Shown: positions 1 to 64,000, counted from the stretch's first letter. The stretch: 64,000 nucleotides of DNA from Adineta vaga (GCA_021613535.1 CP075496.1:9672001-9736000); one strand, 5' to 3'. Numbers and translations: made by a program. The notes: generated by a model from the letters alone, not told the origin.

Positions 1-177
1 TATGTAAAATATGTTCGTTTTTATTTCAGCATTCAAAACTTCTTTTTCAATTTGTTTCTTGTATCATAAAAAATAATCTTCATAATTATCAATATTTCAC
101 TTCAAAAATATATCATAGGATACATTCATATGAAATAGATACTATTTAACACAAGATCGTTTGTAATTTCGTTATAG

Positions 178-364
178 TTGGTTTTACCAAAGATTGATGA
201 ATGGTATTACAGGTAATTCAAGAATTGTTCCGATGATTACATCAATTTCAAAACTCTTAACAATTAAACTCTACAAACGTCCTAATCCACCGATAAGTAT
301 CAGTAGAGTCACACGATTTAAATCACTACCATCTCGATCAATCTTTGGTAACCCACGTAATTGA
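178..364 (+). CDS. probable terminal exon of a gene starting upstream of the window
   Basis: Acceptor ttatag at 172-177, then an open frame WFYQRLMNGITGNSRIVPMITSISKLL...SIFGNPRN* to TGA 362-364. No recognisable domain. Confidence 0.25.
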
Positions 365-669
365 AGTATTCTTTGTATCACGAAAGTAACTAAATATAAA
401 TAAATTATTACCTTTGTACAATATATTTCACAGCAAATGTATCAACTCGCGCACGAACAGGAAAATGAATGTTGTAAGGTGTACAACAGATAGCATGTGT
501 CAATATACTGTTTTTCTTTAGATTACATTCTGCATGTGACTGTACATTACGAAAACATGAAGAATTTCATTCTTTTCTCTTTGGATCAATATTTACTTTC
601 TGACATGTTACATGATAAATGTAAAAATCGAATGGTTTTTGCCGTTGTATAATCCATCGTATTAATAAA

Positions 670-2718
670 ATGGCTTTTTCCGTAAAAGATCGTTTAACTG
701 ATATACATGATCAAATTCAAGCCAATGTTTTACAAGTCCAAGTTCATCACCTTGAATGTCAACGGCTAACATCACGTATTGATCAATTAATTGATCCACT
801 CGAACGTTTAGAACATGCCACTTCAGTATTTATTCGAGAAGAAACACGTCCTCTTCTAGAGAATTTTCTTCAATGTCTTGATGATTGTAATAATTTCATT
901 CAGAAATTTACATCCTCTACACAATCGAGAGAAGATGTTAATGATCATCAACAATTTGATGAATTCAATCAACGTTTTTCTCAATTTGGACAAGATTTAT
1001 GTCTTGGTTTGAATATTCAAGAAGTATTCAATCGTCAACAAGATTCACAAAATTTATCTGAAAACATGAATCAAATTTCACAACAAATCTCTCAACAACA
1101 ACAAGAACAAATAATATGCATGAAACAGATACTTGAACAACGATTTCAATCGTTTCGACATCATTTCGAAAAAGAAAAACTATCTAATAAACAGGATTCT
1201 AACCTAACCAGTGTACATCATCAGACAGAGAATGAATTTCTTCATATTCCATTCAAAGATCTCTATCTCGAAGACAAACCTCTTGGAACTGGTGGTTTTG
1301 CTGATGTTTATAAAGGTATTTGGTTAACACATCATGATGACGTTGCTATCAAAGTTCTACATCTCAATCATTTCTCAGATGTTCAAACTGATCTTTATCG
1401 AGAAATGACAACAATGTCTAAAATTCGTTATGAACATGTCGTCACATTTCTTGGTGCATGTATTGAATCAAATTTTTATGCGATTGTCATTGAATATATG
1501 CCATTAGGTTCACTCTATGATATTATACACAAGAAGAATGAACAAATTACTTTATCATGGTTAGATCGGTACTCCTTAACATGGCAAATGGCTAAATCAA
1601 TTAATTATTTACATAATTACATTCCATGTATTATACATCGTGACATAAAATCGATGAATTTCTTAATCAAACAATCAGGATCGAATCAACATCGATTTCT
1701 TTTAAAAGTATGTGATTTTGGTTTAGCTGAAATACGTTATGAAAGTTTAAGTCACTCGAAATCATTCGAAATTGTTGGTTCATTAGCATGGAAAGCACCT
1801 GAATTGTTTACATCATTTGAAAACCATACAAAACAAACGGATATCTATAGTTTGGGAATAACAATGTGGGAATTAGTTACTGAAATGAAACCATGGAATG
1901 AATGTGCAGATGAAACATTGATTAAGATTTTGGTCCTAGAAGGCAAAAGACCACTTATACCAACGGAGATACCAGATGATTATAGACAAGCAATAGAGAA
2001 TGCGTGGAATCAAAATCCATCTAAACGACCTTCTTGTTTTAATTTGATGGAACAGATGCGTAAACAATGGATATTGATGCATGAAAGAGAACAATTAACC
2101 ACCGATCTAGTAAATATACATATTCAACAAACGCCAGAGTTAACGTCTAATTTAGAGTAAACAAATTGATTGAAATCTAGAATATCAATATATCTCGACT
2201 TTTTACTTCTAGTTCAACAAAACTATCAATGACAGTAGCCGAAGAAAATCAATCATCGGATAGAATATCTAATATTATTATTCCTGACCGGACATCGATT
2301 GTAGATGAATTAGAAATAAATACATCTCCAACTTTACAAAATCCGTCAAATAACTATCATTTCAATCGATCATTATCAAAATCCAATGAAGATCTCTCAA
2401 CAAAGTAAATTAATAATTTAAAAACAAACTAATAGATTTTATTCAGTTCGTATATTTTAATAGTGAATTATTGGCGGGTTATTCATTAAGAGAATCTTGG
2501 TTATCGAAATCATCGACGAATCCACGGTAATATCTCATACAGTATATTCGAGTATAGAGACATGTTTCTTTTTGCTTTTGTTTTACAGTCGAAGTATTGT
2601 TGGTCGATCGACAACACCATCGAGTAATAAAGATCTTCAAAAAATAATACAATTCAATCGACGTACCAGCTTTATTAAACAAGATGCGGATGATATATTA
2701 TTTGATAATAAATTCTAA
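670..2718 (+). CDS. MLKL-like protein: N-terminal four-helix-bundle domain plus TKL-type protein kinase (4 exons)
   Basis: N-terminus (VQVHHLECQRLTSRIDQLIDPLERL...LENFLQCLDDCNNFIQKF...FDEFNQRFSQFGQDLCLGL) resembles the MLKL N-terminal domain. Kinase motifs GTGGFADVY, VAIK, HRDIKSMN, DFG, APE are present. Phase-consistent introns at 2157-2212, 2405-2463 and ~2528-2588 extend the ORF to TAA at 2718. Confidence 0.8.
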
Positions 2719-3197
2719 TCACAAGCAATGCTATATATTGCTATTGAAAATCTTACTTTTCATCTATTTCGGTCACAACTTCAGCACATGTATGATAGAT
2801 TTGAGGGTGAGCGTGTGGGTTGAAATAAAAAGCCGATACCCACACCCACACCCTCAAGATGGTTGTCAGTTTCATTCTCTTATAGAATATTAAAGTATTT
2901 GAGAATATCATAAAAGTCGTTTGTATTGTATAGTCAACTATGTATTCATATAATTCGTATATATGCATCATAAAAAGAGTTACAGTTAACGGTCTATGAT
3001 ATGAAGCGGCAATTGAGTGCTATAAAAGACACGATAAAAACATACATAGAAGAATAGAAAGCACATGGTTACTGATAAATTTATTAATCGTACTTGTAAG
3101 ATAAGACATAGTTATACGAGTAAAACTATTCTTTAAGATTTTCTTCACACGAAAAAAAAGCAAATAATAATTAATTTTGTATCTTCATCTATAGAAT

Positions 3198-5595
3198 ATG
3201 ATGAGAATATCTTATATTTTTGTCATTGTTAGTTTTATTCATGCTATTATCAATTACAATATCATAAGTAAGTGAATGTGATCTAAATTTTGAATATCAC
3301 TACGTTCAATGCATTTATTATAGTTTTTAATTCATTTTGTATATTCTAGCGGGACAAAACGAAACTATTAATATTCCAATCCTTACTACAAACGTAGCAT
3401 TAGTAATCCGTATCAATTTCAATAGTGATCCATTAGTCATTTATCTTGGTAAACGTCTTCAAAATGATATCGATTATGCATCTATACCAAACTATAATAT
3501 CAATGGTGATTACACAGGTTTGTATAGTTCAGCTTATACGCCTAGTGGTACACGTAATCTACTTGAACCAGCTATTCAAGTCATTCATGCCGATGGAAAT
3601 CCATCTTTGGATTTAAAATATGTTCGTCATGAACAAGATACTAAAAAACAACCAAATGGAGTAACATTGACATCGATTTATCTTCAAGATCCAATCTATC
3701 CATTTACAGTTATTCTAAATTATAAAGCATATTATGATAATGATATCATTGAACAATGGACAAATATTAAGCATTCAGAAACGGGTGTTGTTCGATTAGA
3801 AAAATATAGTTCAGCTAATCTTTATCTTTCATTAGCACATAGTTACTATCTTACACATTTTCATGGTGATTGGGCACAAGAAATGAAACCTGAACAGATT
3901 CAACTCACTGCAGGAATTAAAACATTAGATACAAAACTAGGAACACGTGCTGATCTATTTCAACCACCTTCATTCTTTCTCGCAATGAATCGGCCTATCA
4001 ATCATGATGCTGATGATGAAGATCAAGGTGAAATATTAGCCGGAACGTTAGCATGGTCAGGAAATTATCAATTACAATTTGAAATTGATCCACTTGGCAA
4101 TTTACGTCTTCTTACTGGTATTAATCCATATGCATCAGAATACTATTTAACAGCTGAACAAGAATTTAGTACACCTAGTTTTTTATTTACCTATTCATTG
4201 AATGGTTTAGGTACAGTTAGCCGAAATTGGCATCGTTGGGCAAGAAAATTTCGTATTCCACAAGGTGAAAATGATCGTTTGACTTTATTGAATAATTGGG
4301 AATCGACCTATTTCAATTTTAATGAAACAATACTAACTTCATTGATGAAAGATGGTAAAACACTTGGTGTAGATTTATTTCTTCTTGATGATGGTTGGTT
4401 TGGTAATAAATATCCGAGAAACGATGATCGAGCTGGTCTAGGTGATTGGCAAGAAAATATTAAGAAATTACCACATGGTATTAATTATTTAACAGATGCA
4501 GCTCAAACATTAGGAATTAAATTTGGTATTTGGATGGAACCCGAAATGGTTAATCCTAAAAGTGAACTTTATGAAAATCATTTAGATTGGGTTATTAAAG
4601 TACCTAATCGTCCTGAATATTATTTTCGTAATCAACTCGTTCTTGATCTATCCAATCCGGCAGTACAAGAATTTGTTTATAATACTGTTGATGGTATGTT
4701 TACGAAACATCCAATGGTTGCTTTCATCAAATGGGATTGTAATGCCGTGATTTATAATGCATTTTCAACATCTAATCCACATCAATCTCATTTATATGTT
4801 GATTATGTTCGTGGTTTATATACTGTTCTTAATCGTCTACGAACAAAATATCCAACAATACCAATGATGTTATGTTCAGGTGGTGGAGGACGAGTCGATT
4901 ATGGTGCACTTCAATATTTTACTGAATTTTGGCCAAGTGATAATACTGATGGATTAGAACGTATATTCATTCAATGGAGTTATTCATTCTTTTTTCCTGC
5001 TATTGCAATGTGTAACCATGTAACCAATTGGGCAAATCAACCCTTAAAATTTCGTACCGATATAGCAATGATGGGTAAATTAGGTTATGATATCGTAGTG
5101 AGTAAATTGAACAGTAAAGATCTTCTTTTCAGTCAACAAGCATTACAAATCTATAGTCGTTTAAAAGATACCATTTGGCATGGTGATCTATATCGACTTG
5201 CATCACCATATCGATTGAGCAGTAATCTAGCATCATTAATGTATGTTAATGAAAAACAAGATCATGCTGTTTGGTTTTCATATTTAACTGTAAATCGATA
5301 TCGATCAGGTAGTTCTGGTCCTATTCGATTGAAAGGACTTGATCCAACAAAAAAATATCGTTTACAAGAAATAAATATCTATCCAGGTACCAATCATTTA
5401 CGTATTATCGATAGCAAAAATCTATCTGGAGATTATTTGATGACATTTGGTTTTGATCCAATGATAGATACACAACGTACAAGTGTGATCGTTGAATTTG
5501 AACTTTTAACAAATGGAGTAGAGGTTTTAACATGTTTTTTAAACAATGTTAGTCATCATCTTCTATTTGTTTTTTATTTATTTATGTTTTCATAA
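3198..5595 (+). CDS. secreted GH36 alpha-galactosidase (bacterial type), 2 exons, hydrophobic C-terminal tail
   Basis: GH36 motifs LLNNWESTYFNF, LFLLDDGWFG, FGIWMEPEMVN, FIKWDCN, CSGGGGRVD, WPSDNTD. Exon 1 (3198-3267, MMRISYIFVIVSFIHAIINYNII) encodes a signal peptide. Intron 3268-3349 (gtaagt...ttctag) is in phase. Confidence 0.9.
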
Positions 5596-5769
5596 ATATT
5601 ATTATGTAGAAGTGATTCTTATTTACAAATCAATTTTATTGTAGCAATAAAGATTATTTACAAATGAAATTATGTAAAGCATTGATACCAAGGCCACTTT
5701 TCATATCTTGTAATCACGTTTTTCTCAAACTGAAAATGTAAATCTTTAAAAGAAGAAAAAGAAATTCTA

Positions 5770-7541
5770 TTAATGCAGAACTGTACTTACTTTATGATTA
5801 TTAGCATCATTAATCCATAAAGATAATGTAAAGAAATATGAGTTATAGATATCACAAGTAAAATTGTTCATCTTCTTTCCATTTAAACGTTGTATATGTT
5901 TTGTTAACCATGAGTGTGTTACTTTTATCCGTTTTTTCTTATCACAATCATTTGGAACAGCAAAAAAATGACCACTAATCAAGTTTTTGAATTGATCGAT
6001 AAAAAATGGTATTTGCTTTTTGGAAGTAATACAAGCCGTCAAACGTTCGACACGTGGAAAAAAACCAGACCAATCAATAGAATCATTATCAAATAATTCA
6101 CCATATCGAGGAAATACCAATGTTCGAATTTGATTTAAGTTTGTACATGGGCAATGTCGAGGATAAGCACAGATTAAACTGAGATAATTGACACTAGGCA
6201 TCGCTTGTTTGATTAATTTCATAATTCTTTCAAGTGACCATTCAGGACTATTGACAATGAATGATTGTACTTTCGATAGATCGAGAGCATTCTTTTGAAT
6301 GTGATGACCATATATCTTAAGTTTGTCAATGTTGTTATAATGGTGGTGTGATTTATTTCGTTCAGAGCTAAAGATCAATTCAGTAATACGATTATCAAGA
6401 ATACGATATTGCTCGATTGGCAATGTGGTATGATCAAATGGTATTGATTCTCTCGAATGCTCGACTGAAGTTGGTGCGAAATATGGAACACTAAAGAGAA
6501 ACGATTGATGAAAATCGCAGGCTACATACCATTCCCTGTCGATCCAAAACGGACGACGAAATTGGTTTAATATATGTAAATCGAGAAGAAGGATGAAGAA
6601 TTTAAAATTAAATGTTTTCAATCGTGGTAGATGATTTATAATAAATAATTCCCATTGATAAGCATCAACTAGTTGAAGTTTCCCGGGACTTGGTATAATC
6701 ACTTCCAAGTCTTTTAAATATTGTAATGGAACAAGAAACTGTTCAAGATGACTACGCTCTATTTTTCCACCTTCAATAAATAAAAAAAAGAAAGAAAATA
6801 AATATTCGATATTATTATCGGTAAGAAAAAATATTTACAATTTTCTGTAATTGATAATGATAGAGAAGTGAGAGGAGGTACTATTGATTGTTGATGGATA
6901 TTAGTAAAGTAGATGAGATCATTTGGATTCAAGAATACAAAGGAAATTTTTAATGATGTAAGTCGAATAGCTTCATGAAAAATTCGTTTCAAGTAATTAC
7001 AAGGACAAATTGGTAGTGATAGTTCACGTAAATGTTCAAATCGAACGAGAGAAATGCCTAAATCTATATTAAACTGTGTATTTGGTGATGTATTGATAAT
7101 GAATCGTTCGAGTGAGCGAGGAGTTACAATCAATGGAACTCTGAATTTCAAGTCGATCTCAAGAGATTTTAAATGTGGAATTTTGTATAAATTTGAAAAA
7201 ATTAAATTCTCATCATCTTCTACTTCGATACATTTCAACGAACGTAAACAAGTAAATTGTTCCATTGAAAAAATCGATTGAAATAATTGTGATTGTTTTG
7301 GTGTATCTATATTATCCGATAGAACTAATGAATTCATTTGATCTGCTCGTAGTTGACATACAAGATCGAAATGAGATCTACGAATCGATGTTAAATTAAC
7401 CAAATAATTCTGATAGCTTAGTAGAATATTATCTAAATAACCATTAATATTATGAAACGCGTAGAGAATTTCATGGGCCCATAGATAACCAAAGATGGTA
7501 TGAAAAATTTCTATTGGAAGTTGTTGAAGACAGAATAACAT
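5770..7541 (-). CDS. F-box-like/LRR protein (bdelloid-type expanded family), 2 exons
   Basis: N-terminal LQQLPIEIFHTIFGYLWAHEILYAF F-box-like motif and LxxLxL repeats. Intron ~6771-6838 joins ORFs 6759-7541 and 5770-6708. Confidence 0.75.
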
Positions 7542-8695
7542 GAGTATCTAGAGGAAAAAAATTCGAATATTGTTGACTTATACGAAATAAAAAATGAACG
7601 TTTCTCGTTTGCGGCGCCATAGAAGATAACATATATATGACGAGCATTCTCCACGAAAAGATAATATTCATCTTTGACTAGGCGGTGATGATTGTAAGCA
7701 CTCAACATAATCAATAGAAATATCGGTGAACAAACATTCAATTTTCTAATCGTAAATGAGCTTTTTATTTGCTATTATCTATCTGGATTTATTCAAATAA
7801 TCAATGATACATTTTTCTTTAGATCGCAGAACTTCGATAGCCTACAAGAAAAATCTAAACTTATAGATTGCAAATAATGTTGTTTCGATATTAAATAAAC
7901 GATACATCACTAAAGAAGTTTACCTACCTTGTCTACTTGTATATCATCAATAGGTTAAAAACAAAGATACGTTTTATTACACTTTATATAGTTATTTACT
8001 AGAAAGGATACGATTCGTTCACAGTAGGTGGTATTAGTTATATGAGTCACTGTTTTAGCTTGATATGTTTTCTTGACATTTGCTCAAGTTTTACGTAGAA
8101 ATTCAGTCAGAATCTGTTAGCGTCGATGAAGATCGAATATTAATCTCATGTTACATTGAAAGTAAATGATACAATCGCATCAAATGCTAGATGGAAATTG
8201 CGTCTATTGGATTACAATCAATATTTTGAAAATCAGATAGATACTGTATCACAATCACAGTGATAATTCAAAGAGTTTCGATAGATTGAAAGAAAACAAC
8301 ATTTTTAACGGTCAAAGTTCTTGTAACTTTCGTCGAACATAGAGTGTAGTATATTCGATCGCTGTATAGTTTATTCTGAATAACTACTAGATAAATAGTA
8401 GAATTATTCCACCATGAAATTTAATGATGTTATCTTTACGACAAACAATAGTGGCAATTGTACATAAGCAATGATTACTCATAATTCACACGTTAATTAC
8501 GACGTCAAGGTATTAATCCATTTTCGAAAAAAGTATAGATATTCAAAATTAATATTTTACTATTTTAATTAGTTTCATTTTTTTAAGAAGTAACGAGGTC
8601 AATGTTTCTTCGAGGAAGATTATTTATCTATTTATTGAATATTTTTGATATTGTACGTGATGAAGAAAAGACGATAGAGTTAATGAACTATTACA

Positions 8696-11262
8696 TTATA
8701 CTATATACATTGCAAGAGATTGATCAAGAAGTAATATTAGATAGGATGATCGAAACATTACTGCATTGTTCACACTTCCTTCTAGACCAACGAAGCCTGT
8801 TGATAAACTGAAGAAACTTTCTTGTGAGTACTTTTTTGATGACCATTCTGTTTTAAATTGACAATCGAGAGCAATTTGAATAACTTTATCCTCATATATA
8901 TCGTGTATAACTAGCCATTCGCCACTGTGTACTAGTGATAATAGTCGACCATCATCCCAAGGTAATTCTATTCTGTTAAAAATAATTGGTTGTGCAAGTA
9001 AATCCAATGCATACAGAAAATTGTGTGAGCCGGCATGTATTAATATACCAAGTCTTTGCTGATTGTATTGAATACGAATTATTTTACGTTCATCCTTTTT
9101 GTGTTCCGTTGTACTCCATATTCTATCGCAATTCATTGTAGGAAGTGGTTCAGAACCAATAAGATCTTTTACGGTTAACCGAGAGAGAAAAGTAAATCCT
9201 GGTAGTGTATAGGCATACAAATAGTATGGATAGTAAGCTTCTACTGTAACGACAAAAAATTTCTCGCTTGAACATGTACAGGAGACGTATTGAGTTTCCT
9301 TTTGTTGTAATCGAACACATTGAATCAACGATAGTTGCATTGTAATTGGATCGAAGACATATGCTTTTTGCTTCGTTAAAATAATAAACTTTTGAAGACA
9401 TTCACACCACATCATATCCATCAGATCATAGTTAGATATGGACATTTTAACTGTTGATTTAATCAACTTTAGATTTTCATCGAACAGATGCAAATTACCA
9501 TTTCCACAAAGCAGCAAGAACTCATTGTTGTTACATATAATTTTTGATGGATTTCTGTTCATTTCTTTTGGAAGTGATCGAGCTTTAAACGGTTTTTGTG
9601 AAATAGATCGTAAATCCACAGAACGTTGAAGTGAAAGAGCTACACCTATAAAATATCGTTTTGGTTATGTAAATAAAGATATGAGAATAATACTATTATT
9701 CAGGCATTCAAAGAGGAATATAATTAACTTTCATATAAAAAGAATCCTATTTCAATATTTTTTTCTTGTATAAGCATTAGTAAGTGCACGATCCATCATC
9801 CATGCTAATTTTATCCTTCTATTTTTAAATAGGACGGTCGAGTCAATTTTTGAGACTCGATAAAAGAAACAAGCTGCAATGTATGATTATCTCTTTACTG
9901 ATATACTTCTATTAAAAACTATCAGAATAAATTGTGTATCTTTCATTCATTAGTTTACTTTAATCTTAATTGAATACCAATAGAACTATTTTAAAAACCA
10001 AACTAATATTTGCGATCTAGCACTATTTTTTGAACAATAAAGATAATTCTTGACGCCTATTACCGATTAGATACAAATCACTCATTTGAAAATACGTATG
10101 TGTCGACTAACTTCAATGATAATAATGCAATCTACCTGATGATTAATTTTTGAACTTACGCAGTTCTCCAATTGAAGAAATCTTATTATTAACATTAGTT
10201 GATTGTGTTGAAGCTACTTGATTATTATTTGCTTGTCTAACTCGATCATTATCGACGTTATGTTGAGAATGCATATCACCATCGGAACGTTTAGTAGTAG
10301 TAGTAGTAGTAGGATTACTAGTATTGCTATCATATAGAGAGCCCGTATTCGTCGAATGACTGTTTTGAATAGTGGAAGAACTAAATAAATATTATACAGT
10401 TATCTTATATATCTACCGACAAATGGATCATTATAGGTGCTCAGTCATGTCATATATCAGTATGACTGCTAGTATGAAACTTCAATTTTCTCTCAACTAT
10501 GTTCAGAGAATACGATGAACGACATTCAGTTTAGACTTGAAAGGTGATGAAGTGACGGCATGTGATTCTTGTATATTGTATAACTTACCTCTCTTTATTT
10601 CTACTAGATGTATCTTCTTCTTTTAAATGAACAATAAATAAACTATTTTTAAAGTTTAATGGTTTCGATAGCATACGAATACAACTGCCTGGCATTAGAA
10701 TGACTTCTTGTTCGTCTTGAAATGTTGAGAATATTGTAATATCTCTAGCATTCGTTGTTTCAATTGTAAATATAGTCCCTAACTCTCCTATATAATATTC
10801 AACAACATTTAGTGCCTTTGAACACGAGTTCATACTCCACCAAATTTGCATGTTACCATCAGAAAACCCTGATCCAAAGTCACATGCAACACCTCGCCAT
10901 GCAATATTATTGTATGAAGATAGTTTCTCCAAAGCAGTCATAAATAACTTAAGAAAACCAAACCAAGGCTTTAAGGCATTTCGATTTTCCACGCGAAGAT
11001 ATTTGTTTAAAAGAGAAAAAAATGGTATCGGCATAGAATAAAGATAGATAGCTGCTGATTCGTCCCACGTTAAGACAGACGATTTTCGATTACAATTTCG
11101 TTTCGCAAGGTGGACATATTCTTCTAGACCAGGAACGATTAATTTAATTTCATCGACTGCTTGTTCTAACGACGTTATTTCAAGATGTTGATAACCATAT
11201 ATTGGACTTTGATTTCTACTTCGAATCTCCGAAAGAGTACTGCTGACAAAGCGATTATGCAT
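8696..11262 (-). CDS. R-S-E-type NAD:arginine ADP-ribosyltransferase domain, S/T/N-rich linker and uncharacterised beta-rich C-terminal domain (3 exons)
   Basis: ART motifs AWRG, WWSMNSCS, DEQEVIL. Exons 11262-10589, 10380-10160 and 9645-8696 splice in phase (ag|t, c|gt) into one frame. Confidence 0.75.
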
Positions 11263-12070
11263 AAATAGATAATTTCCAGGAATGTTACACTGTAGGATGT
11301 AAAAATATCTGTCTACAATAGTTGAAATATATTTACAAAAAAATTTATCAAAACCTTATTAATATGTTTCAGAAGTATTTTGAATTGCGTTTGTTTTAAC
11401 GCATACATATTATCGGCAAAGAACATTTGTATTTTCATACTAAACAATACTAAAAGTGTTGACGTGATAAAGTAAGTATTCATATGAATACTGACAAAAT
11501 CAACTCGTTTCCTTGTCTTCACATTCATGCTATGATAAGTAAAAGCAAGTAATTACTGAAAAAGTAAAATAGTATTTTTAAAATTGTCGTCTTTAATGTA
11601 CATAGTTTTCTAATTTAGAACTTTGTAATAATTCTACTCATTTCACTCAATTTTAATTCGTTGTATTAGAACTGTCGTCTACTGAAGTGAAGTTATTGGT
11701 TTATAGTTATCGGTCAGTCATTTCTGTTCTCGTGATTCTTCGAATTCATTATAAACAGGGCAAATACATTGTAAAACCTTTGAAATGAACACTAGTTGTG
11801 TACATATACGTTAGAAAGTGAGAAAATAAATAAACTTAATTGTGTTAATGCACATTTAGAACTACTAGTGGTTGATGATTAGATGACTTATATAATTCTC
11901 AGAAGCCATAGTATATTCTTCTTCCGATACAATGCAAATCTTTCGAATGATTTTATTTCTAAAGTTAACGTCTTGAACTTTTAAAATATTTCAATATTCG
12001 ATTAACAGATATATGTTTACAATTAAGAAACTAGACATATATATATATATAGCTAGATGAAGGTGTAAAA

Positions 12071-14233
12071 TTATTGTTTCTTGTTTGAACGATCTTCATA
12101 TAAAGAAGTAATGATCGATTGAAAATGATTCCGAGCATTGGCTCGTCGTGTTTTTAATGTAACTGTTAAAAGTCCATTGTTTTGTGAGAATAATTCCGGA
12201 TGCAAATAAATATTACTTAATGTTTCATATGGTTTCAGTCGATATTTTTCTGCTAATTGATTTAAGTCATCTAGAATAATTTTTTTCAGTTGTGTGTCTT
12301 TACATAACTCAGGAAATGAAGTAATAGAAGAAGTTGATTTAAATTGTTTTCGTACATATTCTTCATCAGGTATAACAATAGCAACAATTGTTTCTTCGGA
12401 TGAGAGTCCATCGACAAATATCTGTGCAACCCATCGAGAACGTATATAGACATCTTCAAGACGTTCTGGTGCAATATATTTTCCTTGACTTAACTTGAAT
12501 ATATGTTTTGTACGATCAATAATACGTAATGCACCATTATTTGTCCATTCACCAACGTCACCAGTATGTAACCAGCCATCTTTATCAATAGCTTCTCGTG
12601 TTTTTGCTTCATCACCAAAATATCCTATCAATAACAATGAAACAATGAAAATACTCGAATGTTCTTATACTTGAATAGAATATGTTACCTTTAAAAACTG
12701 TAGGTCCACGAATACAAACTTCACCTTGATTATTTTCGCTTCGATAATTCGTACCAGGCACATCCACTAATTTCATTTCTACTGTTGGTACTGGCGAACC
12801 AATTGTTCCATAGGACATATCCGTTGGATGAGTACTTGTTCCAGCACCTGCTGATTCTGTTTGTCCATATCCTTCCATAATAGGTATATCTAAAGCAATA
12901 CGAAAAAAATGCATAACATCGGGAGTAATCGGTGCGGCACCCGTTATCATTGCTTTCAGTTCATCACCAAATAGATTTTTGACTTTACGAAAAGCAATCT
13001 GTGATAAAAAGGATGGTTGTTCACGTAATGCTTGTTGTACAAGAATTCGTTTCATTAGACTCTTGTTAACTTCAGTCATGATGGCATCATAAACTTTATT
13101 TAAAACACGTGGTACAACAGAAGCTTGTGTAGGTTTTACGATTGATAAATATATAGGAAGTTTTTCTGGTAGTGGGCAAAAAACAATTTGTGTGCCACTA
13201 AGTAAACCTTGTAAAAGTATAAATCGTTCATATATATGAGCCATGGGTAAAAATGAACAATGTCGTTCCGTAATTGGTTTGATGATATTTGCTTGATTTA
13301 AACGAATAAGATGACCTTTTGCAGTTGCTAAAAGATTTTCATGAGAAAGCATAGCAATTTTGGGTTCTCCTATTAAAGAAAAAAACAGCAACGAATACAC
13401 TGAATATTAGTATTGTAGATCTCTGCTTGAAATTTACCTGTTGTGCCACTCGTAAGAATATATGTAGCAATACTTTCGGGATCAACATATGGACGTTGTT
13501 GTAGATCCGTACTCTTTATAGAATTGTATATGTTGGAAAGCGATCGAATTTTATTATTATTATTGTCATTGATTTCGTCTAAGACAATGATTTCTTTCAC
13601 ATGATTATTATTCAATAATTCATTTTGAAAAGATTTAATACGCTCTAAATTATCGATAACTAATACATCTGCTTGTGTTCGTTTAAGAACATTTAAAATT
13701 GTTGCAGTATCATAAGTTGTATAAAGACTAATGACAACAAATCCATACATATAAGAACCTTGTTCAACAAATAAATATTCAGGTCGATTTGATGATAAAA
13801 ATACTACTTTAGATTTCATAGGTATAAGTTTCGTTTTCGTCCATAAATATGAACCGATATATTGACTTTGTTCCATAACTTTTGAATATGATAACCATTG
13901 TAATGAATCTGTTCCATTTGTTGATTTAACAGTTCCAATACAAGATCCATCTTTCGAAGCTAAATAACCTTCTTGTAAAGCATCACCCAATGTTCGAACT
14001 TCAGGACAAATTGCTTTGTAGAATGAATAGAGATCAACATCTTTATACAATATACATCGACGAATACGTTCAGTACAATCGATTTCAACTGTTTGTTGTT
14101 TTAGATTTATTCCGTCATTATAAAATCGTTCAATACGGCTTCTGTATGAGAATGATTTGGTTTGAATACATGGAACTATATGACGTACGAAAACAATTTG
14201 TGTTGTTCGTGATTTTAAGATAGTTTGAAACAT
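12071..14233 (-). CDS. ACSL: long-chain fatty acyl-CoA synthetase, 3 exons
   Basis: YILTSGTTG|EPK AMP-binding motif, SFLPMAHIYE, GYGQTES, GWLHTGDVG, IIDRTKHIFKLSQGKYIAPE. Introns 13437-13370 and 12688-12625. Confidence 0.92.
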
Positions 14234-14720
14234 TTTTTTTTAATGTTTCTCTCACTTATATAAACGGTCAAATGATTAGATGAGAAGAAGAGCAAGAAAC
14301 ACAGAAAAGGGTCGGGCCGATGATCAAAAGAAATATGATATCTATATAAAAGCGAAAAGAAGAAGATCATATAGTCACTATGAATAGATTGATAACATAT
14401 CTAAAAGGCTATTTTCATCTTTACTTCACACTCGAAATAATTGAAGATGAAAGTCCACTGTCGAGTGTCGAGTAAGAAGAGTCAAAGAGTTAGATAAATA
14501 AAAAAAAAACGTTCGAGTTTTTAAAATATTTTACTTTCCAATCAAGATATCATAGTCGCATATCTTATAGGTGTTCTAAATTTATTTAAAAGTTGTGAGT
14601 CATATAAATGCATATGCATTGTATCGCCTTTTATTTTTACTTGAGAATAGTCATGAATATTAGAATTTATCTACAGGAACTATCGATATGAACAGATGAA
14701 CAAGTAAATAAATTTGTTTG

Positions 14721-14925
14721 AACTAATCTACATGTTATTGATGGATGTCAGTATTTATGTATTTTGTGGTTTTGTTTTCACAATCTTTTTGATATTTAGA
14801 CAGATCATACTGTAATTCGAAATATATGTTTGTTCAGTGGATGTATTTCAATTTGTCTTAGTCGTTATACAAAATTTACTGGTATCAAAAGGATTTCGTG
14901 CTGGAGCGAAGACAATGTTTTCATG
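14721..14925 (+). pseudogene. decayed 3' fragment of a paralogue of the neighbouring GPCR
   Basis: Nucleotide similarity to 16587-16830 (ttcgaaatatatgtttgttcagtg is identical), with a 40-nt internal deletion and indels. Confidence 0.75.
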
Positions 14926-15870
14926 TCGATGAAGAACGTATCAATAAAACTCACTATAATGTATAGACATTGTGATCTCGTATATTATTTACATAAATAT
15001 TGAGTAGAGGTATGAACGGTCTGTTTTTGTTGAAGATCAATGGATCAGATGCCACAGCAAAATAGTGAAGTGGATGACTATATTATCGAAAGTTATTTTG
15101 TCTTTCGAAATGAAGTATAATTTTACTCGGACGAGGATGAGAATTCAAATTGAATTTATTATTAAGAATTTTTTTCTTTCGATGAATTTTCTGATAACAA
15201 AAGCATGATTTTGTCTCGTCTTTTTTTAGTTTGAATTCAGAATTACATAGAAAAGGCCTTGTTAATTAACATATTTTTGCCTAAAGATCATGCACAAAGG
15301 ACACCTTTTTTCTAAATACAATTAGATTTATAATTTTATCTGTCAGTAAAGAAAAATATGGTGTAGACAATTCCAGAAAGTATGTTTTGATTAAGATCTA
15401 CGGATAAGCAAAAATTCAAGAAGAATGGGTCGTTTTCTCGAAGGCAGTTCACGAGATTTTGCACTTTTTTTTAATCAGAATAAAGTACAGTAGAATGTGA
15501 GAGGAATTTGATAGTATATAATTAAATGATAGAAGCGAGTAACCATTATTGATATTCTTCACATCAACGTAATATATATTCAAAGTTTTTCTTCAACGGT
15601 ATTTGTTTCAATTGCACTTGATTTCCTATATCAGTAGAGAAAAGAATATATCTATGCGATCTGAATTTAGGAGAATTAAGGTAGAGATAAGTGCACAGTT
15701 CATTAAACGCATATTGTGTTTACAATGATTTACTATGTAACTATGTTACGAGTCTGTTACTGTTTTTAAAAAACGGATATGTAAAAGCGATGAAATGTCT
15801 ATATATAATGGACTATTATGAAAACGGTTCGTTTTTATTTTCTTATTCTTATTTGAAATTCAAGATTATT

Positions 15871-16854
15871 ATGTCGTCACCTTCGTCCAACATAATCATC
15901 ACTCTCAAATTAGTCGAGAAATATCTCTATCAAATTGGTTCACTTGTTCTCATTACTATTGGTATTCTTGGTTCCATCATCAACCTACTCGTCTTCACTG
16001 AAAAGAATCTTCGCAAAAATCCATGTTCCATCTATTTCATTGCCCACAATCTTGTCAATTTCTTCTACATTTGTTCATCTTTGATACCTCTTACATTAGG
16101 ATTAGGTTACAAAGCCGATATTACTGTTTACTATATTGGCATTTGTCGTCTTCGTCTCTATGCTGTCACATTATTCAATTGTTTGAGTTCATTCTATCTC
16201 ATTCTAGCATCGATCGATCGTATTCTCATCACATCGCGTAATGCTATCACACGACAGAAAAGTACATGTCATCGTGCATATATTTTTATTGTAGTTGGAA
16301 CACTATTTTGGTCATTGTTTCATATTCATGCATTGATCCTATCAACGATTAGTCAAATTGCACCGAATACATATTTATGCTATTTTCAACAAGGTGCTCA
16401 TCTAATTTTCATGGGATACTATTCGATCAGTGAAGAAATAGGAGCACTTGTGCTACTAACAATCTGTGGATTATGGTCGATCAGAAATATACGAGTATCT
16501 CATCGAGTAGCACCTGTTGAGAGTTTCTCTGCTACTAGAAGTATTGTGGGACAGAATTTACATTCAAGTACTGCAAAAGATCGTCAACTAATCCATATGT
16601 TACTGACTGATATCAGTATTTATGCATTGTTTAGTATAGTTTTCGCAGTATTTTTGATGTATCAACAGATCACACAAAATCAAGTAAAAAGTGGTGAACA
16701 AACAACGATTGAAACTGTGATTCGAAATATATGTTTGTTCAGTGCAGGTATTCCAATATGTCTTAGTTGTTATACAAATTTATTGGTGTCAAAAACATTC
16801 CGAAGTGAAGCAAAGAAAATGTTTTTGTGCAAGAAACTTTCCTCTAAGAATTAG
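15871..16854 (+). CDS. rhodopsin-like 7TM GPCR (divergent, intronless)
   Basis: Seven hydrophobic segments, GSIIN, NPCSIYF, LASIDR (DRY-like) and SKTFRSE helix 8. Likely start is MSSPSS at 15871. Confidence 0.85.
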   Translation: MSSPSSNIIITLKLVEKYLYQIGSLVLITIGILGSIINLLVFTEKNLRKNPCSIYFIAHNLVNFFYICSSLIPLTLGLGYKADITVYYIGICRLRLYAVTLFNCLSSFYLILASIDRILITSRNAITRQKSTCHRAYIFIVVGTLFWSLFHIHALILSTISQIAPNTYLCYFQQGAHLIFMGYYSISEEIGALVLLTICGLWSIRNIRVSHRVAPVESFSATRSIVGQNLHSSTAKDRQLIHMLLTDISIYALFSIVFAVFLMYQQITQNQVKSGEQTTIETVIRNICLFSAGIPICLSCYTNLLVSKTFRSEAKKMFLCKKLSSKN

Positions 16855-17264
16855 AAGTGAGCATGACATTTTAAATTTCTGATGACACGTTTCCTACTGT
16901 CGATTAAACTGGCGGTCTATCATTACTATTGAATAAGCTTTTATGGTTATTACCTTCTATATCCATGATGAGTAACAATATGTTATTGTTATGTCGTAGT
17001 TTTTTCTTCTATTTTATTGGTCTAATTTGTGTATATGCTACTTTGTGATTCATTTTATTCAAAATAAAAAGAAGGGACTTACAAGAAAAATCTAAATAAA
17101 TGCTTTGATGTAAGTACTGTTGCGAAATTACATGTTTTTTCTTCTCTCTCGGTGTGTCGCCGCACGAATAAGTAAAATAAATGTAATTTCATCCTTCATA
17201 ATACAAAGTATATAAAAACGAAGACAATCCGCATATCAATCGAAAAGAAAATCATTGAGAAATA

Positions 17265-18127
17265 ATGGCTCAACTTGAAAGACAACTTATCGATGGTGAA
17301 CGCATTAGTGTAGTTCCAAATTTTTTATCGGTAATCCAATGTCAAGAACTAATTGAACAAGCAGAAGCATCTGGTTTTAAAACAAGTCCACCTTCGGGTA
17401 AATTTTTACACAAAAATAATTCATACCAACTTTTTTTTTACTCAATTAATCGTTAGGTGGTGGTCATGGCCGTACACATCGTGAAGATGCTCGAAATAAC
17501 GAATATACTGTTATTACAGATCAAGAAATTGCCGATAAATTATTTCGACGAATTTCACCACTGCTTCCTCAAACATTAGAATGGATGACAGATAACGCAT
17601 ATTTTACTAAAGGTGTTGGTGGTCGTGAATGGACAATTGCTGGTTGTGTTGATCGTTTACGTTTTTATAAATATCATAAAAATGAAGAATATCCTGAACA
17701 TATGGATGGTAGTTATAGTCGTACGATTACATATAATGATCCATCAAAAGGATCTTATAAGCAACATTCATTTTTGACTTTATTAATTTATTTAAATGAT
17801 GATTTTCAAGGTGGTGAAACAAAATTCTTTCCTGATAAACAACATTGTCGATTTCTTCGTGATATTGAAAATAAACAAGCTGTGCATACTATTGAACCTA
17901 AACAGGGAATGGCTTTAGTCAATATTCATAATATTCTTCATGAAGGATCAAAAGTCCAATCTGGTGTTAAATATGTTTTACGCACAGATATTCTATATCA
18001 AAAACCATTAGAATCACATCCAAAACTTGAAAAATATTCTCAAAATAAGAATGAAAATCATGCTAAAGTAACTGTTAGTGAATGGGAAAAACATTTTGAA
18101 CCATCATGTAAAATGTATCACGATTAA
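17265..18127 (+). CDS. prolyl-4-hydroxylase-like 2OG-Fe(II) dioxygenase, 2 exons
   Basis: RLRFYKY, HMD (HxD), LTLLIYLNDDFQGGET, distal His in ILHEG, KYVLRTD. Intron 17398-17456 is in phase. Confidence 0.85.
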
Positions 18128-18383
18128 ATATTCGTTAATAAAAATACAATAAATTCACGTTTTGCTGTTTTATACGTCTCTTCGAAAAATAAGTAAAATC
18201 GATCATTTGTATTGTCTGTTGAACTATGAACTATTCTGAAATTCCTCTATCTAATCATTGTTTATTTAAAAGAAAAAGAAAAAGAAAGGAAAACTCATAC
18301 TATACAGAGTCGATACTAAATACGTGATATAACAATGAAAAAAGAATCGTTCAGTATATGCAAATATATTTCCAAGATAAAAA

Positions 18384-20817
18384 TTATTTCATTTCTGTTA
18401 AACGTTGTTTTTGCATTTCAATTTGTTGACGGATATCTTTTGGTAAATCGTCTCCTAATTGCTCATCAAGCCATTTTGATGTTTCTTCAATATCATTCAT
18501 CCAATATTCTTTTGGTAAACTCATAAGTTTATCCCAATCGACAACTAAACCTTGAAGATTAATTGAATCTTTCTTTGGTATAAATCCGACTGGTGATGCT
18601 TCAGCAATATCTTCACCATTCGTTCGACGAATAATCCAATCAAGTACACGAATATTTTCACCTGAAGATAAGAGATAAAAGTAAATATGACAAACTTTAT
18701 CTGGCAAAAAGAGATTATTACCGAAACCTGGCCAAAGAAATTTATTATTTTCATCCAAACGAAACCAATTGACATGGAATATTTTTGGTAACTAAATCAG
18801 TTAACAATGAGAGACATTCAATTCCTGTCAATAATTTCACTTACTTTATTCTTTGGTTCTTTTTCAAAATCTAACCAATGTTGAATATAATGACCAAAAT
18901 TATAACCAACAAATGGGCTAAATAGAAATCGTTTTGTTCAAAAAAAAATTCGAAATTTATTCGTTGAAAATCTCACCGCATTGCAAATGGATCATGCATA
19001 ATCTGTTTTCCTGTATGTTCAGCAGCTGCTGTTGTTTCGGATTTTAATTGTGAAGCAAGAAAAACACCATGTTTCCAATCAAATGATTCAATAACTAATG
19101 GGACACCTTCAGGTCGTCGTCCACCAAAAATAATAGCCGAAATTGGTACACCATCCGGATGTTCCCATTTATCATGTATAATTGGACATTGTCGTGCTGG
19201 ACAACAAAATCTTGCATTTGGATGACTAGATTTTTTTGTTTTATCTTCACCTAATTTATATGTTTCACCTGTCCAAGAAATAATTTCTGTACCAGGTGGT
19301 GTTTCATCTTCTAGACCCTCCCAATAAAATCCACCATCAGCTGTTTCACCAACATTAGTAAAAATGGAATTTTTCATACATGTTAACATTGCATTTGGAT
19401 TTGTTTTCATATTTGTACCACTAGAGATAAATCAAATGCAAAAATACATTATCAAAAGATTTCTTTGTATTTTAACTCACGGTGCAACACCAAAGAAACC
19501 AGCTTCAGGGTTAATTGCTCGTAATTCTCCTGTTTTTTTATCAAATCTCATCCAAGCAATATCATCACCAACAACACGAACAGTATAACCTGGAAGTGTT
19601 GGTGTAATCATTGCTAAATTCGTCTTTCCACAAGCTGATGGAAAAGCTGCAGCAACAAATTTTTCTTCACCTGTGGGATTGGTTATTGACATAATTAACA
19701 TATGTTCAGCCATCCCTTTATTTTAATCGAAGAAAATGAAAATAACTTTCTTTAAACGAAATATTCAAATACTTACATCCTTCATCATATGCAATACGAC
19801 CAGCAATACGTAAAGCAAAACATTTTTTACCAAGTAAACTATTACCACCATAACCTGAACCATAACTAATAACTTTTCGAATGTCTGGAAAATGAACGAT
19901 CTAAGAAAATACAAATAAATGGTTATGTATTGATATTAATTCAATAGATGATAAATTTACTAATGTTTTTTCTGGATTACATGGCCAATTATTGATAACT
20001 TTTTGTGCATGTGGACGAGGACAACCTAGAATTAAAATGAGAAGTTCATGTTTAATATAAAATTTATTGACATATCTTACCCATTGAATGAAGACATTTA
20101 ACAAATTCTTCGCCATGTTTAAGATGTTTCCATATTTCTGATGATACTCGTGTCATGACTCTCATTGAAAGTAAAACATAATTGGAATCAGTAACTTGTA
20201 TACCGATTTTACTCAATGGTGAACCAATAGGTCCCATACTAAATGGAATTATATACATCATGCGTCCAGCCATGCATCCTGGAAGACGATCATCAAGTTC
20301 TTTTTTCATATCTTCAGGTGACATCCATAGACCAAGGGCACATTTCACACCATCGCGTGAATGTGGAATAGAAGCATATTTATCATCAGTAACAATATAT
20401 GTTTTTGATTCCACACGTGCAACATCCTATTAAATTACAAGGTCAAAATAATAAATAAAATTTCAATTTCTTCATTTTATTACTCGTGGATCAGTCCAGC
20501 AAATGTAATTGTTTTCATATTTTGTTAATTTTGTCAAAGTACCACGTTCAAGAAGCTTCAATGTTACCATTTCAGCTTCTTCATCCGATCCATCGCATAT
20601 GTAAACACCACGAGGAGTACATAATTGTACCTAAAAGAATATTACAATCAATTGTCGTCGTTATTATTTATAAATATTTTAACTTTACCATTTGAGCAAT
20701 CCATTTTTGTGCTTGAACTGGAAGCGATTGAAAATCACCTTTAGTTATTGGTATGTCACCAATTTTTTGAATAGTAACATAATGAACTTCAACGAAAGGA
20801 ACATTGATATCTTCCAT
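18384..20817 (-). CDS. PCK: phosphoenolpyruvate carboxykinase (GTP), ~10 exons
   Basis: [64 protein letters not shown]. Nine short GT-AG introns join the track ORFs. Confidence 0.95.
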
Positions 20818-21409
20818 CGGTTTTTAATTTAATCTAAAGAGAAAAAAATGGTTTTTATGGGTGTGTTTCTTATCAGTTTTCTCTTTCTGCTCGTTAGATG
20901 AGGTTACTGCGTATGACTTACATTTGATTGCAGTTTGCTTGAAGAACAGAAAAGAAAAGAAAAATATAGACATATATATAGACGCACATACGTCGTAAAT
21001 AATAGAAGGTGAATGTACCGAACGTGTATGTATAGGCCTTACATAGTGAAAAAAAAAGAAATCTATCGTCAATTTTATTTCGAGAAAAATCGAGAATAGA
21101 ACAACATACAGGTCATGACGAATTCGATCATAAAAATTGGACTAAAAGTCCAATGATAAAAAAAACAAATATCTTATGATGTATTCAGCGACACACACAT
21201 CCCTCGATCTCCAATCGAGAAAAATCATTGAAGAAAGAAGCAGTTACTGACTGGTTCATTCAATTCGATCGACGACGGAGGAAAAAGATGATAACATATG
21301 GAGAATTAAATGATGGACGCACATATATTTATAAAAAGTATTATTTTAACCTTCATTGGAATTTCGTCAAACAGATGTTCGTTTTGTTGATGACTTGGTA
21401 TTTTCACTT

Positions 21410-22440
21410 GGTTTAACGTCAACATAAATATATTTAATAACGACTGTTGCTTTCTTTTCCTCTTTTTTCTATCCACTGTGTCAATATAAAACACATATTT
21501 CAGTACATCCATCGTCACAAAAAACAATGCAAAACATATCCAAATAATCGGAGAAATTAACTTGTTCATTTTTGATCGTTCTGAAATGCACTGATAACGA
21601 TTACCAAAATAACTTTCACTCCAACATGAACATGAATAACTCAGTAGAGATGATTGACAAAGTCGATGATCGAATTAACATTATAATCCATTGAAAAAGA
21701 TATATCGTATGATGAAGACAAAAGCTAAAGCGCAGAATTGAACACATTTACCGTTGTTTTTCACATTCTCAATCACTCTTTCCATGATGAAAACGAAGGT
21801 TTTCCAAAAACATGTAGCAGTCTTTCTATATTTCTAATTCATACGATATATCAGAACTTATAGATGTGTACATTTTTATATGCACTAGACTAAACTATGA
21901 ACATTTGAGACGAATGCATCTGAACATCCAGCTATATAACAGAAATCGGTCGGTCCTGTTTTTATCACACGATGAGCATAATATTCCACGAGGTTTATCT
22001 GACATATTAAGTGTATTTCTAGGTGAGCCATTACCAGCAACGACCATGGTCATGTTTGGAGAACGATTCAAATGTCTTTTGACGACTTGATGATAGTCTC
22101 CAAGAGAACAGTAGAGATCATCATTGATATAGATCTCAGTGGTACTATTTGTTGCATTCAATGATTATTTATTGACCCAACGGTTGTCATCTCCATTATC
22201 AATATAAACATCACGTGAATCATTGATACCACCCGAGATGTATCTGATGGGAATAATATTTTCTTCGAACCAAATCGAGGCAAGATTTAAAGATCTTGTT
22301 TAGCGACATAGACAGTATTATTAACATCGACCAACACTTTACCAATATATTGTCCAAGCAAAGCTTTGTCTGCAAAGGTAATGGCATTGAGATTCCATGT
22401 TACCGATGCTCACAATCGTGGTTGATTTATCAACTGACCT
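21410..22440 (-). pseudogene. decayed NHL-repeat/EGF/transmembrane protein gene
   Basis: Fragments NQPRL*ASVTWNLNAITFAD, DLYCSLGDYHQVVKRHLNRSPNMTMVVAGNGS...DKPRGI (NHL), SYSCSCWSESYFGNR (EGF) and FALFFVTMDVLKYVFYIDTVDRKKRKRK (TM plus basic tail), broken by stops, frameshifts and deletions. Confidence 0.65.
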
Positions 22441-23852
22441 ATGCAGTGAATACGAATAATTGTTATAAAACTATAATGAGTTGTTAGAAAGAAGATTATG
22501 AATCATATCTGAACTGATACATGAGAACATATAGATTGGTATGTAATATGTACACTGCGTTAAAGAATTTCATTGACTCATATACATGATGGAATACAAT
22601 TATTAACTCTATGTTTCTTATAAGGATATTTAAACAGAAAACATTTTCGTCTGAATAGATCATGATTTATAATTATTCAATTCAAAGACAGCATCTGAAA
22701 TTATCAATTAGCAGAATGATCATCAACACATACGTATCAATCCGTTGTAGTCATTTTTCTTTTAACTATTCTTTTACTAACTATATCGCACTATTAAAAT
22801 GATTGAGGTGCTGATTTTTACTGAGTGCCAATATAAATGTGGAAAGTTCTGTTTCATAGAGAACTCTCTTAAGTTAATATTAGATCTATTTGATAAATAA
22901 GAATCAATGGATGTTGTTTTGTTCGACTGATTCGTCAAAAGAAGATCGTAAATTGAGTCAACTTCAACGATGATCTGACAAAACAATTTTTATTATCATC
23001 GTCGTTATATTACTGGAATACTTACCTTCGTCAGCGAAAGCGAATTCAATTATTTTCCTTGTACACGATTGTTATCCAATCAAACAAAATTAAACAAAAG
23101 GAAAACAAAGGAGCTGATAGAAGGTGCTTTGACAGGTAATACAAAGAAGTGAGTATTTCAGTCTTTTACAAGAAACCAATGGACAACGTTTTACTCTGCT
23201 TATGATAGCATGATCAAGTGCTGATTGATTAGCTAGCTGTTCTTCAATTTCTTTCCATCATGAGTTTTCAACTCATGCCCAGTTCAAATGATCTCAGTCT
23301 AAAACTCAAAAGCACTGATTGATACACTGATTGTGAACATCGACGAATCCAGTAAATACACTACCACTTGGAGAAATGGATCCACCAATGTTGTATGTTA
23401 TTGATATTGATATTTATTTTTTAAATATTTGAATTTTGTAAATATTTATAGCAGTATATGATTTAATGATAGAGATTATATACTTAGCCTTATGCATCAT
23501 CGATAAATCACGGGTGAAAACACAAAGTTTGAATAGAAAATTACGCAGTAATACTCAAAAAAAAGTTTGTTTATGTCACTATACCTAGATTAAAAAAAAA
23601 CGTTTATTTTCAACATATATTTCATTGATAGCATTCACGCTTATTAGATGTTTAAAAATAGCATAGTCGTATCAATATTGAGTATTTCATTTCTCTTTGA
23701 TATAAGTATGAATTTTTTCGCTCTTGAAGATATTTATTAATGTTACTAATGTTTTGTTCGAGAAAAGAATCTTACATATTATGAAAAATGAATTTCAGAA
23801 ACTTAATTGTTATTAATATTAGAAAGTTTGAAACGAACAATGAATTTTTCAA

Positions 23853-24760
23853 CTAATATACAGAATTAAAGTAAAATAGTAGCAATATAATAGCGATATG
23901 AATCATCATTGAGTAATTGATCGCTACAGACTGATTATTTCTTTTTCTTATTTCACAAAGATTACCTTTCCAACTTTGTGTACATATACAATTGAATGCC
24001 GTATTGGACACTCCAATGCAAGTACCTGTAAACAAAAACAAAAAACATTTTCATTTATTTTTTTGATAATAATGAACATGATTACCATTATTCAAACAAG
24101 TAGTTGATTTACAACTTCGATCATAGATTTCGCAATTTTTACCACCATAACTAGATGGGCATGAACAAGTATAGGAAGTTTTTGTTTTATGACAAGTACC
24201 ATTATTTAAACATGGCTTTTGCATATCACATAAATCACTAGAAATATTGCAATGAACACCAATATACGATGAATTTGAACAATTTGGTGGAACAAAGAAT
24301 TGTGAACGTTCATCTTGTCGTAATGAATGGATTGAGAAGAGAGGTGATTTAATCGTTTCTCGCAATGAATCTGCTTGACCTTATAATTCAAAATGAATAA
24401 TATTTTCACAGTTTTTCTTGATTTCATCACATAACTATCATTTCACTCCTAAACAATAAACTGCCAGTTTTCATAGCGATAGAGTCTAATTTTTAAATGA
24501 CTATATTATCAAAATTGTATCGATTTGTATAATCAGTTCTCAATTTAATAAATAGAAATGAATTATTGATCTCTTGGATTATCGCAAAATGCAATAGATA
24601 CATCTCATAGTATACAATACACAAGTTTCAATCGTAATAAATTGATGTAGTCTTATAGAGGAGGTAACTCTCTAGGAAAACTATGTAGATCATTACCTGA
24701 TATGCGAACGACAATCGGAAAAACAATCGTCAAAATAACAAGACAATAATGGAATTCCAT
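23853..24760 (-). CDS. small EGF-repeat cell-surface protein with signal peptide and hydrophobic C-terminus (3 exons)
   Basis: Exon 1 24760-24697 encodes MEFHYCLVILTIVFPIVVRIS. Exons 24379-24086 and 24025-23853 are in phase. EGF motifs CLNNGTC...CSCPSSYGGKNCE and CICTQSWKGNLCE. Confidence 0.8.
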
Positions 24761-25665
24761 TCTAATAACTGTGTTATCTAGTTCAAAGAAATCAGCAGAA
24801 AACGTTCTATTATTCTTACGAGAAAAACAAAAAATCTACAGCTCTTTTTATACTTCTGCATCATCAGGTAGGTGTCATACGGATTTCACAAAATTTAATT
24901 TAATTTTTTTAATCTATCTAGAAGAATCAATGACAGTATCTGTTTTCTAGTAACCTGATCCAAAACTCGTTTGCATTGTTCAATATTAGCTATATACAAA
25001 TATTCAACAAAACATGTTTAGTTGTTATTCAATCCAGTTCTCAATCCTCTTCAAAATCTTTTATTAGACAATCATACAAGTATATAATTCTGTTTTTCAT
25101 AGAAATCGAAAGAACATTTTTCACTCCGTGCGCGATAAAGATGCATTGTTCGACAGCCTTTTCTTGAATTGTTTAATGATATGCATCCAGAGTAATTAAT
25201 ATAATACGATCAATTGTGAATAGATTTTCTAGGTGTTTATCAACAGTTTGAATTAATTAATTGAATTATATGTTATGATTTCTTCGCGTGGTACATCTTG
25301 TGTTTGTGTAGATCATTTTGACTATTTTTATAGAATAAAATAGACAACCAATCTAATTAATTCGGCGAAAGGAAAACTAAAACAAATTATCTAACAAACT
25401 GAAGTATTTCATTCCAGCTGGCTTTCTATTTAAGAAGCACTTATATTCTACTTATAACAAACAGCATTCATTATTTTGTTTACAAAAGTTCAGAGTCACT
25501 AGAAAAATATAAAAATTCGTTCAGTTTTTCACAGTATTATCATTCTTATTTTTAATTAAAAATATGAAGAACCTAAAACGTTCTAGATCATTTTGATGGA
25601 TTCTGTTCCGTCGTTGTTTTCTGTATATTCATCTATATGATTACAGTTTTTTTTGTCAATTTATC

Positions 25666-26643
25666 ATGTATTCACGAGTTATTCAAACAATGAAATCTAA
25701 TTCTTCTGAAACTATCGATGAACTGGATGGTTATTATTTGGATGTAATCATTCCAGAACGAGTTCGAATTATCTTATTATTAGGATTTGACATTCCTTCT
25801 ATAATATGTTACCTTTTAGTCCTTAGTTGTATACTTATGAAAAGATCGCTTCGTTCAGCATCAAATAATTATGCCATATTATTTATGTTGTTTAATTCCT
25901 TTCTAATAGTTTGTACAGATATTCCATGGTTAATTTATTATTATCAACAGCATATGATTGCTATTCAATCACCAATATTTTGTTTAATTTGGTGGTTTGT
26001 TGATGTATGTTGTTTATATACGAGTCAAATTTTAGCAGCATGGATTTCTTTTGAACGACATATTCTTATTTTTCATAGTTGGATATTAAATAAAAAATGG
26101 AGAAAGATTTGTTTTCATTATTTAACACCTATTTTACTTCTGATTTATTCATATGGTTTCTATATTTATGTTATCTTTCTTATGCCATGTGAAGATCGAT
26201 TTAACTTGTCCGGAAATTCATGTAGTATTCCATGTTATTTTACTAATATGACATTAGGTTTATATGAAACGGTAGTACATGGTATATTTACAACAATATG
26301 TATCGTTGTGTTTAGTGGTGGACTTGTTTTTCGAATTCACCGATCAAAAATGCGTCTTCAACAGTCAATAAATTGGAGAAAATATCACAAGATGTTTTGT
26401 CAATTAGTATCGATTTCTTTACTTTATCTTTCAACTAATTTTCCACTCTGTATTACTTATATTTTCTACTATGCTAGTTATTCAAATTGGACAGAAGTAC
26501 TTTTTAAATGTTTGGGATTTTTGAATTACTTTATTTCTCTTCTTTTACCATTCGTCTGCTTAGCATCTCTACCAGAAATTTGGAATGATTTAAAAAGACT
26601 TATACATCGTCGAAGAAATCGACAGATTCAATCTATAATTTAA
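25666..26643 (+). CDS. rhodopsin-like 7TM GPCR (intronless)
   Basis: Seven TM segments, AWISFERH (ERY-like), LLPFVCL. Confidence 0.85.
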   Translation: MYSRVIQTMKSNSSETIDELDGYYLDVIIPERVRIILLLGFDIPSIICYLLVLSCILMKRSLRSASNNYAILFMLFNSFLIVCTDIPWLIYYYQQHMIAIQSPIFCLIWWFVDVCCLYTSQILAAWISFERHILIFHSWILNKKWRKICFHYLTPILLLIYSYGFYIYVIFLMPCEDRFNLSGNSCSIPCYFTNMTLGLYETVVHGIFTTICIVVFSGGLVFRIHRSKMRLQQSINWRKYHKMFCQLVSISLLYLSTNFPLCITYIFYYASYSNWTEVLFKCLGFLNYFISLLLPFVCLASLPEIWNDLKRLIHRRRNRQIQSII

Positions 26644-27347
26644 TGGATGAATCGGAAAGAAATTGACTATGTATAGTAACTTTTCTTTTAAATATTTAAC
26701 TCATCTCAGATGAATTCTTCACAGGCTATATCTTGAAATGTAGTTTATCGGAATAGGTTTTACACAAAATATGTGTTTTCGATTAGTCTGAAGCATTTCT
26801 ATATAGTAGCTAAAGTATTTGTCTTAGTGGTCGTTGAAATATTTGTTCTTCTAATAGTAGTAGTATAGTGGTTGTCATATTTAGATCATAATGTGAACAA
26901 TTGATGCCTTTTCTAGGCTTACAACATGGACGAAATCCAGTTGTTAACTTGTATTCGATGTTTCATTCGATATTCTACAGATTTAACTCAGACGTTTCAT
27001 ACATCTCTTATCTCATCAGAACTTTTCTAATGCTTGTTTTATATTTCTACAGAAAAGTCAGACAAAAAACTATGATTATAATCCATTATCTGCATGATGT
27101 AATTATATTGCCAGCCGAAAGATTTCTCATCGACAAAGAAATTGTTATAAATGTTTTTATTTTCATCAGAACGAAATAAATACGTCTGGTAGAGCGTAGA
27201 TACCAGCATATACTTCAAATATTTAGCTATCAGTTACTTTTTCTCTTTCGAATTTTACTTTCAAAAAAAAAAGAATTCGTTCGTGATAAAATCACTGTCA
27301 ACTATATATGTTTTGTTCTGTAGAAAGAATCAATATCATTCATTTTT

Positions 27348-28459
27348 ATGACTTCAACAACATCGAGAATGTCTTGTACAACATGTCAACAAGCAGTTGG
27401 ACAATTTAAATGTGAAGGTTGTTTACAAACATTTTGTATGAAACATGTTATCGAACATCGACAGATGTTAAATCAACAATTAGATGAGATTATTCTTGAA
27501 AAGGATTCCATTCGACAAGCAAATCATCGAACTAAAAATCGACAAGAATCTCTTCTTGATTCAATCAATCGATGGGAACAAAAATCGATCGAGAAAATAC
27601 GACAATTCGCAACTAAGATTCGAAAAGTTCAACAGAAGGAAGTCATACATAGTGGCATAGATCGAATTTTAGTACAAGATTTACAGAATCTTACTAAACG
27701 AATAAAGAAAGCACGTATAAATGAAGATTTCTTCGAAAATGATCTACAAGATTGGATATTATCATTAAATCAATTAAGACAACAGTTGGAGACTAGTTCA
27801 TTAACAATAGATTTCGAAGAGGATCAAACTCAACCACTTATTTATCGAATTCGAATGAATTCATCCTCTTCTGAGATGAAGTCAACTGTTTCTGATGATA
27901 ACGAAAGATCTAATTCATCTTCAAATAATTCAAATGTCTTGATATCCAATGAGAAATTCGAGTATTGTTATGGTAATGCAAAAATTGAAAACAATGGTCG
28001 ATTGATTACGAATGGTAATGATAGTTTTTTCGGTACTGAAGTTCGTGGAAAACTTGAATATTCTTCCGATAAATATTGTCTTCGTTTTCGAATAGAAAAT
28101 AATCCTTCAAAAATATTGATTTTTATTGGTATTATTAAAAAAAAAACATGGGTGGGAATCTTTTTATAAATTCATTAGTCTATGGTTGGGGAGATTATAG
28201 TGATTATTTTCTTGCTGGTAAACGACAGAAAGATGATAGTGACGTTTTTTTTACTCATACTCATGAAAAAGATATTATCGAATTCATCATTGATTGTTCA
28301 ACACAAAAAATTTGTTACAAAAATCTCCGTCATCAAAGAAGACAAGTGTTAAGTATTGATATGGACAAATGTCCGTTTCCATGGCAACTATATATTAGTC
28401 TTGGTGGACGAGCAGATCAAATAAGTCTCATAGATTCATCATCAACAACGACGGCATAA
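27348..28459 (+). CDS. B-box zinc finger, coiled coil and SPRY-like domain (RING-less TRIM-like), frameshifted at A10 run 28137-28146
   Basis: CTTC...CEGCLQTFCMKHVIEH B-box and a coiled coil. The beta domain VRGKLEYSS...IFIGII continues in the -1 frame as YGWG...DIIEFIIDC...FPWQLYISL. Confidence 0.75.
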
Positions 28460-28561
28460 TAATTCGATACTTTTTACAAAACAAGACATGAAAGTCATTG
28501 ATGGATTACTTTTGTTATATTTCAATGAATATGCTAATAGAAACTTATTTTTTCCTTGCTA

Positions 28562-28745
28562 GAGAACGTTTCGATTATGCTAAATTTGATGATACATCTT
28601 CTGTATGTTCTAGCATCTATGGCACATATTTACATGGGACTAATCTTGGAAATTCGATTTTCAATGATACAGTATTTCAGATACTGATGTATCAACCGCA
28701 AAATTAACAGATGATCAAATAAAACGAGCAATTTCTATTAATACA
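28562..28745 (+). pseudogene. possible remnant of a pentapeptide-repeat protein gene
   Basis: After acceptor ctag: ERFDYAKFDDT...TYLHGTNLGNSIFNDT, then shifted DTDVSTAKLTDDQIKRAISIN. Five-residue periodicity is visible. Confidence 0.3.
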
Positions 28746-28957
28746 GTAATATCGGGTAGAAACAATTACAACAAGCATACTCTAAGATTAATTAACACAA
28801 CTATTGTCATTTAAGTTAATGAAATATTAACTGTAGAATGACAGGTGAAAATTTCGTTTGATTTGAATTGAGAAATTATTTGAAAAATAGATTTCATCTT
28901 TGTTTATTTATTGCTGGAATAGAAGATATAACAGAAGAAAAAAAAAATTTCATCTTT

Positions 28958-29164
28958 TTATGGTCTATTATTCTTAATATCATGTTCACTTATTACATCT
29001 TGTTTTTTTGTATTTTGTTGATCATTTCCTTGACCAGCATCTTGTTTATTTCGATCACCAGTACCACCTGATGGTGACGGAACAAGCGAATTTTCAGCGT
29101 TTTGACCTTCATGATGTAGAGTTATACCAAAACCGGTAGAATTAGTATTGGAAGATGAGGACAT
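28958..29164 (-). CDS. small hydrophilic, probably disordered protein (68 aa)
   Basis: ATG-initiated ORF rich in S/G/N/Q/D, more GC-rich than its flanks. No homology recognised. Confidence 0.4.
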   Translation of the reverse strand: MSSSSNTNSTGFGITLHHEGQNAENSLVPSPSGGTGDRNKQDAGQGNDQQNTKKQDVISEHDIKNNRP

Positions 29165-29481
29165 TTCTATTTAATATCGAAAAACAAAAATGAAGAGCAA
29201 TAAGTACACTTTTATAATATCTTAGAATATTCTCTTTCTCTTCTTTCAATTCTTATCGTAATTTTCGTTCTATTTTTCTCTTGCTAATATACGATGCAAT
29301 GTGATATATCTCTATTTGTTAAATTTAAAACGACTACCTAGTTTGATTGTAGATAAAAATTTTTCTTTAATAAAAGACTTGAGCGATATCTATAATAAAA
29401 TAATCGTATTGTTAGGTATTATTTGACGAATGAAAACGTGAAATAATCTGATTCTAGCAGCACATGTGTATAGTTTAGAAG

Positions 29482-30296
29482 ATGGCGTTTAACTCAACTG
29501 ACGCAACAAATTGGACCCGTTCTGATAATTATCATAATCATTTCCTCATTTCTTCTGATGCTGCCCTTCATTCTGCTTTAAAATTGAGTGAAGAAAATGG
29601 TCTACCTCCTTATGCAGTCAGTGAAGCTCAAGGGAAATTTTTAAATCTTCTAGCAAAAAGTATTCAAGCACGTCGTATATTGGAAATAGGAACACTTGGA
29701 GGGTATATACAAATTCAGTTATTGATTTATTCTACTTATTTATATGTGTACTATCTATCATGTAGATATTCTACTATCTGGTTTGCTAAATCACTTCCAC
29801 CGGATGGTGAAATTGTAACTTGTGAAATATCTGAAGAGTATGCAAAAGTAAGAATAATTTGATGACTTCATCGTTAGAAACAGATAAACTTAAATATGCA
29901 TGGTTGATATAGATTGCACAGAAAAATATTGATAATGCCGGTTTAACTAATAGAGTAAAAATTTTAATTGGTCCTGCAACGACAACACTTCCGAATATAA
30001 ACTCAGATAGAAGTTTTGACTTAGCTTTTATTGATGCAGATAAACAATCAAATGTTGACTATTTTATTCAAGCAAAACGATTAGTTAGAAATGGAGGTAT
30101 TATTATTGTTGACAATGTCGTACGTAATGGATGCGTAGCTGATCTATCACAAAGTGATCCAAGTATTGAAGGTGTTCGTCGATTGTTAGAATACATTCAA
30201 AATGATTCAACCGTTGAAGCAACTACTATCGGAACTGTTGGAGAAAAAGGTTACGATGGTTTTCTATTTGCAATCAACAAACCTTCGATGGATTAG
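29482..30296 (+). CDS. class I SAM-dependent O-methyltransferase (CCoAOMT/Methyltransf_3 family, fungal-like), 3 exons
   Basis: AVSEAQGKFL, RILEIGTLGGYSTIW, FDLAFIDADK, IIVDNVVRNG, TVGEKGYDGF. Exons 29482-29702, 29766-29847 and 29913-30296 are in phase. Confidence 0.9.
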
Positions 30297-30392
30297 ATTC
30301 ATGTTTAAAGTCTTTCACAAAAAACGCACATATTCACTGTAGTATTTATAAGCAATGATGTTAGAAATTTTATTCAGAAAATAAAACAAACT

Positions 30393-30803
30393 TTAACATT
30401 TGAAATCTTCAGCTTTTACAAGACCAGTTTGTGATGCTTTATTGATCCAATCTTGAATAGCTCCTTTCATCGAACCGTCTCGACTCAATGCCGAAGATTC
30501 ACCTACAGTTCCTACAGCTTTATTTGGACATTGAAATTTAGCATCCCATTTCCATTTGAGTTTTGAAATGCGTCCTTTTAGATTTCCTGTACATGGATTG
30601 CCACAAATAGTAATTGGAGTGTCTTCTCCCCATTGATGAACTTTCCAAATTGAATCAGCGAGCGCACCAATGCAAGCAACATAAGTACCTGTGAGCAGAC
30701 CTGTTGCACAGGCTTGTGCAGGAAATTCGAATTGTGTTTCAGTTACAATTGAACCAATGAAAATACAGCTTATGAAAGCAAGAATAATAGGTAATTTGTT
30801 CAT
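30393..30803 (-). CDS. anti-lipopolysaccharide factor (ALF/scygonadin)-like secreted protein
   Basis: Signal peptide, cationic/aromatic C-x20-C loop C-TGNLKGRISKLKWKWDAKFQ-CP, then GESSALSRDGSMKGAIQDWINKASQTGLV resembling the ALF C-terminal helices. Confidence 0.75.
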   Translation of the reverse strand: MNKLPIILAFISCIFIGSIVTETQFEFPAQACATGLLTGTYVACIGALADSIWKVHQWGEDTPITICGNPCTGNLKGRISKLKWKWDAKFQCPNKAVGTVGESSALSRDGSMKGAIQDWINKASQTGLVKAEDFKC

Positions 30804-31499
30804 ATTGAATTATCACGACTGTGAATATTCTTGTTGAAACGATAGGAAGAAACTAATCTTATGAGAATCAGACGTGTAGTATATATATATGCAACTGCAA
30901 CACTTGAAAATTAAAATGCGGATAAATCAGATCAATCATCTTATCTGAAGTTTTTGTTTGAATATTATATTATTTGTTTTGATTTTCATGTTAATTCTAT
31001 GTATATTTATCGATATTTAAATTTTGAATTAATTTATATGATGAAGAGCCACTTGAGAGTCAATGCGTATATACTCAAGTGCAGTGAATTGATGGATTTT
31101 CTTGCTTCATTTCATATTATTATATCTTATAGAAAGAAATAAGAGTGCATTGTTTTTTACTATACTTTAAAATTTTATGTAAGTAAATTAGTAATAAAAT
31201 TTATTAGTTTCTGATGAACAATGATCATATCACTATATTCAGAAGGACGTGAATGTCTCCTAGTTCGTAAAGTAAAGAGAATTATGGTTATTGTTCAATG
31301 GTATGCGGTCTATAATAAATAGAATTGAAAATTTTTTAATTTTTATGTATATCCGAATGCATAACCATATTGAATGATTTCATTTGAAACATAGAGTCAT
31401 ATGAGTCATCATACACGTGTTTTACGAATCGCTGCACGTTGTTTTGTTCTTTACCGTTTTCGATTTCGAACGATCTTATCATCATATTCATACTCATAG

Positions 31500-33125
31500 A
31501 TGTCATCTCTCTCAATTCAACAAATTCTCAAAATTCGAGATGAATCCATTCCTCAAGATAGTTTACTAGGAAATTTACTTCCTGATGCATCTGTTCTTGA
31601 CGTAAGTGACATTCCATGTCAGTGTGGTCTTTTAACAAATGATGAAATTACCATTACGGAGAATTATACAGCTTCTCAACTTGTAAACCTATTAGCTCAA
31701 GGTCAATTAACAGCAGAGCAAGTCATTAAAGCTTATATCAAACGAGCTGGTATTGCTCATCAATTAACAAATTGTGTAACTGAATTTCTTAGTGAAGAAG
31801 CTCTTACTCGAGCAAAATATTTAGATGACGAATTTAAAAAACATGGACGAACCATAGGACCACTTCATGGTTTACCAATTTCTGTTAAAGATTATGTAAC
31901 AATGCGTGGACGACGAACAGGTGCAGGATATATAACATGGATGAATAGACCTGGTCAAGATGATGCTCTTATTCTAAAAATTCTTTATGAAGCTGGTGCA
32001 ATATTTTATGTTCGTACTACTCAACCACAAAGTTTAATGCAGTTAGAATGTATTGATCCTTTATATGGCACTACTGTTAATCCATTTAATCGAAATTTAA
32101 CATGTGGTGGAAGTACCGGTGGTGAAGGAGCTCTAGGTGGTTTGAAAGCAACTCCATTAGGTGTAGGAACAGATATTGGAGGAAGTGTACGTTCTCCAGC
32201 TGCAAATAATGGACTTTATGGTTTACGTCCGACAACTTTTCGAATTCCAAAGCAAGGTATAATGGGAATACAATCAGGAAGAGAAAGTATTTTAGGTGTT
32301 ATTGGTCCAATTGCACGTTGTAGAGAAGATATTAATTTATTTATGAAAACAATAATTGATACTGAACCGTGGCTAAGAGAACCAGCTCTTGTGCCTATTC
32401 CTTGGCGATCGATTACATTGAAGACGAATGATCTAACAGTAGCTGTTATGTGGGATGATAATGTTGTACATCCTCATCCACCTATTATTCGAGCGCTTCG
32501 TGAAACAATCGAACATTTGAAAAATTCTGGTATACGAGTTATTGATTGGGAACCTATTGATCATCAAAAAAGTTGGGATATAATTAGTGCACTTTACTAC
32601 TGTAACGGAGCGGAAGAAGAACGTGGTTTAATAGCAGAAACAAATGAACAATTATCACCATTAACAGAATGGATTTTTAATCAACCAAATGTAAAGAAAA
32701 GAAATTGGACGGAAATGAATGAATTAATTTCTGAAAGAGAAAATTATCGAAATCAATATGCACGAATATGGAAAGAACGAGAAGCTGCATACAGTTGTAC
32801 TATCGATTGTCTTCTTACTCCAGTTGGACCATCGGCAGCTCCTCTACATGGTACAGCTAAATGGTGGGGTTATACATCAGTATGGAATCTTCTTGATTAT
32901 CCTGCTGCCGTTTTTCCAGTGACCACTGTCGATCTCATCAAAGATCAAGTAGAAATCGATTATAAACCGAAAAATACATTAGATACTGAAAATTACAGTT
33001 TCTATACATCACCACAGGTTTATGCAAATGCACCGATCGGTTTACAAGTCATCGGTCGACGATATTATGATGAAAAAGTTATGAAATGTATCGAAATCAT
33101 TGAACGAGCTATGGGCAAAGAATAA
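31500..33125 (+). CDS. amidase-signature family amidase (fungal acetamidase/general amidase-like), intronless
   Basis: GPLHGLPISVKD, GGSTGGEG, GTDIGGSVRSPA (Lys-cisSer-Ser triad), YTSVWNLLDYPA. Confidence 0.9.
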   Translation: MSSLSIQQILKIRDESIPQDSLLGNLLPDASVLDVSDIPCQCGLLTNDEITITENYTASQLVNLLAQGQLTAEQVIKAYIKRAGIAHQLTNCVTEFLSEEALTRAKYLDDEFKKHGRTIGPLHGLPISVKDYVTMRGRRTGAGYITWMNRPGQDDALILKILYEAGAIFYVRTTQPQSLMQLECIDPLYGTTVNPFNRNLTCGGSTGGEGALGGLKATPLGVGTDIGGSVRSPAANNGLYGLRPTTFRIPKQGIMGIQSGRESILGVIGPIARCREDINLFMKTIIDTEPWLREPALVPIPWRSITLKTNDLTVAVMWDDNVVHPHPPIIRALRETIEHLKNSGIRVIDWEPIDHQKSWDIISALYYCNGAEEERGLIAETNEQLSPLTEWIFNQPNVKKRNWTEMNELISERENYRNQYARIWKEREAAYSCTIDCLLTPVGPSAAPLHGTAKWWGYTSVWNLLDYPAAVFPVTTVDLIKDQVEIDYKPKNTLDTENYSFYTSPQVYANAPIGLQVIGRRYYDEKVMKCIEIIERAMGKE

Positions 33126-33766
33126 TAAACAAAGGACGTTTTTTTTCGTAGTATTAGATAATTATGATTGCTTCTTTATTTTTCATTAGTTTATACGATG
33201 TGATGAAATAAATTCGATTGTTGAAAATATCTAAAATGACGTTTTTCTCTTCGATAAATTTAGAGGAACGATTCTTTGTTAGTTTAGAAATCTATAGCGA
33301 AGTAAGACGTTATACATATATGTCTGCTATTACACCTTCTTGATCTAGATATGCATAGAATCAAATTGTATGACGTCTTTTAAAAAAAAATTAGTCATTG
33401 TATTTAAAGATAAATAGAACGATAAAGCTAAGTCATTATTTGATAACATTATAGTTCTGTTCTCTTATATTCTAATGCTTATAATCAACATCATATTGTT
33501 TTAAGAACAGAACATCGTTTGTTTTGCTTTACGTAGTCATTGATTTACTTTCTTACTGAATATCTCGATTAAGATTTATCTTAAATCACTGACGATAAAA
33601 TCTGACATTCTCTTGACGCAACGCATGTGAAGTAAATATTTATTTTTGCACTATGACATCTGAGACGAAAAATACCTCTTATATATTCATCAACATAGAT
33701 TCAAAACGTCATATTAATCGTATTTTTTTATTTTTTTCTACATAGATTGAAAGGAATTTGAGCAAT

Positions 33767-34532
33767 ATGTCTTCTCAGTTAGCGATCATCCTATGTCTTC
33801 TATCATTTATTGTGCTCATTTATCCATCGATTGAATTCTCTCAAAATCTTTTTTCTGGTGATTTTCGTGCACCACAAGCACCAAATGGGATTCCTGCTAG
33901 TTATCAAGCTTCTTACGTTCAACATAAATGGGATGCAACTGGTATTTCACATATTTCAACTGGCATGATCTATGCTGACCAGACCGCACATCGTCTTCGT
34001 ATGGATGTCACTTATGGAAGTGTTATTGCTAGTTCATTCTTTGATTATGCAAAAGCGAATAGTGATGGTACAATACCCAACTATGTATATACATTATCAC
34101 CATCAACAGCAGTAGCAGGATCATGTGCACATTATAATGTAACACCAGCATATCCTCTATTTCCATCGACAATTCTTGCTGATTATCAAGCAACATTTTC
34201 GGGATTGGTTACTGATGATCTCTTTTATGCTAATCGAGAACCTTTACAAGCTTGGGATATTTTATTTGGAGGAGTGGTTAGTGTGACATTCTTTCTTGAT
34301 AGTAATAAGACAGTTGTTAGGTAAGACACAAATGAACATTTAATATAATCATCTGGGACAATTTTGTTTTTTTCTTCATAGAATGGACTTTTCATCACCC
34401 TCACGCAGTACATTTACAACAACACGTCTATTCAATATTGTACCAGGTTCACCAGCTGCAAATATTTTTGCTAATCCATGTCCAACAGAATCACCTACAC
34501 CAACATCATCAAGTGGACGTCGAAGTATCTAA
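33767..34532 (+). CDS. secreted beta-rich protein, possibly ependymin-related/LolA-like fold, 2 exons
   Basis: Signal peptide MSSQLAIILCLLSFIVLIYP, ASYVQHKWD...GMIYAD...RLRMD...SSFFDY, C-terminal IFANPCP. Intron 34321-34381 is in phase. Confidence 0.6.
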
Positions 34533-34774
34533 AAAAATATATTTATATCTATATCTACATATATTCTTAAAATAAATCTGAAACAACCTAGTTTTCTGTC
34601 TTATCTTTGATTTATATCGTTTAAAAAAAATGTCTATCTTATTATATTGACGACATAACCCTGTGGTAAAAACGAGCAAATATCGGTTAATCCTATTTAA
34701 TGTTACGTTCTATTGGATATAAAGATCTTATTTAGTATTTATTCAGTTTATTTTCATCGATTAAGTTTAACAAT

Positions 34775-35316
34775 ATGTCAGAATTTTATCTTTTCTTCTA
34801 TTTATCATCTCTTTTGCAAATTGTTTCATGATTAGAAGATTATTTTCATGCTAATTTTCAAACACCTGATCCACCTGAATCGATCGTAGGCGAATGCAAG
34901 CTTCATTCATTCAACATGCTTGGAATCGTTATGACATATCGTAAATTACTACTGGATTGATCTATACTAGTCTATCATTGAAACGTCTTCGTCGAGATAC
35001 TACATTCAGAAGTTCCTAGCGAGTTCATATCTCAGTTATGAAAATATCAACAGTGATGGCATGGGAACTAGTCATGACTAATGCAGAAAACACAATATTT
35101 TATCTCGATCGAAATCATACACTTGTTAGGTGAGATTTCCACGAGTGAATTCTTCATTGTTTGACCTATAGATGATATTCATGCATGACTTTCTTCTCTA
35201 GATACGATTATTCAACTCCTATTCGAAATACATATGGAATAATTCGTCGATTCAATATTACTCCTGGTACTTCAAATATAACTATTTTCACTAATCCATG
35301 TCCATCGAATGTATAA
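34775..35316 (+). pseudogene. decayed tandem paralogue of the 33767-34532 gene
   Basis: ASFIQHAWN, AWELVM, FYLDRNHTLV|R intron at the same position, RFNITPG...IFTNPCP. Internal stop, frameshifts and a large deletion. Confidence 0.7.
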
Positions 35317-35845
35317 CTTATATCAGAAAAATAAATGAAACACTTCTATATATCGTAGAATGAAAAGAATGTTATGAAGAGAAATCGTACATATACTTCA
35401 TATCAGACTGAAACAGTATTAATTGACAAGAATATACTTTGAACTTTTCTATTATTGTCATAAAAAACAGGGTGTAAATCTAACTCATTTATCGATTCAT
35501 ATTTCAAAAGAAAGCAAACTATACTTTTTTGATAAAAGATTAAAAATATCTATATATAGATATAGATATAAAGAAAAAATCGTAATTCAAAAGGCTTATA
35601 CACAAAATACTATCTATTATATGTTTGATGTACTAAAATTTCAAATCTGTTTTCATTAGAAATAAATGAAAAGACGGCGTGTATTTTTACCAGTTTTATT
35701 TATCACAAGATTCACACTCAAAAAACATGACAAGTTAAACTACAAGTGATAATATAATTGTAATTTTAGTTTATAGATATCATAAACCATTTGATGTTTT
35801 TCCTTTTCCATTTACTTATATTTTTTCTTGCCATTTTTTTATCGT

Positions 35846-36573
35846 TTAAAATCCAGTTACTTCAACTACTTCTTGTTCTGGAGTAGTTGAGGCATCAGTG
35901 ACTACAATTGGTTCTGGGGTAGATGGTACTTCAGTGGCTTGTGAGAAGGTAGCTGGTTCGCTTGAACCTTCGGTTGGTCTATGAAAAACGCAAAAATAGT
36001 ATAATTTTTTCTTATAATTTCTGAAGGAAAAGTTCGGTTTCTTACGCAACAGGGGTAGCGGTTGGACGAGGACGATGTGTGCATGGTGGACGAGATGGAC
36101 GTGATCCTCCATGGTGAGGTGGACGTGATCCTCCATGATGAGGTGGACGCCATCCTCCAAAGTGAGGTGGACGCCAGAATCCTGGAAAGAGTGGACGTTT
36201 ACCGTGTTCTTTCGAGCTATAAAATGAAAAAGACATTTATTCATTGCATCTGGTTTCAAGATAAAGAAAATCTGAATTCTTTTAAACTTCATAAAGTTTT
36301 GATATTCTTTCTTTCATCGATACACTTAGATGTCAATCATAAGTTTTTAACGAGCACATATATACTTACTTAGAATCAGAATCAGATTCAGAATCATCAT
36401 GTCCATGTGCAGGTTTAACACCAGGTTTTTGACCGGGTCTACGGCCACCAGCTATAATAACAATCAATATATTCTCTATGAATATGATCAGAAAAGTTTC
36501 ATCATTACTTACAAGGGTGACTGGCAACAACTAATACAGCGACAGCGAGTGCAACAACTGTTAAAAATCGCAT
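35846..36573 (-). CDS. secreted Pro/Arg/His/Gly-rich repeat protein with acidic pro-segment and Thr/Glu-rich tail (4 exons)
   Basis: Exons 36573-36513, 36451-36370, 36216-36046 and 35978-35846 are all in phase: MRFLTVVALAVAVLVVASHP...HDDSESDSDSNSKEHGKR-PLFPGFWRPPHFGGWRPPHHGGSRPPHHGGSRP...EVTGF. Confidence 0.8.
36096..36175. repeat. 24-bp coding tandem repeat (~3.3 copies)
   Basis: tggacgtgatcctccatggtgagg / tggacgtgatcctccatgatgagg / tggacgccatcctccaaagtgagg / tggacgcc. Confidence 0.9.
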
Positions 36574-37421
36574 GTTGTGTTTTGAATGGGACTCACTGTT
36601 GGACAGCATTCTTATATAGTGCTAAACTATATGTTTCTTATTGAAATGTAATCCTTAATTAAATGCTTTCACTAATCTTTGATTGAAAAAACTTAATAGT
36701 ATTTTTTATGAGATTTATAACCTATTTTCCACAAATCTTCATATCAACGATATATTTTGTTTTGTATTGACAAAAGAGTAGGTGTTTTGCAATTAATATC
36801 AGATAAATCAAATTTTTATTGTTTTCAATAAAACTAAAAAATCCATTTGTACTATTTCTTTTTGTACTCAATTTCAAGAATTAGTTTGCATCTATTAATA
36901 CATTGAAATATGAATGTGTTCGAGTTTATACTATTCAAATATTGTTTTTCTTTGAATATGTCACATCACAAAAAAGTAAGAACAACTTTATTTTTGAATA
37001 CAACATGTGATCAAAATATTCGTTGACATACTTTATGGACAAGAAAATTAATCGACATAAACTAAGTAAAAATGACGTCAAGCTGTACATGTTGTTCATC
37101 GTATAAAGGAGAAGAAAAAGAATGATAATCAAGATGGATACTTTTTTGTTGTATCACATGTAAAATCCTTGTAATGACTGTCTCCATCCTTGAGACCAAA
37201 GAAGAATCATAAGACAAAGGAAAAAAAAAGTTTTTTCTACATTCAAATATCTTAACATCATACTTTCATATCCACCAATAAGAGTTTTCATTTTCACAAA
37301 GAATTCATTTTTAGATAATTTCATATAAAAAATATTCATGTTTCTTTATTTACTTGTATTTGTATAGTTCCAGAAATTCAAAAAAAAGCATGTTTAAATA
37401 TGTATATTATAATCATTTTTC

Positions 37422-37919
37422 TTATATCAAAAATAATATCATAGATAATACATCTGATCCAAATTGTGGTAATTGTTCTTGAAAATTCGTTCGATAAAAT
37501 TCTTGTCTAAAACCAGCTCGTTCATACATTCCAATCGCTTTTTTATTTTCAAATTCTGTATGAAGACATATAAAACTATATCTCTGTCTACGTGACCATC
37601 GAATAATATTTTCTAATAATTGTTTACCAATACCGCGACCTTGTGCTGATTTTTTCACGCCGAATAAGATCACATAGAGTCCACCATTTGATCCAACATC
37701 AGTGATCAATGCACAAGCAACACATTCGCCATATTCATATGCACACCAAATATGATTTGCACTTCGTATTGTTTCACGTAAACTATCATATGTATAATCT
37801 TTTTCAAATAATGGTAATAAAACATCTTCTAAATGCCATAATGGATAGTTACGATTTCGTGAAATTTCAGTTGATCCTCGGAAAGATGGATAATATGCAT
37901 TACGATCATACAACATCAT
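37422..37919 (-). CDS. GNAT-family N-acetyltransferase
   Basis: Motif A FGVKKSAQGRGIGKQLL and motif B LHTEFENKKAIGMYERAGF. Confidence 0.85.
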   Translation of the reverse strand: MMLYDRNAYYPSFRGSTEISRNRNYPLWHLEDVLLPLFEKDYTYDSLRETIRSANHIWCAYEYGECVACALITDVGSNGGLYVILFGVKKSAQGRGIGKQLLENIIRWSRRQRYSFICLHTEFENKKAIGMYERAGFRQEFYRTNFQEQLPQFGSDVLSMILFLI

Positions 37920-38789
37920 GACGAACGATTATTGACAAAGATAAACGAAATAATATGTTTTTGTTAGTTGTTATTTATCGTTTCTTCTTTTTTTTTATCC
38001 TACCTTGTAATTACGATTATAATGCACATGTGATCAAGAAACATATGAAGCTTTGAATATTTTGTAATAAAAAACAAACAAAGAAACTATTAACGAAGTA
38101 TTGTATTGAATTTATTTTTTATAATTATCACAGAAATACGAAGAAAAATAATGGATACAATTAAATATTGAAATCAAGGAAAAATCGAAACAGGAAATGA
38201 TCTTCACTTCATTTTAGAAATAGTATCGATCTGTATTTTGGTAACTTTTCCTATTGTTGCAGTTCGAATGATCAAATACGAAATAGAACACCTATGACTG
38301 TAATTATTATGATATTGATATACATAATCAAAATAATGATCGACAGCTGACAGAATATAAATATATATATATATAGATATACAACAATTGTGCGATTGTA
38401 CGTTGCATTTTCATGAACAAGTAATAGAGTGTATGTTTCATTGAATTTCGAATTGTCAGTATATGTGAATGATTTATACGATTTCTTATGAGTATTTGTG
38501 TCTTAAGTCGAGATAATGAAAGCCTGATTGATAGTTATTGTGAATGAATTCTATTAAGACAGAACATCGACGTGAATAGTATTTCGATTCATGTTCGAAA
38601 ATTAACATACTGTAAATATGCTATTCCTTTGAATCTCTTTTCGTCATAATCCTTATTTACAAGCTATATCATTTTCTTATTCATTGATTTAACGATATCA
38701 ATATTCAAAAGTTTTACATCACAAAAACACACTTTCTAGTCAATCACTTATCTTCCATCATCATCATTATTATCATCAAATAATTATAT

Positions 38790-39397
38790 TTATGTATTCG
38801 GTTTTCTTTCTGGTATCTCAAATTCTCTTATCTCTGGTAAAGTATAAAGATGACCGGCTGCTAAACAACTCATCACAAAACTAAAAATTGTCAATAAATG
38901 TCCTGTTTGATAGAGATTAGCAGCATAGTCATTGTAATACAATACATAGGCACCTTCACTCATGCCACCCAGCATAAAGAGACAAGCAAGAAAATAACAT
39001 ATGGGTCCAACCAAGTAGATCCATACAGCCCAATCACTAGGTATCATTAGTAATGTTGTAATTGTTCCGAAAAGAATAAAAATAATACCAACAATACAAA
39101 GACCAGCTGCACTGTCTAAATGTTTATTCCATTCCGTTTGATTACCTGCTGCATCGATGGGATAATATTGATTAATATTACGTCCGAACTACGATGTGTA
39201 CAACTTATCGTTGTTCCATTCGGATATAAAAGACATGAATAGAAAAAGTTTGCTGTTCGTACAGACCGTGTTTGTCCATTGATTGTTACTTGAGTAGTTT
39301 GCCAATGAGGTGTACCGATACCAACACATGATAATACTAATGCGATCGCACCAAAAATAACAGAAATCGAGATGAATATTGTACTGAGAGTTTTCAT
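38790..39397 (-). CDS. claudin/PMP22-like four-TM protein, interrupted by a 1-nt frameshift near 39180
   Basis: TM1 ending GIGTPHW, loop with NFFYSC...C, continuing in the adjacent frame as NINQYYPIDAAGNQTEWNKHLDSAAGLCIVGII and then the 38790-39047 ORF with further TMs. Confidence 0.65.
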
Positions 39398-40243
39398 TAT
39401 TCAAGTTTAAATAAATATATTGTTTGAACGATGACAATTGTTTGAACTGAGAATAGAGAGGAAAAAAAGGAAGAAAAAAAAGCTTTGGTAGTGAATTGAT
39501 GGTTACAGGTTTATATGCATACATTGAGAGAGAGAGAGAAAGACAGAATTCGTTTTTGTGTACACATGTGTTGTAATGATTGAGAGCAGCTTGATTTTTT
39601 TTCTGTTTGTTTGGATGGATGAATTAAATTTTGTTGAAGAAGAAGCAGAAGAAAAAAGAAATTTAGAAATGATCAATGTCGAAGGAATTATGGCTTCACA
39701 TATACGAATAAGAATATTTCTACGAGGTCATTTTTCAGTGGTACTGAATGAAATAGATATAAAGATAAAGATGTGATATTATTTCAAATTATTTGAGAAA
39801 GGTTCACTATAATAACCTGAACTAATGAAAGCATAAAAGTTGAATGCAAAAAAAAGGAAGAACAGTGATAGATTCGTCTGAGTATTCTAGTTATGTATGT
39901 AATACGATCGATCTTAATACCGTTTAGATAAAAAATAGTATCAAGCTTTTTTCTTTGAATTGGACATATCTGAATTATGAAGTTTTTGACTTGAGACCTA
40001 TTTTTTTCTTAAACTTATCGATAGTTTATTTTTATATTCCTGCGATTATTAACGCTGAAGATAACGTGAGAACCGAAATGGCTGTTTATGTATGTTTTTG
40101 ACAATAGACATGTATGAGAATTTTACCATCTGACAAACAGATTATTTAAAAACATAGTAGTAGATATGTATATAAAGCAAGAATCTCTAGCAGTTTAAGA
40201 TAGAAGAAACGTGTATAAAGGAAGGTGTGAGCTCGATAAAATC

Positions 40244-41224
40244 ATGAGACATAATATCGTCGTTATCGGAATTATTTTATTCCTGAGTGTTTTCGCAAAT
40301 TATATCACTGCTGACGCACCTAATTTTGTCTCAGGTCATGGAATAACAGTTCGATCGGTGTCTAAAGTGAACAATGAATTATACGATGTTATTGTAACAT
40401 CAGGAGAAGTGCGAGGTGAACAAAAGATTCGTATTCTTGTTCCACGTGATTATACTACGAGTGGTGATAATCGTCGATATCCTGTTCTTTATTTATTACA
40501 TGGTGGAATGGGTAATGCCGAAGACTGGACTACACGAGGTGGTACAGCTCAATTTACACTTGGTAATTTACCATTGATAACTGTGATGCCAAATGGTGAT
40601 CCATTTGGATGGTATACAAATTGGGTTAATCCTGGTCATGCTGCACCTCAAAATTGGCGCACATTTCATAATGAAAAATTAATACCATGGATTGATGCTA
40701 ATCTACGAACTGTTGCAAGAAAAGAAGGTCGTGCCATAGCAGGTCTTTCTATGGGTGGATTTGGTGCTATTCGTTATGCTGAAGTTTATCCTTATCTTTA
40801 CAATTATGCTGCAAGTTTTTCAGGTGCAGTGGATTTACTTGATTGGCGTGTTCAAACAGTGATTCTGGGTTCAGAAACAATTGATAAAAAACCATTGAAT
40901 GGTCCATTTGGTACTCCATTTCTTCCATGGACATCAAGTGGATGGTTTGCACAAAATCCAATTACACATGCTTCAACATTACATGGTGTCTCCGTTGCAC
41001 TTTATACAGGTAATCAAGGTGTTGTGGAAGCTTCAATGCGTGATGTCAATGCTCGTATGCATAATATGTTAAATTCATTGAATATTCCTCATCATTATAA
41101 CGATTATGGAAATGGTAAATCGATTGGACATGGTTGTCCAGGACGACATGAATTTTCATGTTGGAATGCAGCTCTTATTGATGTTGCGCCACGAATGATG
41201 GCTGTTTTGGAACAACAGTACTAA
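40244..41224 (+). CDS. secreted alpha/beta-hydrolase esterase (antigen 85/S-formylglutathione hydrolase-like, PF00756-type), intronless
   Basis: Signal peptide MRHNIVVIGIILFLSVFANYITA, RYPVLYLLHGG, GWYTNW, RAIAGLSMGGFGA (GxSxG), ASFSGAVD, GRHEFSCW. Confidence 0.88.
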   Translation: MRHNIVVIGIILFLSVFANYITADAPNFVSGHGITVRSVSKVNNELYDVIVTSGEVRGEQKIRILVPRDYTTSGDNRRYPVLYLLHGGMGNAEDWTTRGGTAQFTLGNLPLITVMPNGDPFGWYTNWVNPGHAAPQNWRTFHNEKLIPWIDANLRTVARKEGRAIAGLSMGGFGAIRYAEVYPYLYNYAASFSGAVDLLDWRVQTVILGSETIDKKPLNGPFGTPFLPWTSSGWFAQNPITHASTLHGVSVALYTGNQGVVEASMRDVNARMHNMLNSLNIPHHYNDYGNGKSIGHGCPGRHEFSCWNAALIDVAPRMMAVLEQQY

Positions 41225-41522
41225 AAAATAAATATAATGAATATAATTAAGTAGAATATACTGGTTAGTTTTTCTTTATCAAAGAATATTATGATTTCAA
41301 AAATAACTATAGTCATTGCAAGATATCACATGATGTAGCTTTTGTATTAAGTGCGATAGAATCACCCACTATTCTATAAAGGATAAATTGAATATATAAG
41401 CAATTTCTTCAGTACTACAAACTAAAACCAATATCTTGTTTATCTATATTATAAATCATATTTTCGCCTATATAAACAAATCGATAGAACACTATTATAA
41501 AGACGCACACAAAAAAAGACAT

Positions 41523-42437
41523 TTAAAGAGTTGTAGACGTGTCAGCGGAAAGATAACCTTGTCTATAATTATTACGATGAACTAAGCAAACGATTAATAA
41601 AAGAAATAGTACAATAACGAGAATGATACTTATGAAAATGATTACTATTTTCAAAAGTTTATTTCTGAATGAAGTCTCTCGATATTTCACTGTAGATACT
41701 ACTTTCTCTTGTCTATTATTTTCTTGATTGTTAGCCGCTTGACTTATTTCAGCAGAATCCATTACTTGTCTCATAAGATAATAAATTTTATTCGTTACAT
41801 TAATATGTCGATAGTCATATCGTGAACATGAAGTCATTTCTTCAACATATGAATCTGGATCATTGTTGTCAGTTATAATCGATGAAGTAATATTAGTATT
41901 GCTATCACGCTTATGAATTCGAGTGGCAAAATTAGTACATAATTGAATTGTACTGTTGTATGCTGAACCGTATATTCGAAAATCTTTCGAACGAATATTA
42001 TCTTTTTTGTTGGATATCGAATTAGCTCGTGTCGTTTCATTCATAGCAATGTTTTGCCAATGAATCCAATCATTGATAAATGTGGAATCACAAGAATTAT
42101 TGAATACACAAGTAAAACAAGTTCTACTATAAAATGAAAAAGTTCCATTGATGAATGTTATGATAATATCAAATTGCATTGTATTATGGTGAATTCTTGT
42201 TTGATTCAAACATCGTGCAATACAAGTACCTATTCCATGATGAAAGGTATTCGTTAATAATAGATTACATTGATCATATATGTTTAATGATGAAAATTGT
42301 TTTTGACATTGATTCAATGCAATGGAAGAATTGGAAAGAATATAATGAAACGATAAATGTTCAAATGAAACTGCTGAATGGTAAAAACGAATAAAATATA
42401 TTTGTAATATAAATAATCGAATTATTATAAAGAACAT
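41523..42437 (-). CDS. Cys-containing type I membrane glycoprotein, uncharacterised
   Basis: Signal peptide from MFFIIIRLF (42437), many NxS/T sites, TM IVIIFISIILVIVLFLLLIVCLV, tail NNYRQGYLSA. Confidence 0.7.
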   Translation of the reverse strand: MFFIIIRLFILQIYFIRFYHSAVSFEHLSFHYILSNSSIALNQCQKQFSSLNIYDQCNLLLTNTFHHGIGTCIARCLNQTRIHHNTMQFDIIITFINGTFSFYSRTCFTCVFNNSCDSTFINDWIHWQNIAMNETTRANSISNKKDNIRSKDFRIYGSAYNSTIQLCTNFATRIHKRDSNTNITSSIITDNNDPDSYVEEMTSCSRYDYRHINVTNKIYYLMRQVMDSAEISQAANNQENNRQEKVVSTVKYRETSFRNKLLKIVIIFISIILVIVLFLLLIVCLVHRNNYRQGYLSADTSTTL

Positions 42438-42844
42438 TTTCTTAATCATACAAGAAACAAATGGCTTTGATTTACTCAATACTCGTTTGATTATAGAAAT
42501 AAAGAATGAACAATTTCGCATATATGTTTTCATAATCATCGATTTCTGATCTTGACAAGAGAAAAAACAAGTAAATATTGTCTCTCGATAGAATTGTCAA
42601 TGTCAGATAATAATCAACAAGTCTGTTGTTCACTTAAGTATTAATCAAATAACAATCTATTATTATATTCTCTTGAGAAAAATATTTCTCTTTATTCTTC
42701 TCACAAGTCATGAATGATTACTAAAGTTAGTCATTTTACATAGACAGGAAATTGAAGAGATGCGACATTTCCTTTCAGATAATCGAAAGAAAACAATGTA
42801 TTGGAAGTAAGTTTTGCCATCTTTTTTTATTTCGAAGCAAATAA

Positions 42845-42868
42845 ACACACACACACACACACACACAC
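42845..42868. repeat. (CA)n microsatellite
   Basis: cacacacacacacacacacacaca. Confidence 0.9.
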
Positions 42869-42925
42869 AAAATATAAATATTCAATTTTAAAAGTTTCGT
42901 TTTATAAAAATATTCCTGAATGATT

Positions 42926-43792
42926 TCAAGCAGAAGTTTTTGTTAATCGATATCCTTGTTGTCGATATTTTCGACATTGAACCCAATAAGCAATACAAGC
43001 AATGATTACTAATATTGCAACAATAAATATAGCTCGTTGAAGGATTAATTTATTTGTATATTCCCTGATTTGTTTTTTCATCATAAGTTCATTGTACTCA
43101 TCCGATTCTAATGTTAAATTATATTGAATTTCTTTTGTACAAAGATTTTTCATACATTGATAATCATTCATTCGATTTTCTGAATTCGTTTTAATATGAA
43201 TTTTGACCGGATTCGTAACTGATAAATCTTCACATTGATATTTTCCATAACTAAGATTTTTCAATTCATCATAGATCATAAAACATAAATAACTTGCACA
43301 TGTATTTGTTACTTTATGTTGTTCACATTTACTTTGAATACTATTCGATTTATTCCATAAGGGAAGAAAACTTGTATGTAATGAATTATTTCGACTATTG
43401 AGTAAAATATTTGCCCATTTATTGAGAAATTTCTTTTCACATAAATCTTCGTATAAACAAGTATAATCAAGATAACTTACAATCGATTGAATATTCTTCT
43501 GAATAAAATTGATTTGTGAACCAAATTCAATATGTGTATGATTGTAAATAATCGGTGCACCAAATTTAATGGTAACATATCGATTATGAATACTATTATA
43601 ATCAATGGTTATTCGAACATGACATGGAGATGAACTGGATTGTTCGATTGTTGATAATGATTGAAAATAAGTGGAGAAATTATTCCACGAGAAATTGTTT
43701 TGAGAAAAATAAAGTGTATGATTAGAATAACATAAATGACCATGAAGATTTTGTATGGAAACGAGGAACAGAAGAAGAATGATGTATAACAT
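42926..43792 (-). CDS. Cys-containing type I membrane glycoprotein, probable distant tandem paralogue of 41523-42437
   Basis: Signal peptide MLYIILLLFLVSIQNLHG, HLCY...CHVRI...CLYEDLCE, TM AIFIVAILVIIACIAYWV, tail KYRQQGYRLT. Confidence 0.75.
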   Translation of the reverse strand: MLYIILLLFLVSIQNLHGHLCYSNHTLYFSQNNFSWNNFSTYFQSLSTIEQSSSSPCHVRITIDYNSIHNRYVTIKFGAPIIYNHTHIEFGSQINFIQKNIQSIVSYLDYTCLYEDLCEKKFLNKWANILLNSRNNSLHTSFLPLWNKSNSIQSKCEQHKVTNTCASYLCFMIYDELKNLSYGKYQCEDLSVTNPVKIHIKTNSENRMNDYQCMKNLCTKEIQYNLTLESDEYNELMMKKQIREYTNKLILQRAIFIVAILVIIACIAYWVQCRKYRQQGYRLTKTSA

Positions 43793-44846
43793 TTTATCCT
43801 GAGTGTTAATGAATGTAATATGATCAAAACGACTAGGATTTCATTGAATGATGAAACAAAGAATAAACACAAGTAGAAAATCAAAATTTCAAACTTGTAT
43901 TTTTTTGTCAATTTTAATTACTAAATATTAACTTTCAATGTAAATGATAATAATAAACAAAGATTTTATTCATTCACATCACAATTGTGTCGTTTCCAAT
44001 TAGATTCTATATTTTGTCCAACCTTTCTGTCTGTTCGTTCTCTCTTCCTTCTATCTATCTATCTATCTGTCCTTCATATTAATCTAGACACTATTATTAT
44101 TTTTTCTTCTCCTTCTCTTCTCTGTTTCTCACACTATGTTGTATGTTGCTTGGATTTTATTACGATGTCAGAAGAAATTATTAAAACAGAAAGAAAAGAT
44201 AAGACAAAAATGGAGATTTAGCGAAAATAATTTCCAATCCTATTTGCTCATTCAATTGATTGATTCAAAAACTCCGCCTTCTCACTATCAATAAACATAT
44301 ATATATTCTAATGCATATCAATCAGAATTTGAAATACTCTCGATAATTAATCTAACCAATATTTTGCACTTGGAAAGAAAAATCGAACTAATGTCTTTTA
44401 CTGATCATTTTAATAATAGACATTCCATCTGTGTATTTGTTGTCATAAGAAAATATTTGAGTTTTCTTTTATAGTTATAATAATAGATAAATTGATAGGA
44501 TAAAAGAGAAGGAATTTTCCTTTTCTTTTTTTATTATTATGTGAAAAGAAAGATCTTAAAGACAACGTCAAAAAACAAACAAATGATAATCATGTATAGA
44601 ATTCGTTGTTGACAAACCGAAACAAATGGACATTAATTACAACATATAGAGAATTTAATTAGAAGAGATTGAGGTTAGAAGCAAGATTTGTTCCATAGAC
44701 ATATGTAGACAATAATTAGAAGAAAAAAAACAATGAAAAACTATTTATTTTTGTTTTCTGTAAGGATAGAAACTAAGTTAATACCAAGAGCAATGACAAA
44801 ACAGTAGTAAAATGATGATAACGATTGAATTATGTGCGCGATGCTT

Positions 44847-46017
44847 TTATTGTTTTTGAGTAACGTCAGTAACGCTATCGATTCGTTTGGAACGAGATTT
44901 AATCATTTGTAGTTTTGGTTTTAACGAAGATACTTGTCCAGGCAATGCTCGAGCATTAATTTCATTGGCTGATGGTGAAACACGTGAATTATTTTCAATT
45001 CGTCGGCGTTTAATAAAAGAATATAGCATATTTTTTAATTCAACACGAAACATTTTGGATGCCAGTGTATATAAATAAAACGAAAAAACAGGAAATAGAA
45101 AATTGATAAATTCAGCTATAAAGACAGAAAATCGTTCAATGACGATACGATCAATAGTTTTATTAGTATATATCGTTATCGTTTGATAAAAGTACATGAT
45201 CATTAATGGTATAATGGTATAACCATAGAATAACATTTGTACAAATAACATGATTAAAACTTGTTGATCACGTCTACTTTGTAATCTTTCAACTTCCTGT
45301 CTAATGGAAGTATTTTGTTGACGACGTTGTCTTTTCAATGCTAGATTTTGCCGAATTAATAATGCACAAGTAATCATAATAGAAATGGGAAGAACAGAAG
45401 CACTAATAGACATAAAAACACTATGATACAGTGATGCAATAATATTCGAAAAGATGCTGCATATATTGAAGCGTATACTGATCAAAATCGGAATATGAAT
45501 GGTTAATACAGACCAGAAAATAATATTGATAAACACAACACGTTTGGCGATTTTGACTTGTGCAAAATTTCTTAATCGTATATTTACGGATGAGAGAGCA
45601 AATCGATCAAAGCAAGCAATTGTTAAACACCAACGATACATCATACCTGTTGCATGAAGTAAATAAGAGCGTAATTTACAAATGATTGTATCTGTTCCCA
45701 CGGGATCAACATGATCAAGAGTGAATAAATAGAAGCCAAAAGCAATACTTATATGAATAAGTGATATGATAGACATTGCTTGAAAATCTATATTAACAAA
45801 GAAAAAGAAGTAGATGTTTTCATAGAGAATAGATATAATAATTATTAAAATTACATGTACAACATGATGATGTTTGAAATTGTCGTCGAGATAAAAGTAG
45901 AATATTAAGACAACAACCAGAAACACCAAAAATAAGAAATATGGAATGTCCATAACGAATTAATTGTTGTTGAATATTAGGTAATGTACCAGTGGAGAAA
46001 GCGGCTAATAATGACAT
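44847..46017 (-). CDS. rhodopsin-like 7TM GPCR, 2 exons
   Basis: Exon 1 MSLLAAF...GCCLNILLLSRRQFQTSSCCT is spliced to YFQAMS.... Motifs IACFDRF and FYLYTLASKMFRVEL. Confidence 0.85.
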
Positions 46018-48247
46018 CTAAACATATGAAAGGTATATTATTTTAACTCTTCATTCACGCTTTCAAAATAAATCGGTAAGATTTATCACTTGTATATTTG
46101 TATATATATATTTCATAAATTATTAATATTGAAGAAAAAATAAGCTCATCATCTGTTCATTACTAGAAATATAAGATAATGTATCATATGAGTATCATTT
46201 GGTTAAACAACGACATAGAATAGTAGCAATGAGAATGACATCTAAGTGCAAAGTTTATATGAATGTTTTCTAGAAAGAAAACTAGATTATAATAGAATAT
46301 AACTGCTCATATCCTATTGCCTATCTATGGATTCTACTCAACGAGAAGAAGAATCTTCTAGAATTTTTATTTATTCGTCGATATAAAAAATTTGATTAAA
46401 ATGTCAGAAACACTTGCCTTCTTGAGTTTTGTTGGCAAAAACACAATAGATTTAGTTGTGTAGGATTGTTTTTTTTCCTCATATGTATTATCAGTTTACG
46501 GACTTCATTACATTGATATTTTCGACTATGATTTTGAACTTTTAATTATCACATTTGGAAGAATGTAGTAGGGAATTCACATGAAATGAACATTAATCGG
46601 CAAAGATTGTTTGACTTCTTTTTAATGCGTATATAGAACTGATGTGCGTATCTATCACCAGCAGATTGTAATTAAAAATGCATTTGCTTTCTTTTTTTAA
46701 AACTTGTTCTTTTTTTGACAGGGAGCATGATAAATATTTGATGTTGTTGATATTCTTATGGGAAGAAAAAATTAAGCAGTTACTTACTGTCTTTTACATA
46801 TTGTGATTCACCTACTTTCACAAATCAGGAAACATATTATATACTAAAGAAGTGAATATGACATACTTCTCCCTTGTTAGAAATAGTTCATCGTTATGAA
46901 GAAGATTTTTGCAAATTTATTATTATTTTTTTTTGGTTTATCTATTGGAATATACATTATGCACTATTCACTTCTTGAGTAAGCATAAGAGATAATACTC
47001 TATAATCCTCTTCCACAAGGTATCTAACGCGCTATTTGGATCATCTTGCAAGTAAAAGATGCTAGTCATATTCCTTTCTATATACGTAAATGAACATCTT
47101 GTTGATATTTGGAAACGTTCATTAAAAGATGTGTCGAAGAAATGGAAATCTATCATATTTATGAAATCGTTATTTTAATTTTTAATTGAAACTACTATGT
47201 TGATTGTGTAGAATATTTTTGCAATATAGACTATAAATGATTAATTTAAAATAAATATGCTCGATATCCTTCTTACTTTTTCTGATCTGAAATAAAACCT
47301 TTGACGCTATATTTTAGTATATGTGAATTTGAATTGCTTCATTAGATAGCTATACAGATTGATGCCATGGATCGAGAATTAAACTTACTACTATCCAACT
47401 GACTAAGATAGGTGACAAAGCGACTACTAATAATAGTTGTAGTAACAGTTGAGTATGATATGAAAGGTTGAACACAATAATTCTGAGAATCAAGTACGTA
47501 AATTATACTACTATTGACAATGTAAATATCAACTGGTTTGATAAGCCTTGATGCAGCAGTTTCTTGTGAAAAATTGAACTAGAATCAGTCTCACCCATTA
47601 TTATTGTTTTATTTTTCTATATTCGTAATAAAAAAAATTTAAAGCATAGAGAAACAAACCACGTCTCAATACCATATTAAAAGATTTAGCTAACATGCAT
47701 TTCTCTACTGTATTCATATTTGAAAACAATATACATAGACACATACATGAAATGGTAGGTTCTCTTAAATAACAAGTACTACGTTAGCATGTATTTCTTT
47801 CAAATACGTGATTATCTTTTTCTAAACAAAATAGTGTGTTTGTGAAGCAGCATGTAGAAAGTGAACAAATCGACTTTTCAGCTTCTTAACTGACTGGTAA
47901 CAAATATTCTACTTATAACCGTAGAATCATCATCTATACACACCTTCTTGAAAAATAAATAAAGTTTCTGTAAATCATCAAAGATTTTATCTACTTACAA
48001 AATAGATCATCTCAAATAGTTTGAATATTACTATTCCAACGAGTAGCTATAATTAATACATCATTTCTAGTTTCAGCCACTTCGCGTTGAAAATAGTAAA
48101 TAAATATGATTACATAAAAACTAGACATCATATTCGCTCATTCTATTTTATAAAACAATGTATTATAGCAAAGACAAAAAAATATTGACGCTTTGTTTTT
48201 GTAATTTATATCAATGCTAAATTCTCAATTAAAAATACAAATGTTTA

Positions 48248-49531
48248 TCACAATATATGAATTAAGTTTAATAAAAATACAACAAAAAGAATTCCACTAA
48301 TGATCAAAGTAACGATAAGACAAATCTTTTTCTAAAATATTTATTCGAAAGCATAATTAAGAAGAAGAAGAATTTCACTTACTTTTTTCCAAGATTGTTT
48401 TTTTGTTACAATAAAAGGAAGAATATGAATCAACTCATCTGTATGCTGCAATGTTTCTTTGACATGCTGTTCTATTGATGATACATGTATTCCCTTATTT
48501 TAATGAAAGAAAAAACAAATCGAATAACAAAATCTTTAGTAAGAAAATGATCATACCTGATCTTCTACGAGATTAGCTAATTCAACGAATATACAATGTA
48601 AGTCTTTGATATCATCTTCGATTTTTATCAAAGCAATATGACGATCTTCCATGTCATTCAATCTTTGTTGTTCTTGTTGCAAATCTTCGATTGTCTATCG
48701 TATAGTATCAAAATATGATTAAAAAAGATTCTTTTATTTTATCTACACACACCCGCAAATAACAAATTGTTTGTTCATTTTCAAGAAGTTTATCAACTTC
48801 AGTATTGGATGGTTCTCTTCCGGCTAGAAATAGATATAGTTAAATTTGATATAAAAATAAAGATGTCTATTTTGTTAAAACCTAATTCAATTTGTCGACT
48901 TATTCGTACTTTACATCGTTCATGATAAGTAACAATTGATTGATAATATTCATTCATAATATCACAGAAGCGTTTAGAGAGAATATTCGTATGAATATCA
49001 ATAATACGTTGTCGAGCGTTTGGTTTTATTTCTTGCATTTGTTTCATATCTTTACAAATAAAAAGAAATAGATTCGATTTGTATTTAAATCATTCTTTTA
49101 CCATTTAGTTGTCTACGAATAGTATTTTCTTTTTGACGAATATAATTGATTGTTTCATCACGTTTATATCTAAGTTCTGCTTTTCGAGAAAAAAAAAGAA
49201 ACTTCTTTTTTTCCTCTCGAAGAAAATTATTTTCATCACATTAACTTACGAATATCAGATAGTGGTGCTAACAAAGCATCGTGCAAAGGTTCAATCAATT
49301 GAACAAGTTTAGTTAATTCACTAATATCATTTTCAAGAAGATTCACTTTGTAGAAAATATCATTCATGAAATTTCCTTCCATGTCAATTACAGAAAAATA
49401 TTGATCAAGATCAGAATCTTCACCATTTTGATATTTTTCTACCTGAAATTAAAGAGTCATTTATCTCGAATGTTAATAATACACACCCATCTTACACTTT
49501 CTTGGAATTCCTGAAATCGATCTTTAATCAT
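48248..49531 (-). CDS. syntaxin (divergent syntaxin-1/2/3/4-like Qa-SNARE), multi-exon
   Basis: Starts MIKDRFQEF. Habc segment LSKRFCDIMNEYYQSIVTYHERCKVRISRQIEL, SNARE segment DMEDRHIALIKIEDDIKDLHCIFVELANLVEDQ, C-terminal TM KKICLIVTLIISGILFVVFLL*. Confidence 0.85.
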
Positions 49532-49813
49532 TTTTGAATTTTATACAACGTACACGTTTTCCTATCTACAAGTAAGGTATCTACCTATCTCGCATATATA
49601 TTCCAAATGACTTGAACTTCACTTTGTCAATATGTTACTAGAATAGATTATTTATATCAATAAAATGACGTTATGATAAATACGATGTGATTAATTTGCC
49701 TTACAAAAACTTTTATTGGAAAAAAAAACTAACATTGATGTGTTAAACATTTGCTCTTAAATATGTTTGACGTTGTTCATATTATATTTACTTCATGACT
49801 GATAGTTGAGACA

Positions 49814-49838
49814 ATATATATATATATATATATATATA
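49814..49838. repeat. (AT)n microsatellite
   Basis: atatatatat... run. Confidence 0.85.
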
Positions 49839-50049
49839 TGATAATGTGCAGAACGTGATCCTTTTTATTAAGTTGTCAAGTACACTGTCGATGAATCAGT
49901 TCTATCTCATATGTGCGCATTCTGTATACAATAGTTATTGTAAAATCGATATATTGATGACTAACCAACAATGCCTAAATAAATTGATAGAACGTCTTTT
50001 AATCACAACGATAGTATTATAAAGTATATGAATGAATAACATCGTTATT

Positions 50050-50727
50050 TCAAAGATCAAGGTAAAATTCCTTGTATAATTTTGTTGCTTCTCTTAATTT
50101 CTTTTTTCCCATGTCTGATAAGTTACAATTTGTTAAACAGACTGTTCGTAATGTTTCATTATATTCAAACATAGTAATAAGATAATCGATACAAGAATCG
50201 GTTATGAGAGTATTCCATGAAAGAGATAATACATGAAGAGTTTGATTATGAAATGAAAGAATATCAGCCAAAATCTTTACACCATGATCAGAAATTTTAT
50301 TAAAACCAAGCCAAAGTTGAGTTAATGAATGATTTATTCGAAGCATATTAGCAAGATATTCTACACCTTGATCAGATATTTCATTTGATGTCAGAGCAAG
50401 TCTATTTAATTTTGATTTCTTACTCGATAATGCTTGTGTTAAATACAATATATCAGAATCACCAAGACTATTTTGACATAGAGATAAACCTTCTAAATTT
50501 GAATTTTCTTCTAATATCGAAGCAAGAATTGAAACACTATGTGATGTTATTTGATTACTCACTAACCAGAGCATTGTACATTGTTTTTTAATAATTGCTT
50601 CTTGAATTATAAATTCTATATCTGAATCAGTTAACTTTTGTTTTCGTAAATCGATTCGTGAATGAATTTTACAATTATTTATCATCTCTTCGAATTTTTG
50701 ATTTCGATATATCGAAATTTTTGCCAT
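50050..50727 (-). CDS. ribonuclease-inhibitor-type LRR protein (NLRC3-like LRRs only)
   Basis: 28-aa repeats LxxLxLxxNxIsDxGvxxLa (e.g. LNRLALTSNEISDQGVEYLA, LTQLWLGFNKISDHGVKILA). Confidence 0.88.
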   Translation of the reverse strand: MAKISIYRNQKFEEMINNCKIHSRIDLRKQKLTDSDIEFIIQEAIIKKQCTMLWLVSNQITSHSVSILASILEENSNLEGLSLCQNSLGDSDILYLTQALSSKKSKLNRLALTSNEISDQGVEYLANMLRINHSLTQLWLGFNKISDHGVKILADILSFHNQTLHVLSLSWNTLITDSCIDYLITMFEYNETLRTVCLTNCNLSDMGKKKLREATKLYKEFYLDL

Positions 50728-51814
50728 GCTTCCAAAGGATTCTTATCGAACGAAAGTATGTTACACGTTTATAAATGCTTGACGTGTGTGTGATCAATGG
50801 TTTTATGTTACCTTTCTTTTTCATACTTTTATGATGTGTATGTGTAGGAATAGAAATGCTTATCTTATCGAATGATAAAACAATAAATAATGACGAATGA
50901 TATTGTTCCTTTTTACAATATTTTTGGAGAAAATACTTTATTTGAATTTGTATGGTAGACTTCAAACGAGAACTGAGATTTTTGAAAAGAAGTATGTTAA
51001 TATTTACAGATTATTCCATCCTATGGTATTAGATAAACTACTTCCTTTTTTTCAATGTACAGAACGAAAGAATTAATAGAAGTAAATATGAGTTGACCAA
51101 AGAGATTTTGTGTTCGATTGAGTTTATTTTTATTTTTGTATAAAACCAGAAATCTTTCAATACTATGTTCTATAATCGGATGATATGATTTTATAGTTCA
51201 TATTGGTTGATATCAATCGGAGGAATGAATAAAATCAAGGAGTATTAAAAACGTTTCGCTTATTTTTTAGGATACCAAGTTCACCTTCATCAAATAATCG
51301 TGATCAGAAAGGTTTGTACTACAATGCGTTCAATCACTTTTCACTCATATATTTACTTGTATAATTCAAATTTTGAATAGTCTCTAATTTATTAGTAACT
51401 GACTTCAATAACATATACACTCATTCGATTTTGTCCAGGATTTTGTTCTGTTGTTTATTGATTTCATTCTTATACTTGTATTTTCGAAAAACAAAATATA
51501 CCTATTTGTAATGATTGACCTTCTGATGACTCTTGTTAACAAATGAAATGGTGAGAGTCTCAAGTTGTTCTACTAGACAAAACATAGTCACTAATAGTAA
51601 GAATTGTCTATTATATCAGACAATCTTAATATAACCGTAGTATGGAATAGTGACGATTAATAGAAGAATAATCATCGGTCTTTCGATAACGTACCATATC
51701 CAATCTTCTGGAAAAGTTGTATAGGCAAATAATACTAAAAAATTGCAATTCAGATTCAAGACAAGCAGAATAAATACAGCGTTTTCTGTCTTACGCAATG
51801 AAGTTGAATAAACC

Positions 51815-51822
51815 AAAAAAAA
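51815..51822 (-). terminator. RNA polymerase III terminator (T-run) of the tRNA
   Basis: Eight T on the minus strand, 5 nt after the tRNA 3' end. Confidence 0.7.
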
Positions 51823-51827
51823 GTATG

Positions 51828-51899
51828 TAGCAGCGAGTAGTTTCGATCTACCGACCTCTGAGTTATGAGCCCAGCACGCTTCCACTGCGCCACGCTGCT
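51828..51899 (-). tRNA. tRNA-iMet: initiator tRNA-Met (CAT)
   Basis: AGCAGCGTGGCGCAGTGGAAGCGTGCTGGGCTCATAACTCAGAGGTCGGTAGATCGAAACTACTCGCTGCTA: 72 nt, A1:U72 pair, anticodon CAT, T-loop GATCGAAAC (A54/A60) as in eukaryotic initiator tRNAs. Confidence 0.95.
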
Positions 51900-52313
51900 G
51901 TTCGATAATCAGACTTTTTCAAAGTTTAGTGTGTTTATTTACAATCAAAAATACTCTGGCATGAAAAGTTACGATTTCTGACTTGCTAATGTAATATATA
52001 AACATACTTTTTCGTTTATATTAATTATATACGGTTTGATACAATGCTATGCCATATAATGAATTAGAATATAGCACATAATTTTTCATAGATTCGTTTA
52101 CACATTACCATTCATTGTTGCTTCATACTCTCTCTATCAATTATTTCTATTTGGAATCCAATCATATTTTGTTGTTCGTTTGTTTTCTTTTCATTTCTTT
52201 TGTCTTTATAATACGGTAACTCTACGTGTTCTCCTCACTGATAACATATCTCGTGTTTCAACGCCTAATAATATCATCGTTCGTCATTTATACAAGATTA
52301 ACGTAAAAGAAAC

Positions 52314-53320
52314 ATGATTCGATCTTATTTACCACTTCTTGTTTCATTTATTTTGTTTCTTATTTCCCTTTACATTAATTCACTTGTTCAAGTATGGGCT
52401 GATCGAAATGCACCCGATTGGATACCGGCTTTACCCGATATTGGTCATCGTTTATTACCCTATTGGACTTATTTTGCAGTAAATAATTATTATCTTTTAG
52501 CATCATTTGTTTTAGTTATTATTCGTTATATTTTTCAACGTGATATACGATTGATTGTATTTCGTCGATGGCTTTTTCTTCAAGCTGTTATGTTTATTAT
52601 GAGAAGTGTATCTATCTATGTTACATCGTTAAGTGTACCATTACCTGGTTGTAATACAACAGCAACAGGTTCACCACCGATTGAAGCATTCTATATAATG
52701 TTTTTAATTCATGCAACATGTGGAGATGTTCTTTTTTCTGGACATACAGTAACATGTAGGTGAAACGATGAACATTTGATGTCAGATAATAATTTGAAAT
52801 AATCTCTTTCTATTTAGTAACATTATGTGCTCTAGCTTGGACCACTTATTCTAAAGGTGAAGAATATTACCCAATACGTCGATTATGGTCTCGTTTGAAG
52901 CATAATACTCAAGAAGTAATAACACCAGGTCGACCTGGTTGGTTCTATCCTAAAGTCGATTCTACAGGTGATCCATTATCATTCTATTTAACATCGATTC
53001 TTGTTTGGATATTTACAATCATTGGTTATTTATTTATCATTGCAACACGATTTCATTATACAGTTGACGTTTTTCTTGGTTTTCTTCTTTCACAATTAAC
53101 TTGGAAAACATATCATTATTATATAAAAACTCTTGCAGAACGTCGAAATCTTATTATCACTCGATTTTTTCTTTGGTTTGAAGATTACGGACGGCCATCG
53201 ATTACTGATCCTGTAAGTTTGCGTACAGGTCCAACGAGTACTAATACTAATGAAGATCAAACATTATATATACAAAATTCAAATCAAACAACACATTCAA
53301 CAAATATTAGTGATGTTTAA
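52314..53320 (+). CDS. sphingomyelin synthase/ceramide phosphotransferase-family protein (PAP2_C), 2 exons
   Basis: LPDIGH, D3 motif CGDVLFSGHT, D4 motif RFHYTVDV. Intron 52756-52817 is in phase. No SAM domain. Confidence 0.85.
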
Positions 53321-53892
53321 AACATTTGTTTCTGTATAATTCTTCTGTACATTTGACTGAGAATGCGACATATTTTATATATTTCATCGTGCCTTTTCTG
53401 ATCAATTGAATGAAGTATGAAACTAAAATGTGAATTAATGTATTTAGAACAGAACAAGTAAACATTTGGTAATTTTAGATTATAGTTAAAAATCTGACAT
53501 GTGACAACACATCTATGATCTTGAAATCTCATTATCAAGAAACAGAGTAATGAAGAGTATATATATAGCAATTTCATTATAATGAGAATTTCCTTTCCTT
53601 TTATGTATCTAAAAGAATGGTGTCATTAAAAATATGATTAAATAAATCTAGATCATCAAGTTTATCTTATGGGTTGAGAGAACACCATATTATTCACGTG
53701 TTTTAATCAGAATCATTTACCTTTAATTCGTATTCTATTAGAGATTTCATTTCCGAAGAGATTCTTGAAAAACTGATATTTTCTTATTTTATTTCGTCAA
53801 TATATAATTTTTTATTTTCAATTACAACAACAAATATGAATAATATCTTGAATAAATAATTAATATCAAGTTTTTTAAATAAATATTAATGT

Positions 53893-54870
53893 TTAATTGG
53901 CCCGACCACGCACTGTTCTGTCAGTATTAGTAACTAGTGCTGCAATAGTATTTCGTTTAAAAGGATACATTTCCTTATAATATGTAAGGAAAATCATAAA
54001 TGGATAGATTAAATGAATGAAATATGGAAATAAATACATGTAATCAATTTGAGCTTGTAATAAAAACCATGAATCCCAATAGATATTAATTAATCCTGTG
54101 ATTTGTATTGGCATCCACATACCTAAATATAGAGATGATATGACCCATAATTGTATAATCATTTTCTTGTCTCGTTTCCATTTGAATACTTGTTGTTTCA
54201 TTGCTTGTTTTTGAATCAGCACTCGAACATAAATCATCGTACAAAAGACAGGTATCGCTATCAACGGTGTATAATTATTGAAAAATAGATCCACATTTGC
54301 CCAATTTACATTATAAAAATAGCATGGCCATTTACATAATAATTGAGAATAGTCATAATAGGATTGACATTTATGTATAAAAATAGCTCCAAAATAAAAT
54401 CCAGTTGGATAAATTAAGCAGCATACTAACGGACAATAATGAAAGAAAAATTTACCTCGTCGAGTTCGAACTAACTGTGGATGAAAGATAAGCCAATTGC
54501 GTTCGATACTTGCAAATGCCATCAGAAAACAGTTGATAATATTCAAAGAATAATGAAGCCAATTCCAAATAGAACAAAATAATTTATTCTGTGGATATAT
54601 AGCTGATAGATACATATATGATTGTGTAATTGGTAGTGCAACAGTAACGAAAATAAATGAAATAATAAGAAGAAGAATAATGACATGATGATGATGAGAT
54701 TCTCGTAATTTACGTTGTCGAGCAAATTGATAGAAAATCCAAAGAAAACAAGGTATGGAAAATAGTTGAAGTATAAGAAATATAGTAAATTTGATTCGAT
54801 TAGCATCGAATGATGTTGTATATACATAATATGAAGTAGATGTTGTGTTGAAACTGATATTCGAACTCAT
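53893..54870 (-). CDS. rhodopsin-like 7TM GPCR (intronless)
   Basis: Seven TM segments and MAFASIERN. Same subfamily as 25666-26643 (ERxxLIFH...HY). Confidence 0.85.
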   Translation of the reverse strand: MSSNISFNTTSTSYYVYTTSFDANRIKFTIFLILQLFSIPCFLWIFYQFARQRKLRESHHHHVIILLLIISFIFVTVALPITQSYMYLSAIYPQNKLFCSIWNWLHYSLNIINCFLMAFASIERNWLIFHPQLVRTRRGKFFFHYCPLVCCLIYPTGFYFGAIFIHKCQSYYDYSQLLCKWPCYFYNVNWANVDLFFNNYTPLIAIPVFCTMIYVRVLIQKQAMKQQVFKWKRDKKMIIQLWVISSLYLGMWMPIQITGLINIYWDSWFLLQAQIDYMYLFPYFIHLIYPFMIFLTYYKEMYPFKRNTIAALVTNTDRTVRGRAN

Positions 54871-56705
54871 ATTTTTTATATAAAATGAGAATTATTTAAG
54901 CAATATAATTGTACTTGCACAGATGTTAATATTCGATATTTTTATTTATAATGTAAATTATCGTAATATAATGAAAGAGATTATATATACATCTTTGAAG
55001 AAAGATATTTCAAAGAAATCTGATAATAATTGACAAAAATGACGTACTTCTTATTTTATATAACTTTGAATTTACCGATGTCCCCGTTAAAAAAAGATTA
55101 ATTCACATTATAGATATGAAAAGCAGACAATTTTAATTGTATAACTTGTTTTCTCCATTAACTAGAAGTATATTAAATACTATTCTTAGAAACAGAACAA
55201 ATCAGTTCACGTCTCATAATATAACAATCGAGGATGACATTTGAGATTGTTCTGATGAATGATACTTCAATTCAGCTTATTTTTTTATTACTATAAACAA
55301 AGCGTTTTCACATATCTTCACATTAATGTTTTTGTCAAACGATTCTATTATAGGACGAAGTGGTAACATATTGAATGAAGCAACTAATTCTTTGCAACAA
55401 CTATAATTCGGTCAAAAGTCATATCGGGATATACAAGTAAGTGCATGCTCAGTAGCGTTCCAGTTAACAACTGGGCCGCTTGTTCTAACAATAAAAAAGT
55501 TGATGTAACATCGAATTACATTTCGTCGATGAGATCATAACTCCTTATTGGTTCTTTTTTATAGAATATCATGCGATTTATCCAAGTGTATCACAACTAG
55601 AAACATAAACTGAAATAATAAAACAACTTTAAGCAGTTGAATGAGGATGGGATCATTGTTACGATACTTACATCACCTAAGATGTTTTATTTATTAATAA
55701 ATCTCTAGGATATATTTCGCTAGTACAAGTCTGTTCACACCATTTCAAGAAATTACAAGTGCATTTTATTATTAGGAACAGTATACAATACAAAGGACAA
55801 CATAAATAGAGCTGAAAATTCACTGCTAAAATTTAATCATGATCTAGAAATTATCCCGATAGGAGAAACAACTGAATCGAATAAAATCAAATGATATGGG
55901 AGTTAAGTACCTGGAAGCAATCTAAAGCATGCACTTAATGCTCGACGTCAAATAAGACTAATTTAACAGAGGCTATTTCAATGCACGAGCAGAAATTATT
56001 TAGCAAGCGGCACTGTCTACTGCTCTTTTTCTAAAATCCAATTAAATGATATAAATAGTACATGTTTTTTCCTATTGAAATAAGATTTAAATCAATGATA
56101 CGAAAAATCTCGATGTTAAAATACTGAATTAATTGCATCCTACATTTGTTGATAATGTTATCTCATATGCATCAATGCAATGACTGTAACTAGTAATTGT
56201 GTTGTGTAGTTTGATGTATTGAGATCTCTTGTATCATGTGGACACAAAATGAATAAGATGATTGGTGGTCTTAAGAAGCGAAAAGTGGATTGCTTCATTG
56301 AAATGCTTGAAGTAAATTAATGAGACATTTCTTTTGAGTTACTTGCTTCTATATTGATCAGTCTGTAGATTAATTCATCTTCTAAGTAAACGAAATATGC
56401 TTAACTGAAACAAAGTACTAATTGCTTGATTTTACGCGACGAGTGCTAAACATCGACGTCGACAGAACAGAACTACATCTCATACCAAATAAAAACACAC
56501 ATTTATAGAAGCATTTCGATCTAATTTGAAATTATGACAAAACAATATTTTTTTTGTAATCTTTTTATAAAGATTCAATCACATATATTATTGAAACAGC
56601 GTTGACATAAAGCTTTCATAAGTGAATCTATATCAATTCGAAATCAGAAGATGTGTAGGTGGTATACTATACGTCTGTGCACAAAATTTTTATAGAAAAA
56701 AGAAA

Positions 56706-58649
56706 TTATTTTGATTCCATATCTGTTTCAAATAATTCGTGTTCGTTTAACAATGCCCAAAACATGTCTACACCGTGTTGAATAAGTGCATCAGGAAAAT
56801 CGTATGCTGCATCATGTAGAACAGCCGCTGTTTCACCTGCACCTAGTAGAAACATAGCAGAAGGACATATAGAAGAAAAGACACCAAAATCTTCTGACCA
56901 ACGTGCCGGCACCGACATTAATGTTAATTTTTTTTCACATTTCCTTGCACAATTGATGACATCTTTTGTAGCATGTTGATCATTCATTACTGCATCGAAT
57001 ATATCACAAAATTTAATATCATATTTTATACCCGCTTGTTGCGTTTCACATTCAATTAATGCACGGGCAGCTTCTACCATTGGTTGCATTAAATCATCCG
57101 TAGCGGTACGTAATGTAGCCATGATGACGGCTTCACCAGGTGAAGTACCAAATGCTATTTCACCTAATTTTGCATGAATAATCGTCAATAATCGGAGCTC
57201 TTGCGTAGCAGGTAAACTGCGTGGTAATTGTTCGAGTTTTTCAATTAGGTGACACATGACGCGTGCTGGACTTAATCCTTGATCTGGATGAGCAGCATGA
57301 GTGCAACGACCTTGTAAATGTACAATCATACCGCGTGATGCACATGCAAATGCTCCTTCTCGTATTGCTATTTCACCTAGTGAATGTCCTGGTTGATTAT
57401 GTAATGCATAAGCTACATCAGGACGTAATGATGCATCGAACTTATTGCATTGGATAATTGCTCTTGCTCCATCACCAGTCTCTTCAGCAGGTTGAAAGAG
57501 TAACACAACTTCACCACGAACAGGAGGTTGATAACTAAGTTGTTTGGCAATACCTAGGAGTATAGCCATATGTCCATCATGACCACAACTATGAGCAACA
57601 TTTTCATTGCGAGAACACCATTCTCGTCCATTGCTTTTTTCATGAATTGGTAACGCATCCAGGTCAGCACGTAACATAACTCTTGGTCCTGGTTTAGGTC
57701 CACTAAATACTCCAGCAACACCATATCCACCTAAATCAGTGATAACACGTGTTGCACCAACTTCCTTTAGCCAAGTAGTGATGCATGCTGCTGTCATTTT
57801 CTCATTACTAGACAGTTCTGGTTGTGCATGTAAATAATGACGAATTGTTTCTAAAGATGTATCAATAAGTGATGGAAGCGGCGTAAAACACGATGCTATA
57901 GGTTTCATCTCTATGTGAGCTTCTTCATCATGAGGAAAACCGAATTGTTGCCACATAGCTGATTTGTTCCATTCTTTGATAAAGCTAAAAAATAGAAACG
58001 TTGATCTCTCTCTCTCTCTCTACTATCGATCACAAACATACTTACAGTGTTATCTTACTATTTTCTAATTGGAATATACCAACAACTGTCCATGTTGCTT
58101 TTTTTCTTGAAGCCGTTATTCCTAAAAATACAAAATTTATAAAGATGGTTTTGTAGAAGTTGCGAAATTACCTCTATAAGGTTCTCTACAGTGACTACCT
58201 TCAACCGTATATCTGATTGCTACTTGATTGCCTTTAGCCAGAATGTAATCAAAATTGATGATATGCATATCACCGATACTCTTCATCAATTCTATTAAAG
58301 ATAACTATGAGAAACTTGATAATAATAAATCTATAACTACACACTTTCTTGTTCTTTAGTAAAACTCTCACAGTCGCGAATTTCAGGAAAGGTAGTTGAA
58401 GCGATAAATTCATTTCCAAAAGCCAGAAGATGCGCAACATTATTAGAATTAGCCCGTTTTGGATCATAGCTGGAATGAAATAGATAGAGAATCAACACGC
58501 TTCTGTGAAGGGAGGACATGAAAAATTTGTCTGACTCGTAATAGTTGATCGATAATTTAATTAACATACGAAACATATAGTATAAATATCTACCTGATTT
58601 CTATATATTCTTTCACAATAAGAATATTGTTTGCCTCTTGTTCTATCAT
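56706..58649 (-). CDS. chimeric SnoaL-like ester cyclase (NTF2 fold) plus M20D amidohydrolase (5 exons)
   Basis: Exons 58649-58594, 58469-58345, 58291-58172, 58121-58046 and 57984-56706 splice in phase. N-domain NILIVKEYIEISYDPKRA...ILAKGNQVAIRYTVEGSH...ATWTVVGIFQLENSKITLFIKEWNKSAMWQQFG. C-domain LHAQPELS, LRADLDALPI, SCGHDGH, FQPAEE, HAAHP, SEDFG, LH. Confidence 0.85.
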
Positions 58650-59037
58650 TTTTCAACAACTAGCACACAATCAAAATCAAAGTATCGCATGACATGTTTT
58701 GTTGTTGTATGTTCTATACGAAAGATAAGATTTTATTCGTTGCTTCTCTTCTTAGATTCACTATCGATCTTGATGAGATAAACTTCAAATGTTAAAATTA
58801 TCTCGGTCATATATATGCTTACGAGTATGATATATAATTATATTTACCATCAAGATTTAAATTGATTAAAATTTAACTTTTAAAAACGTACGGTTTATAT
58901 TGCATTGCTTCAATAAATCACTAGCACACAAGTAACGTTTCATAATAAAATATTTCTTGGAAAAATTATTCAAAGAGATCTTAATCTTATTAAATTTTTC
59001 ATTGTATTTATAAAATTAGAAAACTGAACACTAAAAA

Positions 59038-59328
59038 TTAAAATTTAATAAAAAATTCGTGGTTAAAGATCTTAGAGATATTTGTCTCTAATCGATTGGT
59101 TAAATTGATTCGGTAGCTATCACATCTAGCAGAGCAAAAATTCCAGTTGTATAAGCGGAAAATAACAGATATATCACCATCTACACCTAGACAAGCCCAA
59201 TATGCAGCTTGACCATCGGTACTACATGTAGTGAGTCCAGCCGCACAACTAGCAGCATCGCTTTGGTTTTCAATGACAAAAATAGTTCCAGTTATAAATA
59301 ATAGAAATGACCATCGTGCTACTGCCAT
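59038..59328 (-). CDS. possible small secreted Cys-containing peptide or gene fragment
   Basis: Signal-like MAVARWSFLLFITGTIFVIENQSDA, then SCAAGLTTC...YWAC...FCSARC. The 3' part drifts into AT-rich sequence. Confidence 0.35.
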   Translation of the reverse strand: MAVARWSFLLFITGTIFVIENQSDAASCAAGLTTCSTDGQAAYWACLGVDGDISVIFRLYNWNFCSARCDSYRINLTNRLETNISKIFNHEFFIKF

Positions 59329-59749
59329 TGTAAGATAATGTGAAAGCAAAAATGAATTAATAGAGAACAATACACCGATTTCTATACTCGCAGTGAGCGT
59401 TTTTTCCAAGATTTAATGTAAATACTTAACTGGTGTTGCTTTTTGTTTTCAAATGAATCCTTGATTCGTGGCTGCTGACTAATTTCTTCCACCAGAGGTC
59501 GGTCATGTAAGTGTAAGTGACTTAATAAACAAATTATATTTACCTATACATCTGTTTTCAATGTGGTGAAACAGAGTAGAAAATAAGATTTACAACAACG
59601 AGCAACTGCATTATTATTAGAAAAATAACGAACAAAAACTACATGTGCAGTGCCATAAGGCAAATTGAATAGCTCAAAGAATTGTTGTTAGAATGAAAGT
59701 ATCGAATGATGGATGTAACATTGTTCATCAAGTATTAGTTGATATAATG

Positions 59750-60135
59750 TTAACCCTTTCTGGTCGGATGTTGCCATTTGGCAATATTTTACCACTCTCA
59801 TCCTAGATTTGACGTCAAAGTAGCGAGATATAGTTCCTCAAGAGATTTGATAATTAATTACATGCATTTTAGGACAGACCTATGTCTTTTCAAGAAAGGA
59901 GAAAGCTTTTATCGCAGAGAGGGATAAATTCTCACGCCAAGACCCAGAACAGCCTTCCAGTCGAAATGATCTGTTTTTCATTTATCCGATGATTTAATGC
60001 GATAAGTAACTAGTAGTTAACTGTCCTTCCCAGGTCCATTATCTATTGTATCAGTAAAATTAGTTATTCAGTATACTTGAAGAACACAATGCGTGAATGT
60101 TGCCTTTTAGCAACTTCCGGTCGTAAAGATACAAA
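59750..60135. mobile_element. possible degenerate piggyBac-like non-autonomous element (MITE)
   Basis: Left end TTAA-CCCTTTCTGGTCGGATGTTGCCATTTGGCAA. Imperfect inverted copy TGTTGCCTTTTAGCAACTTCCGGTCGTAAAGAT at ~60098-60130. No intact right TTAA. Confidence 0.3.
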
Positions 60136-61268
60136 AAGTTGGAAAAAGTCAATTACTTTTTCTCAATGAAACTTCTATCATTTGCTGTTAGTTTTAGTTT
60201 AGATTGTCGACTTCTTAGAATCTTGAGATCGTATATATTCCAACAGTACTCAACAGCTTACCAAAGCAACGCCAATATCATCTATTTTTCCTAGGAAAGT
60301 TCACGAATTTAGTAAGATTCTAATAGGATTGACAGCACATCATAGTATTCCTATTCAGACTATTGCAAAACACAAGTAGCGCGGATCCAACGGATTCACT
60401 CATTTTCTTTTGAATTTGTATGTTTTTTTCAGAATCAATATAGTCATACTCTTCGCAACATTTTATAGAGGAATTCGGAGCTTGATATCAAAAAGCAAGG
60501 ATAGTTTTGAAGTAAGATAGAATACATTATATTCCGCACAGTATTGGAATTAATGGTTCATTTATACATTTTATAGACTTACAGGAGCAATTTTTCGAAT
60601 AATAAGATATATTTTCTTACGCTTTCGAATTTACACAGATGTTAGATAACTATTGACGATGATATATTGAAAATTAAGTCGTAATATTATTGAATACTTG
60701 AAGGATGCAAAAGCTGCTGCCGGACAACTGCATCACTTTTTGATATCGGGCTTTGAAAAAAAGTATTAAAATTTCGAAAAAAACTTAAAAATAGAAAACA
60801 TTTTTCATTATTCTTATTCCTCCGTCTATTTGTTGTAGAAACTAAAATTCAACCGAAGTCTTTTCAGAATACCGCTTCATATACGTGGATCATTTACTGA
60901 TTTTGAAAAGTGTTACATCTTGAAATTGATGAATAGATATCATAAAGTAAAACTGGATAAATCAAGTAGCACCCTCTACAGTCCATCTCTGTTAGTATAT
61001 TATCGTGTTTTTCTTTCGTCGTATTTGATATAGTCGATCTTTTTTAAACGACGAAATGTTAACATGCTATCGATCAGAATGAGAAAAACACATAGTCATC
61101 GATACACGATTTGTTTTATAGATAGTCCGACGATAACACTTTCATCATTCTATTATCGATCGAGTGACGTATACGTGATTATACTTTGTGTATTTTTGTC
61201 TAACTATTTGATTTCAAAATATCGTTTTTATTTTATTCAATTTTAGATAAATTCAATAATAATATCAA

Positions 61269-62174
61269 ATGTTTGAATATTTTCCTGATGAAATTCTTCT
61301 TCATGTTTTCGAATATTTTAATATACGTGATTTACATCAATCATTTTATGGTTTAAATTCTCGATTAAATGCTCTTATCTGTTCAAAGAAAAATCTTTCT
61401 TTAGTTTTTTCATCTCCTGACGAAATGGATAGTTCATTTTCTGATGTATTTGCAACTTATATTGCTAAATTAGTTGTCGACCATTCAAGTTATATCGATT
61501 ATGAAGCATTTTCTTCGCTACATTCTTTAATATTAAATAGTCCATCGGATGATCAGTTAGAACAAATATGTTATTGTAAATTTCCTTATTTAATTCATTT
61601 AGAATTTGGTATTATGAGTAATACATTGTTATATCGTACCTTATATGAAGTTCTTCATAGTGAACAATTTCCTTGTTTAGAAACATGTATATTTCATCAT
61701 GAAACGAATGTTGTTTCATTAAATCGTTATAGACAAATTTGGTCTAATTCATCAACACTTCGAACAGTTTGGTTAAGTTCAGTGGATTTATCTCTTCGGT
61801 CAGATAATGGATTGATTAATCGAGAAAAGATTTTGTCTACAAATGTTATGCATTTAAATCTCAAACGATTAGATATTTGTTGTACATCAGATGGTCCATC
61901 AATTTGTGAAATTGACCATTTTCTTCAACAAATGCCGAACTTAGAAAAATTCAACATCGCTTCCAATGAAATTTATTATTCATATGAATTTCTACGTCAA
62001 TTAGCTTCTACACTTCGTCGACGACTTATTTACCTGGCAGAATTTAGTTGCGAACTTTTATGTGTAATGACAATTGAAGAACTTGAACAATTGTCTCAAT
62101 TACATACATGTTTTAAACGTATTCAATATGAATCAAAATACGGTGGACAATGTATTAGATTATTTACAAAATAA
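61269..62174 (+). CDS. F-box-like/LRR protein (intronless)
   Basis: MFEYFPDEILLHVFEYFNIRDLHQSFYGLNSRLN F-box-like start, plus FSSLHSLIL, FPCLETC, MPNLEKFNI. Confidence 0.8.
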   Translation: MFEYFPDEILLHVFEYFNIRDLHQSFYGLNSRLNALICSKKNLSLVFSSPDEMDSSFSDVFATYIAKLVVDHSSYIDYEAFSSLHSLILNSPSDDQLEQICYCKFPYLIHLEFGIMSNTLLYRTLYEVLHSEQFPCLETCIFHHETNVVSLNRYRQIWSNSSTLRTVWLSSVDLSLRSDNGLINREKILSTNVMHLNLKRLDICCTSDGPSICEIDHFLQQMPNLEKFNIASNEIYYSYEFLRQLASTLRRRLIYLAEFSCELLCVMTIEELEQLSQLHTCFKRIQYESKYGGQCIRLFTK

Positions 62175-63062
62175 TCATCTAAGCAATCTTCTTTTAAGTC
62201 TTCTAAACATATATCTTGATATGTTACTATTTTAATAGTATACCAAATTTGTATTCACTTATTTTCTTTCTTTTACAATAAATAATTACAGATATAAACA
62301 TTTTATTACTTTTTTTACCAGTTATCTACAATTTTGAAAAAAAAACGATAGAAAATTACGTTGTTGATTATACTTACTAATGTTTTCTGAATTTCTTAGT
62401 GATATGTATTGTTTCATGACACCATCGAAGAAAACTGATCTTTCCTTGATTGACTGAACCGAGTCTATTGATGATCAATATGGATAAATTTCAAGCGAAT
62501 CTTACATGATCTATGGATGACAACAATACATACTCGAAATCTTTTATGATTCGTTTTTCTTGACTTGCGATTTCAGTATACAATCATAGGGGTAAGAACC
62601 TACAAAAACTTCGACATCTACATCATTCTGTTCTGCTATATTTTTTTCTCGTTTTTATGCGCATGAAATAAAGAATAAGATTTTTTCCTCTTATCGAGAT
62701 TCATTACTATAAAACAACTGCAACAGAGACATCCATCCCTCACCCTTCAACAATTTACGAATGAATAAATAAATAAAAAGTGTCTGTTGAGGATTGTGTT
62801 TGAAACTATGTGCGATAATAGGTACGCTAGGTTGGAAACTACTTATCTTAGAGAATTTTTGTATTTGTTCTTCTTTATCTGACTCGTGGTGATAAAGTGT
62901 TGTTTGTCAATTAGAAGACATATTCCCTTTCTGTTGTTTCTTTTTATCTTTACTTTGAAAAAATATTTTCTTTTCATTTGTCTACTCCTTTTCTAGAAAA
63001 ACTCTTCGGTTTTTCAGATTTATACATATTCTTCTCATTGTCTAACACGTCTTAATTTCAAG

Positions 63063-64000
63063 ATGGCATCAATTAATAATGATACAAGTCAAACCCATGG
63101 TCGTTTTCTTGATGGAGCTGAAGAACCACGTAAAATGCTGCAACCGATCGAAGGATATCAAGATTTACCTTTAGTATCTCTTGAGGATTCAGTCGAGTCT
63201 ATCATTTCATTATGTTCCGATATTCATCGACGAGTATATATTGCCAAGGAAAACTGTAAAAATCTTCCTCCGAATCATTTGACAGTAGACGAAGTTGCAG
63301 CAATTCAACTTTATACCATGGAATGGAAACCAAGGGTTGGATGTCTTTATATGGCATTGAATACTGTGCTTCGTACTGAAAATCGTGATGAGATTACTCC
63401 TTGGTATTTATATTTGAAGTTAATTCTTTCTGCACTTACGCGAATACCATCGAAACAAACAATTATATGGCGAGGTGTGAAAGGTAACTTAAGTCAAAAA
63501 TATAACATTGGTAGTACATATATTTGGTGGGCATTTAGTTCCTGTACTGAATCACTTGATGTACTTGAATCAAATGTCTTCTTAGGAAAATCAGGAGAAA
63601 GAACTATATTCAATATTCAATGTGAAAATGGGAAAGATATTAGTCCATATTCTTACATTCCAGTTGAAAAAGAAATTCTTCTTTTACCAGCAACGCAATT
63701 TGTAGTTAAAGGCAAATTGAATCCATCACCTGGTCTTCATATTATTCAATTACAAGAAACGAAACCAAAATTTCCAATGATCGAGTTACCTGTGGTTTCA
63801 TCGAAATCGTCACAATCAGGATCAACTAATACAGCAATGAATTCCAATGTCAAAGTTCAACAAAGAATTTATCATTGTATGAAAGATTGTATGTATTTTG
63901 GAGAATTTAATCTAATCGATCGTGATATTCCACTAATTGTTGAACAAGCAATAAAAATTCGAAAATGTACTTTTCTTGATTTAAATTATAATAATATTAC
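63063..64000 (+). CDS. R-S-E-type ADP-ribosyltransferase fused to an LRR module (runs off the window end; absent from the ORF track)
   Basis: Open frame MASINNDTSQTHGRFLDG...DEVAAIQLYTMEW...IWRGVKG...WWAFSSCT...VEKEILLLP...LHIIQLQE, linker, then NLIDRDIPLIVEQAIKIRKCTFLDLNYNNI. Confidence 0.85.
   Translation, partial: MASINNDTSQTHGRFLDGAEEPRKMLQPIEGYQDLPLVSLEDSVESIISLCSDIHRRVYIAKENCKNLPPNHLTVDEVAAIQLYTMEWKPRVGCLYMALNTVLRTENRDEITPWYLYLKLILSALTRIPSKQTIIWRGVKGNLSQKYNIGSTYIWWAFSSCTESLDVLESNVFLGKSGERTIFNIQCENGKDISPYSYIPVEKEILLLPATQFVVKGKLNPSPGLHIIQLQETKPKFPMIELPVVSSKSSQSGSTNTAMNSNVKVQQRIYHCMKDCMYFGEFNLIDRDIPLIVEQAIKIRKCTFLDLNYNNI

Follow-up and report, generated by a model that had tools for sequence, protein, structure and literature searches.

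A conserved in-frame fusion of a SnoaL-like domain with an M20D amidohydrolase in bdelloid rotifers

The window, meaning the whole stretch of 64,000 nucleotides that was analyzed, is part of chromosome 4 of Adineta vaga (C4:9672001-9736000) in a six-contig, 100.8-Mb assembly. When a gene of five exons (56, 125, 120, 76, and 1279 nt) on the minus strand was rebuilt from its coordinates in the window, it yielded a single frame of 551 amino acids followed by a stop codon (Table 1). The coding sequence (CDS) of 1656 nt contains no internal stops, and its four introns (124, 53, 50, and 61 nt), all located within the first 377 nt of the CDS, have GT...AG ends and matching phases. Rebuilding thus reproduced the four small exons of the preliminary description, with their splice ends and phases, and the stop-free reading that it reported from a SnoaL-like domain via a linker into an M20D amidohydrolase. 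The small exons had also been said to encode a complete SnoaL domain; they do encode most of it, but the final ~20 residues are located in the long exon, contiguous and in frame with the M20 part. As the SnoaL tail and the M20 domain share one exon and one frame, the two halves are joined at the DNA level, independently of any splice. In alignments, standalone homologues end 5 to 10 residues past the SnoaL portion of exon 5.

The genes surrounding the fusion gene are of animal type (7tm_1, PAP2_C, LRR, and ART). Intron 4 contains about 9 units of a (GA)n microsatellite at 58005-58022, a short distance upstream of the junction-bearing exon. Elsewhere in the window, on the plus strand, an intronless single open frame of 754 amino acids (3331-5592) encodes a complete GH36 alpha-galactosidase (Melibiase, N and C domains), which is probably another acquired gene.

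Table 1. Features of the fusion gene, in window coordinates
Feature	Length	Position	Strand	Content
GenBank first exon	14 nt	58892..58905	-	M-Q-Y-K-P; unique match of the back-translated P0001 start
Exon 1	56 nt	58594..58649	-	ATG at 58649, GT donor at 58593; start codon and first SnoaL helix
Exon 2	125 nt	58345..58469	-	SnoaL domain; AG acceptor, GT donor; phase 2 in, 1 out
Exon 3	120 nt	58172..58291	-	SnoaL core strands
Exon 4	76 nt	58046..58121	-	SnoaL strands
Intron 4	61 nt	57985-58045	-	After exon 4; contains GA microsatellite
Exon 5	1279 nt	57984-56706	-	SnoaL tail, linker, M20D, and stop
Exon 5 start		57918..57984	-	C-terminal SnoaL strand and helix, to the end point of free-standing homologues
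Linker	about 15 residues	57873..57917	-	Poorly conserved
M20D amidohydrolase		56706..57872	-	Catalytic and putative lid/dimerization parts and stop codon; no intron

The gene is already present in GenBank as hypothetical protein I4U23_020224 (P0001; 537 aa), with precomputed Pfam matches to SnoaL and Peptidase_M20. This entry, which was recovered by a word search with the long exon, differs from the 551-aa model in the first exon only. The 14-nt GenBank first exon is not supported by orthologues, which keep exon 1 instead: A. steineri, Rotaria sordida, and both copies of Rotaria sp. Silwood1 have an exon of equal length whose peptide is similar. Furthermore, the exon 1 peptide aligns with the N terminus of bacterial and fungal homologues, and the I4U23_020224 model, by skipping this conserved exon, omits the first helix of the SnoaL fold. 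Due to this conservation, the exon 1 originally proposed is preferable to that of GenBank, whose 5' end, judged by these alignments, is probably wrong. Annotations in A. steineri, R. sordida, and Silwood1 cover the M20 part or pieces only; they are truncated and start at a methionine inside exon 5. Two corrections to public gene models follow: the first exon given for A. vaga is probably wrong, and the models for A. steineri and Rotaria are truncated.

The N-terminal half scored 31.9 bits against PF07366 (cut-off, 28.4) on P0001, while single exons remained below the cut-off and exon 3 alone gave a weak match (E value of 0.04). Homologues at 48 to 52% identity carry PF07366 and PF12680. An AlphaFold2 model of residues 1 to 140 of P0001, that is, of the GenBank version lacking the true exon 1, had a pLDDT of 88.4 and an alpha+beta cone fold, and its best Foldseek matches were SnoaL2, KstA15, AclR, IdmH, and ChaU (E values of about 1e-8, TM scores of 0.63 to 0.70). 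The rotifer domain resembles SnoaL2, AclR, IdmH, and the ChaU ester cyclase in its above-cut-off PF07366 match and its predicted cone fold, although identity to solved members is only 15 to 18%. Unlike them, it is a member of a distinct "predicted ester cyclase" subfamily that occurs in fungi, amoebae, and soil bacteria. Among distant members of the SnoaL family (P0233, P0130, P0157, and P0222), architectures with 4 to 9 tandem repeats, fusions to an esterase and a metallo-beta-lactamase, or fusions to FHA were observed. Hydrolases are thus among the partners of SnoaL domains elsewhere, but M20 is not.

The long exon matched TIGR01891 with 205.3 bits (cut-off, 153.75) over model positions 3 to 361 of 366 and PF01546 with 108 bits (cut-off, 24.6). 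The lid/dimerization domain PF07687 scored 15.5 to 16.1 bits in A. vaga, against a cut-off of 21, and 26.4 bits in the orthologue P0008. In alignments with YxeP and ILL2, the CGHDGH, QPAEE, HNQP, and C-terminal LHD motifs coincide with the corresponding active-site motifs. From what is known of these two enzymes, we take the motifs to hold the metal ligands (Cys, His, Glu, His, and His) and the catalytic Glu; on that assumption, the full M20D domain with intact ligands that had been described is indeed present. The rotifer protein shares the full-length TIGR01891 match, the CGHDGH, QPAEE, HNQP, and C-terminal His motifs, and apparently the two-lobe layout of catalytic and lid parts with the M20D amidohydrolases/aminoacylases YxeP (Bacillus subtilis, 1ysj), ILL2 (Arabidopsis, 1xmb), and the N-acyl-glutamine aminoacylase 6slf. 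In contrast, the N-terminal SnoaL domain is found in none of these M20D relatives. The A. vaga genome contains no second copy of either half's subfamily; it encodes two other M20D genes (C2:15336834-15337976 and C3:7301235-7302377) with 31 to 32% identity.

The fusion is not special to A. vaga, since fused orthologues were found in A. steineri (L007), R. sordida (L009), and Rotaria sp. Silwood1 (L018). In all three, exons of exactly 56, 125, 120, and 76 nt are followed by a long exon encoding the SnoaL tail, the linker, and the M20 domain. Their exon borders are AG and GT, with one GC donor, and the spliced A. steineri and R. sordida frames are open over 546 amino acids. A metagenome contig (L008) also carries fused exons 2 to 5 and a weaker exon 1 match, with intron 4 absent (L008:1551-1741). 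Based on conservation alone, we infer that exons 1 to 4 would be spliced to exon 5, without an internal start for an M20-only product. In Rotaria sp. Silwood1 (L018:3497-4840), an extra intron of ~90 nt interrupts the M20 half just before CGHDGH, which explains the many 282-aa "amidohydrolase" open reading frames (P0016, P0021, P0024, P0029, and P0033). The earlier statement that introns occur in the cyclase half only is thus accurate for all four introns of A. vaga but does not extend to Silwood1. In a further open reading frame of 434 amino acids (P0010, from an ERR11630394 Logan contig), the start of SnoaL exon 2 is followed immediately by the linker and M20; a deletion in another bdelloid, or an artefact of read-through there, might account for this arrangement.

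Since A. steineri, R. sordida, and Silwood1 carry this fused gene with the exon lengths unchanged, it is neither an assembly artefact nor recent, and by these sequence comparisons the fusion had already formed when the Adineta and Rotaria lineages diverged. The annotations of the three orthologues, which call the M20 part or pieces only, might raise the suspicion of a chimeric assembly or of neighboring genes wrongly merged into one. However, those truncated models simply begin at a methionine within exon 5, and the SnoaL tail and M20 are located in one exon and one stop-free frame in every species. As four independent assemblies and several metagenome contigs are also concordant, we give such an explanation practically no weight.

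Ratios of nonsynonymous to synonymous substitution (NG86; dS of 0.7 to 1.5, near saturation) were 0.11 to 0.17 for the SnoaL domain, 0.15 to 0.21 for the M20 domain, and about 0.55 for the free linker, which is 16 to 44% identical between species. Both halves are under purifying selection, and the fusion has been kept with both of its domains throughout the Adineta-Rotaria radiation. The A. vaga copy is located on a long branch, with 63 to 71% identity to A. steineri and R. sordida, while those two are 78 to 84% identical to each other. This copy may be evolving fast, or it may represent a different, old paralogue.

The two halves point to different sources in separate trees, which the preliminary description had proposed as a check. 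The closest nonrotifer relatives of the M20 half are Modicisalibacter and Halomonas proteins (54 to 56% identity). In a maximum likelihood tree of 41 rows, a rotifer-type clade (support, 100/100) was sister (100/97) to a Halomonadaceae clade (100/99), and this pair was nested inside other marine Proteobacteria. This position among nonanimal sequences argues that the M20 half was acquired from a proteobacterium near Halomonadaceae. Basal in the rotifer clade (92/79) is an unfused M20 gene (P0013), which is intronless, encodes 379 amino acids, and starts where bacterial M20s start. Its contig (L022) is AT rich and carries an NHL-repeat gene of a kind expanded in A. vaga, along with a divergently oriented Cu/Zn-SOD gene 135 bp upstream of P0013; no SnoaL gene was found on it. 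The best A. vaga match to this NHL-repeat gene (C2:15340692-15341036) is located 2.7 kb from the M20D gene on C2. Given >165 NHL matches, this closeness may be due to chance.

When 1.84 billion representatives were searched exhaustively with HMMER for the SnoaL half, only 194 matches at an E value of 0.001 or better were returned. A profile word search detected the subfamily in many fungi (lichen-forming fungi, black yeasts, Aspergillus, Fusarium, and a chytrid), in Willaertia and Protostelium, and in bdelloids, and a genome scan detected it in the genomes of 50 bacterial species, including Mycobacterium, Nostoc, Stigonema, Calothrix, Acidobacteriota, and Nitrospira. Bdelloids were the only animals among the named matches. 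All bdelloid copies formed one clade in the SnoaL trees (support, 97 to 99), which was placed on the fungal/protist side and split from an all-bacterial clade with a support of 99/95. Branching among the eukaryote groups does not resolve.

These placements suggest that the SnoaL half, of fungal/protist type, may have been horizontally acquired, with vertical descent as a further possibility. In the latter case, SnoaL would be a patchily retained eukaryotic gene, and only the M20D gene would have been transferred and fused to a resident gene, as in the N4CMT-chromodomain fusion. The grouping of the bdelloid clade with fungi, Willaertia, and Protostelium rather than with bacteria is compatible with this scenario, as are the four conserved introns and the bdelloid precedent described previously (PMC8885841). 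However, bdelloids are the sole animals among the named matches of a family that is otherwise fungal, bacterial, and amoebal, which is the usual pattern of bdelloid acquisition, and the tree is without resolution among eukaryote groups. We therefore regard vertical descent of the SnoaL half as rather unlikely and acquisition from a fungal/protist-type source as the better reading.

Unfused SnoaL genes, which had been suggested as something to look for, were found in Didymodactylos carnosus, in Rotaria sp. Silwood1, and on three metagenome contigs. The bdelloid SnoaL clade consists of this standalone group and of the fused group, and the split between them received a support of 72 to 93. The standalone group itself (91/83 to 99/96) comprises a 160-aa D. 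carnosus protein (P0335), the metagenome loci L029 to L031, which are intact, and the Silwood1 locus L015. Exon 5 was identified in four of these loci (L015 and L029 to L031); in each, intron 4 is at the common site and the stop occurs at the same residue, a few residues past a conserved GFP-x-EE motif and near the end of nonrotifer homologues. The D. carnosus protein has a similar tail that ends one residue beyond the other standalone copies. The Silwood1 copy keeps all four intron positions, while L029 (2296-2613) is without intron 3. Along with the absence of intron 4 from L008, this indicates that introns have been lost as well as gained in this gene family. The Silwood1 locus (L015:4001-4726) also contains one stop in the junction codon between exons 2 and 3 and another, a TAA, within exon 3, both of which are evaded by odd splicing in the 136-aa model P0131; this copy is probably a decaying pseudogene.

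Overall, a true in-frame fusion whose halves are of different evolutionary sources is supported. A single transfer, in which one donor supplied either the finished fusion or SnoaL and M20 as an operon pair, would be consistent with a junction that looks as if the short spacer between two genes arranged head to tail had been read through, and with a SnoaL end and an M20 start that match the termini of free-standing homologues. However, the halves are located in different parts of the tree of life, and M20 was found within 6 kb of SnoaL at none of the 50 bacterial loci. Likewise, there is no SnoaL gene beside the Modicisalibacter M20, where the upstream gene encodes DUF2489. Among proteins of 295 to 940 amino acids sharing words with the SnoaL part, no SnoaL-M20 fusion other than P0001 was found, and the long matches of the representative search were multi-SnoaL repeats or esterase/metallo-beta-lactamase/FHA fusions, none of them with M20; these architecture searches cover this SnoaL subfamily, not all SnoaL-like domains. 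ESM Atlas returned M20-only clusters, and a literature search found nothing on a SnoaL-amidohydrolase pairing in rotifers. Within this scope, the pairing is as unfamiliar from elsewhere as it had first appeared, and a single transfer is very unlikely.

With no fused or adjacent pair found in donors, and with unfused copies of both parts present in bdelloid or bdelloid-like DNA, the fusion appears to have taken place in the host, as originally supposed; on these comparisons, the rotifer lineage is the most likely place of the join. The split of 72 to 93 between fused and standalone SnoaL and the basal position of the unfused M20 (92/79) leave room for the unfused copies to be secondary, derived from the fused gene by partial duplication or fission, rather than parental relics. 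Such an origin could account for the moderate support for reciprocal monophyly, for the decay of the Silwood1 standalone copy with its two in-frame stops, and for the DNA similarity between standalone and fused SnoaL, which ends exactly at the junction. In contrast, the end of the standalone SnoaL falls at one and the same residue in four loci, near the natural end of nonrotifer homologues, and is nearly matched by the D. carnosus protein, while the standalone M20 starts like its bacterial counterparts and is basal in its clade. Moreover, no significant M20 remnant was detected downstream of the standalone Rotaria copy in comparisons with shuffles (P values of 0.04 to 0.5). A secondary origin of the unfused copies is thus improbable, and even if it were true, the fused gene would still require an origin by fusion.

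Composition and introns had been used previously to argue that the M20 half arrived later. The M20 half is GC richer, as described, in raw terms (0.40, compared to 0.34 for the SnoaL half and 0.30 for the window), but its GC content at third codon positions (GC3) is not raised (0.19, compared to 0.26 for SnoaL); most other long open reading frames in the window range from 0.11 to 0.29, with one outlier at 0.43. The excess is located in codon positions 1 and 2 (0.58 and 0.44). As GC3 is host-like in both halves, both are fully adapted to the host, and composition is silent on the order of arrival. GC content as a clock for a younger M20 half was therefore rejected, and the later arrival of M20 cannot be read from it. 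Under uniform placement, the chance that all four introns would fall within the first 377 of 1656 nt is about 3 in 1000. The occurrence of standalone SnoaL genes with common intron positions and of a standalone M20 without introns fits the joining of a gene with introns to one without, while the intron pattern dates neither arrival. Integration into the host is evident from the introns, the animal-type neighbors, and the host codon usage, all of which are present.

Taken together, the fusion is confirmed as real, old, and conserved, in agreement with the core idea of the preliminary description though not with its timing and GC arguments. We suggest that a SnoaL gene of fungal/protist type, already with four introns, would have been present in the bdelloid stem lineage, and that an intronless M20D gene would have been captured from a proteobacterium near Halomonadaceae. 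The latter would then have been joined at the natural SnoaL C terminus, the likeliest route being loss of the SnoaL stop with M20D located just downstream. This account as a whole, a fusion in the bdelloid stem of a four-intron fungal/protist-type SnoaL gene with a captured proteobacterial M20D gene that has been kept since, is in our judgment probable.

The protein has no hydrophobic N-terminal signal, by inspection, and its domains suggest a cytosolic enzyme, dependent on metal, that hydrolyzes N-acyl or amide small molecules. Cleavage of the N-acyl or amide bond would fall to the M20D part, and the SnoaL part would perform a second step (cyclization, hydroxylation, or isomerization) or hold a hydrophobic substrate. 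A bifunctional activity could be envisaged from this pairing. Its most specific form would be a two-step enzyme, in which M20D frees the amine or acid from an N-acylated compound and the tethered SnoaL domain cyclizes, hydroxylates, or sequesters the product; we put this forward tentatively, as more doubtful than probable by a wide measure. If true, it would provide a channelled activity present in no donor, perhaps for detoxification or for horizontally acquired bdelloid secondary metabolism.

A comparable case is N4CMT, in which a bacterial N4-cytosine methyltransferase is combined with a chromodomain in a gene that has conserved introns and is kept across bdelloid families (PMC8885841). As in N4CMT, the gene for a bacterial enzyme would have been captured by a bdelloid ancestor, fused, and kept across families with conserved intron positions. 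Unlike in N4CMT, the partner domain is itself probably foreign, being of fungal type. The product also differs, as N4CMT is a chromatin protein, while the SnoaL-M20 protein is a predicted small-molecule enzyme.

Bdelloid rotifers contain many foreign genes and serve as the animal model for gene acquisition on a large scale; most of the acquisitions described in them are single foreign genes. Here, two genes that differ in their foreign or patchy origin appear to have been welded into an architecture found nowhere else in our searches. The fused product has been kept under selection across sequenced bdelloid genera, and both unfused parental forms can apparently still be sampled. Transfer, domestication, and fusion would thereby become directly comparable as steps within one gene family, and the gene is also one that could readily be expressed and assayed.
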